A stretch of 64,000 nucleotides of DNA, from NCBI GenBank assembly GCA_965645245.1, contig OZ287074.1, forward strand, positions 1,240,001 through 1,304,000. The letters run 5' to 3'. Positions 1 to 64,000 of this stretch are shown here, one piece after another; position 1 is the first letter of the stretch, and each line of letters starts with the position of its first letter. The notes below the pieces were generated by a model, which was given only the letters and a program-made list of their open reading frames with translations, was not told where the DNA came from and made no database searches. A program made the position numbers and the translations under genes. This stretch comes from Massalongia carnosa (lineage: Eukaryota).

Positions 1-497
1 ATCCGAAAGAGGAAGAAAACCGAGACCCATCACCTCACATATTATTGCTCGAACCAAGAAGACATCCTTTACAAGTAGACCAAAACAAACAATACATATC
101 GGTCTGTGAAAAGCCCCAATTCGTTCTTGGAGCAATAAATACAGCGTCTTCCAATATTGATAGCTAAGCATTAATCGAGGTTGCTTGACGGACATATTGG
201 CTTACGAATAACCTGCTTCGTAGTTCAACTGGAAAAAAACATCGCGCGAGAGCAAAGAGAAATATATGCTCCAGAAAAACCGTGCCAGCAAAAGGTTAGA
301 ATTCGAGGATTCAGTGCTAATATAGTAAAAACAATGATATACGTTGTATGAGAGGTCGCCATTACCTTGTAGTTAAAGTGTCACGTGTCACTCCAACTAT
401 CAGATTACGTCCTGACCCCAATCACGCACATATCATTCTCTTGACGGCGCAACTCTCTGTATTGATCTCATTGCAAACTTGTATATTACCTAAATCA

Positions 498-1445
498 ATG
501 GACGAGAAGCTTGCTTTCAAAGGACCTTCAGGTACTGGGGACCATTCTCCAGCTTACGCACATATGCCACCTCACCCCTCTCACACGCGTCGAGCCATCA
601 CTTTGTTCCTATCGATGTTGCTTCCATTATATATACTTGCAAGCTACTTTGGCATCTTTAATTCGGAGCGAACTGTTTCCACCACTTCCAGCGCCTTCGC
701 GCGGCACCCTCATTCTCCAGATTCGCAGACAACCATCCTTTCCCATTCGAACCAGTCAACCCTAGTTCCGTTAGAAGCTCATATCATGTCCAAATGTCCC
801 GATGCTTGCGACTGTCTCCATGATCTTGTTGTTCCAGCCATGGAGAGGATTTCCGAAAATGTTGATTTCCGCTTATCCTTTATCGGAAGGTCAGTCTACT
901 TACCTCTTCTTTTTCTCTCACGCTCAATATAAAACCACAATCGTCCTTCGTCCTAGAAGCCTTAGTTGGAGGCTTGTCTTTATTTCCTTTGTATTTTTTC
1001 TCTGAGAGCTTACATCGTTCCTTTCAGTATGGGAAAAGATGAGAACATTCATTGCAAGCACGGTGCAACAGAGTGTCTCGGTAACATGCTCATCCTCTGC
1101 GCCGACAATCTCCATCCCAACAATCCTGTGATATCTCTTGGCTTCAGCAACTGTCTTATAAGTTCATACTCTCGTATTCCGCAACGAGACCTGGTCGAAT
1201 CCTGCTCGCTGGAGCATGGAATTGCATTTGATGAGTTGAACGCTTGTGTAAGCGAGGAAGGAAAGGGAATAAGTCTTCTATCAGCAAGCATAGAAAGAAG
1301 TCAAGAAGCTGGGATAAAAACAAGCTGTACCATTAGAGTCAGGAACAAAACCTGGTGTGTAAGGGACGACGGCGAATGGAAAGATTGCGATCATGGACAC
1401 AGTGTTGATGATTTGGTCTCGGAGGTCTTGAATAACAAAGGATGA
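498..1445 (+). CDS. GILT-like (gamma-interferon-inducible lysosomal thiol reductase family) protein, 2 exons
   Basis: ATG 498; TM segment; 'LEAHIMSKCPDACDC' motif; intron ~890-1027 (GTCAGT...TTTCAG); exon 2 'CKHGATECLGN...SCTIRVRNKTWCVRDDGEWKDC'. Confidence 0.85.
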
Positions 1446-2652
1446 ATGAAGTAATGCATAGTGTTTCATTGGTTCTTTAATTTCATCTCCTATAACAACG
1501 TCTAAAGCCTCTATTTTCCGATACTCCTATTGGGTAACACTATCGGATGTTGACGGAGAGAAGATTCCGGCTCGTCATAAGCGTTTATCTTAGAGATGCT
1601 AGTAGTTCGGGTACCTCTATTCCTTACTAGAGGAAGTCAGTCAGGGAATCCTGAATCTATCAAAAGGCTTTGCAAGTGTCAGGTTGCCGTTATATCAGCG
1701 TCCCCATTTCTTCAACGGCAACATGGTTAGGTGGGTCAGCTGTCTTACAATTTCAAGGCTATTCGCACAATAGTTCAAGTGTCAATTATTGTATTGAATC
1801 AATATTTGATTCAACTTGGAGGATCCAGGCCTTCGATATGAATGGAGTTACCTGTGGATTGGTTCAGGCAGCTTATTAATTTCTGTTCTGTCACAATATC
1901 ATTTATGATGACTCGAGTTACTATGATCTCTTCCGGCAGATACAACTTGCAGGCTCTTTCCCAGCGCAATTAGTGGAAAGAACTGTATGAGAGTTTTCCC
2001 TGCCGACCATGTTACCTCGCCGCTCGATGCTCGTTTATATATCGATCATCTACCTAAGAGACCTGATATTGCTTTACTCAATAGCCAGCCTGAGAAATGC
2101 GTTCTCCTGGATGGTACTCTGGTTAGTAATTGCCCCGAGTAACTCTAGTTCGTTGAATCACTTTATGACACTAACAAAGAAAATGTAGCACATGTGCCAA
2201 ACTGCATGATCAGCTTCTGCAAAGCGTTCGCAGTGTTTTTAACAATCGGTGACTTGCTCCCTTGTCTGCCTCAACTACGGTATGAATTCATTCAACTAGC
2301 AATCGGGTTATACTTTCTTCCATTTGTTATCAAATTGCTTGGACACACTCGAATAAGAATCGCATAACCAGGCTTCGGCAAAGTTTATTCTTGGTCGGTT
2401 CTGGAATTCTCAAATCAATGTGCTCATAAATCCCATATCTTTGGTTCTGTGGCTTTTCAGTATGGATGATTGGACACAATTCTGAAATGTCTATTTGGTA
2501 TAGCTTATCGCTCCAACAACAACGATAAGAAGAAAAACTAGGGCTCCACTCGCGCTATAAGACATAGTATTCCAATATCCTGAATTTCACCTTCCTCCTG
2601 TTCCTCTTTGTTCAAATCTTCCCTTCGAGCCAGCGAGCAACTTTGAGCAACT

Positions 2653-4566
2653 ATGAAGGGAAGTATTTTTTCCGATGCTGCCTTCGTCGTAGCCCTTGCT
2701 ATCGTTTTCTTCGTCCAGGACGTCTTGGCGTACGGGAAATTTCATACCAATTTGACGATTCCTAGCCATTCCAAGGTTCCTATCCCTTGGAAGGTCTCTA
2801 GCCATCCCCTCGCCACAGTTCACAAGACCAGGTCGTCTTCTCTCATCAAGTCAACTCCCCTCGCGACCAGTTCTGCTTCTGTCAGGCCAACAACTTCCAG
2901 AGCCACTTCTACCCGAAAGCTCAGCTCCGATTCAACTCTTCGCAGGACCAGTTCCCTTCCTAAATTCGCTTCGACCTCCCTCATCAAGTCGACGACGCGC
3001 ACCACCATTTCAAGCCTTCCCAGCTCAACTACTCCCCGCAGAACCAGTTCTCTTCACCAAACCAGCTCAAGCTCTCTAATCCAGTCGACGACCCGCAATA
3101 GGACTATTTCTCTTCCTAGAACCACTTCAATCTCCCTCATCAAGTCGATGACGCGAATCAACATTCCAAGCCTTCTTAACTCAACCACTTTCCGCAGAAC
3201 TAGTTCTCTTCCTAGAACCACTTCAATCTCCCTCATCAAGTCGACGACGCGAATCAACATTCCAAGCCTTCTTAACTCAACCACTTTCCGCAGAACTAGT
3301 TATCTTCCTAGAACCACTTCAATCTCCCTCATCAAGTTGACAACGCCGACCAAGGCTAATTTCCGTTCTAAAGCCCGCTTGAGCTCTTTTATTACGTCGA
3401 CGCTTGTTAGGACCAGTTTCTTTCCTAAATCTAACTCAACCTTCCTTACCAAGTCGATGACGCCCATCAGGATCTGTTCACTAAATAAAATCAATTCGAC
3501 CTCCCTTATCAAGTTGACGACATTCATCAAGGCTACTCCTCTTCCTATAACCAACTCGACCTCCTTTGCCAAGTCGACGACGTCCATCAGAACTAGTTTC
3601 TTCCCTAAAAGCCAATCGACCTTCCTTATCAAGTCGATGACGCCCGTCATCATTTCGAGCCCTCTTATCTCAACTACTCGTAGGCCTACGTCAGCCTCCA
3701 GGACGAACTCATCTCTCTCACCTAAATCTTCTTCCTTCACCTCTACTTCATCGGCTAAAGTTACTTCATCTCTTTCTGCCGGAGCAACGTCTCTCACCTC
3801 AATTTCACTCTCCAAGAGTGCTTCTTCCCTTTCTACCAGCTCTATCGTTCGGAGCACCACCTTAACTTCTAAAATCAGCTCGTCGTCGACCGACAGGATC
3901 ACGCTTCAGACGACCACTTTAGTCGATAAAACTAGCCCTACACCAGCTACGCAAACTACTCCTGGCAACCCAACCACACAAATCCAGTACATTATCGTAA
4001 AGCTCTATTTCACTACGGTCTTCAACGTTCAAAATGTTACGATTATCAACAACTATAACACATTTATTCACAAAACAGAAATGTCGCTCAAAGTCTTTGC
4101 CGCTTACGATACCAACATCATCAATTATTTCTGTCCTTCGCCGTACTACTATTTTGCAAAGCTTTGTGATTCATGCACTATTGTCAAGGTCTCCAAGGTG
4201 CATAACGTTATCTTCGGGGGACCTGCTTGCCCCAATTGCCCTGCCAAAACAATTCTCAAGCCGGATACCAGAGCTCTTGTTACAATTACGGACAAACGTC
4301 ACTCCGAAGCCGTTCAGGTAGGAAGAGTATCCTATGCTCCAGTTAAGCATACCGTTCTAGACGGCTTGCCCTGGAAAAGCCCAAAGCCATGGAAGACCAC
4401 TCTTCCTAAAGGTCCCCTCATTCCGGGCAATGCGCACAGCTTCAGAAATTGCAGTTCTTCAACAGAACCTATCGCCTCAATACCTAGCGCATCAAGACCC
4501 AGTGCATCAAGACCCAGTGCATCGAAAACGAGCGTACCGTTTAAGATAATGTTAACTGTTGATTGA
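2653..4566 (+). CDS. Secreted Ser/Thr-rich mucin-like protein with internal repeats and a small Cys-rich domain; 3' end uncertain
   Basis: Signal peptide (MKGSIFSDAAFVVALAIVFFVQDVLA), very high S/T content, 'TSISLIKSTTR'-type repeats, Cys cluster near the C-terminus. Confidence 0.7.
   Translation: MKGSIFSDAAFVVALAIVFFVQDVLAYGKFHTNLTIPSHSKVPIPWKVSSHPLATVHKTRSSSLIKSTPLATSSASVRPTTSRATSTRKLSSDSTLRRTSSLPKFASTSLIKSTTRTTISSLPSSTTPRRTSSLHQTSSSSLIQSTTRNRTISLPRTTSISLIKSMTRINIPSLLNSTTFRRTSSLPRTTSISLIKSTTRINIPSLLNSTTFRRTSYLPRTTSISLIKLTTPTKANFRSKARLSSFITSTLVRTSFFPKSNSTFLTKSMTPIRICSLNKINSTSLIKLTTFIKATPLPITNSTSFAKSTTSIRTSFFPKSQSTFLIKSMTPVIISSPLISTTRRPTSASRTNSSLSPKSSSFTSTSSAKVTSSLSAGATSLTSISLSKSASSLSTSSIVRSTTLTSKISSSSTDRITLQTTTLVDKTSPTPATQTTPGNPTTQIQYIIVKLYFTTVFNVQNVTIINNYNTFIHKTEMSLKVFAAYDTNIINYFCPSPYYYFAKLCDSCTIVKVSKVHNVIFGGPACPNCPAKTILKPDTRALVTITDKRHSEAVQVGRVSYAPVKHTVLDGLPWKSPKPWKTTLPKGPLIPGNAHSFRNCSSSTEPIASIPSASRPSASRPSASKTSVPFKIMLTVD
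3109..3337 (+). repeat. 96-bp (32-codon) tandem repeat, ~2.4 near-identical copies
   Basis: T(C/A)TCTTCCTAGAACCACTTCAATCTCCCTCATCAAG... begins at 3109, 3205 and 3301. Confidence 0.9.
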
Positions 4567-4850
4567 TCTTGTTTCACATAGTATTATCTATTTTTCTGTC
4601 TACAGTAATATTTAATGTATTCGAACTATATATCTAAAATATCCTATGAACAACTAATATGGATTATCTGCTCAGTGCTCATTGATTGCAGCAGTCAGTA
4701 GTGCACCTACTACCCGACTCCGCTTAGCTCCCTCGCCCTTATAGCTATATAAAAGGACCATTTCCCATCTTCAATCAACATGCTTTTTACACCCATTTCC
4801 TAAGCACTCTTTCGTGTCAAAAACACTAACTTCATATACTTTACAAATAG

Positions 4851-5755
4851 TTTAGGCCCCATCAAGGACTACTGCATCCAAGTCCAGCATATCAAGACCT
4901 AACACAACCAACCTTTTTGCGGTAACTTGGAGAGTACCAAAAACTAGTGCACTGACGGCGAGTTCATTCAAAAGTGTGGAGGACCAATTCAACCAGCTCG
5001 TCTACTCTTTTCCAGTCAACTTCCCTCACTACAATTTCTCTTTCTATTAATCCTGGAGTATACAAAACCATTTCAATGACAAAGTCCAGCTCCACTTCTC
5101 CTTTCAAACCAATCACCTCATCTTCCTTCGTCAAATCAAGATTTCGCACGAGCAGTTTTGTTGCTTTCAGCTCGACCTCTCACGCAGCCACTCCGAGTCG
5201 ACAAAGCAATTTTTCTGCTCCCATAAAACCCACTACCTGCATGACCACTCCCACCACCTCAGCTCCAGTCAACTCAACTAGTCATAAGACCACTTGACTA
5301 GGGAAAGCGGTTCGTCATGTTTGCTCGGATAAAGCATCCGCTCCACCATTTCAACCTTGGTCAATTCCACCGTACGCAGAACCACCCTGAGACGAAAAAG
5401 CAGCTCTTCATCCTTTGTCAAATCAACCTCCGGCTTCACAACCTTTCCATTCTCTAATTTAGTCCGTAAGACTAGCCTACAGGTCGAAATGCAAGCACAG
5501 CGACTTTTAGCAATCTCAAACCCTCACTGCGGGCTTTCCAGGTTTTGAATTTAAATTGGATATCCCATCGGCTGGTCCGCTACTCTATTTAAAACATTCC
5601 GCCAAAGGCTCCAAATCTGAAGTGCAAGTCTGAAGTATCGCACTATCAGAAACTCTCAAGGTACAGGTTCCGAGAAAGGCGGAGCTTCGTCCAGTCTCGA
5701 TGCTTCAGCCTATGCCCTTATTCCAGCCATGGTTGCTGCCATGTTTTCACTATAG
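4851..5755 (+). pseudogene. Fragmented Ser/Thr-rich continuation ending in a GPI-anchor-like signal (probable 3' part of the 2653 gene)
   Basis: CTAAC...AG acceptor ending 4850; S/T-rich ORF pieces in several frames; terminal 'GSEKGGASSSLDASAYALIPAMVAAMFSL*'. Confidence 0.45.
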
Positions 5756-6176
5756 ATCCCCTATCTAATCTGGCTCCTATTGCCTGGATCATGTTTTGCG
5801 GGTCAATGGGTCATCATCACCACGGGATCAATTGCCATCACTGAGCCGAAACGGCTGTGTACCCTAAAGGTTAGCTAAGTGTATAAGGGAGTTCAGATTA
5901 CATGAGGGGCCTTATGTTTGGTATTGAGTCGAAAAGGTAGTGCTTCGATAGTCAGGTTTGATACATGATATGGGGAGTTTGGGGGGGTATACGTAGAGCA
6001 GCACTCCGTACTTCGTACAGAGTCCACAGAGTCATGATTTGTCAGCAAGAATTTCTCAAGCAAAGGTACCACAATCCTCGACCTCATACATATCGCGTTC
6101 AACAACGCCAGTCAACACACCAAAAACCTCCACTCGTCTTGCTACATTGCACTTCTTCATCTTCTTTCCTAGCATC

Positions 6177-7316
6177 ATGGGTCTCTCTCGTATCTTTCGC
6201 ATCCCTCGCCCCCAATCATTCCTCTACCTAATGTCCCTCCGCACCGGCACCGAACTCATAACCCTTTCCCTTCTCCTCAACAAAATCTCCTGCCTCTATG
6301 GCCTCCTAGCCCTCCTAACCGGCTTGCATCTCTCTCCTCTCCAACTTTCCATGTATATCTACTCCCTCCTCGCACTCGCTGTCGCCGCCCTCCTGGCCCC
6401 GCACATTCGCAAGCAATCTCTCTTTCACTGCCTCGCCCTTGCCTGGTTCTACATCATCGATTCGATCATCAACGCAGCCTACACTACCGCCTTCGCAATT
6501 ACCTGGTTTCTCGTCGTGTCGCAGCACCATAGCCAGGCCGCCGCCCAGAAACCCCCTCCTGGCGCTGGCGGTGAGACCATCGATGACACTGCCGGCTTCA
6601 CATCCCCCGCCTTCAACGTCTCACACGTCGACGTTGCCGTCGCCCCGGATCAAGGCATTCCCGCCGGAACCGAAGCCGTCGCGATTGGCGCCCCCGGCTT
6701 CATCGCCAGCGCCATCACGACCGCTGCGCCGAGTCTTGGCCACGGCGTGCTGCAGCCCGAAAGCATTAGCAGCGTGATTGCCATCTGCGCGCTCTGGGCC
6801 GTGCGCGCATACTTCATCCTTGTAGTCATGAGCTACGCGCGTCTCGTGCTGCGACAGCATCTGGCCGCCACCTCCCGCGCGCCACCATCCGCAGCAGCTA
6901 CACCTCCGCACAGCGGTAAATCCTCGCTCGCATACGTAGAGGACCCTTTCGCTGCGCACTTGCCCGAGGGAAAAGGCTGGCAGGGCCGCGTCGGAAGAGT
7001 ACTCGTGCGGCTGGGACGCAGCTACTGGCTTGGCGCTAGCGAAGATGAAAGCGGAGACGAGGCGTGGCTGAGCGGTGCTGAGGGACGCTTTCGCCGGCGG
7101 GCAGACGTGGTGGGTGGGGTGGCGGACGTGCTGGCGCCAGGGGTGGTGGAGAGGGAGCGAAGGAAGCGCAGTGGGACTTTGGAGGGCGATGGAGGCGTTA
7201 CCACTGCGGCGTCTGCGGCGGGGGATTCGGGCAGCGAGAGACGGTCGGCGGCTGGCGCGGGGGGGAGGCCGGCCATGCCGCTGTTGGCGGGTGGCGGGCA
7301 GTTTTTGAGGGTTTAG
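6177..7316 (+). CDS. KEI1: Inositolphosphorylceramide synthase regulatory subunit Kei1 (DUF1753)
   Basis: 'PRPQSFLYLMSLRTGTELITLSLLLNKISCLYGLLALLTG' N-terminus, multiple TM helices. Confidence 0.85.
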   Translation: MGLSRIFRIPRPQSFLYLMSLRTGTELITLSLLLNKISCLYGLLALLTGLHLSPLQLSMYIYSLLALAVAALLAPHIRKQSLFHCLALAWFYIIDSIINAAYTTAFAITWFLVVSQHHSQAAAQKPPPGAGGETIDDTAGFTSPAFNVSHVDVAVAPDQGIPAGTEAVAIGAPGFIASAITTAAPSLGHGVLQPESISSVIAICALWAVRAYFILVVMSYARLVLRQHLAATSRAPPSAAATPPHSGKSSLAYVEDPFAAHLPEGKGWQGRVGRVLVRLGRSYWLGASEDESGDEAWLSGAEGRFRRRADVVGGVADVLAPGVVERERRKRSGTLEGDGGVTTAASAAGDSGSERRSAAGAGGRPAMPLLAGGGQFLRV

Positions 7317-8732
7317 CGTTAGGAGGTTTGGTTAGGAGGGGGGGGGGGAAATAAGTGACCGGGGAAGTGGAACTGTTAGGGTTGGGGGTTTCTATTTTTT
7401 TTTTTGGAAATGGAAATGGATAATGAGGCGTTTCTTGCACAATGGGTGCTGTGGTTGCTTTGTACATTTTCCTCTCGACTTTGGTCTTTGGTCTTCCGTC
7501 AGTCTTTCCGTTCTTTGATATTTCGTTATCTACCGGTTCCCCTGCCTGTATCCCCCCATTTCCCCCCTTCACTCTCCAATTCTCCATCTACTTACCTACC
7601 CCAGGCCTCAGGGGAGCCGTACGTACATATGTACATACATACATATATGGGTTTATTGAGCTATGGACTTATACGTTATGGGTCCGTAACGAGTACCTAC
7701 CTACCTACTCTACCCACTCACCCTGGCAAGCTATTTACCAAACCCCCTCTTCCAACCTCCTTACCTACCCTAGCTAGCCAATCATCCCTTTTCCCTTGTT
7801 TTGTATGTCTGGAGTGTATATGCGGTGCGAGAGGCTGTTACGAGGGACTTTTTGAGGAAGGAAGGGGGAAGGGAAATAGAAAGGTAGGAGAGCAGAGGGA
7901 ATATGGTTTTTTGGGGGTCTTTTCTTTTTCTTGTTTCCTCTTCGTTGAGAAATGTAAATATGTAGGGGAAGAGAGTGGGGAGGGGAGGTGGTTAAAAGGG
8001 ACCGCAATGCGAGCAAGGAATTGAGGTTTTTATGGTGTAGAGTATGTAGTAAGTAGGTGTTTGTGTTGATGAGTGAGAACCGATCGGTAGAGGCAGGAAA
8101 GGGTTGTAGAGATTGTCCAGGATTCTAGAATCGCCGCCGTTCCTCCCCTAATCACCATTCCCCTTTCCCTCTATTGGGTGAAAATTGATAACATAGCCGC
8201 AACTATGATCTAAACGCTTATGATTAATACGCTGCATCTCTTTTTCTCTCTCTCCCCCCTCCCTCCGCGTCTCTTCCCCCTCTTTGAAAAGAAAACGAAT
8301 CATCCTCCTTCTCGGAAAATGAACCCCTTCGCAATTCCCATCCACTATTGCGCCTCCAACGCCCGCTCTCCCCTCGCTCTACCGAACGCCATGCTTCGCT
8401 CGCCGGAAGGGAAAATGAAAAGAAAAGAAAAGAAGGGGCAAATTTTATAATGCTCGAGTGGGGGAGGGGACTGAAAGGAGAGAAAAGAAGGGTTATACAG
8501 ATGGATAGATAGATCGAAACAGACAACGCCTTTTGAGAAGTGAGAATACATTTGAGAAACGGTGACATGATTGAGCGCTGCTATGATAAGGTGAGGAGGT
8601 TGAGTAGCTGATTGGGAAGCTCTGGAGATGGGGATCTTGTATGGTCGAGGTTTGCAGGTATTGTGCGCATTTTTGCGCGTCTTTTCGGGACCGGGGATCC
8701 TGCCCGCACTCATTTGAGGGGGTTTTCCGTAG

Positions 8733-9650
<918 letters not shown>

Positions 9651-10035
9651 AATGTGTAGAATGGGGAACTCGAGCAGCAGCACAGTCAGAGAGTCTCTGC
9701 AGACCGAAAGAAACGAGAAATGCGAGATGGAAGAAGAGGTGATGGAGGATAATGAAAACTGTTCCTCCCACAGGTACTCGTACTTGGGCTTTGCACTGTC
9801 GGTATATATTTTATTTCTTGTTTAACTAGAGGACATCGGTAAATTATTCCTCCGTTGCCCCCGAGGTATATCAGAGCAGCTAACTAATCTAAGTTAGATA
9901 TCTAGCTAGCTTCCTGAGGGGCCCAGATTGGCTAGAGTTTACCGCATTCGCACAGAGTACCCAAGGTTCGAACTCAAATCATAGAGTCAAAGCAGTTGCA
10001 TCGCGCCGGACCGTCTTTCAGAGTGGACTGTGAAG

Positions 10036-11433
10036 ATGCCATCAACGATTGAAGCGCCTCAGCAATTTAGGCAGCCTTCACGAAAGGGAAAGAGAGCTTG
10101 GAGAAAGAATGTTGACGTATCAGAGGTCGAAATTGGGCTTGAAAACGTCAGGGAAGAGATTATCGCTGGGTAGGCAGCTGGAGCGTTCATCTACAATCAT
10201 CGCTAAAATAAGGTGCAGAGGAATTTTAGCGGAGAAACCTGCAGATGCGCTCTTCACTCTCGACATCACGGGATCAGAGACAATCCAGAAATCTTACATG
10301 AGAACCCACAAGCCGCTAAAGGCTGATCAGATTCTTGCTCTCCGCTCTGCTGTACCTCCGGTCGAGAACCAAAAACGAACTCGAGTCACAGATGGCGTTG
10401 TTGAGCCAAGCAGTAAGAGGCGAAGGAGCAATGGAGTCAGCCATAAGCAGTATGAAAAACTTAGGAAAAATGCTTATGGAGGCGAATCAATCACCAGGGA
10501 CGTCATTAAAACCGACGAAATACCCCAGCATGACCCATGGGCTACTGTGAGTCATGACGTTGACGCGGATCCAAGGTTCTCATATCTTGAGAAGCCAAAG
10601 CCTATACGGGCTCCGCAGACACTGAAAGAATCTCCAATATCCCTTGTCGCTGGTACGGGGGCTTTTCCTGCTGTCTCAACGCCAAAGGCAGGCACTAGCT
10701 ACAACCCCGTATTCGAAGATTGGGATCAATTATTGGTGGAAGAAGGCCAGAAGGCAATAGAGGCGGAGAAGAGGAGACTCAAGGAGGCTGAAATTGAAAA
10801 GAAACGCCAAGAACGGATTGCCACCGCCCAGGACGAGAATGAAAATATAAAGACCGAGGACGAGAGTGCCTGGGAGGGGTTTGATAGCGAGTACGAAAGC
10901 GCATCGTGGTTGAAGAAGCGCCGTCCAGAACGCAAGACTCCCACGGAAAGGAATAAAGCCAAAAAACGAAAGGCTGCTGAAAGGCAGAGAAAATCGGATC
11001 TTCTGTTGAGTAAATGGGCAAACCAAGCTCAACAAATCAAGAAAATTGCAAAAAATGTCGAAGCGGAGGCTAAAATGAGGGCTATCGATAATGCACTGTG
11101 CAAAGTCTTAGCTCTAGATAAGGTTGATGGCCGAGTGCTTAGGCGGAGGAGATTAGGAAAGCACTTGTATGTTGATATGCTATCGATCATAGAACAACCA
11201 GCTAACCACCCCGATGTAGCCTCCCGGAGCCTTCTTTAGAGATTGTCTTGCCGGATGAATTGCAAGAGTCCTTACGAATGCTTAAGCCAGAAGGTAATCT
11301 GCTCAAAGAACGATTCCGAAATATTCTCGTTAGAGGCAAGATTGAGACCCGGAAGCCAATCCAACAGCCAAAGAAAACCCGAAGATCATTCACTGAGAAA
11401 TGGACGTATAAGGATTTTCAGATACCTACATAG
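10036..11433 (+). CDS. NOP53: Ribosome biogenesis protein Nop53, 3 exons
   Basis: 'QFRQPSRKGKRAWRKNVD', 'LFTLD' motif, C-terminal 'LKPEGNLLKERF...GKIETR...EKWTYKDF'. Confidence 0.92.
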
Positions 11434-11991
11434 AACTTGCTAGGGTAGGAATAACTAAAAACTCACTTATAAATAGCAGCTACGTTGTTATTGATGATTC
11501 AAAAGTCCCATACTATAATAAACAATAATGCTTGTTGGTGTGAATCGGTGCAGATTAATCGAAAATTGTTATCAACTTTGCCGAGTGAATAACATGGCAT
11601 GGTAGTGGACACCAAATCTTCCCGGTTACACTAGAAAAATGGACGAGACAGCTGTAGGTGGCGTCCGACAAATGAGTACGGATTATATTTATCTATCAAT
11701 CATTACGTTCAAAACATCAGTTTAGTGTACTGCCTTCATTCTTTTATTGATAGGGGAAAGGAGAGAAAGGGCTGGAGAAAGACATATCGTGGCCCCTTTG
11801 GCAGATCTACGAGACTAGGCCAGATTAGGTCGATCATCATCATCTGAACCTTACAGTTACTTCACTTTGCAGACACACTCTCATCATCACTCCAATCCCT
11901 CCACATTAAGGCGCGAGCAAGGACCACTGACTTGGTACCACTGCACGTCTCTTTCCAAGGAAAACAACTTAGTATCAAACCCTCTCTACGT

Positions 11992-14900
11992 ATGTCATCT
12001 ATCGACCATGGTCACGAGCGCGAGACAGCCGAATCACCGGCTGAGCAGTCAGGAGTAGAAGGCGACGCTGGGTCAGATACCGAGATAGCCAAAGGTTTAA
12101 CAACAGATACTACAAACCAGGATGTATCTGAAGACAAGCATCATGCGCGCTCCAACTCCGTCAAGAGGCCTATCACTTTCAAAGCAGTCTCGGTGACTAA
12201 AAACTTCCTGGCGAAAGCTGGCACGCCCACTCCAACCAACAAAAGTAATGGCGATAAAGGTACTACCATCAGCGAATGAAACTCGACTTGAAGAGCTAAT
12301 AATAATAGCACTGTCAGCTACGACAACCTCTGGAAACACCGTCACCCCAACCCCTCGCCCCCGACTCGTCGCTAAGTCTGCCAGCAGTCAACAGGCCTCG
12401 GCGCCCAAGTCTATGAATTCCGCGTCCAAAAATGTGAATGGTTCTGGACCGGACCCCAATCAAGTATGGAACCGCAATAGGCGTATGCACCCGTGTTCCT
12501 CGATATTGTATCACATGCTAACCTGGTGTTCTAGCCGCTCCGCAAGCAGCACCTAAGCATTTCACAGACGAGGAGCTAAAACAGCAGTATGGAATACATC
12601 TTGCCACCCGATTACAGGCCGATGTGGACGGGAAGGAGGCCAAATGGGCCGATATTGACGATGACGAGGATGATTGGGCCCCGGAAACAATCGAGTGGAA
12701 CGATGGCACCAAGATAACCCTTTCTCACACCGATTCTGCTGCTGTTCTTGCAGAAGAACAAGCGGCCGCACAGGCTCTGAAAGAGCGACAGGAGGAACAG
12801 AACAGAGCTAAAATGCCACCCCCGAAATCTACTAGTACCGTTGGACCAAATGCAACGGTTCTTCGACTTGGCGCGGGTGGAACTCCAAGGACAGGAGGAC
12901 TTGTCTTGAAAAATCCTTCAGACAAGCCAACCTTGGTCGCAAAACCATCCGCGCCCGCCCCTGTAAGATCGCCTTGGGCTCAATTACCACCGGTTGACAA
13001 GGTTCCTCCTATCCCAATCAACCCAACAGCACAATCGCCAGCGTCTAGGTTCCAACAACCGGATTCTCACGGACCCGAAGGCACTTCAACTCCAACTTCA
13101 GCAGCCATGGAAATTGCAGCCGATTCTTTTACTCGCACTCGACGAGACAGTCCAAATGGAGGCCCTGGGCAACTGTACAACTCGCAATCTGGGCAGTATG
13201 AAACAGTCAGTGCTCCACGCCGGAGTTCAATGCGCAAGGATCAAAACTTCAGACCACCATCACTGTTACAGCGTCCCCAACATAACGACCAACATGGACC
13301 AGCAGAGCCTTCCGCTGCCTTTCAGACTCATAGGGGGCACCAGCAAGAAGCAACCCTGTGGAACAGGCGCACATCGTCTACGGTCAGCGGAGATAGCAGT
13401 ACCCCAGGTCGAAGGGCATCCATGAGCAAAGGTTCCGATATTCCTCGAATTCCTCATGAGCTTCTTCAGCAACGCCGGGAATCGCAGCCTTTGCAATCTC
13501 CCTTGACTCCCGGGCCAGGGCAGGGCCGGTTCTCCCAAGAGAACGCTGCAACCTCGCAGCCCTCGCCCCAGACGAATGCCTTGTCCGTCGAGGCAAATAC
13601 TTCAACTTCGCCACAGCAATCGAAGCCATTACCTTATGGGGCATCGACGGCTTCTCGAACGCTGAACGATGTAGCGGCTCAGAAGCAGCTCATGCGTGAA
13701 AAGCGCGAGTTGGCAGTAAAGCGAAAGAAAGAGGAGGAGGAGAAAGGAGAAGCGGAGAAGAGGGAGAGAATCCGGATAAAGATGGAGGCATTGGGACTAC
13801 CTCCACTAACGGAGAAAAAAGAACTGGAGAAAGTCATACCACTGACGAAGGTAGTCGATCATCGGGAACCCGAGAAACCCATGATTGAGCCAACGGGGAC
13901 AGAATCGAAGGAATCGAACGAGGAGAAAATCCAGCCTTCGACTATGTCACCAGCAGTACCCGCGCCTGCACCTCGTTCTCCTCCAAAACCACCTGTACTC
14001 GACACATCCGGAGCGCCAAAGCAATATGGTCTTATAAAAATGCATGGACCAGCCTTAAGTAATGGCGTACAGCCCAGTGGGGAACGTCAGGTTCCAGACG
14101 CTTCAAAGCCTCTGGGGCCAGCTCATCAGCGTGCACCGTCCAGTAGCGAGGTTTCTGGTGAGGAAATTCAGGCCGCGTCTCAACTAAAAATAAATGGGGA
14201 CATCAGTAGCAAGCGACTCGATTCTCAAGTCCCTTCTTCACCTGAAACTCGGAACCAAGACTTGTTCAAAGTACCAAGGCAACAACAACCGTGGAAAAAT
14301 ATCCAGAACGATCCCGACCCATATACGGGATGGAATAGTGCAGGTATGACAACACACTCGACACCAGGTGGTAATTTATGGGGTCCACCAACCAATTTCA
14401 AGTCTCTGGGAAACGGGACATTTGATCGAAGTGTGCAAAGACCACAATCGAGACAGCCTCCATACCAAGAACATTATATGCAGCCACCTCCTCAGCCAAT
14501 AGGGCCTCCCAAACACCTCCAAAGACCTCGCGAGTCTCCGGAACCATCACGTACGCCAGATCCCATAAGTGCTGCACCGATAGCAGAAGACTTTCAAACA
14601 ATTCCGACGTTTCCATCATCAGAAGCGCCAAGAGCTCCGCCCATCAGTCGTGGCAGTATGAAAAGTCAATCTAACAGTAGCGAGAATCTTCTTGCTGTAC
14701 GGCCTCAACCTAGTCCTGCTGCTCAGACGCAGCCCGAGGTGGAGGTTCAGCGACCTTTGCGTAGCCAAGAACCACCGCGGTCAGCTCTAGCTGCTTGGAG
14801 TAACTTCCACATTACTTCAGCACGAGAAGAGGCAGAGAAAAACCGACAAGATGCGCAGGAGTATGCAGCTCGACTTGCAGAGGAAGCCAAGTCAGGTGTT

Positions 14901-16088
14901 CGACATGAACCTCAGGTGCCAGTTATGAATGAGACATGGCGCCAGGTCAAAATCGATGACGAGGCTGGCCGACGGCAAGTTGTTAGCGTGGCCAAAAACT
15001 TGCATGGACAGATGCCTAGTCAGCAAGTCAATAAAGAGGCAAGTAATTCTCCTTTCGCCACTGCCTCAGGTACAATTGTAGGCGCGGGTCGAGGTTCTCG
15101 CTTCTTCCCAGGAGCTGGTCAAGGGATTCAAGCACAAGCACTGAGGGCGGTAAGCTATCCTTCTGGTTTCATTCGCCAAGGGTCGCCCCCACCTCCAGAT
15201 TCTCCCGATCATCCAGCCTATTACCGTGACCAGCTGCGACCGTTGGTGAACTTACCTTATCTGAAGCCAAAACCTACCGTCAGGTTACCGCCGTCATTCG
15301 CTACACCAGTACATTCGCCGGTTATGGCAGATGTGCAGATTGTACCACTACGAGCGGTTTCGCAGCCTTTGGTGAATAATCCGTCTTGGCAAGATAGGTT
15401 CAGAGGACTGCTAGGAGGCAAGAGACCTTCACCAGAAAAGAAATCCACGTATGCTATGGAGTTTTCGGCCACAACAAAGGTGCCTTTAGATGTACCAACT
15501 GTTCAGACCTCAACAGCTGTCTCGCTTCCTCAGAAGGAGGATGAGAGAATCGAGGTGCAAGATAATGGGGAGATCTTTTCGAGACTTATCGAAGAGGAAG
15601 AAGCACTCTTCGAGAATCGCGAGTTCGGTTCCTTGATCACTGTCCTAATACCGACCGAGGTACCGAGCGCTGTCGGACGGAAGAGCGGCAAGATCCAGAA
15701 CAAAGAGCCGGTTCAGGCCATAGATGCCGAGAGCATAAAGTATCTTCAGGAGAAGGGGGTTGGATTATCCACCGGATCAGTCATTTATGTCAAGATAAGT
15801 GGAATGGAGATGAGGAAACCCAAGACAATGCGGCGGTCGAAAGGTTATGGTCCAAATCAAGGTCCACAACGTAATAACACTCGACAAGCCCCAGTGAACC
15901 TCAAAGGAGGCAGAGGATACAAACAAAGAGACAGCTCCGGGAGTTACGGTGCCCCCCCAAAATCGGCACATCAGAATAACAATCAGAGGACCCCGATGCC
16001 TAACGGCGTGAACCCTCAAACAAGAACTCCGTTCGGCAAACACAACCCGAATTGGGGCCTCAATCAACGGGTCGCGAACCCGGTCTAA
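11992..16088 (+). CDS. Large low-complexity P/Q/S-rich conserved fungal protein of unknown function, 3 exons
   Basis: 1154-codon exon plus two upstream exons; 'FKAVSVTKNFLAK', 'KQQYGIHLATRL', 'KWADIDDDEDDWAPETIEW' blocks; charged coiled coil. Confidence 0.75.
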
Positions 16089-17069
16089 GAGAATATTACC
16101 GCCTGGCGATGGATTGCATCCTCGTGGATATTTTCTCTACGTTAGAGCGGTCTGGCTGTCCTGAGAGGCGGTTGTAATCTCAGATCCTTATCAAGAGCAT
16201 GGTCTTAAAGCTTGCCCCGTCGAAAGGATTGGACACCAGGTATCCTTTCCGTCTCCACACCACAGGCCCAAATATGTCGCAACCTTCAATAGCCTTGATT
16301 TCACTAGGTTGGGGAATAGACACTATCAGACGAGTGGGGGAGAAATCATACTGCTCTTATCATCAGTCAGCGTAGGGACGCTTTGAAGTGCTATTTCATA
16401 CAACCATGGCTAAGAAGCCAAAGGGAGGAAGGCAGGAGTGATGGACTTGTTTTGGGGCCATTGTTGTTATGTTGTTTTCCTCCCATCTCCCCACCCCCTC
16501 TCCCTCGTCTTCAAACATCACGCAACCCACTTCAACCCCCCGCTTTTATTCTACCACTAGTTTGTTCCCAAACAAGGCGCTCTATCGCTGTGGCAGTTCA
16601 TACAAGCACGATGGACACGGAGGGATTTGTTTCTTGTAGCTACATTTATCTACGGTAGCCTCCTCTATGTTAAGTCATTGAAGAAACACGAGATCGAGTA
16701 CCTTTCCCCCCCTTCTCCTCGCCTCTTTTCCCTGTTGATTTCCGCGAGACAGCGAGTGTATGCACGTAGAGATTGGCAATTTAGTCACCAGATACCAAGA
16801 CAAATCTTTGCAAGAAAGGGAGGCGGACGAGAAATTTTAGTTACATATCGTAATGGATTTCCGTTTAAATCTTGCATACCTAGTAGGGATAAACGCGATT
16901 GCTGAGTAGTGCGTTCGAGTGAAGCGATTTCTGTATCAGAGAGGGGAAGAGGAGAAGTTTGTCATTTCCTTTTCAGGTTAGCGTATGTTTAAATAAAAGT
17001 CTATTAGTTATGATCCCTGCTTTGCGCTAACTATAGGAGGAATTATGAAATTCTGTGCACCATCCTACC

Positions 17070-17121
17070 AGGCTAACCAAATCCGGCTTGAAATTAATTT
17101 CGTGCCGGATTTGGTTAGCCT
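17070..17121. repeat. 52-bp near-perfect palindrome/hairpin
   Basis: AGGCTAACCAAATCCGGC-TT-GAAATTAATTTC-GT-GCCGGATTTGGTTAGCCT. Confidence 0.9.
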
Positions 17122-20100
17122 AGTTAGTATTCCTATCCTTCATTCAACATTTCTTAGTATGCATACGAGGAAGACACTCTCTGCTCTGAAAAGACTGGTA
17201 CTCGATCATCTTATTCTCCTACCGTGTTTTCAGATCATCCATCCTTCGCTCATTCTTCCTTCGAAGAAAAACTTATAAGGAAGGTTCTAACTCCATTCCA
17301 TGGCTGTTCTTTCATTGATTCTCCCATCCAGCGCTGCATAGTGATTGAGCTACCGGCGTCAGGTGTTCCCTCTGGCTTCTTTTGATTTGAGGGGCTTGTC
17401 ATGCTAGGCCAATTCCGATACAGCCTATGCTCGACGGTGGAGCCAAGAGGAACGTTTGACTATGGGGTTTTGTTAGTTTTCTACCTTAGTCTACCTCGGG
17501 GTTCTCTTATCGAAATGCTAACATCTTTACTAGTTTTTTTTTCATCTTATCATCAGTTTTCAGCCATGCTCCAGTGTCTTGCTTGCTCGAGTCACGCTGC
17601 TGGTCACACTGGCTAGACATTGGGAAGATGTTTTGCACCTGCGATGGCTCAGTATTGCTAAACACTCTTTGACCACGAACATGATTATGCAAATTCCAAC
17701 GTACTTGATCGATTTCTATGGCTATTGAGGGATAGTCTGCTTTTATGAACGAGCCCTGCCATCTGTCCATTACGTCTGCCCTCTCGTCCCAGGAATTGAT
17801 ATGGACTTTTTGTTTATCTGAGTAGACTAAGCTACGTTGTGAAAGGGGATTTATGTCCCTTTTGATAGACTAAAAATGCTGCATCCTTTTTTCCTAAGCA
17901 GGGTTATTTCCTATTTGGGTAATGCATGTTGCAACAGCCAACCGAGTGGCACATCCACTCAACAACAAGCACAGGGTTACATCGGCCTCATGCAACTTGA
18001 AATTCAAAAGGTCTACGTCCCTTTACCTTCTTTCAACGATCAGCTTTTCCATCCTTCATTGTCATCTTTTGTAAACTATCTTGCTTTGCTAGGTAAAATC
18101 CGAAAAGCCTTCTAGCAATTAAGTCTGTACAAAAATCTCATCAAGCCAAGGATGGCTTCTCTATACTTACAACCCACTGCGAATGAGCCGTCACAGCGTC
18201 ACCGCGCACGGCGAATATCTGACGAAGAATGGGAAGTTTGGCGTGAAAAGCTAGTATGGCTTTATAAAGAAAACAACTCATCACGCGAACAGATAATCGA
18301 CATTATGGCGAAAGATTGCAGCTTCGTGATAACGTAAGAACGGATGTTGCTTTGTCTTAAAAATCGAGGTTTTAAAACTTTCTGAATAACTAAAGATCTA
18401 TAGGGACAAACAACTCAGGCATCGATTTCAGAAGTGGGATGTTAAAAAGTATATCCCTGACAAAGACATGAATATCATGTTATCAGTTAAGAGGAAATGT
18501 CAGGTAGAAGGCAAAGACGTAAAATTTCAATACCAGAGTCATTATGTTGAACAGGAGAGAATAGAACGCGCGGACAAGAGACAGAAAAGACCACTTCTCC
18601 CTCCAATGGGCAAGTGCCATGTTTTTGAAAACGACTTGAATCTGAATCGACTTTACAGTCATTCCGTCGTATATCAAGATTGATACTTCGCCGCATCAGA
18701 ATACCGAAACGGCTAGAAATATTGCTTCAGTTAATCGTGCCGGCATTGGCGACAGCTTAGGGGTGTCAAGTTCCTGCATTCCACTTTGCGGTTCCTACGA
18801 TAGAAGCCAGGAGCTGGGCTTCACCTTCAACACCATGGTCAGTTTGAATTCTGGCGGGAACTTGAAGCTATCCGATGGTCATGACTTCACTGAGGTTCCC
18901 TTAACATCGGGCGACACATTCATGTCTGACGTCTCTGATATATCGTTTTCACAATCTCCCAAGATGAGCTCCAGGGGTAATAATATGCAGAACACCCGCA
19001 CAGCGCACGAATACAGTGATATTCCACTCATGCGGCGACGTGTGTTACTCGGCGAAAGTTCCGCACTGCGCTCGGGTAGAGAAAATAGCCCTTCTACTTC
19101 CGAGATTTCATGGTCTGCATGGCTGAAAACCCAAGTCTACGACCGTCAAGTGGAATATCCGATTCTGCCATTCAGCCTTCTCAGCCCATGAAGCCGAATC
19201 GCCTTGTTTCCAGCGGAGATGCCTTGTCAAACGAAGAGCTCACAAGCAACATCGTCCTTCGAGATGTGAACGGAGAATGCGGCCTGGTCGTGGTGGACGC
19301 TTGGCTGACTAATGCAAATCTTGGTCAAGTCATCTTTCAAGGCACAAATCCTGAAAAAATTATATTACCGCTGGAGCTATTGAGGTCACAATTCTTCGAA
19401 TGCTTAGACAGCCCCTCGTGTTCTTTCGTCCCGAATAGTTTATTGAAGTTGGTGAATAACGAGTGGCTACGTTACGGGTTTGAAGATTTGCTTTGCTGGG
19501 GTTATCGAGGCCTCTACTCGTACAAAAGCTATTCGGCAACGCCAGGTGGCAAGAAAGGCGCATGGATCAAGCACCAGCCCAATTTTCTTAACAGACGAAC
19601 CTCTCAAAAGTATCGAGTGGTCAATCCCCAATGAACCAACAAGCACAAAAGATAAAGTTGCATCTAGGCAAAATGTAAAGCACCCTAACTATTGGCATCG
19701 CTTGCCGTTGGGCGTGCTCAGTATATAGCTTATACAGCGTCAAAGGAGGTTATGAACGTTCTTGATGAGGAGCTTCTATGGAAGCTTAAAATATCCTTTA
19801 TGCCTAAAGCTAGTGGGCGAACGACTGGGGTCTCCGTTACTTTTCACAAGGTGTGGGATGCTTATCGAAAGCCTCCACATCCTCTCGCTGTCATTCTAGC
19901 ACCCCCCAAGCTAATCTATATTGGACTAGCTTCCGCACCGATGAGTCATCAGAACAAAGAATACTATTCGGTCATTCAAACAAAATAAATCACATAAATC
20001 ACTATTCTTCTAGCTTCGGAATTGATATTATAAGTATGACGCTCAATGAAGAAGAAATCCCGAGTGTTTCAGACAAATCTCCCATTCCAGCGAAGCAACA

Positions 20101-20982
20101 TAAAATAAATCGCAAAAGAAGTGTTCGAGATATTTTAATCTACCTTCCCCCTATTTTCTCAAAATATACCCCCATTCGGGTTGAAAACTGGCCTTTTGTT
20201 CCGCTCGTTGAAAACGATTCTCGAAATCCTTTGGGATTATTTCGGTTATTTATAACAAGGCAGCATTGTCGTATCATCGCAAATCATACCAATATCAAGG
20301 CATATAACTACATGGAAAAGGAGAAGGAGAACAATCATCGGATTTGGACTGACACTACTGACTCGGAAATAGAGGTTTTTTTGGGCATAATAATTCTTAT
20401 GAGAATCGATTATCTACCTGCTACAGAGGATTATTGGAATCAACGTCCTGACAAACCAGTCATCATGCCCATTCTGTCCGCAATGTCGCTTGGTCGATTT
20501 CAACAAATCAAACGATTTTTGAAAATCAATAATGGACGGACTGAGCCTATCGGACTTGGTCAAGGACCTGATTGGTGAAAGAAACTGGAACCGTTGGCTA
20601 CTGATTTCCGAAAGACTTCATTGAAACATTGCAGACCAGGAAGTATGATATCTATAGATGAACAGCTGGATGTTATTCAAGGACCATTCTCGACATACCT
20701 TGCAGATTACTACAAAAAGTGCCCATAAAGGATTCAAAATCTACAGTCTCTGTAAGGATAATTATCTATTATCATTTATATTTGCCTCGAAAAGTAGCAG
20801 AATAAGTGAATTGAAAACAGTCAGACAATTGGGACTTTTGCCAAAAGATAAACTAACTCCTAGTGCTTTGCTAGTGATTCAGTTATGTAAAGAACTTTCA
20901 TCCTCACTGAATTATCATCTTTTCTGTGATAATTTCTTTACTATTACGAAATTATTCAATGCACTTCGATCAATCGGAATAG

Positions 20983-21837
20983 TGTGGCGGGGTCACACGT
21001 GCTATATAGATGATCAGGTGACAGGACAGGCCTGTGCAGCCGAGAGTCGGGATAAAAGGGGCTTTTTGCTGTCGTTTTCTCCTGCACCTTTACATCTCCA
21101 CACATACATCTCTTCACATCTCTACATATACATCTCGACACACATCATCTTTGTCACATAGTCATAGTGACAACACATTCATTTGTGCAGTCGTCTAGTC
21201 GAGTTCTGTCACGGACAAGGTCCAGATAGGGAGATATGCAAGAGTTACTATTAGAAAGCTAGGTCTAGGGATAGTATACAAGACGTCCGACGAAGAGCTC
21301 CAAACACCTGAGAAACTACATAAGTTTTATAGCGATGGCTTCCAACTCCCCTATTCTTGACTTGCCCTCATCTCTGTTCCTGTTCTAATTTCCTAACCAT
21401 GATCGCTTTGACCTGTTCCGCCTTTCTCCATGCCGAAGCAACCTCTCTCTGCTGGGCAATCCCAGTCGTAGGCTTGAATAGTGGAGACGTTGAGATTGGA
21501 TTCGGGATATAGGAGTTTGGGAGTGCACTGAAGGCAGCGGAAGAACGTCTGAACACATGGGGTGAGGTTTCAGGATAGTTCGGAATAACGGGCCACGGTT
21601 CCATTCAACATGCAGGGTGGCAGGGTAGGTTTCACGGCAAGAGAGCCTGTTAAATACTAACCCGATCAGGAAACGTGGGAGGGTGCGAGGTAATTCCATG
21701 ACAAGTTCTTCACATGTTCATGCAGTCGTAGACTCATTCGATCATTTGTGGGTGTTCACTGCTCAGTTGGCCATCTATCTATCACGTCGCACCTCCTTCC
21801 ATTAGCACGCATCTTTGCCATTCATCACCCCGTCTCA
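20983..21837. mobile_element. Solo LTR A (~353 bp net) inserted in the transposase
   Basis: TG...CA ends with imperfect IR (TGTGGCGGGG / CCCCGTCTCA); ATAG duplicated at 20979-20982 and 21838-21841; removal restores 'SIGIAASGTAKKG'. Confidence 0.85.
21207..21703. mobile_element. Solo LTR B (497 bp) nested in solo LTR A
   Basis: TGTCACGGA...TCCATGACA ends; 5-bp TSD AGTTC at 21202-21206 and 21704-21708. Confidence 0.9.
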
Positions 21838-23795
21838 ATAGCTGCCAGTGGAACTGCTAAAAAGGGCTCGGGCTTTCCAGAAGAATTGTTGGCCATACGG
21901 GACGTCACTTCAAAAGGAAAAGACTGGGGTCTTCAGGCCCATATGGTGGTCGACGATAAGGTGCTTTGTATGGGCTGAGTGAAGAATAATGGTGTGCAGT
22001 ACATGACCATCGGTCATTCTCCTCAGGACTTGTACGAAATGCACCATATCAATCCGCACAAGAGATATGGAATTCCCGAGACCTCTCTTCAATCTATTGT
22101 ATCGTATTTCTCATCAACTCTGGCTCACTTCATTCTCTTGCTCAATCAAGAGGTTCAACGATCCTTAGGATTATCGATATCAGCCTCAATCAAAGAGTAT
22201 AATCTTCATATGGAGGGATCGAATGAAAACGCTCAGCAACGAGCGATTTACTCATACAATCGTCGAACGGATCGTCACTGGTGATCTTTGTTCATTTTTA
22301 TTTTAGATGCAGCCGGATTGAATGTCTATAAACTTTACTCGCTGAACTCTTTCGATTCCGCGAGAAGACTCGGGATAGTCCCACAGCGAAAATCATTCCA
22401 AATTAGGACTAGCTACAAGCCACCTCCCCATACTAGGGGACTGTCCCGAGTCTTTTCGGAAACCGTAGGTGCTGTGATCCACGAACCTCCACGTGTCCTG
22501 GTCATAACATGACACGAATTTTATCTTCTTATCTAGCTTGTCTAAACCAGACTGGCAGCCAGCTGATTCTATAATAATGTACGTAATTCGGTACATTTCA
22601 AGTCCTAATACCGAGACCGAGCGAAGACTGACCGTGGATAGCCGATGAAGGCCGGAGAAAAGGAGGGATGATGTTCTTTGACAGTCTTGAGGTTTTGGCA
22701 CCACCCCGCTTCTTGATATCAGGCGTATAGCTAGATGGAATCTTCTCCTCATTGCAGGTGAGAACCCCAGTGAAATCAGATGTCAGCAGGGCAGCGGCGG
22801 CAAGTGAGTTGCCCTATCAAAGATATCAAATGTATATTTTCAGTCGTCACGATCGAGCTCGCTAATCTCCCTTTTATTAGACTTGATGCATCGAAAGCAT
22901 TTCCTTTGCGTAGATCTAGAGTTCTTGTCTAGAGTGCCCTCGCCTGAGCTAAGCAAGAACCTGCTGATTAAATAAATGATGAACATGTTGGATCAACAGA
23001 TCCAAAATTCTTCTCTAGCCTGCGCTTATCTGAACTAAACAATAGCCTGCTGATCAAGCAAGTAATGAGCGTGGTTGGATTGATTTTTATTCAGCCTTCG
23101 ACCCCATCCCCCACTTCGCTTTTTACTGTCTCATCTTCCTTGAGTTTAGATAATTAAATAGACATTGTATTCACTTCTTTATTGTTACTTCTCATCAATA
23201 TCAAGACATTCAAGCATCATCTACAACTTCCTCTTATTCTTCACCTTTGAGAATTTAAACCAAGTTATCTCAGCACAATTCTTGTCAAAATTTTACGTCG
23301 AGGAAATCGTAACAAAAGGAGGGTCAGAGAGTGTTCATCTTCTACTGAGATATCTTTCCCTTCTTCAGATGTCACACCTTCGCCAGTATCTACTCCGAAG
23401 TCGTCTTCAGAGCACACGGATATACCAGATTCTTCCAAAACACACACGAATTTCAAAGAGTCCTCTTTTCCACTAGATGCCACATCATCGTCAGATTCGA
23501 CTCCGAAGTCGTCTTTGAATCACTCAGATATACCAAACTCTTTCAACACGAACCGGTTTCCCAAGAGCCAAAAACAAACGGATGAGAATCCATTCTCAAG
23601 ACTTCGCCTAATCTGCTTGCGAACGTAGATTGGGAAAGAATCTACTGACATTCACTCAATTCGACAAAAATTATGCAAGTACTCGGCATCCTGAAGACGA
23701 ATGAAGCGAAGAGTGTAGCTCAATTCTGGGTGATTGATTCTATTTTGAATGTCAACCTGGTATAGACCTCTTATCCCACATGGAATGTCAAGATC

Positions 23796-24281
23796 TTGTT
23801 GAGTGATATCGATCAAAAACTCCTTATCGATAAGCTACAGGCTCACAGTGTGCTGAGGAAATCGTGGTCGGGAGAGTCGATAGCTGATTATCTACAAGTC
23901 TCGTCCAATAAAGAGCGGGTGAACCCGCGAATAGAAATCTTGAAAGATGAGGATATTCGTGATAAGATGCGAAGGCTTTGCGAGTCCGATCGCTTTCCTT
24001 TTACCTACGACGGCATGGACGATGAGGACCCAAACCCGGGCCACGAAATAGACGATTTTATGGCCGGCCAGACTGTAGCGGTTGAATTTCAGGTGCACTT
24101 TCGGAATTTCCGAACACCAAAAAGACCTGAAGGTGCGGTAGATTACTCGTTCCGTCTTCAGAGCATTTACCTTGTTCGGGATCCGTTGCCAGAGATGTCT
24201 ACGCCGAGGAAAAGGAGGCGTGACCTTGACGATTCGATGTTGATTACATCACCGAGAACTAAATCATCCAGAGTTAGTTGA
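23796..24281 (+). CDS. Transposon cargo ORF of unknown function (C-terminal part of a longer disrupted gene)
   Basis: 161-codon ORF with globular composition; the same frame continues upstream past a TAG at 23763; lies between the TIRs. Confidence 0.55.
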   Translation: MLSDIDQKLLIDKLQAHSVLRKSWSGESIADYLQVSSNKERVNPRIEILKDEDIRDKMRRLCESDRFPFTYDGMDDEDPNPGHEIDDFMAGQTVAVEFQVHFRNFRTPKRPEGAVDYSFRLQSIYLVRDPLPEMSTPRKRRRDLDDSMLITSPRTKSSRVS

Positions 24282-24761
24282 AACCCTTTGGAATAGTGGG
24301 TGATAAAAAGGCAAGAGGATTGATAGGAGAGCTTGTCTTCATGGCCCCGATGAGAGTTTGCTTTTGACAAGATTTTGATCGGTCAATGTTGGCGTTTGAC
24401 GCTGAAAGTTCGCTGTTTTATATGTGTCTTTTTATTCTTATCAGGTATTCCTATAAGTACCCAGCAAGCGCCCGTGGGACTTACAATATGTGCCTGTATT
24501 GATGGTGGCCTGATCATCTAACAGATGATAGTCTAGTCTTCTAGCAACTGCAAACTTTCGTACGCTCCTTCCCTCTTTCCATCCATGGGTCCGCAGCGAT
24601 ACTAGCAGTTAGACTAGTCATTGAACTCGCAATCGAATTAGCCATAGGTCAGTTAGTTCGATCTTATCTAGGTGCAAAAGAATTAGCGAGCGGATCAGTC
24701 ATCTGCTTTTCTCAATCATCAAATTTCTGAAGCAAGCGCGCAAATATAATATCATCGTTTC

Positions 24762-24849
24762 CGCCCGTCCTGAGGATCGAACCCAGGCCACTGTGTGACA
24801 GTCTTAATGTCAGCATCCGCTGACACGCTAACCATTGGGCCACAGCTCC
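24762..24849 (-). ncRNA. tRNA-derived sequence (pseudo-tRNA / SINE-like head) with Pol III A and B boxes
   Basis: Minus strand GGAGCTG-TGGCCCAATGG (A box)...CTGGG-TTCGATC-CTCAG (T arm, B box); acceptor stem does not pair. Confidence 0.65.
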
Positions 24850-27682
24850 GTCTCTGGTTTCTGACCTTATTTGCCATCAAATATCAAATATGCTACAAGG
24901 CCGGAACAGCTTCAGGGGATTTTTGATTACGTAATTATATAGAGGGCTGAATCATGTGATCATCAACGAAGGAATAAACCTAATATGAACTTTTTGTGAA
25001 TAGGAATAACATTGATTGGTCAAAAGTTTAAGGTTTAGCGCTTTCTAAACAATGGTTTAGCTTGGGGGGTGCTAGAATGACAGCGAGAGAGATGTCAAAA
25101 GTTTTAATGTAGTTCCGATGGACTCGGAAATCATTCAGAGTATCTTACGTAACGATCTGCAGGGAGTACGCACACTTTTCGACCAAGGGAAAGCTTCTCC
25201 TCGAGATGTGGATCTAGACGGTTTCTCTTTATTGATGGTAACTCATCTGCGGTAGAGGAACAAATAATAAGAGGTGCTAATCGGTTTAGTATGCTAAGTT
25301 CACAGGATGTTCTGAGGTTTTTCGTCTGCTTCTATACGGTGGAGCAGATACACAAAATTGCAGGCTGTAAGCATTTCGTTCGTCATGTCAACTGATTATT
25401 GCAACCTTACTGATATCATGAGTAGTTATGGAAATAGTATTGACGTGATCTGGAGTATTTGGGAGTCTTTCTTCGGGACTCACCATGGCGTGATATATAA
25501 TGTGCAGGAAGATTATACCAATGACTTCGACCAATGTGTTAGCATGTCAGCTATGGTTTTGAATTATGGTTGCGAAATTGAGGATAGTACCCCCTGGAAT
25601 GTCTCTATTGCTAGTCCATTGTTTTCCTTACCATGTTACATGCTATCAAAAGCGCCTTGCTCGACGACAGGAAAAGTACTCGAGTATTTAATCAATGCAG
25701 GGTATGATCTGGAACAGCAAAATCACAAAGGGCAAACGCCATTACTGTACGCGGCGAGGCAACAAAAATCTCATATCCTTAAGTGTCTAAGAACATTCAT
25801 CAGAAAAGGCGCTAACTGCCATGCAGCTGATCCAGCAGGCCGTGGTGCTTTGCACTGTGCTTTGAAGCCTAAAAAGTTTACTCGTGCGCTCATGCCCCAG
25901 TTTAGTCATGACGAAAAACTTTTCTTACTCTCTTGGTTATTGAAGATGGAGAATGACACACACGTAGAAGATTACAATGACGACGGTTTCGACTCAGAAC
26001 CGCTAATATGCGAGAAATCAGAAGAAAGTTGGCACATTGAGCACACATGGCTAAGGACCTATTATCCTGAATTTTTCCGGGACTTCTGATAACAATGATG
26101 GTGAAGACGATGCCATTACAGACCAAACTATTGTCGAGGATGCTGATGTTGGAGAGGCGCGCTCTATTAATGAGCTTATAAGTGAATATAATTATGTTAC
26201 CGATTTCCAGGGCCGTAAGCGTATTATTCGGCATCCTCTAATTGCGCTAAAGAAGCGATTAAGATTTCGACTGCTTCTTTTGCTGCAAGCAGGATGCAAT
26301 CCGAATGTTCTTGACAACAAAAACTCCTTCCCAAGTGACTATGCTACACGGCATGGTCTTTGACCGCAATGGAGTTGGGCCCTTACGAATACTGGATACA
26401 TCTATGATACAATCAGCGGTCGGTGGGTAAAAAAGCCTCAGTGGGGGCAAAGCACCGATGGTTGAGGATTACTAGCCTTTAGATATATGGTGGAAATGTG
26501 GTTCGATCCTCTCGTGATATTTGGTTTAGCGATTCAGCATTGGCTATGTTGGGTTTCAATTTTACCATGATGGCGTATGATGTAGCCAGAGAAAAGTTCC
26601 TCGGAACCGATTACCTCGGGATCGTTCATCCAGAAGTATTTCGTTAATCCAGAAAACAATGTTTCTAACGTTCTACAAATACCCTCGATTTTATCATCCA
26701 TCATAAACTCTCACGACGGATCCAACGATGTAATTTCCACCCAAGAGCCAAGGAAGGACTAAGGAAAGGTCAAGTACTTATTCTTGCTACATACTACAAG
26801 GAGGAGGAGGCGGTTACCAAATGATTGTTGATGTAGTTAAGGAGAGCCAAACCTGGGCGATATAGAGTCAGGACCGGCATCATCATCATAGTTGCGATAT
26901 GTCAAGAAAAGAAAGGGCGATGGATGGATAGGTTTCCTTCCTATATGAAACAGCGTCAAATCAAAAACCCCCTTCAGCTTTTAGATGAATGTCCTTTTCA
27001 CGTCGATTTTTATTTGCCATCTATATAACTCACCCTCTATACTCCGTTTTACATTCCACGAATCACCTAACGTCACGTCCCGTCCCATCATGATGCATCA
27101 GTCCTCGAGTTGATCGGAAATGAAATGGAACTTGATAAGTTCCTTCCCCCCTTTTCTGGTTGGTTATTTGTTAGGTAGCTTGAATATTTCATTCGTTACC
27201 GTTTTCAGGTCCCATCTCCCGTCCCCAGGCCCAGGTCCTTTCTTTCGGGATGAAAAGGGGGAGGGAGGGGGAGAAATTCATTCCCCCATCATCCACCCAT
27301 ACCTACCTACCTACCTACGCCCTTCCCACTCTTCACCTCAAATCAACTCACTTCATCCCCCCCGGAGTCCGCGCTGTTCCCGTTCCCCTGCTGATCCTGC
27401 TCCCGGTCCTCTCGCCTCTTCGCTGGAGCAAATAAAAAGAAACTGGTCTGCACATAGGGATAGTGATAGGGATATCAATAGAGATAAGGTAGGTAAGCAG
27501 GTAGGTAAGACTATGAAACATATAGTAGACAGCCGCCTTTTCGCTCTCAAAGTCGTTCGTAATTTACATATCTCAACCATGCATACGCCTTCGCTAGACA
27601 AACCCCGACTCATCCCTTCTTCACCAGCCAACCAATCCCCCCGCCCCAACCCCCCCCCCTCTAACCCTCCCATCCCACTACC

Positions 27683-29806
27683 TCACCAGTTCCACGTCCG
27701 ACTACTTGCCGTGAAAACCGGGGGTTTCCACCGCAAGCGCTCCGGATCAATGCGGCGGCGCCCGCCCTTCGCGCGGTCTTTCTCGCGCTGCTTGGCCTGC
27801 TGCGCCAGCACGGCGTCGGTCAGCACGAGCACGTGCGCGCCTTTGCTGTAGCGCAGCATGTTCAGGTTCTGCAGCGTGTGTAGCACGTCCGGGGTGGTCA
27901 TGGCGCTGCGGGCGCCGATCTCCTCGACGCTGATTTCCGCCGTGGCGCCCGCGCCACTGGCTGCTGCGGCGGCGCTGGCAGAGGTGGAGGTAGAGGAAGT
28001 GGCGTTGGCGGCGGCAATGGCGTCCGTGAGGACATCAACGACGGTTTGGGCCCAGTAGGCGCGGTAGCCGAGCAGGCCGAGGTCGCTTAGCGGTTTCTCT
28101 GGGCTGCCTAAGCGGCCTTCGCGCTTGCTGAGCTCGTAACTGAAGGCGATAAGCAAGGAGCCATAGCCCTTACGCTGGTACTGCGGCAGCGTCAGGATGC
28201 ACGCAACGTTGTAGCCCTCGGCGGACTCTTTTTCCTTGCTGAAGTAGCCGACGAGGTGGCAGCCGTGCGCGTCGCGGCAGACCATGCAGTAGAAGAGAAA
28301 GGGATCAACATCGTAGTAGAGCGTTTTGTGATCGAGGAAGAGCTTGCTGAGCAGACAGAGATTGCGGCACCAGCGGCGCTGACGCCGGCCGTCGATCTCG
28401 AAGAACGAGCAATGGTCGTCGCGGTAGATTTCGTTGCCGGGGGGGTGCAGCAGCGTGCATTTGGCGCGGTGCCGCTCGAACGCCCGCAGGCTGTCGGCGT
28501 AGCTGAGGCAGAACTCGCAGATGTAGGTGATTTCGGCGTGCGCGTACGAGGCCGGGTAAGGGGAAAAGTACCACGGTTCGATCTGGAAGGCACCCATTTG
28601 GACGTGCCCCAGGTTGCGCACGCGCGACACTTCGGCCTGGTTCTGTGTCATACTGCCACCGGTCCGAAGCTTTTCAATCTCCTCCTCGCGCGAGCAGGGG
28701 CCGGCTTGGGCTGGGTTGGACGCTTTGGCGACAGCGGCGGCGTCTTGGATGTCGACAAGGTCGAGGTCTGAGTCCTCGGGTCTAGGCGTGCCACCTACGC
28801 CAGATATGAGGTGGAGATCGGGCGCAAGGACGGAGATGGAAGCATCGCTGCCCTGGCGGTTTTCCTTCCCGCCAACAAGGCTGGGTCGTGGGGCCTTGCC
28901 CTGCGTGTTGCCCGTAGAGACGCTCAGTTCGGGGGTTTCCGAGTTCTTGCGGCTAGACGTGGAGGCGCGGGGACGTTTCTGGCCAGCGGTAGATTTAAGG
29001 GCAGGGGCGGATTTGAGAGTTGGGGCATTGGCCTTTTGAGACTTTTTAGGGGGTGCTTCAGGGGCGGGCCATTCCACTTCTTGGGTAAGGTCAATGCGAG
29101 AGGCGGGGACCCATTCTGGGTGCGGGATTAGTGGTTGGATGAGAGTTAACAGGTGGATAGTCACATACCGTCAAGTCGTTTGTTGAATTCTTCATAGTGG
29201 ACGCTTGGGACAGTTAAGGTAAGGTTCAAAGTCGGCTTAGACTGGGGGCTTACTAGTAATGTGGCTGTCCTTTTCTGCTTTGAATGCGCAGAATCTCTGC
29301 TTTTCTCTTCTCATCATCCTGGAATATATGTTAGTATAGGTTCAATCAGGTCCGTTTTCCCATGAAGGTCTCCCGCCCCATGGAAAGCCTGAAAAAAGGG
29401 GTAAACTTGACCGAGAAAGCAGTACAGCTACAACAGGTGATACAAAAAGGCCAGAAAAAGCAGCTCAATCATATAACTCGACCAAAGTAAAGAACAACAA
29501 ACAACAACGAAGCTAAAAAATCCACCGCTTCAAAATCAAAACCACGGAGCGCAACATCCCACGCCCTTCAAAGCCGTACCTTCTCCACGAAAGCTTTCAC
29601 CCCAATCCTGACTCCCACCCCCGAAAATTAGCCATAAAATCCACAAGTTCATCACCCAATACCCATCCGACAGGACCCAATCGCGACTTATTCAAAAACT
29701 TTCATGCAAAATGGAAAAGATACCTCAAAGTGCTAATCGTCGCAAAACCCCTTTCCACTAGATCCGGGGTGCTGGTGCGATCCTGCGACGCATCCCTGGG
29801 AGCCAT
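27683..29806 (-). CDS. ESA1: MYST histone acetyltransferase Esa1 (NuA4 catalytic subunit), 5 exons
   Basis: Chromo-barrel 'KAEIL...[16 protein letters not shown]', 'WYFSPYP', '[11 protein letters not shown]', 'QRKGYG', '[11 protein letters not shown]', ends 'RTWNW'. Confidence 0.95.
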
Positions 29807-30193
29807 ATCGAGAGCACAGGCTCGAGAAGAGGTTTAAGAAGTTCTGGAGATGGGTTTGAATGTTTGTGGAGAGTTGTTGATGGATTTAAAACAGTTGCTG
29901 GTGATAGTGGTGGGTGGCGATTGGTGGGGGAAACGGTTAGGCTACCACAAGCTAATATATCATAACTAGGGTACTGAAGGGCACAAGTCAACGTGTACAG
30001 GCACGTGAGCTCGTGTTGCGTCAAGGACATCCCAAACTCCCGCTATTTTGCCCTACCTATTCCGCCATACGCATTCCACAGCTCTTCTTACAACATAACC
30101 TCTCATCAATCCATCATCAATCAATCATCAATCAATCATCAATAATAATCCGTTCTTCCCTCCCAACCCTCTCCTCCTACCCCCAGAATAAGA

Positions 30194-30923
30194 ATGCTTG
30201 CCATCCACCCCCCTTCCCCCCGCTCCTCCCGGGTACCAAAATGCACGCCCCACCTCCTCCCCTGCCGTATCCATCATGACGGTCCCGTCAACATCACGCG
30301 TCGATACTGGGATCCCAAGACCGGCGAAGGTGCGTCTCTACATTAAAATCTATTCCCCCGACCCCCCTTGGGGGGACCTACTGTTCTACTTTTGTGGGAG
30401 GGAACATTTTCGCTTGGGTTGCCTCCAGTGGGAGGGGGGAACATGTATGAGAGGTGAGATTAGAAAACTGAAAGCTAAGCATCAACAGATGGGAAACCGG
30501 AAGCGTACTTTCGTGGTCGAAAGCTTCGGGGGAGGGAGGTGGCGGTGCCGGAAGGGTATAGGGGGGTTGTGGTGAAGAAAGCGGACGGGGAGGAGGGAGG
30601 GAAGAGGAGAGACGAAGAGAATGAAGAAAACAGGAAGAAGGAAGAAGAATTGGAGGAGGAGGGGATAAAGGTGCTAGAGGAAGTCGCTACTTTTGAGGAG
30701 CTGGTGGTGTGGGGACATGAAGCGGTTCCGGAAGCGGATGATGTTTTTGTTAAGGGGGTAGAGGAGTGGATTCGGTTTGCGGAAGCGGTGAGTTTGGTTC
30801 TTTTTCTGGTTTTACTAGTTTCGTGTTTGGGGTGATGGGAAAGGAGGGATGCTAACTTGGATGGTGTAGATACATGCGAGTGGAGATGGGGATGGGGAAC
30901 AGAGGGGGAAGATGGAAGGTTAG
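30194..30923 (+). CDS. RNH203: Ribonuclease H2 subunit C, 3 exons
   Basis: 'KCTPHLLPCRIHHDGPV', 'AYFRGRKLRG...VPEGYRG', 'VWGHE', 'EEWIRFAEAIH'. Confidence 0.88.
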
Positions 30924-31098
30924 AAGCAGAGTATTGTTGTGTCTAAACTGTGCTTTTATTTAATGGCTTTTGTGGGGGGGGGGGGGTGGAGAAATCTACA
31001 AGGCAATGTACTCAATATCGCAGCAATCGGTCCTCATCTGACCTGTATTGGCTCGTTGGCTTCTTTCAGCTTTATATATTTCTTTCCAAGCCGAACTT

Positions 31099-31653
31099 CT
31101 AATCAGGCTCCACACCTTCCACGACATCTTCTTCAACTTTCTTCCTCTTCTGTTCCTTCTCCCACTCCTTCCGCTCTTTCAAGAACCGCTCTTTCCTCTT
31201 TCTATACCCCTCATGTCTTTTGCACCTTTCCCAAAACTCCCTAAAAATCCGACTAGCTTCTTCCTTCTCCTCCCGCCTGTCACGTTTGACGCTTTTCTTC
31301 AACTCTTTGCCCGCTCCGTCGTATTTCCTGCCCCCTTTATGATTCACGTACCGCTTCGCGCGCGTCATGCCCATCTGAAGGAATTTGCGGCACATGTCCA
31401 TACCCACAAAATCTCCTTTATCGTATTCAAGGAATTTCTCCCACAGGGACGCTGAAGATTCTTTAGCGATAGGGACGGTACGGAAACGCTAGAGCGGAAG
31501 AAGGGTGGATTTGTAGGGCTCAAAGGTCATGACTCCCTGTTCGCCGCGACCGATGTGGTAGCCCATCCGGAGTGCGGTGGATTTTTCGGAGGCTGTCATG
31601 GTATGGTGGAAGAAACTTTCGCGAGTGCCTACGGAACCGTGATTTGTTGGCAT
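31099..31653 (-). pseudogene. DUF4385-family protein with an in-frame TAG
   Basis: 'YHIGRGEQGVMTFEPYKSTLLPL*RFRT...DFVGMDMCRKFLQMGMTRAKRY'; stop at 31489-31491 where Trp is expected. Confidence 0.75.
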
Positions 31654-32526
31654 ACTCAAGCCTCGGCAGAAATACTCTCAAAGTTATCCCAACATCATGG
31701 TCTTGAAAATCAGTGGTAATCCTGTTCATTAAAGGTGGGTGCGATGGGACTGAAAGGTTGTAAAACACAGTACGGGGTTGGGAGGACGTAAGGAGCTTTA
31801 TGCCACACTTTTGACATCCGCTAGCCAGACATGCCACATTGAACTAGTGTACTTCACATGTTATTTGAGCGACTTGTAATCAAGTGTTAATCATAGCTAG
31901 GAGTTCTTCATTGAAATCGCTCGATTTTGCATATCATCGATCTTTGAAACGCGTATAAGAACACAACTCTAAGACGCGGCGAGGCGAAGACTTGGAGAGC
32001 AATGGCTCAGAACTTCTCATGCGATGAAAACTCTCTTTGAATGGACTGCAACTAACCGTGTTTGGACAGCGGATACAGGTATTGTCCGAAGACCGACCGC
32101 GTCGGCTTGGTGTTGATTCGTTGGCGTCCACAACATGACATGATTCAGCCTAGAAGTCAGGAACCGATAGCTTTAGTCATTGACTAGTGAGATGCTCTGT
32201 GATGAATCCTAGCGTAGAATCATGGTTCTATTCTCAAGGTCCACAGCTGGAACGGACCAACATAACGCCGCTGCCGCTGCCGGCACACTACATACCTAGT
32301 GCATTCTTCATAATCCCTGTAACATATTGCACCACAAAGCGGAGACTGCATGTGATTGGTACCTGAACAGAAACGGTCCCCAAAGTACCTCAAATTCTGT
32401 GTAACTTGCGTACTCATGGATAGTCATAGCCTAGGCCGATGGTGTACTGTTAAATTTTCAGTTATATCTTAGTTTGAAGATCTGCAAGTACACGTTGCTA
32501 TTCTCCTTCCCATCACAGCTTTTGTC

Positions 32527-34092
32527 ATGGCCGTTGTCTCGCGCTCGTTTGGCTCGTTGCGCACCTATGTAGGATCGTTGACCTGGGGCCCACTGGTCAG
32601 GCTCTCCCGTGGAATGGTACTGGGCCTGTTGCAACGCATTGAGCTGGGAAGAATTGTAGTAACGGATAGCGACGGAACGGTGATAGTATGTGGGGTGGCT
32701 CCGACCAAGGCTGGTTGGCCGCAAACCGAGATAAAGGTGTTGAAGGAAACCTTCTGGGTGCGGGTGCTATTGTTTGCAGATATGGTGAGCTATGTGGGCT
32801 GAATGCCGAGACGAGACAAGGTCTTTGTTCATGGCATCCAGTTCGGGAAAGCTGAGAAGGGCGGTTTCTAGGGTTTTGCAGAAAGCTTCATGTTAGGCGA
32901 GATTGTTTGCCCAGACCTCGTCGCCTTTTTCCAGGTGCGTCTTTCGTGCATCAGAATCTTTCATGAAGCCATTGGCTATTGGGTTGAGCTAATGGTGACA
33001 GATCTTCATCCTGAATCGTGCCCAGCTTTCGAATGCGACAACCTTCACCTCCTCCATCGCTTCCACCATCACAGGCCTCGCTCGCAGTACGAACACACTC
33101 GCCAACTCTCAGCTGAATGTCTCCGCGCATTACGACATTAGCAATACGATGTTTGCAGCCTTTCTCTCCGAAGACATGACATATTCCTGCCCGATATGGT
33201 CGCCAATCGCTGAACCCAAATCCAAAGATGAAACGCTAGAAGCCGCGCAAGAAACGAAGCTGCAACACTTTATTACCGCGGCTAGGATCAAAGCTTCCGA
33301 CCACGTCCTTGAAATTGGCACTGGGTGGGGGAGCTTCGCAATCGCCGCGGTGAGGAGGACAGGCTGCAGGGTCACCAGTTTGACTCTAAGCAAAGAACAA
33401 AAAGAGCTAGCAGAGAAGCGCGTAGCAGTTGCGGGTTACACTCATCGTATCAAGGTGCTGCTTTGTGATTATCGGGCATTACCCGTTCCGAACGGGAAGC
33501 TTTATGACAAGGTAGTAAGTATCGAGATGCTCGAGGCTGTTGGGCGTGAGTACCTTGAAACGTACTTTGAATGTATAGATCGACTTCTGAAGCCACAAGG
33601 AGGGATAGCTGTGTTCCAATGTATCACGATGCCAGAGACTAGGTACGAGGCGTATGCCAAGGGCGAGGATTTTATACGAAGATACATATTTCCCGGGGGT
33701 CATCTCCCGACCGTAAGCCAACTGGTAGGGAGTATAGAACGGGGATCGAAGGGGTCATTGATCGTCGATGCAATTTTGAACATAGGAGGACATTATGCAA
33801 AGACTCTTCGATTTTGGAGGGAGAAATTTGAAGAGAGCTTTGATACTAGTATCCGGCCTGCGTTGTTGGATGAACATAAGGAAATGACAGAAAAGGACGT
33901 TGAGGTCTTTAGAAGAAAGTGGGAGGTTCGATCACTCTTGTCATCGTGCTTGCTGGTTAAAGATTACTAACCCAGTTGCAGTATTATTTCACATACTGTG
34001 AGGCTGGTTTCAGTTCCAAAACGCTAGGGGACGTGATTCTTACGGTTGGACGTGAAGGCGCAACGGAAATGCTCGAGGATATTCCACTCTAA
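32527..34092 (+). CDS. Cyclopropane-fatty-acyl-phospholipid synthase-like SAM methyltransferase, 4 exons
   Basis: 'HYDISN', 'MTYSC', 'VLEIGTGWGS', 'SIEMLEAVG', 'YIFPGG', 'YYFTYCEAGF'. Confidence 0.9.
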
Positions 34093-34274
34093 GCAGCTGG
34101 AGCAGCTTTTTTGAAAGAGCTTAGCTCTAATTAGTAGATTTAAACATGATTGAGTAAGCCGAGCGATCAATCTTTGTGTCTCTGTTCTCTCACCCTAGGT
34201 TACCCCCGTAAGTCGAGCAGGCAGAGGACGGTCTATTTCCCCGAGACATCCTGGCGTATAGAATCAATTAACTT

Positions 34275-35312
34275 CTAGCTCACGAGAAGAGTGCTTCCTT
34301 TCCTGGCCTTCTTATTCTTCCCTTTCTTGCTTGAGATCTTCGACCCGTCGTTCCCGCTTTCCCTATCTGGTTTTTCCCTGTTTCCCCAAGCTTTGGCATG
34401 TACCCTTTCGAAGCCTTCCTTCTCCTTTCGAAAAATTAACATAGTAGCCCTGGCATCCTCAACGCTCGAATGTTCTCCGCCTTGGATATCAACTCCCAAC
34501 ACATCTCGTGCCAACTTTTTTAAGCTTGGCGTTTTCCCTCCAGCCAACTTTCGAAATCCTGGATATCTGCTAGTGTCCCGAATGTCTCGTTTCGGATGTC
34601 CTAGTAACAGCGCATCGAGGTCATATCTAATCGCGTGTCCTACCAGAATTCTACCATCCAACAACTTCGCAACATCCGCCTGAACAGCCTCGAGAGTTCG
34701 AGCAGTTTGTAGAAGCCGCGGCGTAATTCCAGATACAAATGTGCGATAGTCCGTGACTGGTTCCTTAGGAAGCACGAAAGAATCGTAAAGCTGATTACCA
34801 TGATAATCCACGACCGAAATACGTGCTAGCGCCGAGTCCTTTTCGGGCTTCGGGCCCACCCCCACCATTTCACAGTCTAAAGCAATGTATTTGCCCGCTT
34901 CATCTATTGATGACAGACCTTCGTTTGTCTTCTCTCCCACATTATAAGTTTTTATAAGCGGCCTGCTTTTGGCCGGAGTGCCGTATGCATCTGCAAGATC
35001 TTGGGGAGAGATATCATTATCTTCGGCCCACAGTGCTAGCGATGCGGAAGAAGCGAACTCTTTGTTACTTGATGATAGCATGGCCATATTTCCAATATTG
35101 CTTGAGCTAGTACCCTTCCATGGGCCTGGCACGATAGAATGAACCTCTTTGCGACGTTTTACGCTATTCTGGTGCGGCTGCAGCACATTGTTAGTCGCTT
35201 TCCTTTTCGGAGGTTTCGAAGTATCTTTCTTAAGTGCCTCTTGGAGTTTTTTCCAATTACTTGATAAATCTTTCAAGTCCATGCTTGAACGAGTTGTAAT
35301 GTTTGGTGACAT
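34275..35312 (-). CDS. REX4: RNA exonuclease 4 (DEDDh)
   Basis: 'LSSNWKKL', 'YIALDCEMVGVG', 'ILVGHA', 'HSSVEDARA'; start may be the second ATG at ~35282. Confidence 0.93.
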   Translation of the reverse strand: MSPNITTRSSMDLKDLSSNWKKLQEALKKDTSKPPKRKATNNVLQPHQNSVKRRKEVHSIVPGPWKGTSSSNIGNMAMLSSSNKEFASSASLALWAEDNDISPQDLADAYGTPAKSRPLIKTYNVGEKTNEGLSSIDEAGKYIALDCEMVGVGPKPEKDSALARISVVDYHGNQLYDSFVLPKEPVTDYRTFVSGITPRLLQTARTLEAVQADVAKLLDGRILVGHAIRYDLDALLLGHPKRDIRDTSRYPGFRKLAGGKTPSLKKLARDVLGVDIQGGEHSSVEDARATMLIFRKEKEGFERVHAKAWGNREKPDRESGNDGSKISSKKGKNKKARKGSTLLVS

Positions 35313-35353
35313 GGTGCGGGGGGTGTTACGTAGATAAAACCTATTCCGCGTAG

Positions 35354-35363
35354 GTCACGTGAC
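35354..35363. promoter_or_regulatory. Palindromic E-box GTCACGTGAC (Cbf1/bHLH-type site) upstream of REX4
   Basis: Perfect palindrome ~40 bp upstream of the REX4 ORF; GTCACGTG also occurs upstream of the GILT gene and between DIB1 and LIA1. Confidence 0.4.
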
Positions 35364-35857
35364 TATGTATCTTGACGCCACTAAGTAAGTATCCACAACA
35401 GCCACTGAAATACAAGAAATCATTAGTAATATGACCCCAAATATTGGTCTTGAATTAGTATATAACCACTAAGGCAGGATCCGGTTTCACTTTCAATACG
35501 AAGAAAATGAGTTCGTCAGATACGTAGCACTTTGGCTGACAAAAATCCTCAGGACAAAGTTGAGGATACTCTATGCCTTATTTTCCTACCATCACTTTAG
35601 TAGTAAAGGGGCTTTGTAAGCTATCAGTAAAATACTTCACTGCGCCAATCTTGAAATCGCTTATGACGCCGCCATAACAGTATTGTAAGGTATCAACTTG
35701 TACATTTGACATGTAGAAATTCTTTGCTTCTAGTGCTCATATTCGACAGGACTAGAGTGAACAGGAGCAGTTTCCTGTTGGCAAAGAGCGACAGATGCCT
35801 GCTTCTCCAGTATGTACATTTGAAGGCCGAAAACTCAATTCCTTCATCCCCATCAAC

Positions 35858-36467
35858 CTAGTGTGCATTATGCTTGTGATGTCCTATACTTAAGTTAGTC
35901 ATTCGATTTTCAAGGAAGTATAGATTTGAATACTTACGAATATGGAAGTAGTAATGTTGAGCATACCCAAAGAGGGTCAGAGCAGCAATGAGGTGGAGAA
36001 TGGCTTGATTTAACAATTAGCTATGACCAAAAAACCCCATCAATGTTTCTTAACAATATGAAAGACATACGAGCTTTGCTGGCATTGTCTCCCCAAAAGT
36101 AGCGGTGGGCATATCTTTCCATTAGCCCTTTGGGCTGAAACTTGGGAGCAGGTCCCCGAGGAAGCTTTTCATAGAAGCTAACAACACGCTGCATTCGGGA
36201 AGCATCTTGCGCGGCGCCAATACCCTATAAGTGCGAGTCAGCCATGTAGACTTGAGCGTTCCGGCAGCACTTTGAGTAAAATAGAAGCCGGCGTTGCCAC
36301 CTCTGAACACTACTCTAGAGAATTGAAGCAGTGCTTTAGGAGAGCGTACAGATGGTGATGCTATCTACGACTTGAGTCAGTAACTTACGCCAGGCGTTGG
36401 AGATGTTCGGAGGATAAACCTTTGGTGGGATTAAAGTCGAAAGACCACGGCGACAAATAAAGCTCAT
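35858..36467 (-). CDS. ATP17: Mitochondrial ATP synthase subunit f, 5 exons (largely missed by the ORF track)
   Basis: MSFICRRGLSTLIPPK|IASPS|GIGAAQDASRMQRVVSFYEKLPRGPAP...|...YAQHYYFHI|RHHKHNAH*. Confidence 0.92.
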
Positions 36468-36713
36468 TTTAGAAGTATCCTTTGAAAATTTAGTACATTC
36501 AGTGAAGGTCTGATCAGAATAGGGCATGACAGACTCTTATAATCTCAAAGCTTTGGGATTGAAACCGACTGATATGGTTCGAAAGAGAAGGTTGGGAAGG
36601 AGCGCGGCTCTGCGGGAGGTAATCTACTTTCCCGATGCTTAGTCATCAAATGATATCGAGGTGCTTTCGTCGCAAACTAACTATCTACAGTTGCAACCTA
36701 TCGAAGGGCGATA

Positions 36714-37500
36714 ATGTCTCTTCTCCGCCCTTGCAAGGCGGGCAGAGTGATATTATGCCTCAAAACTACGCCACAACGACTAGCATCTCACCAAACCAGA
36801 TGGACCAGCAGTTCATCCCCCAATGGATCTGTTGAGCCCCCACCAAAGTCCAAATCCTCAGATTCGCCTTCCCCGAAGTCGGCAGACTCGTCCATGATAA
36901 GACAAGAAGGTCCTTCAGAGGGTATGGTACATCACCAGCCAGACTATCATGCTCTAGTGGATCACGGGACTTCGTGAGATTCTATATTCTAGCAAATGGC
37001 ATTCGCTAACCTGCCGTGCTAGATGCTTTTCGCCCATACCCAGGCGTGTAATGGATGGCAGCGAACCTGGCAATTTTATTCCCGCTGCTGTGATATCTGG
37101 TGCTCCAGTTGATCTACAAGCACGTACAGCCCGGTAGCATACAGGCCCTATCTCGAGATATACAATGACAGCTGACGCATGGCCATTTAGGATTTATCGG
37201 CCTGCTAAAACTGCTACACAATCTGGCGAGTGGCACGGACACCACTGGCGGATGGATTGGGACGTGCTATCAAAAGGGCATCGATGGGAAAATCCGCTCA
37301 TGGGCTGGCAGTCAACGGCCGACTTCCTGCAAGGAACCCATCTCAATTTCAAGTCAAAAGAGGATGCTATTCTTTTTGCCCAGAAACAGGGATACGAGTA
37401 TTTTGTGCAAGAGCCGAACGAAAGGAGGATAATAGCCAAGGCTTATGCTAATAACTTTATGCACAGTCCTAAAAAGCTTAGACACATACGGACAAAATGA
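36714..37500 (+). CDS. NDUFS4: NADH:ubiquinone oxidoreductase subunit NDUFS4 homolog, 3 exons
   Basis: Mitochondrial presequence; 'RIYRPAKTATQSG', 'RWENPLMGWQS', 'F..KEDAI.FA.KQGY'. Confidence 0.92.
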
Positions 37501-38053
37501 GCAGCTAGGTTTTTCATACATTGTTAGAACCCTGATATGTAACCTCCTTACGCATATCTATACTCTGAACCTTCGAAGGGAGTTGTTCGGTTCAAGGGAT
37601 TTTGTTTGAATTTATATGGCTTTCGGTTTGCTTGCGCTAAATAATTTAACATAAGCTAGAAAATGCCTCACCTCATCAGCACGTGACCGTGAAGATGTCA
37701 GCTAACTTAGCGATAAAAATCAAATACGCTAATGGGTAATGAGATAAGTGAGGTCAAGAGTTTCAACCATTATATTTTCTTCCAGAGGAGCAATCGAGAG
37801 GGATACTGATGTAGACGCTGCTTAAAAATAAATTGTTACTCCACAACCTAAATTTGTCCCTCGTGGCATCCCCAAGCGTGAACGTCATTGATAGTATGAT
37901 GTATGGGTGACTTTGTCCATACCACGCCAATTATTAGCAATTTAACAGCTCTCCATTTGGACTCAGACTTAAGGAGCATTCAAGCACCAGTGTTCGCGTT
38001 TGACAGAAGGCAAACCTCGACTACGCTAGCGATCTCTAGAAATTCTGTCTCAA

Positions 38054-39244
38054 ATGTCGCTCATCAGTGATATGCCTATCGCATATGGAGCGCCACAGAA
38101 AAATGTCATAAACTCACTTCGAGAAACTGGTCCTCCAAGACCTATTCACTCAATCTCATCCATCAACGATGCTTTTAGCGAAGATCCGCTTTTTGAAGGC
38201 ATACCAGATGCCTTTTTTGAAGAAATCGCCCCTATAATTGACGATCCAATGTTCGAAGACATTCCGGATGCGTTCTTTGATGATGTTGTTGCTGAGCCAA
38301 TGGTACCGCTTGCTTCTCATACTGCTTCGAGCGAGGAAGATGTGGTTGGAAATTTTTCAGATGACTTTTTCGAGGCAATTCCCAATATTCACATCTTTCC
38401 TCTCGGATTCCCTTTTCTCAAGCTTCCTCCTGAGATCCGAAATAAGATCTACGATCTATTGGTTGTTAACTCCGCCTATATTGGTTCGACCGCAATGACA
38501 ATCAGAGAATTCTATGAAGATGTGGCCAAGTGGCACAATACAGCACTCTCAATGACTTGCCGGCAGATTTACGATGAGTCGGCAAACATATTCTTTGTCA
38601 AAAATGGCTTCGAGTTCTATTGCATCCGCTCTTTTGTGGAATTTATGCAAGGCATTGGCATCACGCGTCGTAGACTCCTCAAGAAGTTAAAATTCAACTA
38701 TCGGTGTGGGTCTCCATTCATGGCGCTGAGGTATATACGATCTTGCACAAGCCTTCAGGAGCTGGACATATCTATTCAAATTATTAAGCCAGACACAGAA
38801 GAATTCCAATGGCCAGATAGCGATAGCGAGCAATCCGGTTGGCTATATAGGAACCAGTCCTGGTGGCTATATCCAGTAAAAGATCCTATGAAATTTTTCT
38901 TCGTAAACCACAGCGAGCTCAGCTTGGGTGAAGGTCGAGGGTTTGGCAAGGCGAGTGACGCTGAAGCTTCTAAGGGGCTTGTTGCTGCTCTAGGCGCCCA
39001 GTCTGTCTTGTTTGAAGCCTTGCAAAAAGTCAAACATGAGGCTATTCATGGACCTTTCAGGTATTTTCTCACTTCCTCCATAACTAATTATATGAAATGT
39101 GCTAATAAACTTGCTAATAGAGGCTTGCCTAGTATTTTTGCAATGCCCATACCAGTGCCTGCCAAAAAAGTATGGCCAAGAAAAAGGAACTGGTCAATAT
39201 GGCAAAAGAATATGTACTATTGGCAAGACTGGGTTATTGAGTGA
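38054..39244 (+). CDS. Hypothetical protein with acidic repeats and an F-box-like 'FPFLKLPPEIRNKIY' motif
   Basis: 396-codon ORF; 'LPPEIRNKIY' and 'TCRQIYDESANIFF..N.FEF' motifs; possible in-frame intron 39061-39120. Confidence 0.7.
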   Translation: MSLISDMPIAYGAPQKNVINSLRETGPPRPIHSISSINDAFSEDPLFEGIPDAFFEEIAPIIDDPMFEDIPDAFFDDVVAEPMVPLASHTASSEEDVVGNFSDDFFEAIPNIHIFPLGFPFLKLPPEIRNKIYDLLVVNSAYIGSTAMTIREFYEDVAKWHNTALSMTCRQIYDESANIFFVKNGFEFYCIRSFVEFMQGIGITRRRLLKKLKFNYRCGSPFMALRYIRSCTSLQELDISIQIIKPDTEEFQWPDSDSEQSGWLYRNQSWWLYPVKDPMKFFFVNHSELSLGEGRGFGKASDAEASKGLVAALGAQSVLFEALQKVKHEAIHGPFRYFLTSSITNYMKCANKLANRGLPSIFAMPIPVPAKKVWPRKRNWSIWQKNMYYWQDWVIE

Positions 39245-39471
39245 CGATTGGGAGGACGTTAAATATAGTAAAATATCTCCTTTATTCCATAGAGCAGTCT
39301 TCATTCGCCTTTTCCCACTGCTGTCGGGAAATTTTATCCGTCCTAAGGTCCATCCCAATGACAGTTAACTGAGCTTTTCTGTCTTCAAATATCATATATA
39401 CTGCTCTTCTCACAGTGTATACCAAGCAGATCTTCGGGACTTGGCGATATAATATCAGTTACGTCTTTGGT

Positions 39472-41073
39472 TCAGCAACCAAAATACCTTTTTTCAATCC
39501 ACCTCTCTTGGAAATCCTCTACGATTTTACATACAACAACCTTCACCTTTGGAAATACTTTCAAAAGTCGATTCACACCCATTTTTCCTGCGAAATAAGT
39601 CACAAAAACGATTCTCTGTTCCGGCACACCGTGGTCCACCAAGACCTTCACGGCCATAAGCGCGGCGCCCCCGCTCGACATCTGTGGATCGAGCAATAGG
39701 ACACTATCATGGGAAGAAATATCCGCCGGAAGGTGTTGATAGTGAAGCTCGGGTTCTCCGGTCCGATAGTTGGTTTGAATAAGAACCCGTCCAGTTCTGC
39801 AATCCGGAATCACCCGCTTGAGGCCGCTTTCAAGACAGCTTCCTGCTCGAAGGATCACCACGGCGCTCACCTCACCCGAGGGCTCAAGTCCGTTGTATGT
39901 GTATCCTTGGAGCGTTCGGACCATGGCTGGTCTGAAATGGATGTTTTCCATTGCTCTGGCACCTTGTAAGCACAGCTCAGTTTCTTCACACTTTACTGGT
40001 ATTTACCTCTCGACCAGGAGGGTAGATAATCTATCGAAGTAAAACCTGAAGTCCACTTCGTTAGTCATGGGATTCTGAATGATGGTGCTCATTGCAAGAA
40101 GCTGGCGGGTCTCTTCAAGGAGTAAGACGTTCGAGGACAAGGGTTCGTCCTCAACTTGCTTTCCGAGTTTTTGTAAATCACCCTGATGCTTTTTGGATTT
40201 CCCGTGTAACATTTGCTGAACGTGCTTTACTACTATATCTATTGCGACGCGATTCTCGATTCCTCGTGGTATAATGATGTCTATAAGGTTAGCATCAACT
40301 TCGATTCCTTGTCTCTAGGAAGAACAACCTGCTTTGATGCGCTGTGGTTCCACGTATCGTTGGAAATTTGGCTTCACAAATGCGATCCACTGCTTGATAC
40401 AACCTTCTATATCCCGCGCTCTTTCTTTGACATCACGGGTGACTTGCTTTTTTTTAGCATCAGCAAATTAACCTTGTGGAGAGAAAATAGGATTGAGACT
40501 CACTTCTGCGTGCAAGGCATAGATCTGCATCAGCTTCTGCGAATATTTTCAGGTCCAACATCTGCAAAATTCTAGGGTCATATAATGCAAAGATTCCTTC
40601 CAAGATGAGAACATGTGGTGAATAGATTGGGATAGTAGTTTCAAGTCTCTGATGATCTTGAAATGAATAAATTGGGATATCTGCACGTCGGCTTTTACAA
40701 TTACGCACATTAGCCCCTTATACATTCCACAAACACGGGAGAATGTACCCCTGTTTAAGATCCCTCAGGCATTGAACTAGAAGATCGAAATCAATGGCTT
40801 CTGGAGAGTCAAGATCATATTCATTTCTATGTGCAAGTTTGTGTTGCTCGGGCGTTAAAATTTTATAGAATGAGTCCTGTCTATGTGAGTAAAGCCTTTG
40901 AAAGCGGAAAAATATGCCTTGTTGAGGATTACCATGGACAAGATAACAACCCATGGTAAGTTTAGCGAGGAGATGATCTCGACGGCCAAAGAAGTCTTGC
41001 CGGAGCCAGAGCCTCCAGCTATGCCGATTATGCTTGTGTCGGCCCAAGGGGGAGAATAATGGGCCTGCTCCAT
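39472..41073 (-). CDS. URK1: Uridine kinase with C-terminal UPRTase-like domain, multi-exon
   Basis: 'IIGIAGGSGSGKTS' P-loop, 'DSFYK', 'ILEGIFALYD', 'VVILRAG', 'LLLDPQMSSGGAA'. Confidence 0.92.
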
Positions 41074-41424
41074 CCGGAGCCCGGGAGTCAATAGAAGACC
41101 CTGGGAAGCTAGAGCTCTTAGAACAAGTTGATGGAATATTCAGACATTCTCTTTTGTCTTCGACGATTGGTTCTTTCCATGTTGCTTGTGGCAATTACTC
41201 GGGCAAAGAAGTTTCGGGACGGGGAAATGCCAAGCCCCGCTACTGCGGCTTAGCCCTGCTTACTGTAGCTAGCTCCCTGCATAGGCCACCAAGGCATACT
41301 TCATCTTTTCTAGAATTCCTTTCACGCTACCATTTCTCCTCTTTACGCTCTTTCACACCATGCGTTGAGGGCTTTTGTTCATACGCAAAATCTCTAATGT
41401 AGAGCATATAGTTTAATCCATAAA

Positions 41425-42702
41425 ATGGTATGTTATGTTAGTTTAGCAGGAGTCTTCTGTCGCCGAACCTAATAAGATATATTCAGACATCTTCCACAGC
41501 CTCCACTGCAACTCCAACGCGGCACCAATTCGAGCGCCGCGTTAAGGACGTCAAGATCTCTAAAACGTGAGTCCAATGCTGGCGACAAACCTGATATATC
41601 ATTTGCAACTTGTCACTCTATATATGATGCATCTAAAATCAAGTTGGGAATCTCTCCGAATTCATCCTGTGGAGCAAAAATAAACTTGTCTATCTGATAT
41701 CGATTTCTTGAGCGCAACCAAAATCGTGCTTCGCTCTGTACTAGTACAGCTGAATGCAGAATAAGTGCTGACAACCCATTCCCTTTAATAGCGACCTCAA
41801 CTCTGTCATCATGGACTACCTTATCAGTGAAGGTTATCCTTCAGCTGCACAGAAGTTTGCGCTAGAAGCAAATATTCAGCCCAAAGTTGACGTTGAGTCG
41901 ATACGGGAGAGGGTAGAAATCCGCAATGCCATCTATCGAGGAGACATACAAAATGCAATCGAGAAGATCAACGAGCTGAACCCGCAAGTAAGCCCCTGAT
42001 CTCTTTATTACAAATTATACCTTCAAGACCACAAACCCAAAGTCTTTAATTGCTATGATTAAATATTGTTCATGCACCACTCATATACCCGTTAGGGTGT
42101 TGATGAAAAAAAACTCAAAACTACTTCAGTCTTCAGTCTGAGCAATACTACAAACCCTTTATGATATTCGTTTCACTCCGAGCGTAGGCTCTAGCTAATA
42201 AGAAAAAATAAAGGTTCTTGATCAAGACTCGGCGCTACATTTCGCTTTACTCCGGTTACAGCTTGTTGAGCTTATTCGAACCTGCACATCCACTCCTAAT
42301 GGCGATATCACCCCAGCATTAACATTCGCAACGACGCATTTAGCTCCACGAGCACCCACAAATCCAGAGTTTCTAGAAGACCTTGAGCGCACCATGGCTC
42401 TGTTAATATTCCCACCAGACAACCTAGCGCCTCCGCTGGCAGCCTTGCTTGACCCTAATCTCCGTAAAGTTGTGGCGAAGCGAGTCAACGAGGCTCTTTT
42501 GCTAAGTCAAGGGGAGCGCACAAAAGCGAAACTCTTCGATCTCGTCCGCTTACGTGCATGGGCTGAGCAAAAGGCTCGGGAATCCAAGAAAGACCTACCA
42601 GATCGGATTGACCTTGATTTAGACCCGGCGAAGGATAACCATGATAAGACCCAAGAGAGCGCGATGCATAATAATGGAGAAGGGGAGGCCATGGTAACAT
42701 AG
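41425..42702 (+). CDS. GID8: GID/CTLH complex subunit Gid8 (LisH-CTLH-CRA), 4 exons; first coding exon is the ATG only
   Basis: ATG|intron|TSSTASTATPTRHQFERRV; 'MDYLISEGYPSAAQKFALEA' (LisH); 'LERTMALLIF' (CRA). Confidence 0.88.
41620..41701 (+). ncRNA. Intronic box C/D snoRNA (U79/SNORD79-like, LSU rRNA guide)
   Basis: C box ATGATGC 41624; guide TGGGAATCTC 41645-41654 complementary to LSU GAGAUUCCCA; D' CCGA 41656; D CTGA 41694. Confidence 0.7.
42050..42145 (+). ncRNA. Intronic box C/D snoRNA (snR40/U32-like, SSU rRNA guide)
   Basis: Terminal stem TTGC/GCAA; C box ATGATTA 42055; guide CATGCACCAC 42071-42080 complementary to 18S GUGGUGCAUG; C' TGATGA 42101; D CTGA 42138. Confidence 0.78.
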
Positions 42703-43214
42703 GCTCAAAAAGTTCTCGTGCTTTGGTCCGGTAAGGCGTTTGGAAGCATAAGCGCATACTAGACATTTCACGAAGCTATGATTAACTGTGGTATATGTAT
42801 GGCCTGGATGAAGAGGGATGTGGAAATGGCGCCTCCTATGATTGCTTCTCAACGGTGTATGATTGTTAGCAGGGTTCACGACTTCTTTTCAGTAAAAAAA
42901 TACTGAACAACAATACAAACACCCCACCTAATCGTAGATGTATCTGGTCAATCGCTGTAAATGAAGGTGATGCAAGATGAAACTCAATCTAGTATCAAGG
43001 TACCTATGTAACCGCCCTACCTTCTTGCAAATAGGTACTGGTCTCAGCCTTACGAGATAACCGTCCTTATCGATAAGAAGTGAAAATGTTCTCGCACAAT
43101 ACCTAGTTGTTTTTGTTTCGCTGGACAACATTGCAACCAATCGTACGGCCCGTAATGAACAATCTCTTGCTAAAGATTTTCTAAATGTTCTGATAAAATT
43201 GGTAATAACTCACG

Positions 43215-45519
43215 ATGCCAAAGCCCCTGAGACAAAAAGTGCCCAAGGGCTCTGGGACCTTAGGAACTATGTCTAATGACCAAATCAGTAAATGCAGCAC
43301 TACTCAGTCACTAAAAAATGCTAACATTGATTTCAGCTGATCCTCGATTTACCAATATCCAAACAGACCCCCGGTTTCAATTACCTTCGAAAAAAACCAC
43401 TCATGTTGAGATTGACAAGCGCTTCGCGCGTATGCTGCGCGATGAGGAGTTTTCTAGTAGAGCTAGAGTGGACAGGTATGGGAGGAAGTTGCCGAAAGAT
43501 GCTGGGAAAAAGGAACTCGAGAGGTATTATAGACTTGAGGACGAAGGCCATATGGAGGAGGTAGAGTTAGAATTAGAGCGGGCAAATGCTAGAGATGCGG
43601 AGATATCAGATACGTTATCCGAAAGCTCATCAGACGAAGATGATTCAGAGGAGGTAGAGGACGACGAGGTGTTTGGGTTTCCAGACGACCAAGGGGTAGA
43701 TGGGGAAGAGGTACCAAGGGGTGAACCCTCGTCGCGACTGGCAGTGGTGAATCTCGACTGGGATAATATAAAGTCGTCGGATTTGATGGCTGTATTCTCA
43801 AGTTTCACGCCTGGAGACGGGCGAGTTTTAAAGATTTCTGTATACCCGAGCGAATTTGGCAAAGAGAGAATGGAAAGGGAGGAGACGGAAGGCCCGCCTA
43901 GAGAAATATTTGCACAAAGGAAGCCCGGAACCGAGATTAATCACATCAATGCAGAATCTAGGACTGATGAAGAGAGCTCGGATGACGCGGAAGGCGATGA
44001 GGAAATCAAGAAATCCATCATCAAGGAAGATGACGGTAGAGAATTTAATTCTGCAAAACTGCGTCGCTACCAGCTTGAGCGATTGCGGTATTATTACGCT
44101 GTTCTTACTTGCTCCTCCACATTCGTTGCCCAAGCTATCTACGACGCTGTTGATGGAACAGAATATCTCACTTCAGCTAACTTCTTCGATCTACGGTTCA
44201 TCCCGGACGAGGTAGAGTTCTCTAACGAAAAACCTCGAGATGAGTGCGAGAGGATACCTGACAGCTACAGACCCAATGAGTTTGTAACTGATGCGCTTCA
44301 GCACAGCAAAGTCAGGCTGACGTGGGACGCGGATGATGGATCGAGAAAAGAGGCGCAGAAACGAGCGTTTGCAGGCAGTAGGGCGGACATCAATGAAAAT
44401 GATCTCAAAGCATATTTGGGGAGTGAGAGTTCTGGAGACGATGAGCTAGAACCTTTTGTCGTTGATGCTACCACCGAGATCAAAAATGGGAAAGCAGACG
44501 AAGACGTAGAGGAGCCGAACCCGCCACAACTCTCGAAGAAAGAAATGGAACGCCAACGTATGCGCGCGTTGCTAGGTCTTGAAAAAGAAGCCAGCGCAAA
44601 CAAACGCTCGAAGTCGGCCGCGAGCGCACCTGTGGGCGACATGCAAGTAACGTTCTCGTCTGGCCTCTCATCAGAGCCAGCCCGCACCTCCGTGTTCGAG
44701 AACGAGCCGCCACGCGATGAAACCACGGTGGAGAAATATGTGCGCCGGGAAAAGGAACGTAAGAGCCGACGAAAAGAGAAACTGAAGAACATGCGTAACA
44801 ATACCAACACACCGGGCGACCAAGCTCCTGCCACGACTGCAAATCCAACCGCCAACTCCACAACCGAAGATCTCGGCTTCTCAGACCCTTTCTTCACTAG
44901 CCTCATCTCCTCCAAACGCCCTCCCAAAGCCGCCCGCTCCAAAACACACTCCAATCCCGACGACGATCTCATAGTAAAAGCAACCACCGCCCCCTCCGCC
45001 GCCGAGCTCTCCCTCCTCATGCTCCCCAAGAACCCCCCTACCGCTGACGCCACCATCCAACACTTCAACATGCAAGAAATCGCCCTTGCCGAACGCGCCC
45101 TGGCGAAACGTGCCAAGACGCGCCACCGCGCACGCCTCAGCAAGCGGGAGCAGGCCGCGCTGGTCACGCACCAGAACGAGGGTGGGAAAGATACGTTCGA
45201 AGTCGATGTTGGCGATCCCAGGTTCGGCGCTGTGTTTGAGAAGAGCGAGTTCGCGATCGATCCAACACATCCGCGTTTTAGCGGGACGGGGGGGATGAGG
45301 AAGCTGCTGGAGGAGGCGAGGAGGAAGCGAGGGAAGGTGGACGGGGAGCAGGATTGGGAATGGGGTGAGCAAAAAGGAAGAGTTAGAGAGGGGAAGAGAA
45401 TGGACGATAGAGGGGGGAAGAGGAGAGTGGAGAGGGATGGAGGAGAGGAGGGGTTAGAGGGGCTAACTGCTCGTGTGCAAAAAAAGACGAAACTGGTAGA
45501 ACAATGCACGGAAGGTTGA
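43215..45519 (+). CDS. ESF1: Pre-rRNA-processing protein Esf1, 2 exons
   Basis: 'DPRFTNIQTDPRF', 'RLAVVNLDWDNI', 'IYPSEFGKERM'-like motif, 'LRRYQLERLRYYYAV', NUC153-like 'DPRF...FAIDPTHPRF'. Confidence 0.93.
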
Positions 45520-46225
45520 GTCACGTAGAGGAGTTTTTGAGGCTTGAACTCATCTTTACGCTCCCACCGCAAACATCCCACCGCAAACATGGCCCTTGTT
45601 GCTCTTTCCATGAGGGATCGTATGGGACCCGCCAACAGAAGATTTTTCTGTTAATTTAAGTGTGGATGTATAAGATTTGCTGCGAAGAATCTTTTTGGTA
45701 GAAAAAGTAGAACAGAGGAAGTCCTGCAACTAGACGCTTATTAGTTGTATTTTTGTAGCTCTCGTTAAAAACATCGCGGAAGTAGAAAAAACCATAAGCA
45801 AACACAATACACACCCATACTTGCACATTAAGCCCTCCGCCCTCTCTCTATCCAAAGCTGATCAAAGATCCTTGACAATGCCATGAGTTCCAAAAAATGA
45901 GCAAGTAATCGTCACGTCACGCATAAATGCAAACATCACAAACAGAGCAATTAGCTGAAAATTTTTTGTGTGTGATAGAGATAAAAGTAGCACCAATGAT
46001 TTCTCCTTTATGCTCTCTGCTGTTCCACTTTTTCGTAACTGAATCCTGTGCTTGTCCTATGAATCTTACCACCCCTATTCGCGAAAAGGGGGGGGTTTTT
46101 CTTGGTATTTTCAAATATTTGGTTTTCTTGGAAGAGGAGATCTGGGCGATAATGGGAGGGGGTAATTTTTGCGCTTAAATTAGTGCGTTAGATTGTTGAG
46201 CAGCGGCGTTTATTAGTAGCGAGGT

Positions 46226-46949
46226 TTAGTAGCGATATCTAGTGGAGTAATCTGTGTGGTGTGTTAGAGCGCCTAATATCTTCCTACCCTCTATCTACAC
46301 ATACAACACGGAAATAGTCCCCATTACAGTCTCTGATAGCCTTAAAATAGGAGAAAAAAGCGAACATGGCGACATACCCTTAGGACTAACGACCAGCCCC
46401 CTCCCCTTCTTCGCCCCCCGATAGATCGTCTCGATGATATCGATCAGCTCCTGTTTATCCTCCAGTACCCAGTTCAGCTTGTTGTTGTTGCCCGTGCCGA
46501 AATCACACATCATGTGCTTGTTGCGGAAGAAGAACATCAGTGTCACCGGGTCGTAGAGCTCGTACATCTGCTTGAAGTCCGGTACTTGATCTAGGTCGCA
46601 TACATATAGTACCGCGAAGTTTTTCACGCGGTCGGCGATACCTATGGTTTCCCCGGGGAAGGGGCACGCAGTTAGCTTGGGTTGGGTTAGTTAGTGTGCT
46701 AAGAAAAATTAGAGGGGGAGAGCGGAGGAGAAGGAGGAATAAAATGGGGAAAGACAAACGATAGAGGACTTCGTCTTGACGCATGCAGTCTGGGTCCCAG
46801 TCTCGGCCGAAACGGATCACAACTAGACGGTCTTCTTCAGACATCTAGTTTTTTGTTAGCACAGAGCGCTTCTTGGGGGCAGAAGAGCTTACGATGGCCT
46901 GGTCGACATGCCAGCCTGTGACAAGATGAGGGAGAACGACTGATCCCAT
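46226..46949 (-). CDS. DIB1: U5 snRNP protein Dib1/Dim1 (TXNL4A), 4 exons
   Basis: MGSVVLPHLVTGWHVDQAI|MSEEDRLVVIRFGRDWD...|...GRGLVVSPK|DYSTRYRY*. Confidence 0.95.
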
Positions 46950-47153
46950 AGTTTCTGATGCTTTGAGTGAGAGATACGGGAAGGGTGAATGCTGTGATGG
47001 AGATAATGTTCATTACCAGACCAGTTCGGTCACGTGCATTTGACGCGGGGTCTATATTTCGCCCCGCAGATAAATTCTCAATTCTAACTCACGACGAATC
47101 GTTTTTCGGACCTTGATATTCCCTACAAACTTGTTATTCCCACCTCCCTGACA

Positions 47154-48255
47154 ATGGCGCCTTCAGCCATAGAAACTAACCCTTCTTTTCCTTCGGTGGA
47201 GGATAACTCGATAATCATTCCCCTCCGTAAAGCCCTGATCTCAGAATCCGTCCCCCTAGCCCGCCGTTTCCGCGCTCTCTTCTCCCTAAAACACCACGCC
47301 TGCCAAAACCCCCCGACTGTACTCACCCTTCCCGCCATCGAAGCTATCGCGGCAGCTTTCCCTTCACCATCTGTCCTCCTAAAACACGAACTCGCGTATT
47401 GTCTAGGCCAGACGCGCAATACCGCTGCTGTGCCGTTTCTACGGCAGGTGCTGGAGGATCGTGGGGAAGACTCAATGTGTAGGCACGAGGCGGCAGAAGC
47501 GCTAGGGGCATTGGGGGATTGGGAGAGTCTGGGGTTATTGAAAGGGATGCGGGATGATGCAGGGGAGGTAGGGGTTGTGAGAGAAACATGCGAGATTGCA
47601 GTGGAGAGAATTGAATGGGAACATTCCGGGGCCATGAAGAGGGAGAGACTGAAAGATAGGTATTTGAATAGAATTCATGCTACCTGGATCGATGGTGGGC
47701 CGCTAATGTATATTTGCCAGTGATTTCGCCTCTATTGATCCTGCGCCACCGCTTTCGCAAGTCGTTTTTGCATACTCGGTTTTCGAGCTCCAGGGCAAGC
47801 TGCTCGATACTAGCGTCCCGCTCTTCGAGAGATATCGGGCCATGTTTGCCTTACGAGACCTCGCGTCGCCGCCTGATCTGCCCACTGCCGTTCCTGCGGT
47901 TAAGGCTTTAGCTTTGGGTTTTGCGGATCCTTCAGCTCTTTTTCGACACGAGATCGCGTTTGTGTTTGGTCAATTGTCACATCCAGCTTCGATACCCAGC
48001 CTAGTGGCAACTTTAAGAAACACGGCGGAGGAGAGCATGGTCCGGCACGAAGCTGCAGAGGCGCTCGGGAGTTTGGGAGACGAAGAAGGGGTGGAGGGCG
48101 TGCTAAAAGGTTTCTTGTACGACCCGGAACAGGTTGTCAGGGACAGCATAATCGTGGCTTTGGATATGGCTGATTTCGAGAAGAACGGCGAGAAGGAGTA
48201 TGCAATCATAGATGGCGCACAGGAATTTTCACCATTTATCAAGGTCAAATCATGA
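47154..48255 (+). CDS. LIA1: Deoxyhypusine hydroxylase, 2 exons
   Basis: Four HE motifs: 'KHELAYCLGQ', 'RHEAAEALG', 'RHEIAFVFGQ', 'RHEAAEALG'. Confidence 0.95.
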
Positions 48256-48304
48256 TCAGGGACTAAGCTTTTCAAAGCCGAGATGAGCAGATGGCGGGGC
48301 GACA

Positions 48305-48797
48305 TTAGTTATTTGTACTAAATCTGTCGGATCATGGCGATCAGTATGGAAGGTCAAGACTGAAATGTCTTGGGCTGCATACTTGTGGCCGCACGCGCAG
48401 CTGTAGAAAACAGTACTGCCCTCGTCGGCGCTCCTCAGCTGTTGGGTGTAATATCTCATTTCCTCTCTACCACATTCCGTACACGTCTGCCTGATGGTGG
48501 CTGAGGTCTGCACATCTGCCTCGGTCAATGTTTGCACTGCTGAGTGCTTCGAGCGCAAAGCTGAAGGAAAGGCGGTTGGCTTTGATTTCGTGGTAATAAC
48601 CGTCGATGAGGTGTCTGTGAGGGTTACTCTCGGACTTCAGAGCTTGTGCTTTGCAGAACAGAACACCAGCATCAATGTGTACCTTTGTTTTCCACGCCAC
48701 AGACGTTGCATATCAAAATAGCTTTCTTGTCACCCGATGACCCATCGAGTAGATCCCCGCAATCCTTACAAAATACCAGGGATCCAATGGCGGTCAT
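48305..48797 (-). CDS. RPA12: RNA polymerase I subunit Rpa12, 3 exons
   Basis: 'GSLVFCKDCGDLL...CNVCG' zinc ribbon; TFIIS-like 'QLRSADEGSTVFYSC'; ends 'KFSTNN*'. Confidence 0.93.
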
Positions 48798-49175
48798 TAT
48801 TAGGGGGTTGTTAGAATTGGCTGTGCTTGCAGTATCTGATCGGATTTAGGTTAATGATTGGGTGATGTTTTTTTTTGGGGACGATTAAAATGATCTCGCG
48901 TCAAGCGGGTAAGGCCGCAGCTTCACATCCCTGCAGTTAAAGTCATGCAAACCATAAACTTCGCCGTTGACGTTTATTGGCCTTCAAGAAACCCCTCCAC
49001 AACTCCCCTTCCCCCTTCGTCCTTACCTTTCCTTAGAAAGGCCGCTTAAAATGCGGAAGCTCTTCGGTTTATGAAAAGAAGCTTTTACTACGCTACTATT
49101 GGGATGTAGTAAGAATTGAGAAGGCCTTCCCTCCGCTATATGACCTTTCTATTTTTCCATGAATGATCCTTGGCT

Positions 49176-52100
49176 ATGGCCCCTTCGGTCTTCAATCGGG
49201 TAGTGCTACCCTCTCCCACATTTTCAACTCCAATCATAGACAGCCGGGGACCGTCCAGGCCTTCGAATTCACTGCTACACAGTAACGGTATAGGCCCCTC
49301 GAATACCAACAACAATCGTCGCCCACGACTTCTTACCGTCGATGAAGCTTTACAATACTCTCCTCTTTCCTCGATAGTTCCTTTTAGTTCTGGTATATGA
49401 ATGATGTCTCTATTTAGAAGCTCTCTTGCTGATGGATCTAGATGTTGTACCTCTACCAAATGCTCGACTTTTGGGCTCTCGTCCCATCTTTCTCATTCCG
49501 TCAGAGCAATCCGTAGCAAGGCAGCCCCTTAATATCTTAGACAGAGGCATAATTCAATCCGAAGGATATTCACATCTCGCTCAGTCTACGCTAAATGAGA
49601 TACGACCATTTTTAGACGAGAAAGTGGTTACCAATTTGTGAGTTGGAAGATTTCAGTTTCAAAGGTCTGCAGTTAAACCCATCCATCAGTAAATTTAAAA
49701 AACCTGCGGGGCTCAGTGGTGGCCCGTCTACCATCCAGCAATCATTAGAAAGCAATACTAAAGCTAGACGTCCACATCAGCTTGGCCCGTTTGCGAACAT
49801 GTTGCTCGATGCAACCAACCTTGCCCAGCGTTGTAAGTACTCCCATTGACGTAATTTCCACCGCTGACAGTGTCATTCTCTAAGACCCCACTCCAACTAG
49901 CCTGGGACGTCGTCCCTTAAAATTGACTTCATCGCCGAAGCCTGAGCAAAAATCTTCGTTGGGAATACAACAAGGCCCAATCAAACAGCAGGTGCGCCCA
50001 GCAACTCCAACTACACCAGATTCACACCCTCGAAATCAGGCTGTGATTCCCCAAAGTACCGTACTTTCTACTACGGGCGAACCCTTGCCTGCCTTCGAAC
50101 CGCCCAAATTATACCCAATTGTACTCATCACCCCTCTCTCTGCCGAATCCCGATCTAGTGACGTGAGGGTTTATACTGAGGAAGATGCACCATCGCGAAA
50201 GCGAAAGCGTGGGGTACCTGAAAATGCTGCAGCGACGAAAGACCAAAGGGCAATTGCCGATGAGGCATTACGCCGACTGCAAGACCTTATTCAAGATATT
50301 TTTGAAGCGGACGACCAGTCGCAGCCAGATACTTCAGGAGCCAAATCCACAGAAGCTGGACATTTCTTCGTTACATCTCGTTTCGAAGAGCGTGAAATAA
50401 ATACTTTAGCGCCAACAGTCCATGTCAAATTAGAGGCAGCATTGCAAAAATCTATCTCCTTGGGTAATTATGCAGAGATCCCCATAGATCATCTCTGTCG
50501 ATTGCAAGAGCTTTGCCAAGGCGGCTTAGCATTAGCAGAGTCTTCGGTATTTCATGCCGAACAATGCCTTAATATGGAAGACGACTCTAAATGGATCCGA
50601 GGGGTTGAATCACTTGACTCGGGGCTCCGAGCTGCTCGTACAATACTAAGGATCATGACCGGAGGGCGTCAGGAGAAAGAAATTTACTCGGAAGAGCTGC
50701 TGCAGAGCGTACTAAGCGTGCTTGAGAAAGCCATGAACTCATTCATCATCCCAATTGTTGAAGCCCGGAATATTGGACCCAGCTCCTATATCTTCGAAAC
50801 TGCCTCATTACATAAGAAAATTGTTTCTCAGGTCTTATATGATTGTAAAAAGGCTATAAGTCTCCTTACAGGTCTGTTGGTCAAAGTGGAAACGGCCGAC
50901 AGCATCATTAATAAAGTAGAGTCTTTCGCGACTCGAATTCTTTTCATAGAAAACGCACATAACGAGAAAGAATCGGTACTAGGCATTCAAAGGTTTGAAA
51001 CCATACGGCGGACAACCATGGATCTTATTGCAGAAATTTTTTCTCGATATCCGCAGCAGCGAGTCTCTCTCTTTAATGAGATTCTCACGTCTTTGCAAAA
51101 ACTTCCGGTCAAGGGTCAACAAGCACGCCAATATAAGTTAGCGGACGGGACAAGTATTCAGCTTGTCTCTGCATTGATCATACGCTTAATTCAAACAAGT
51201 GCAACACCTTCCGCCGCTAGAAAGAAGACCCGAAATGCATCTGTCCATGTTGTAAGACAAGGCGAATCCGATGACTCCGAGGCAGAGGGCATGAATTCTG
51301 TGTCCAGCAGCCAAGACAATGGGTCCTCGGACGAGACATCGGAAGCTACAGCAGGTTCCACGTATGAGGATTTAATACATCAACTAACAAAGAATGTAAC
51401 CCTATTTCATAATACTGCTGCTCAAAATGCTCAGTACGTTGTCAACTTTTACGTTAGGCGTGCAATGACGGCTTCAAAAACAGGCGATCAGCCTCATCGA
51501 CAACTATTAGACATGTTTGCCGAAGACTTAATAGCTGTGCTTGGTTTGCCGGAATGGCCTGCAGCAGAATTGCTTCTACGTGCTCTATTGATCCGCATGA
51601 TAGATATTTCAGAGAGGAGGGAGTCTACTTCAACGGCAAAGACTATGGCCTTGGAGCTTTTGGGCCTTATGGGCTCGGCCATATCCGAGGTGGTGGCTAA
51701 CACAAGACATTCGGCAAGGGCCCTCGAAAATCATGATTCAGAGCTCAGTGGACATCTGAGACAGCTTTTAGATGACTATATGGAAGCAAAATTAGAGAAC
51801 AGTGAACTTCTTGGCTGGAAGGGACCGTTTCACGCAGTGGTGGCGTATCTTCAATCTGATGACTCGGGGGATAAGCAGATTGTGAGCGCTCGAGGCTACT
51901 ATCTAACTCAATGGGCGAAGGCTGCCTCTTCTGGGCACTTAGCTGCTAATAGTAGCACTAAAAAACTTGCGACCCGGCTGCGAAAGATGCTCTCACTAGC
52001 TAGGTGGGATAGCTCAGAGTAAGTGCCCGCCCTGCTGTTGGCGTCTTATATTGAAATTAACTGAATGAGCAGCGAAATGGAAGCAGTTTCAAATAATCAG

Positions 52101-54899
52101 GCTCGGCTTGCGTACGCCCTCACTGTCCTGAGCATGGACTTTTGCCGGCAATTTGACCGCATATTAAAGATTCTTTTGGATTCGATCGGCAGCGAACAGC
52201 CCACAATACGAAATAGAAGCTTGAAGAGTGTGACGCAAATGCTAGAGAAAGATCCATCTCTTTTAGCTCGGGCAAGAAATGTGAAAATTAAAATCATGAT
52301 TTGCGCAACAGATGTTTCCTCCATGGTTCGTGACTCGGCTTTGATGCTTATTGGGAAATGCATACTACTTCAGCCTTCACTTGAGCAGGAGTTTTGCAAG
52401 ACTGTCCTAGCACTTTCGAATGATTCCGCCGTGGGGGTACGAAAAAGATCCATGAGGCTACTGAAAGACATATACCTACGAAATACCCGAAAAGATTTCA
52501 ACGCGATGATTGCGGACAGCTTGTTGCAGCGTACCAAAGATCCAGACGTGGGGGTCTGCGATTTGGCACGACAAACTTTCGAAGATATCTGGTTCGCGCC
52601 GTTCTGGAGATCAACCGACTCTACAGAGCTGTCTGTACAAGACAAGCTCTCGCTACAGTCTCAAGTAAGTCTCCTTGTAGGTACGGTACAGCGAGGCGAG
52701 GGCGTACCATTTGCAATGGTTTCTTTGATCCAAAAAGTTTTGTCAAATGTTTCAAAAACGGCTGCAGCAAACTTTAAGGTATGCAAAGCGCTTGTCGCTC
52801 TTGCATTTGAAGGTATGATCGACAGTCAAGATGCCGAACGACTCGAGCAGAGACACATCCTGCAGACCTTAACTATCTTCGCTCAAGCTGATGCAAACCT
52901 TTTTGCGGCGGACCAGTTACAATATCTGCGGCCTTATATATCTAATTTATCAAGCCCAGATGATCTTAGTCTCTTTAGATCTGTCGTCATCATCTTCCGC
53001 TGTGTATTGCCACATGTCCCGACCATCCAGCACGGGCTTCTCAGGGAAGTCCAGACAGCTCTACTCCACAGTATTTCAAAGCTAGGAAAGGCAGAGCTCG
53101 ATGAGGTAGCAACATGCTTGTGGACCATCAATGGTACGCTCAATAATCCAGAAAAGCTGATCAAGTTGACTTTGTCTGTACTCAATCACCTACACAAATC
53201 AAAAGATCTTGATTTCAAAGATCCAAAGCAGATTGAATGGCTTAATCGTGTGAAGAAATATATTCGGATTGCTGGGTATTTTGGCAAACATTGCAACTTC
53301 GAAAATGATAGCCAAGTTTTTCGGGACTCCCTTCGTTGGTGGACCGGATCATCAGTTGCTGAACTCATTGTCAATTCATTGTCTCCATACGCAGGTATTA
53401 AGCAGCCTATTTCGCTTCGGTCTGATGCTCTAGAAGGTATCGGTCTAATATGTCAGTCATGGCCTTATCAGTTCAACCAAGAAAAAATAAGCGATACTTT
53501 TGAAACAATTCTGGAAGAGGATAGCCAAGAACTCCAAAAGATTGTACTGTCTAGCTTCAGAGACTTTTTCTCTAAGCAGGAACGTCAAGCTGGGCTAAAG
53601 AATGACGAAGTGCTGGGTAAAGAGAACTCTCCGCCAAAGGGCAAGCTTGGTGGGTCAATGACAGCCAGCGACGGTGATGGAGCATCTGCTCTGATCGCGC
53701 AACGTTTTTTAAAAAGCGTTCTTCGTATTGCTTTGGCCAGTCAGGATATGACTGCTCTAACGGCCACTCAAGTAATCACCAGCATCAATCGGCAAGGGCT
53801 TGTCCATCCTAAAGAATCGGGTCCAGCTCTTGTTGCTCTAGAAACCTCTACGAATCCGGATATTGCAGACGTTGCCTTTCAAGAACATCGCAATCTACAT
53901 CAACAACACGAGAGTATGTTCGAACGTGAGTACATGAGGGCTATCCAGGAGGCCTTCAAATATCAAAAAAATGTTGTAAAAGATCCATTAGGCGCAACAA
54001 AGCAGCCAGTTGGCCCAAAGCTACGCGCAATGTTTGAAGTTATTAAAATGAGCAAAGGAAAGTATCAGAAGAAGTTCCTATCAAATTTCTGTTCGAAGAT
54101 CGATTTTGAGATTTCTCGCCTGGATACTCCTGATGCTCTGAATAACACCCTGCAATATTCACGCTTTCTCATAGAGAACATTGCTTTTTTTGAATACGGC
54201 CGCATGGATGAGCTTCTCCACACCATTTCCTGTATGGAAAAGGTTGTCGCAGGTACCGGGTCCGGCATTGCTCATAGCATTTCCACCGAAATTTTCCGAG
54301 TCAAGGTTGATGCTCTTGCAGAAGATGCCGAGAGCAAACACTCCGAGTTGACAGCGACGGTAGATGCTCCAGCTATAGATATCAACCCAATAAGACTTCG
54401 GCAACTGACCACTGGAACCGTTATTCTTTCCTGCCTTTGGGAGGCGAGAACTTATTTACGTCGACTTTTTGGTCTTCAATCAAGTCAGCAGCGACGGGAA
54501 GGTAAATTGAAGGCATCGGTTAAGGATCTTAACAAAGCTCCAAGTAGAGTATCAGGCATCACCGGAGAACGTCTTTTGGCGCTAATTGAAGAGAAAGTCG
54601 GCTCTCTGACGAGCCCAGAAGCCATGGTGAAACAATGCCATGAGTTTGTTGAGTTGCTGTCGATTGACAGTGAAGTCAAAGTGGCTGCGGATGGCGAAGA
54701 CGAGGTTGGGCCGCCAGAGACGCCAAGCGCAGACGATGAAGATACACTTATGCCATCTAGCGGAGGATTCAAGACGTTGAAGAGAAAAGCGTCGGTGTCG
54801 GTAGCTGGGACACCTCACAAGAGGAGAAAAGGACGGACTTCACTTGGTAGGCGGAAGAAAAGTGGGAAGAGCATCGACGGCGAAGAGGACTGGACTTGA
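49176..54899 (+). CDS. SCC2: Cohesin loader Scc2/Mis4/Nipped-B, 5 exons
   Basis: 'LTVDEALQYSPLSS', 'LGLPEWPAAELLL', HEAT region 'VRDSALMLIG', 'GVRKRS', 'QGLVHPKE...LVALETS'. Confidence 0.93.
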
Positions 54900-56643
54900 A
54901 GCAGTTGATATTGTTGATAAGGCAAAAGTCAAAGGAGCGATTCAGGCCAAATATTTTCTCGCTATGCGGGTGTCTCGAATCTGATGAAACGAAATCTCGA
55001 TCTGGACTGATATCAGGATGAAACTAGGTATTGCCGTTGCGTCGCAAACAGATTTTTCTAGGGAAACGTAAATGGAATTTGGGCACGATATACCCGTTTT
55101 GCTTCAGCATACACTTGCTTTTTCTCACCGGGAGCCTGGTAGGCTTATCTAGCTGGATGGATAATTAGCTTGATAGGACAAGCCGACGCTTAGGTATCAT
55201 CTATCTTGGCTTTTTTTTTTTGAAAGCTAAGGCGCACATATTTCTAAAAGTAAATAGCAACTTAGGCGGCAAGCATGAAGGCTCGAATCAAATCGAGACT
55301 GGTGCACTACACATATAATTTACTGGGTCAATTGATACCTTTCTAGGTTATGTAGGTAGGGAAATGAAGATCACTTAGACGTTCCTTTTCTTACCGATGA
55401 AACTTTCTTTCACTATATATAGAAATCTCATCCCGAAGGGGGCTTGGGCGGTAACCAAAGGGGGGCGCTCTCTCTTTTTCTGTCTGTCACATTCACACCT
55501 ACAAAATCTATACCTATGTATTATGAACTCCCAGTTAGTTCTACCAGCCAGCAAGAACGCCTTTGAGCGTAGACGAACCAACCTTTTTTCTCTCCCTCTT
55601 ATTCCCCGACTCTCCAACGCTGAAGACCACAATCTTTCCCTTCTTCTTCTTCTTCTTCTTCTTCTCCTCGACAAAGAAAAGAAGCCCCCTTCTTCAATCG
55701 CTCGCTCGTGGGGTACTTGGTTATGTCTGTCTTTGAAAGCCTGGAATCTATTTTCGTTTTGTTGATCCTTGTGATGATGGTTAACTTTAAACGTGATCGC
55801 GTGCGAGACGCGGCGCACACGAGACGGAAAAAACAATCATAAATAGACAAGTGGGGAAAGGGGAAGGAGATTTGGGTTGGTTGTATGTATGTGAATGACG
55901 CACAGGGAAAGGGGAGGCAGATCCCGACAACTTTTTGTCAAGTCTCAGTCAAATACTAGCAGGACTAGGGTTAGGGTTAAACTGGGCGTTGATAAAGAAA
56001 AAGAAAAAAAGCTCTCTATGACCTCATTCACGTTAGGTGGGGGGTTTTTTTTTTCTTTTTCGCGCGTGAAAGTGGATTACACTGGTTTATTGCGTAAAAC
56101 ATGTATCCCGTAACCCCCTTTTTTCGCCCTCGTACTTGCTTGCTCCCGTCTGGAAAAAGAAAAAAAGAACTTTTCTGTTCGAGCCAATTAGATAGCCAAA
56201 GCATAGATCTCCCAATTTCCATCAAACAGCTCGGTTTTGGTGAACGTCCGTCAAGCATCATTTGAAGACATCGAAGCTTAAAAGGCAAAAATGATGTATT
56301 GAACGCAACGTTGATAGCTACGGTTGAAGAACAGAGACGCCGTCGCTCACCATCAGTATTCGGCTTGATTCTCTCAGCCGAAGACTGGAGAAATTGCTTG
56401 AGCAATAGAATGATTGGAACTGATGGATGGAAGCGAAAATCAAGTTTCGTCGCAAGGCATGTAATGCTAGCTTTCAGGTACTCCTCAATATTGGGTGTTA
56501 AGCTAGCACTTAAAGCAAAAGGCTCCGACAAAAGCTCCCGCAAAAGCTCCCGCCCCCTTCAACCTCCGGAATCACTCCTACCGGCCACCTCGAACGGTTA
56601 TCCTCAGATCTTGGTTATTTCATTGTCGCGTTGGGAAACTCCG

Positions 56644-57219
56644 TCAATTCGGACACCCCACTGTCTCGGTCTGGAAAGAAACGCCGCAACCCGTACACGG
56701 CAACGAGCATTCAAACGTGCGCGTTGTTGTAGGAGTTGCTGTGGGGCAGCAAACACCGGGACAGCCGACGGTAGTGTGCTTCAGGATAATACACTCCGGG
56801 TGGGCGCAGAATCTGGGTGTGACGCTGGCGTAGCAGGGGTTGACTTTCGTCTTAGTGGCGGTGGGACAGTCCGGCGGGGCGAGGGTGGTGAGAGTACGAG
56901 TTTCCATGACGGTAACGATTTTGCTGATGGGAGGGCAGGTTGGGTGGAGGCGCTGGACTAGCGCGGGAATGGGCTCTGCGAGGGTGAGTGGGAGGAGGCT
57001 GAAGAAGGACGTTAGATTAGGATTGACAAAGAAGATTCAAGCTGAGATTATGGGACTGAACAAGAACCGAGGGAAGGGGGAGGTGTATGCGGGATGACGA
57101 TCTCAGAAAAGGTGCAGAGGGCTGGTCAAAATAAAAGTCTGGAAAACTTTGCAAAGGGTCCAACTGGCTTACATCAAGCCTAGGAGTTGGACGGAGAGGA
57201 TATATGATTTGGCCAACAT
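56644..57219 (-). CDS. Small secreted cysteine-rich protein (133 aa, 12 Cys), 2 exons
   Basis: Exon 1 57219-57173 + exon 2 56998-56644 (GTAAGC...CTAAC...CAG) give MLAKSYILSVQLLGLILLPLTLAEPIP...; 402 nt, in frame. Confidence 0.78.
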
Positions 57220-57900
57220 GATGAGCAGTGGATTGATATGAACGATAGAGAACGGAGAAGATGGACAAGATTGAGAGTGGTTGGATTGACAGCTTGAAGG
57301 GCTAAAGGTGGGGGAACAGCGGCGACGACACCGAGCAAAGATTCTTTTCAAGTCTTTCTCTCTCCCTTATATGCGTGGCCGAAGGAGAGCAATGGAGGGG
57401 CAGGTAAGACGTGCCAGGGTCGAAATCAACATAACTTCCGAGTACATGTCCGAATATGTTTCCTCTGACACGATGCTTGGTTCGGACCCCACACCAGGAC
57501 TTTGTTTCGCTTGGTTGACGAAAACCGCACTACGGTGGCGTGAAGCTAGAGTCATGGATCGATATGACGATCCTTGATTCGAGCTCGAACCCATGACAGG
57601 ATCAAGCTTCATCGGTCATGCTCCTTTCATCAACGGGGGTCAATAGGGTCAACGAGGTCAACGAGGTCAACGGGGGGGGTCAGCGGGTTTCCAATGTCGT
57701 GGTGGTTAGAGACAGAGTGGTCGGATTATGCGCATCGGCATGAAACGTAGGAGAGTGTAGCTTGCAGTAGCAATTCATGTCCATCAGCCCATCCTCCAAC
57801 CCACTGGAAGAATGCGGTTGTATATTGGTTGCCAAGGGTCCAAGGGTTGACTTTGGTGTCACCTGATGAATCGTATAACTTCACTGAGTGTGAATGGGGC

Positions 57901-57941
57901 GTACAGAGTACAGCGTACAGCGTACAGCGTACAGCGTACAG
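57901..57941. repeat. 7-bp tandem repeat (GTACAGC)n, ~6 copies
   Basis: GTACAGA GTACAGC GTACAGC GTACAGC GTACAGC GTACAG. Confidence 0.9.
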
Positions 57942-58314
57942 GGTAGGTTGTCTGATTTCTTTAGCGAATCTTTGTTTAGAGCGACTAGGTCGTATCGACG
58001 ATGATGGAAGCGAGTTCTGTTTTGGAGGTGAGAACAAGCATTATTCCATACCATACCGATCTAAGGTTATTTATTGGCGGTGTTCCCACATCCGTACAAG
58101 CTCGAGATAAAATACCGAGTACATTCCCAGGATCGATCAGGGATAGTTATGCCACATTAGCTTCTGATTGGCTCGCTCGGTGGATTGACTTCGGAGGACG
58201 TTCCTTTTCTAGTTTGGCGTCGTCAACGCCCAATGTTGTTACTTGCTCTGTCCGAGGGACCTTCTATCCATGTCTTGGAATGGACAGCCCTAGCCCATGG
58301 ACCAGGTTTGGAAT

Positions 58315-58590
58315 ACACAGTAAAACACAGTAAAACACAGTAAAACACAGAAAACACAGTAAAACACAGTAAAACACAGAAAACACAGTAAAACACAGTA
58401 AAACACAGTAAAACACAGTAAAACACAGTAAAACACAGTAAAACACAGTAAAACACAGTAAAACACAGTAAAACACAGTGAAACACAGTGAAACACAGTG
58501 AAACACAGTAAAACACAGTAAAACACAGTAAAACACAGTAAAACACAGTAAAACACAGTAAAACACAGTAAAACACAGTAAAACACAGTA
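58315..58590. repeat. 10-bp minisatellite (ACACAGTAAA)n, ~27 copies
   Basis: Direct tandem array with two 9-bp units and three GTGA variants. Confidence 0.97.
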
Positions 58591-59037
58591 GATGAACACA
58601 ATCCCAAAGACCATAACCTACACATATCCGAGTAAGGGATCCTTAACAATACCGAGGAAGAAGAAACTGGGTCATCGATCCCCACCCTCTCAGGGCCAGT
58701 AGTTAGCGGCCACCGCCAATCGCCATCGCCATCGACACCCGCACCCGGCCGTTGCCAATGTTTCTTGCAGAGCATCCCACGTTGCCGCAAGTCTGGGTTG
58801 GATTCGCAAACAACATGAAGACTTCATTCCACTTTCGTGAACGAGATCCTTGCCGCGTGAAGCAATGATTTGACGAGAAAAAACTCGACATGTTCACTTC
58901 CGTCAGTAGGAGAGAAAATCCCCGATGATGCATTAACTCGACCATGTAGCGCGGACGTTCTGATGTGGGTTGTATATAAGATCCTCCACGCATCAAACCC
59001 ATCTCCCGAGAGGGATATCGACTGAAACTGACGCAAT

Positions 59038-60225
59038 ATGGCGTCCAGTCCCCTCTGCTTCGTGTTCACCGTCCTGGTCTTGTTGGTCCTGATGGCTAAT
59101 GCACATGGACCCTCGTATATCAACTATACCACCATTGCCGGCTATTTCCTGCAGGATGATCCGCTGACCAACTCTTCCACTTTGGACTACGTACGTCTGA
59201 CATCCCTTTTCCTTTCCGGTCATCATTGACCCCGTCCAGACTGCGGTCAACCTTGGTCTCATTAATCGTACCTACGATACCGATGGCGAGTATGGCCTTG
59301 GCCATCAGGCAACTCAATGGCAGCGGTTCGCCCGTCAAGTATTCCGCCTGAACCATGAGAGCGGCAGGCATGTACAATACAAGGTCCTCTACATGGGTCG
59401 ACATGGGGAAGGATATCACAACGTAGCAGAGAGTTTCTACGGGACTCCGGCCTGGGACGTAAGCAAGGCTTGAACTATAACCACAAACAAAGCTGACCGA
59501 GAAATTACCCACAGTGCTACTGGTCGAAGCAAGATGGGAACGCCACCGTGACCTGGGCTGATGCGCACTTGACAGAAAACGGGATCCAGCAAGCCCGCAA
59601 AGCCAATGCCTTCTGGGCGAATCGGATAGCAACTGAAAAGATCCCCGTTGCCGAGTCATACTACACCAGTCCTCTCGACCGCTGCCTGGCCACAGCCAAT
59701 ATCACATTCTCCGATCTTGAACTCCCAAGCCGTCACCCCTTTGTCCCAGAAGTAAAAGAGGTAAACAATATTCGTATAACCCACATAAACGTAAGGCTAA
59801 TCCCATTCCTACATCAGCTCCTCCGTGAAGCGATAGGAATCCATACTTGCGACCGCCGCAGCACCAAATCCCACATCCACGCCGCCTACCCTACCTTCAC
59901 CGTCGAGTCCCACTTCGCCGAAAGCGACCCTCTTTGGACCCCCAATCTACGCGAAAGCGACTCCGCCCTTGACGCCCGTCTCAAACGCCTTCTCGACGAC
60001 GTCTTCGCGCACGACGATGCCACGTTCATATCCTTTACCAGTCATTCGGGAGCCATCGCTTCGATCCTGAGGGTGCTGGACCATCAGCCTTTTGGCCTGG
60101 TCACCGGGGGGGTGATTCCAGTTCTGGTTCGAGCAGAGAAAGTGTATGCTACGCCGCCGTCGACGAGCATTGCCGCTTCGACTCCTGCTCCGACCTGTAC
60201 GGCCAATCCCACGGCGTCTCCATAG
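59038..60225 (+). CDS. Secreted histidine phosphatase / phosphoglycerate mutase family protein (Pmu1-like), 4 exons
   Basis: Signal peptide; 'KVLYMGRHGEGYHNVA', 'DAHLTENG', 'SPLDRC', 'HTCDRRS', 'TSHSGAI'. Confidence 0.88.
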
Positions 60226-62223
60226 CGGATTTCAACGGTTGATAGTTTAAATATAATAAAGCATCTACAGCGTTTCTCCTCTTGCATGAACCTTTCATAC
60301 CACCCAAATCATCTCCATCAGCAGACCCTATCAAGTGAACCGCTTTCCCCATTTCCCCTATCTTTATCTATTCGAAACCTACATGAGATCTAGGAACAAG
60401 ATGAAATTGCACTTCTAACAGGCCGCCGATGATGAGAAGAAGAGCATGCGGCTTGTTTGATAGATAGGGAGATTTATATCCATCCATCCAAAGATGGACG
60501 TAAACTAACCCAAACCAAGCCAAGTTCCCAAAACCCACCACTTAATAACTGTCGTGACGCCACCCCCCCCTTCCGGTCGCAAGCTTTCCCTCGCAAAGCT
60601 CCTGCCGTCATCATCATTATCATCACAACAGGTCTGGAAAACTCTCATGTAGCTGGATGAATCCACATTAACCGATAAGTCCCATCCGTTTTGCAGTCGA
60701 GGGCGGGGGGAGTTTTTCAAGAAAATTTCTTAGGGAAAGAGATGAGAGGAAAGCATGACATGGGTTGGAAGAGATGGAGGTAGAAAAGGGGAGGCAGAGG
60801 AAGGGGGCAAGGTGAGGTAAGTTGTAAATGACTCCACCCAGTCCCGATCGGGGGTTTGGGGAGTTCGGAGTCGTACGCGGGGCGCAATCTTCGGGTCTGT
60901 TTGCGTTTGGGCGATTTCGGATCGGGTGTATGGATGGAAGAAGCATCATCGTTCTAGGTTGATTTGGTCTGGTTCATTCTTCTTTTCTTCGTCTTCGTCT
61001 TCGTCTACCCATCTCCATCTCCATCCCTCACTTCTTTCAGGCTGATCAGGATTGGGGAACCCCTCCTCTCTCGAGATGTAGGTTCCCGTAGTTATATTCT
61101 TATTCGCTGGGATTTCGTTGCGCGTTGATGCCTACTTCATTTTTTTGTTGGGGGGGGGAGGGGGGGCTTTGAAAGGAAGAGAATGGGAAAGGGCGGGGGG
61201 GGAGAGCGAGGGAATGAAGACTAAAGGGCGGGGGAGGGGGGTTAGGAACGGGAATTGAGGACAGAGAGCTGAAAGGGGAGGGATAGGTATAAGGGGGGGG
61301 GAATGGAAGGAAGAAGAGGAGGAGAAGATAAACAGAAATCCATCTTCCCCCCCCCCTTCCATCCCTCCCTCCTATCCTCCCCTTCAACATTTTTTCCCTT
61401 CTACTTCTTCCCTCTCTTTTAATTCTTTCCTTTCCATCCTCGCCTCCCCTCGCTTACAGCTCAACGCACGAACGAATACTCGAACTCCCCCCCCCCTAAA
61501 TCAACCAATCCATATACCGATCTTACGTTTCTCCTCAGCGGAACAGACTCTCAGCTAGCTAGCCACCCCCGCTGCCGCCTCCTCAGTCGTGCTCTTCTCT
61601 GCGCTCCTCTTAATCTTATGGCAGGTTTTGGACAAAGGACAGTTGACTTAATTTTGGGCTTTTTGGGGGATGGGGAAAGTGAGGCGGATGGGTCGTGAAG
61701 GAGAGACGGTTGAGGCATGGAAGGTGGAGGTGGCGGCGAATGCACCGTGAGGGGGTGTAGCTAGGCCTATATGGAGATAGAGAAGGTCAGGGTCAAGTCC
61801 AAGGTCAAGTTCCAGGACAGATAGATGGGAGTGCCCGAACCGTTGACCGCAACCCCCATCTGCACTCCCAACCTCCCCTCCTCCCTCCATCCTCTTGCAG
61901 TTCTACCAAACCACCGCCCAAACCACTCAACCGGAACCGCATACACCTATCTAGAAGGAATTTCTAGAAGCAAGGTACTGGCTTGCTCGATCAAGAAAGA
62001 AAGAAACAATTGCTTCCGCGTTACCGATCTAGTAACAACGACAACAACAGTAATAATAATAATAATAATAATAATACTGATCCATCGCGACGACGAGATT
62101 TGCGCCCGCACCGAACAACCAAAATACTGCGACCGGAGCCTTCGCACGACAAACACTTGGAAAACCCCGAATGGGATTAGGTGGGTTGGTAGGGCTGGAA
62201 TGAGTGTTGTTGTTGAGGACCGG

Positions 62224-62259
<36 letters not shown>

Positions 62260-63608
62260 ATTCTTTCATACCTTCTTTACCCTTTTTTTTCTTAGTCTTC
62301 CCCTCCCCCTTTCTTTATTGTCCAAATGTACCTGCGTCAAAGGAAGCCGAAAAAGAAGGGCTCATAACTGTATACCAACCAAAATCTAACCCCTATTGGA
62401 GTTTTCGTTCTCTCGTCTTTTTCATCCATCACTTGGGTAGAACAGATGAACGGTTTTGGATGTATTGAGAAAAGAGAGTGAGAAATATATAAGACAGTTT
62501 TTTTTTTTTTTAAAAACCAGAGGCTTCGAGAGGGTTCCGAACGCATCTCTCCCTTCCTCTTTCATCCATCCATCCACCTACACTCTCTCCTCCGTTCCGA
62601 TTCCTCGATCCCACAAACCCTGACCACGCTATTCTACCCCCCCAAAAAACGTAAATGGGAAAAGAAAATAAAAAGCCAATAGCTAAAATTATCAAATAAC
62701 CAATTTCCTCGCTAACTTCAATGATGGCGACAGTTAAAGATAAAGGGAGGTAAGTCGGTGGGTGATGAATGAATGAATGAATGAATGAAGCAAATATATA
62801 AAGTAAATTTACGGCCCGCCCACGAATCACGAATCTGGAATTTACAGAAAAAAGCTCAAGTCTTTCGAATGACGCAGGGAAGACGCGAAAAAAGGGGGAG
62901 AAATGAGAAGAGGAAGGGGAAGATGTAGATAGACGAAAGAGTAGGGTCTCTTCAATTTTTGTGAAGGTTTCTATTTATTTTCCATTCCCCCATTTCTCCT
63001 CCTCTCCTCTTCTACCTTCAAACCCCGATTTCCCCAATTACCAAGAATTGCAATCGTATGCTCGTCTTGTTTTTTATATTTTTTCTTCTTCAGGTTTTCT
63101 TTCTTCCAGTGCTTGGAGCGAAAGGGGAGTCGGTTTTAAAAATAGAGGAAGGGAGAGAGGGTTTGTGACTAGTCAGAGAGAGAAAGGGGTGAAAGGGAGG
63201 AGGATTGAGGATGATAATGCGCGTTTTTCGGGAAGGGGTGGCGTTTGGGATCACTGTGGATGCGTGAGTGGGTGAGGGGTGAGGATAGGAGGCGGAGGAG
63301 TGGAAGAGTGGAAGAGTGATGGGATGGATGTTGAGAGGGGTCGGAGAAGTGGTTAAGATGAGAAGAGGGAATTAGAGGGATTAAATATGAGTAGTGGAAG
63401 GAAGGGGGAAGGGGGGAGAAACAGACGGGATTGGGGGCGGAGGGGTGGGAGGGAGAGATGGAAAGGCAGATTAGAAGGGGAAACATGGATGGTTAATCTG
63501 AGGTTGCAATGAAATTAGTTAGGCACGCTGCATTGGGTTTGTGATATATGCCGTGGATTAATACGAAATAATGAAAATTTAATAATTTTAGAGAGATAAT
63601 ACCTTCAT

Positions 63609-64000
63609 CTACAGCTTCGACTGGTCCGAGTCGATCCTGATCGTCACTTTGCCCTAGAAGCGCACCACGTGTCAGCCTAAGAACCCAATCTAGCTAAAAG
63701 AAAGGATGCTTACGAGATGTTTCTTATCCCACTATCCATTAGTTAGCATGGTTAGCTCCCCCAAAGATTGATCTAGAGTTCCAACTTACCATATACTGAT
63801 ACGCTTCTCTCACCTCCTCGAAGCCAAACACCCGCTTATCGACCACGGGTTTGATCCTATTAGCGTCGATCGCACGACTCATCTCCTCGAACTGCAGCCG
63901 GCTTCCCACCAGCACCCCCCGCACGGTGAGGGAACCGGACAACACCTCCAAGAAGCCAGGCTGGTCTTTGGAAAATCCGCCCAGGAACCCGAGGATGGTG
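63609..64000 (-). CDS. Zinc-binding/MDR alcohol dehydrogenase family, 3' end only (partial)
   Basis: '[15 protein letters not shown]...[10 protein letters not shown]...[26 protein letters not shown]'. Confidence 0.85.

Follow-up and report, generated by a model that had tools for sequence, protein, structure and literature searches.

How a piggyBac-type transposon came to lie in a coding exon with no TTAA beside it, and where exactly the transposon ends, is the question raised by a 5.2-kb element in the 64-kb stretch of Massalongia carnosa DNA analysed here (the window). With a probability of about 0.6, the element is a decayed, non-autonomous, ascomycete piggyBac-like DNA transposon with long terminal inverted repeats (TIRs) of about 39–44 bp and tips at 19877/19878 and 25094/25095, inserted at a non-TTAA site into a Clr5/ankyrin exon. 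Membership of the family, the lesions, the geometry of the repeats and the lack of TTAA are shown directly; where precisely the tips lie and how the element was inserted are what we infer, and all statements on them and on the target come from one copy and one pair of junctions.

The interrupted gene runs along the plus strand, in host DNA of ascomycete type. Its upstream part (18116–19876) encodes a Clr5 N-terminus (Pfam on 18116–18334, E=2.9e-6, 27.8 bits against a cut-off of 22.3), and an exon map made with a sliding codon score carries the coding frame up to the insertion; the downstream part (25096–26089), recognized by Pfam and codon usage, encodes ankyrin repeats (Ank_4 at 6.4e-8 and Ank_2 at 7.1e-8 on 25316–26089). 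Codon usage over 19701–19876 scores +16.9 in the frame whose codon starts are divisible by 3, against -14.4 and -34.3 in the others, and the downstream flank scores +14.4 in the frame of 25097, so that both flanks are coding right to the junction, as a single insertion in one exon. Twice the host gene changes frame where no good splice donor is present, and it may therefore be a decaying pseudogene, a status that does not alone undo the frame test applied below; a small later indel at the junction may also have occurred.

The piggyBac assignment of the original prediction is correct, being observed directly in Pfam DDE_Tnp_1_7 matches on two ORFs (E=2.4e-15 on 19814–20578 and 1.4e-5 on 20658–21161). 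In a phmmer search against 1.84 billion representatives, 824 matches passed E<=0.001, the top one agreeing at 92% of positions over residues 1–156, and tblastn gave 188 HSPs from 149 of 150 relatives, all within 19964–22401 on the plus strand. A profile from 10 full-length relatives, which includes the C-terminal Cys-rich domain, reached the piggyBat transposase at 1e-72 and Trichoplusia ni piggyBac at 9e-53, while a single piece of the copy matches the solved piggyBac and piggyBat proteins weakly (E=0.005–0.007).

Three pieces of the transposase gene, all on the plus strand, can be recognized. The N-terminal piece (20036–20683; Pfam, phmmer and tblastn) starts with the ATG at 20036, is broken by an in-frame TGA at 20576–20578, where relatives have a Trp in a WWKK motif, and contains the first catalytic Asp (20657–20659). 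The middle piece (20670–20982; Pfam 1.4e-5) carries the second catalytic Asp (20928–20930) in another frame, tblastn passing from frame +2 to +3 across a frameshift between about 20668 and 20683. The C-terminal part of the DDE domain (21838–22401), aligned by tblastn to the relatives P0053 and P0067, has stops at 21976–21978 and 22282–22284, which brings the lesions to three in-frame stops and one frameshift, and an Asn (22222–22224) in place of the third Asp. In the family alignment (A3), D385 and D514 never vary and D293 hardly does, and the D514 motif of the relatives lines up with GGVD in the solved transposases of piggyBac and piggyBat. Judged from its sequence, the copy is catalytically dead, its descent from the piggyBac family being undoubted. 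A Tyr-Asn pair before the third Asp, invariant in the family alignment and retained in the copy, aligns with the pair that reads flanking bases in T. ni piggyBac (PMC7351741). A C-terminal Cys-rich domain, present in the full-length relatives P0053 and P0046, was not detected in the copy (0 of 188 tblastn HSPs past 22401), its tail having been either lost or diverged too far for detection.

The transposase gene is further split by an 855-bp, solo-LTR-like insertion (20983–21837), which ends in TG...CA (TGTGG...GTCTCA) and is bordered by the direct repeat (A)ATAG at 20978–20982 and 21837–21841, matching the termini and the 4–6-bp target duplication of a solo LTR; it is solely from its ends that it would be classed as an LTR. 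Proteins of relatives are continuous over the insertion point, and excising the insert with one repeat yields SIGIAASGTAKKGSGF, the same as in homologs. The region from about 21100 to 21699 gave no match in tblastn with the 150 relatives, and blastn found nothing similar to the insert elsewhere in the window. The 2.65 kb from 22402 to 25051 lack transposase similarity, tblastn HSPs stopping at 22401, and hold two pairs of repeats of about 75 nt (22912–23073 and 23367–23549) and a 171-aa ORF (23766–24281) whose matches in an Atlas search were unnamed clusters only; Pfam gave no match on the 12 ORFs of at least 60 aa scanned in this 3' region.

The perfect 33-bp inverted repeat reported around the element was recovered by blastn with 33/33 identity (19882–19914 against 25089–25057), and its 26-nt core occurs exactly twice in the 64-kb window, two matches arising in 0 of 100 shuffles. 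Inward, the repeat continues through 19915–19919 with 2 mismatches (38 nt at 95% in a repeat search); outward, a gapped alignment with a 1-nt gap pairs ACATC (19877–19881) with GATGT (25091–25095), an extension of 5 nt reached with a chance of 0.0043 among 200,000 random junction pairs. The left TIR then spans 19877–19919 (plus strand) and the right TIR 25052–25095 (minus strand), with a length of probably about 39–44 bp and 3 differences in about 44 positions, which fits a copy with several coding lesions too. This outward extension, the broken transposase gene and the unrelated nested 855-bp element had all been missed in the original prediction. Perfect over 33 bp and gapped over about 44 bp, the TIRs are much longer than the short piggyBac type (about 12–19 bp, starting with CCC or CAC), whose typical length is given as 14 +/- 2 bp, with an initial C as the one conserved base (PMC5381638). 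Here a tip at 19878, 19882 or 19884 would make the TIR open with C, and one at 19877 with A; the only CAC lies further in, at 19900.

The flanks are atypical as well, as had been proposed: TTAA is absent in every register at both ends, and neither TTAA nor a direct repeat adjoins the perfect repeat, which is bordered by ...CCACATC at its left end and by AGATGTC... at its right end. A blunt insertion in the middle of a host CTAG with no duplication, giving a 31-bp TIR (CTCGCTG...CAGCGAG) and an element at 19884–25087, was the reading first put forward, and it agrees with an element without a flanking direct repeat. Its arithmetic is right, the removal of 19884–25087 joining cct|aga in frame (...KPPHPRDVKSF...), but frame restoration is its sole basis and is not specific, since any removal whose length leaves a remainder of 2 on division by 3 passes the test, including that of the full gapped repeat (19877–25095), which restores the host frame equally well as ...AYRKPPKSFNVVPMD.... 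The CT|AG cut also trims 2 bp per end from a perfect repeat for the sake of the frame only and makes coincidence, at a probability of about 0.004, of the ACATC/GATGT left in the host. Blunt joining is moreover not known from piggyBac-family enzymes (PMC7351741), and Spy, the sole eukaryotic cut-and-paste group reported to lack target-site duplications (TSDs), has another transposase type (PMC4122938). We regard a CT|AG insertion as quite improbable.

The original prediction also offered an inner element (19900–25071, CACCCCCC...GGGGGGTG) with a CTAG duplication, or one of TA as in Tuber, inserted in the middle of an older palindrome at least 32 bp long. CTAG+CACCCCCC...GGGGGGTG+CTAG does sit in a 14+4+14 palindrome: CTAG forms a perfect 4-bp repeat followed by CAC, the classic piggyBac start, the TA at its centre recalls the TA duplication of the Tuber element Ti_tr1 (PMC3864998), and a TIR of about 15–20 bp agrees with the usual 14 +/- 2 bp (PMC5381638). 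Just 3.8% of random 33-mers from the window have CAC or CCC directly after a palindromic tetramer, which lends mild support; a palindromic tetramer as such is present in 79% of them, and since any such tetramer inside an inverted repeat mimics a TSD, a CTAG "TSD" is expected by chance. The perfect 14+4+14 palindrome (20+4+20 with a gap) would further have to pre-exist in a coding exon, but perfect palindromes with arms of at least 10 nt number 0 in the 64-kb window, and the outer arm (14–19 bp, CTCTCGCTGTCATT and beyond) is found nowhere else in it. Emptied in this way, the host site would be frame-shifted and include a TGA, so that another insertion would have had to precede the present one at this very position, and the TIRs of the Tuber element measure 52 bp, not 15 bp (PMC3864998). 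This inner arrangement is very unlikely.

With the favoured tips at 19877/19878 and 25094/25095, the insertion can be read in two ways, about equally likely and inseparable because there is only one copy. Under the first, an ordinary 4-bp staggered piggyBac integration would have used a T-C-(A/C)-A site that survives as TCCA (19874–19877) and TCAA (25095–25098), candidate left and right copies of a decayed duplication that emerged from an enumeration of end and TSD registers; the predicted empty site is ...AAGCC-TC[A/C]A-AAGTT.... These flanks of 19878–25094 match at 3 of 4 positions, the TIR begins with C, the conserved base (PMC5381638), the 4-bp offset is dictated by active-site spacing in the solved structure (PMC7351741), and the flank-reading Tyr-Asn pair is conserved in the family and in the copy. 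Against this, random junctions give a 3/4 match in 5–10% of cases (chance 0.052 with a single register, 0.10 with two), and the host gene fails the frame test, its reading frame being shifted and meeting a stop two codons later. Under the second, integration would have occurred without any duplication between ...CCTCC and CAAAAG..., with ...AAGCCTCC|CAAAAG... as the predicted empty site. We tentatively entertain, as a possibility well short of even odds, that an ascomycete piggyBac clade abandoned TTAA and here integrated without target duplication, the removal of 19877–25095 rejoining the exon in frame; such an event would have no known precedent in the piggyBac superfamily and clashes with the 4-bp offset of the known transpososome geometry (PMC7351741). 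Both ways share the difficulties that the outward extension requires an indel, that ACATC/GATGT could alternatively be a palindromic host target, and that the sole ascomycete relative described makes TA duplications (PMC3864998), with no TA adjoining the ends here.

Junctions that are no longer pristine offer another explanation, in which an ordinary duplication, whatever its sequence, would have disappeared by a small deletion, imprecise integration repair or later flank indels, making the flanks uninformative on the target. The copy is indeed old, with its nested solo-LTR-like insert, 3 stops, frameshift and an indel within the TIR; the two frame changes of the host gene without good donors indicate that nearby indels probably occurred, and the right flank starts with slippage-prone A4/T4 runs. 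Coding-type codon usage nevertheless reaches the junction on both flanks, simple removal restores the frame, as random loss would in 1/3 of cases, and nothing in the sequence points positively to a repeat that has vanished. Erosion of this kind seems unlikely.

The closest counterpart of the copy is Ti_tr1, from the MAT1-2 idiomorph of Tuber indicum, described in 2013 with a piggyBac-type transposase, 52-bp TIRs, a TA TSD and no TTAA (PMC3864998). By that description the two are alike in their ascomycete host, DDE_Tnp_1_7 domain, very long TIRs (52 bp against 33 bp perfect or about 44 bp gapped) and lack of a TTAA duplication, the combination of a TIR of about 50 bp with a piggyBac-type transposase having its counterpart here in TIRs of 33–44 bp. 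Ti_tr1 is, however, 2,351 bp long, with an apparently intact 566-aa three-exon gene reported between TA duplications (PMC3864998), whereas the copy is 5.2 kb long and broken, with a further 2.65 kb on its 3' side and an insert nested within it; a TA duplication of the Ti_tr1 type was not found next to its tips, and inside the repeat TA is present solely as the centre of the internal CTAG. Canonical T. ni piggyBac and piggyBat (6x67/6x68, 9c0f) belong to the same superfamily, sharing the DDD motifs, Tyr-Asn pair and Cys-rich domain with the full-length relatives, but have 13-bp TIRs with subterminal repeats and use nearly only TTAA with a 4-bp duplication (PMC7351741, PMC5381638), in contrast to the TIR of at least 33 bp and missing TTAA of the copy. 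A second fungal element, from P. brasiliensis, has an exceptionally long, 50-bp TIR, is listed without subterminal repeats and falls in structural group SG1 (PMC5381638). The distinct fungal piggyBac lineage that the copy may define, according to the original prediction, has precedents in these two elements.

If integration took place without a duplication, a functional analogue exists in Spy, cut-and-paste DNA transposons described as unique in creating no TSD, whose empty sites show insertion without duplication (PMC4122938). Spy differs in its transposase superfamily, its reported restriction to invertebrate animals and its fixed AAA|TTT target (PMC4122938), and has no sequence relation to the copy, in which the transposase is of piggyBac type and the flanks are CCTCC|CAAAAG or CT|AG rather than AAA|TTT.

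In the favoured history, a piggyBac-family DDD transposase, supplied by the element's own gene before its decay or by a relative, would have moved the element by cut-and-paste into the Clr5/ankyrin exon at a non-TTAA site. A 1-nt indel and 2 mismatches would have accumulated in the TIRs after insertion, while the coding lesions (stops, frameshift and Asp-to-Asn change) may likewise have arisen after insertion or may predate the latest jump. In the transposase gene, a retroelement would have inserted and then collapsed to the solo-LTR-like remnant. Spy elements, for their part, are of PIF/Harbinger type.

piggyBac is prized as a tool for its TTAA integration and seamless excision. Large-scale mining of piggyBac elements filters by a TTAA-like flank (PMC13461360), by which lineages without TTAA are systematically overlooked. 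Taken alone, the copy is an ordinary fossil transposon whose insertion knocked out a Clr5/ankyrin gene; together with the truffle element, which came first, it also makes two ascomycete piggyBac-type transposons that combine very long TIRs with a lack of TTAA. If insertion at a relaxed TNNA site, at TA or without duplication held family-wide, target choice and stagger would prove evolvable in the superfamily, which a single dead copy does not establish, and nature could be expected to offer enzymes that follow other rules of insertion. Integration without a TSD, if true, would be a first for the superfamily, in which the geometry of the transpososome is believed to require a 4-bp offset.

The original prediction called the element, a decayed 5.2-kb copy lying between inverted repeats, piggyBac-type, and a Pfam DDE_Tnp_1_7 match on two ORF pieces bears this out. 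A phmmer search with residues 1-180 of its transposase against 1.84 billion representatives gave 824 matches at E<=0.001, and 149 of 150 relatives among the matches listed matched the window by tblastn, with all 188 HSPs on the + strand between 19964 and 22401. A profile built from ten full-length relatives found the solved transposases of piggyBat (1e-72) and T. ni piggyBac (9e-53), a match that takes in the C-terminal Cys-rich domain, and no such tail was detected in the element's own transposase on comparison with the relatives. The gene is further marked by three in-frame stops, a TGA at 20576-78 in place of the Trp of the relatives and two others at 21976-78 and 22282-84, by a frameshift relative to the same proteins near 20670-20683, and by an Asn codon at 22222-24, the position of their invariant third catalytic Asp. 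Judged from these sequence features, it is a piggyBac-family transposase gene, and a dead one. RIP was rejected as the cause of decay, as TA/AT (0.67) and (CA+TG)/(AC+GT) (1.29) in the element resemble those of the rest of the window.

The best phmmer match, P0001, a protein of 216 aa, shows 92% identity over residues 1-156, beyond which its sequence is unrelated, so some sequenced genome contains at least one more copy of the family, likewise truncated or interrupted. The extreme N-terminus (window 20036-20074) is conserved in the relatives P0001-P0010, P0045, P0053 and P0067 as M-x-x-[ND]-E-x-E-I-x-[GS]-x-S-D. A "fungal" label for the clade would rest on the gene content of the window, which is ascomycete-type nuclear DNA with long ORFs carrying Kei1, Nop53, MYST, ESF1 and Nipped-B domains, and not on the protein matches, which come without taxa.

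Relatives read continuously where the window has 855 bp between 20982 and 21838. An intron was rejected as the explanation, since no GT-AG pair suits the frame that the homologs require, and an insert at 20983-21837 with TG...CA ends, flanked by (A)ATAG direct repeats (20978-20982 and 21837-21841), fits exactly. Judged by its ends alone, the insert most likely represents the solo LTR of a retrotransposon; the window holds no second copy, and two minus-strand ORFs within it matched no Pfam family. Because of this nested insert, the piggyBac copy is considered old. The 3' half of the element (22402-25051, 2.65 kb) has no transposase similarity by tblastn, and none of the 12 ORFs scanned there matched a Pfam family, including one of 171 aa at 23766-24281, for which the ESM Atlas, at a lower level of recognition than usual, returned unnamed clusters only. 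Repeats of ~75 nt occur here in two pairs, at 22912-23073 (72%) and 23367-23549 (77%). The region may represent cargo, a fragment captured from the host or more nested debris; an Rfam search of 16500-27500 gave no match.

The perfect 33-bp inverted repeat that had been described was recovered by blastn at 19882-19914 and 25057-25089 (38 nt at 95% by repeat search), and the flanks, ...CCACATC and AGATGTC..., indeed lack TTAA. The core of this repeat occurs at two sites only in the 64 kb, and two matches were reached in 0 of 100 shuffles. Gapped alignment of the ends carries the repeat 5 nt farther outward, ACATC (19877-81) pairing with GATGT (25091-95), given one extra base on the right side in a (TC)n run, and inward by 5 nt with 2 mismatches; a 5-nt inverted match so close to two unrelated junctions arose in 0.43% of 200,000 random pairs. 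Most simply, the ends would be read as a terminal inverted repeat (TIR) about 44 positions long, with differences at three of them, consistent with an old copy. We favor, with a probability of about 0.6, a single long-TIR element with tips at 19877/78 and 25094/95, inserted at a non-TTAA site.

A longer, TA-flanked TIR reaching 19865/25104 was discarded, as only 6 of 14 outward positions match when read by eye and codon usage indicates host exon there. TIR motifs recur in the subterminal regions as scattered 7-8-mers only. Direct repeats were also seen there, CTAGCTTC occurring twice close inside the left TIR (19926-19933 and 20010-20017) and GGTTTAGC twice by the right TIR (25032-25039 and 25054-25061, 22 nt apart); these repeats, unlike at the two ends, are possible candidates for additional transposase-binding sites.

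Codon usage indicates that both flanks are coding up to the junction, the left in the frame whose codon starts are divisible by 3 (score +16.9 over 58 codons) and the right in that of 25097 (+14.4 over 50 codons). A single gene (18116-19876 and 25096-26260), with a Clr5 domain upstream and ankyrin repeats downstream, thus has one of its exons split by the element. The coding signal of this host gene shifts frame twice, near 18650 and 19100, at points that lack a convincing GT donor; the gene may therefore be decaying and, by its sequence, may be an eroding pseudogene. A search among "longer" proteins for homologs with an empty site found none for the left ORF (19089-19631), the 65 pre-junction codons or Clr5 exon 2, a blank that counts as weak evidence. 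A 58-bp imperfect, spacerless palindrome with 29-nt arms (90% complementary) and TTAA at its center lies 2.8 kb upstream of the element, at 17067-17124; unrelated in sequence to the TIR, it may represent either a hairpin or a small foldback element.

Insertion models were compared by the reading frame of the host; even a pseudogene should retain its ancestral frame at a true empty site, barring a later indel at the junction. Removal of either 19884-25087 or 19877-25095 lets the frame run open into the ankyrin-coding part again, and three models fail: the exact 33-bp repeat, an inner element bounded by CTAG, and a TCCA/TCAA duplication. One of two readings in the original prediction had placed a 31-bp-TIR element (19884-25087) between CT and AG without target-site duplication; its removal does restore the frame, but because removal of the whole gapped repeat does likewise, the frame does not single this model out. 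Its predicted empty site would be ...CATCCT joined to AGAGATG....

We enumerated every register that pairs the four opening bases of the element with its four closing ones, allowing duplications of 0-10 bp. The perfect "duplications" obtained were CG, GC, AT, TA and CTAG, which arise automatically because all are palindromes within the inverted repeat. Beyond the repeat, the enumeration left one candidate, TCCA/TCAA flanking 19878-25094, which match at 3/4 bases, a level reached by chance with a probability of 0.052 in one register and 0.10 in two. A duplication of 4 bp at T-C-(A/C)-A would let the TIR begin with the conserved C described in PMC5381638 and would agree with the 4-bp offset that the solved transpososome imposes (PMC7351741); moreover, the Tyr-Asn pair reported to contact flanking bases in T. 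ni piggyBac (PMC7351741) is invariant among the relatives and retained in the element's copy. Against this stand the broken host frame and a match at the 5-10% chance level. Integration without duplication, which we rate about equal, rejoins the host exon exactly in frame but has no precedent within the piggyBac superfamily. The predicted empty site is ...AAGCCTCC abutting CAAAAGTT... without duplication, and ...AAGCC-TCAA-AAGTT... or ...AAGCC-TCCA-AAGTT... with the 4-bp duplication.

The frame argument counts against the 4-bp model and also against the inner one, in which an element at 19900-25071 with CTAG duplicated would sit within a pre-existing palindrome, predicting a 32-44-bp palindrome as the empty site. 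That CTAG is followed by CAC is mild support at most, because 79% of random 33-mers of the window contain a palindromic tetramer and 3.8% contain one followed by CAC or CCC. For the inner model, the exon must already have contained a perfect 32-bp palindrome, whereas the window holds 0 perfect palindromes with arms >=10 nt and the outer arm sequence nowhere else, and excision on its terms leaves a TGA as well as a broken frame; we regard it as very improbable.

The favored long-TIR element has no further copies in the window, where TIR patterns with <=3 mismatches match the two ends only and self-blastn of the element with both flanks found nothing else. An exact 25-nt TIR scan of bacterial and archaeal contigs gave 0 matches. 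The sole locus from a scan with a five-sequence alignment, on a bacterial MAG contig of 60% GC, was spurious, 0 of 150 relatives matching it by tblastn at 1e-5.

Canonical piggyBac elements are described as having 13-bp TIRs and TTAA, and the same survey, of 157 elements, ascribes rare non-TTAA flanks to mutation and mentions, for the fungus P. brasiliensis, a TIR of 50 bp (PMC5381638). DDE_Tnp_1_7 transposons are on record in Pezizomycotina (PMC5751038), and Ti_tr1 of the truffle Tuber indicum is reported to combine a piggyBac-type 566-aa transposase and 52-bp TIRs with TA duplications and no TTAA (PMC3864998). Our literature search found no report of CTAG-targeting or duplication-free piggyBac elements; on further ascomycete elements it yielded only the description of Ti_tr1 from Tuber and the mention of P. 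brasiliensis. By this comparison, the element is therefore another ascomycete piggyBac-like element with long TIRs and a non-TTAA site, of a kind previously reported and poorly described. A recent large mining study, as described in PMC13461360, retained only elements with a TTAACC-like flank, a filter that would leave out non-TTAA elements like the present one.

Follow-up and report, generated by a model that had tools for sequence, protein, structure and literature searches.

A pile-up of mobile DNA in a Clr5-ankyrin pseudogene of Massalongia carnosa, with an outer piggyBac-type transposon that probably targets TATA

Host gene and nested elements

The window, by which we mean the whole stretch of 64,000 nucleotides that was analyzed (contig OZ287074.1, positions 1,240,001 to 1,304,000 of the forward strand), holds a Clr5-ankyrin pseudogene that is interrupted by mobile elements lying one within another. 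An earlier note, made from the sequence alone, had described these nested layers in an island among housekeeping genes. Both descriptions hold, as the outer transposon and the two inner layers (A and B) all have further copies in the 52-Mb genome, and the neighbors include Nop53, a MYST acetyltransferase and RNase H2 subunit C. The features are as follows (window positions; no strand was assigned where none is named).

18152..19880, plus strand: host Clr5-ankyrin pseudogene, 5' half, Clr5 in exons 1-2 (PF14420; alignment to homolog P0195)
19879..19880: left copy of the AT target duplication; the target is CATG here, TATA nearly everywhere else (flank comparison)
19881..25091, plus strand: piggyBac-superfamily DNA transposon, an older copy, 5,211 bp after later events (family termini)
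19881..19919, plus strand: left terminal inverted repeat, lacking a C of the family CCCT end (family termini)
20036..22360, plus strand: broken transposase frame, split by layer A, with stop codons, a 1-base deletion near 20670 and the 3' end lost (PF13843)
20983..21837, plus strand: layer A, probably a solo LTR, 353 bp long once B is removed; ATAG at 20979-20982 and 21838-21841 (duplication, copies)
21207..21703, minus strand: layer B, solo LTR of a 6.7-kb Ty3/Gypsy element, antisense to A; AGTTC at 21202-21206 and 21704-21708 (full-length copies)
21978..22325: dense CpC-to-TpC tract, both strands, 18 sites
22361..22458: 98-bp remnant of a 3.4-kb Mutator-like element, ends joined by internal deletion (family ends)
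22458..24981: foreign segment, 2.5 kb; one other near-complete copy, on contig C2, with 5.4% substitutions
23338..23752: second dense CpC-to-TpC tract, within the foreign segment
24982..25091, plus strand: transposon right end; right inverted repeat at 25052-25091, AGGG changed to AGAG (family comparison)
25092..25093: right copy of the AT target duplication (flank comparison)
25094..26465, plus strand: host pseudogene, 3' half, ankyrin repeats (P0195 resumes at residue 567 at 25094)

A domain search of the window located the Clr5 (PF14420), ankyrin and DDE_Tnp_1_7 domains where they had been placed earlier. The homolog P0195 (1030 aa, Clr5 and ankyrin) aligned through residue 566, at 19880, and is contiguous over the joint 19880/25094. 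The host pseudogene is single-copy in the genome, with no close paralog. Its 3' half carries a frame change near 26055-26089 and a premature TGA at 26361, and because of these other lesions the transposon insertion need not have killed the gene. An empty allele of the host locus was not seen among contigs, which can show presence but not absence (15 of 20 joints in four runs, none joining the host halves). An assembly artefact was rejected, as two runs of organism A, which may be the source sample, yielded unique contigs into both element ends with no differences. In a diverged strain from a separate study, a contig extends from host sequence into the left end of the transposon.

Layer B is the youngest of the nest by position. 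B is a 497-bp segment with TG..CA ends and AGTTC flanks, and its excision restores LTR A, as the earlier note had it; intact A copies are uninterrupted at this site, and a joint skipping 502 bp was found in four runs. Its reading as a solo LTR is borne out by full-length elements with the same LTR in the genome. Of 19 other LTR matches, eight are solo LTRs bearing 5-bp duplications; three LTR pairs have outer 5-bp repeats in common. A full-length element (L131) encodes a 1,464-aa pol with reverse transcriptase, RNase H and integrase in order; a chromodomain match (PF00385) was weak (E 0.002, 18.5 bits, below the 25.1 cut-off). The element is like chromovirus-type Ty3/Gypsy elements (Tf1/sushi) in these three enzymes, a Tf2-like SH3 and the 5-bp duplication, with no notable difference. 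Over 9 nt, its primer site is complementary to LTR sequence some 40 nt past a TATA box, and presumably resembles that of self-priming elements such as Tf1.

Layer A behaves likewise on excision: its removal with one ATAG restores the transposase frame (SIGI/AASG), as had been claimed, and the ends are TG..CA with ATAG on both sides. Intact transposon copies are uninterrupted at this site, and one joint skips 859 bp. Such ends with a short target duplication are those of a solo LTR, and 4-bp duplications were present at four of the seven other complete A copies. Its earlier designation as a solo LTR is likely to hold. No A copy joined to an internal region was found, all seven other complete copies standing alone; it is a 335-bp repeat, only 72-77% similar to A, that pairs as LTRs around 1.3-2.3 kb of shared internal sequence. 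Among these pairs, a TGG-type primer site was seen at all four loci fetched and 4-bp duplications at three of them, and a Pfam search with the ORF of the element gave no match. A Gypsy element within an A-like copy on contig C13 was rejected as the parent of A, as it carries its own 181-bp LTRs. The solitary state of every other complete copy, together with the short, imperfect inverted-repeat ends TG..CA and the 4-bp duplications, would also suit a small non-autonomous element (Ginger-like or MITE-like) that moves as it is. The LTR pairs formed by the 335-bp repeat argue against this reading, which we hold to be unlikely; A is probably a solo LTR.

The claim that four layers account for every junction did not hold. 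A 2.6-kb block at 22361-24981, made up of the Mutator remnant and the two-copy segment, is foreign DNA that replaces about 390 bp of the transposase; the remnant, the segment and the deletion had all been overlooked. The Mutator-like family resembles MULEs in its PF10551 and FAR1/AFT domains and in a 9-bp duplication (10 of 16 copies fetched), whereas the window copy is reduced to 98 bp and the 9-bp duplication sought there is absent. A Helitron origin of 22458-24981 was rejected: the C2 copy does have a Rep-helicase gene 0.5 kb upstream, but the segment starts there about 290 bp beyond the end of the Helitron family, and a search for Helitron 3' features found no strong hairpin. Nor was there support for a tRNA gene or a SINE on the minus strand near 24761-24850: the stretch is two-copy, ARAGORN found no tRNA gene in the window and Rfam gave only two sub-threshold snoRNA matches nearby. 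The ORFs of the segment had no Pfam match, and their look-alikes in the Atlas were unnamed, with recognition scores below threshold.

The transposon and the foreign block share a further mark. Changes private to the window fell on 18 of 125 CpC sites versus 2 of 157 CpA sites, and the bias remains when limited to sites where older copies agree. Only four of 247 segments were biased toward CpC at p<0.001, all four from the window locus, and a genome-wide or subfamily trait was accordingly rejected. A three-way comparison that included a copy of 75% similarity gave no CpC changes over the stretch that it covered, which lies outside the dense tracts. Like RIP, the tracts are clustered C-to-T changes on both strands of repeated DNA; their context is CpC, whereas RIP in most fungi favors CpA (PMC2621366). 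Classical RIP was rejected for the tracts as their changes are not CpA-dominant. Other genome copies do show a CpA bias (L069, 21/264).

Target site of the outer transposon

Copies of the transposon family are about 2.16 kb long with CCCT..AGGG termini. The 38-bp inverted repeat of the window copy is 95% complementary, and a 20-nt motif from it occurs 99 times in the genome, versus none for a control. All 41 paired copies share the flanks (T/C)AT-CCCT…AGGG-ATA, with inverted-repeat ends that start with C in the register of an AT duplication. AT stands on both sides in 41 of 41, TAT on the left in 40 and ATA on the right in 41, the next base being variable; a 4-bp duplication is compatible with one of the 41. 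TTAA, taken to define piggyBac (PMC5381638) and the classical elements of this kind (PBLE), was the target of none. Of 93 termini in this family, 88 read TATCCCT, as do 25 of the 27 in a second family of the genome, whose transposase is about 46% identical. The same ends were found in 7 of 50 metagenome loci (36-45% identical), and TTAA ends in two distant loci.

In an empty-site test of 54 paired copies, the compared sequences offered a homologous but unoccupied site for 12, and 10 of these 12 comparisons gave a net gain of 2 bp at a TATA target. The two exceptions were L196, which showed no gain against L107, and L049, which is rearranged. The extra AT at the L107 site could be a footprint or a slip. 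The unusual target site was absent from the earlier note.

We conclude that, in all likelihood, the outer element inserts at TATA and duplicates AT, unlike the usual TTAA; this judgement goes with our explanation of the locus as a whole. An element ending T-CCCT and AGGG-A that inserts bluntly between the A and T of TATA would leave filled and empty sequences identical to those of the AT duplication, and the two are inseparable by sequence, as AT lies at the center of each target observed. That such an element is at work is nevertheless quite unlikely: TTAA-type relatives begin CC immediately after their duplication, piggyBac ends begin with a conserved C (PMC5381638), and piggyBac chemistry makes staggered cuts (PMC7351741). 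Ends TCCCT and AGGGA with duplication of TA, as stated for the truffle element Ti_tr1 (PMC3864998), fit the TA that 40 of the 41 copies have in this register. Yet this reading predicts empty sites 2 bp shorter than observed in 10 of the 12 comparisons, breaks the host frame in the window and fails where the two flanks of a copy are CAT and ATA, and we regard it as very improbable.

We give equally little credence to the ends of the earlier note, 19884 and 25087 with no duplication. Removal of that interval, which had given the host junction RKPPHP/RDVKSFNVVP, keeps the frame and matches the length of the homologs with no gap, whereas the corrected junction PPH/VKSF requires a 3-residue gap against both. 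However, PPHP/RDVK would require chance mimicry of the terminus by the host on both sides (ATCCT for ATCCCT, AGAGAT for AGGGAT). It also scores lower against both homologs (122 for the corrected junction versus 111, and 111 versus 108), and the AGGG-to-AGAG change agrees with the local GG-to-GA bias. The family termini put the transposon at 19881-25091 with the AT duplication; the former cut leaves nine bases of element and duplication, and keeps the frame by coincidence.

Transposase and clade

Intact copies encode a 610-aa transposase with PF13843 at 8.9e-53, and the family is young, with a median divergence of 0.19%. A structure search gave piggyBac (6X67) and piggyBat (9C0F) as the only matches. 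The catalytic triad D208/D298/D443 aligns with the motifs of the T. ni enzyme, and the last 90 residues contain a Cys/His cluster, a Cys-rich C-terminus by sequence alone. The family thus shares with T. ni piggyBac and piggyBat the DDE_Tnp_1_7 domain, the DDD triad, the Cys-rich C-terminus, a single ORF of about 600 aa, CCCT..AGGG ends and a length of about 2.2 kb. It differs from them in its target (TATA with AT duplicated, versus TTAA) and in a loop near the target, where Q, N or M occupies the position of Y283, which in T. ni stacks on the TTAA target (PMC7351741). This position is aromatic in none of 30 aligned clade rows, versus Y or F in 13 of 19 outside the clade; L235, a TTAA-type relative, likewise has no aromatic residue there. 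With readable ends in 14 of 54 tree rows, all 12 TATCCC-type rows fell in one 35-member clade (support 1.0), separate from the TTAA rows. To the distant group that holds TTAA-type elements the family is only 23-28% identical.

A literature search, with some supplements and one review outside its coverage, found no description of a piggyBac element that duplicates AT within TATA. Ti_tr1 of Tuber indicum comes nearest: a 2.35-kb ascomycete DDE_Tnp_1_7 element with no TTAA, it is described from one copy, with a 2-bp duplication read as TA, and was left unclassified (PMC3864998). It shares the domain and long inverted repeats with the family, and differs in that its description gives neither a target consensus nor a clade (PMC3864998). 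By comparison of descriptions, not of end sequences, Ti_tr1 may be the same kind of element read one base off. A piggyBac 'Group 4' of fungi, plants and algae is a separate branch that includes fungal piggyBacs (PMC13461360). Its account describes mining with a TTAACC filter that allowed two mismatches, and no other target (PMC13461360); NTATCC ends would presumably pass that filter. We propose, tentatively, that the whole fungal clade may have moved from a 4-nt TTAA to a 2-nt AT overhang within TATA, a change that would be undescribed and recently active here.

Order of events and implications

The succession given in the earlier note, i.e. host gene, DNA transposon, A and B, follows from the nesting and fits the divergences to the nearest copy (3.4% for the transposon, 3.7% for A, 1.2% for B). 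It was not complete, as a fifth and probably a sixth event had been missed and the outer breakpoints were wrong. The 2.16-kb transposon entered the Clr5-ankyrin gene with duplication of AT. The 3' end of its transposase was then deleted and replaced by the Mutator remnant and 2.5 kb of other DNA, for which a Mutator-driven adjacent deletion would be the likely cause. A CpC-to-TpC burst, apparent from the pattern, would have followed across the transposon and the foreign block. Finally, the LTR element A inserted into the transposase and the Gypsy element B into the LTR of A, each presumably cut to one LTR by LTR-LTR recombination. The replacement and the burst are placed before the two LTR insertions because the CpC pattern is absent from A and B, which is the sole basis for this placement. 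We consider it probable that mobile DNA has piled up here in an ordinary way, in a gene that is dispensable, and that the outer element belongs to a fungal piggyBac clade that changed its target.

At the target, a DDD piggyBac transposase would recognize TATA (Y-AT-R) and join the ends at T^ATA on both strands, leaving a 2-nt stagger that is repaired to the AT duplication, as opposed to the 4-nt stagger at TTAA in classical piggyBac.

Nests of insertions are widespread and contribute little in themselves; the target site weighs more. The CpC burst, seen at one locus, hints at a process of unusual context, either RIP-like or due to a deaminase. For annotation, elements of this kind would be mis-trimmed or taken for TA-type. 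TTAA dependence is cited as a limit of piggyBac tools (PMC13461360), and to such tools the family may be relevant for its near-identical copies with intact 610-aa frames. Structures link seamless excision to a TTAA hairpin of 4 nt, a mirror of the target (PMC7351741). With no more than AT duplicated, a clade must have either a tighter hairpin or another way of cutting, and its excisions may leave footprints. If the clade did change its target in this way, it would be a naturally retargeted piggyBac and would put to the test the model in which hairpin and target share one 4-nt shape.

Ends and target site of the transposon

The nested locus lies in a 52-Mb fungal assembly of 25 contigs, the window being bases 1,240,001-1,304,000 of contig C8, and is organized as follows.

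18152..26465: whole locus, a host Clr5-ankyrin pseudogene with its insertions
19881-25091: piggyBac-type transposon
20983-21837: layer A, probable solo LTR
21207-21703, minus strand: layer B, Ty3/Gypsy solo LTR
22361-22458: Mutator-like remnant
22458-24981: foreign segment

The genes around this island (Nop53, Kei1, a MYST acetyltransferase and RNase H2 subunit C) are conserved, and to that extent its earlier description as set among essential housekeeping genes holds. No repeat was common to the window outside 18000-26500 and the loci compared. The host gene is single-copy, with the layout of P0195, an intact Clr5-ankyrin homolog; the full-length homolog used was from Mycoblastus. The lesions of the window's host gene are a premature TGA at 26361 and a frame change near 26055-26089, and there are stops at 19632-19688 in the aligned frame, for which an intron or a frameshift may account. 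Across both host halves, contigs from two runs match the assembly without a single difference. A lichen metagenome run contains a close strain; together with the Mycoblastus origin of the homolog, this makes a lichen-associated ascomycete the likely source. In a strain of another study (14 substitutions in 2 kb) the host sequence continues into the left end of the transposon, and the insertion is therefore common to both.

The terminal motif of the transposon occurs 99 times in the genome (control, 0), and most paired termini are spaced by ~2.16 kb. Of the 20 regions retrieved first, 10 contain an open frame of at least 610 aa. The transposase domain is DDE_Tnp_1_7, with a DDD triad and a predicted Cys-rich tail, and its matches among solved structures are piggyBac and piggyBat only. 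Median divergence among fourteen copies is 0.19%, hence a recent expansion of the family. The window copy is older, being 3.4% from its nearest relative and having stop codons in frame; its right end resembles two older copies. At L031 (G000:C1:2840627-2844981) and L270 (G000:C2:3241574-3245945), pairs of copies in opposite orientation stand ~25-40 bp apart, which suggests local hopping.

All 41 paired rows, including two with common flanks via a duplicated segment, show an element running CCCT…AGGG bordered by AT on either side; the left flank is TAT in 40 and the right flank ATA in 41, and the base beyond is variable. The register was fixed by homologous unoccupied sites, found for 12 of the 54 paired copies in two families. 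In ten of these 12 comparisons, TATA is converted to TAT[element]ATA; of the remaining two, one is without gain and the other rearranged. The comparisons support duplication of AT on insertion. A blunt insertion between the A and the T of the target, with no duplication, is compatible with the same comparisons and we regard it as improbable. Duplication of TA with longer ends is ruled out by the empty sites (TATA in 10/12). Relative to the 2-bp rule, the unoccupied site in the comparison of L107 with L196 carries an extra AT, possibly left by excision as a footprint or produced by a TA slip.

With AT as the duplication, the window element spans 19881-25091, with AT at 19879-80 and 25092-93 and CATG as its target, and the ends proposed in the earlier note (19884 and 25087) are displaced. 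In the P0195 alignment, residue 566 falls at 19880 and residue 567 at 25094. The earlier junction leaves no gap against the homologs and the corrected one costs a gap of three residues, yet the earlier junction scores lower in the alignments, by 11 and 3 points.

Insertions within the transposon

Layer B is flanked by AGTTC at both ends, as previously noted. From 272 candidates, 40 were scored; among 19 other B-type loci examined, eight are solo LTRs with 5-bp duplications, and three pairs of LTRs ~6.2 kb apart have outer 5-bp repeats in common. The full-length retrotransposon sought for this LTR was found, as in L131 (G000:C1:1687526-1694190), whose 1,464-aa pol has RT, RNase H, integrase and a Tf2-like SH3; a chromodomain match was below threshold. 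The solo LTR L098 has flanks identical to those of the full element L099/L100, and thus demonstrates directly the reduction from element to solo LTR. In self-priming Tf1-type elements the primer site pairs with LTR sequence. The L131 primer site resembles these in its 9-nt complementarity to the LTR, ~40 nt downstream of the TATA box, and suggests self-priming.

Layer A has ATAG at both ends, as claimed, and intact A copies are uninterrupted across the B site, confirming that B is nested in A. The seven other complete copies of A (328-412 bp) have 4-bp duplications in four cases and no internal flank in common. At 4/4 loci, a repeat 72-77% similar to A occurs as paired LTRs (97-99.7% identical) that enclose a common interior with a TGG-type primer site, with 4-bp duplications at three; for this reason layer A is probably a solo LTR, as proposed, its own parent element not having been found. 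The loci with this repeat, L182-L185 (e.g. G000:C20:355156-358115), hold an LTR element with 335-bp A-like LTRs and a 4-bp duplication; LTR identity of up to 99.7% indicates recent mobility. Their ORF (621-672 aa, Ser/Thr-rich) gave no Pfam match and no reverse transcriptase.

The nested-insertion account was only partly confirmed, as its four layers overlooked a block at 22361-24981 inside the transposon. The window matches family copies up to 22360 and again from ~24982, with ~390 bp of element missing. A 98-bp hairpin in the block is composed of the two termini of a young Mutator-like family of 3.4 kb (113 terminal matches; PF10551; copies at L166-L181). A 9-bp duplication accompanies 10/16 family copies; its absence from the other six and from the window remnant suggests that adjacent deletions are common in the family. 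The 2.5-kb foreign segment has one near-complete copy, on contig C2 (5.4% diverged), and a 358-bp match on C12 (75%). The possibility that the segment came from a Helitron did not survive testing. A Rep-helicase Helitron with dozens of copies in its family is present at L132 (G000:C2:3510000-3519999), with a 1.5-kb minisatellite (23-bp) upstream, between 289-bp direct repeats. Within the foreign segment, 24761-24850 (minus strand) is tRNA-like, with A-box/B-box-like motifs and a T-arm-like stem; it has two copies only and no ARAGORN or Rfam call.

The nesting itself is ordinary. Further transposon copies at L040, L045, L049 and L050 contain nested insertions (0.7-6 kb, one full Gypsy element among them), which makes such nesting a routine feature of the genome.

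A CpC-to-TpC burst

With a young copy as reference, C-to-T changes in the window element fall at 25/158 CpC and 7/502 other sites. The foreign segment, compared with its C2 copy, has them at 31/217 CpC and 18/768 other sites (reverse comparison, 6/191). At sites aligned and identical in four or more of five copies, changes private to the window affect 18/125 CpC versus 4/427 other sites (p = 3e-9). They lie on both strands, with two dense tracts (21978-22325 and 23338-23752); in other copies there is either no bias or the CpA bias that is usually seen. Among 247 repeat segments of the fetched loci, a sample of the genome, this locus alone reached p<0.001 for CpC. The pattern is absent from A (0/26, against the nearest copy) and B (1/69), which weakly places both layers after the burst.

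Breadth of the TATA-type clade

TATCCCT is also found at 25/27 termini of a second family (~46% identical) in the genome. In 50 metagenome loci, TATCCC..GGGATA ends were found in seven (36-45% identical) and TTAA ends in two (23%), the remainder having no readable end pair or being left unclassed. We infer the duplication size of the metagenome elements from matching flanks, since the empty sites come from this genome's families. A FastTree phylogeny of 54 sequences (midpoint root; loci with <300 aligned residues excluded) places all 12 TATCCC rows inside a single 35-member clade (support 1.0), separate from the TTAA rows. At the position of T. ni Y283, clade members have N, Q or M; outside the clade, 13/19 have Y or F, and one TTAA element has R.

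Repbase has subgroups piggyBacA and piggyBacX with other duplications, descriptions of which were not found in the literature searched. A Repbase table gives piggyBac without subgroups (PMC4455052). TTAA is described as general to the superfamily, rare other single-copy flanks being attributed to mutation (PMC5381638), and structures connect targeting of TTAA with a hairpin of 4 nt (PMC7351741). Pezizomycotina are known to have piggyBacs (PMC5751038), a fungal-plant-algal group was mined using a tolerant TTAA filter (PMC13461360), and the truffle Ti_tr1 is a fungal piggyBac-like, non-TTAA element, read as TA (PMC3864998). In the literature covered, AT within TATA is nowhere stated, most subscription papers and Repbase Reports lying outside the search. 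The non-TTAA piggyBac clade is well supported by sequence; it has partial precedent in print and is open to direct test.
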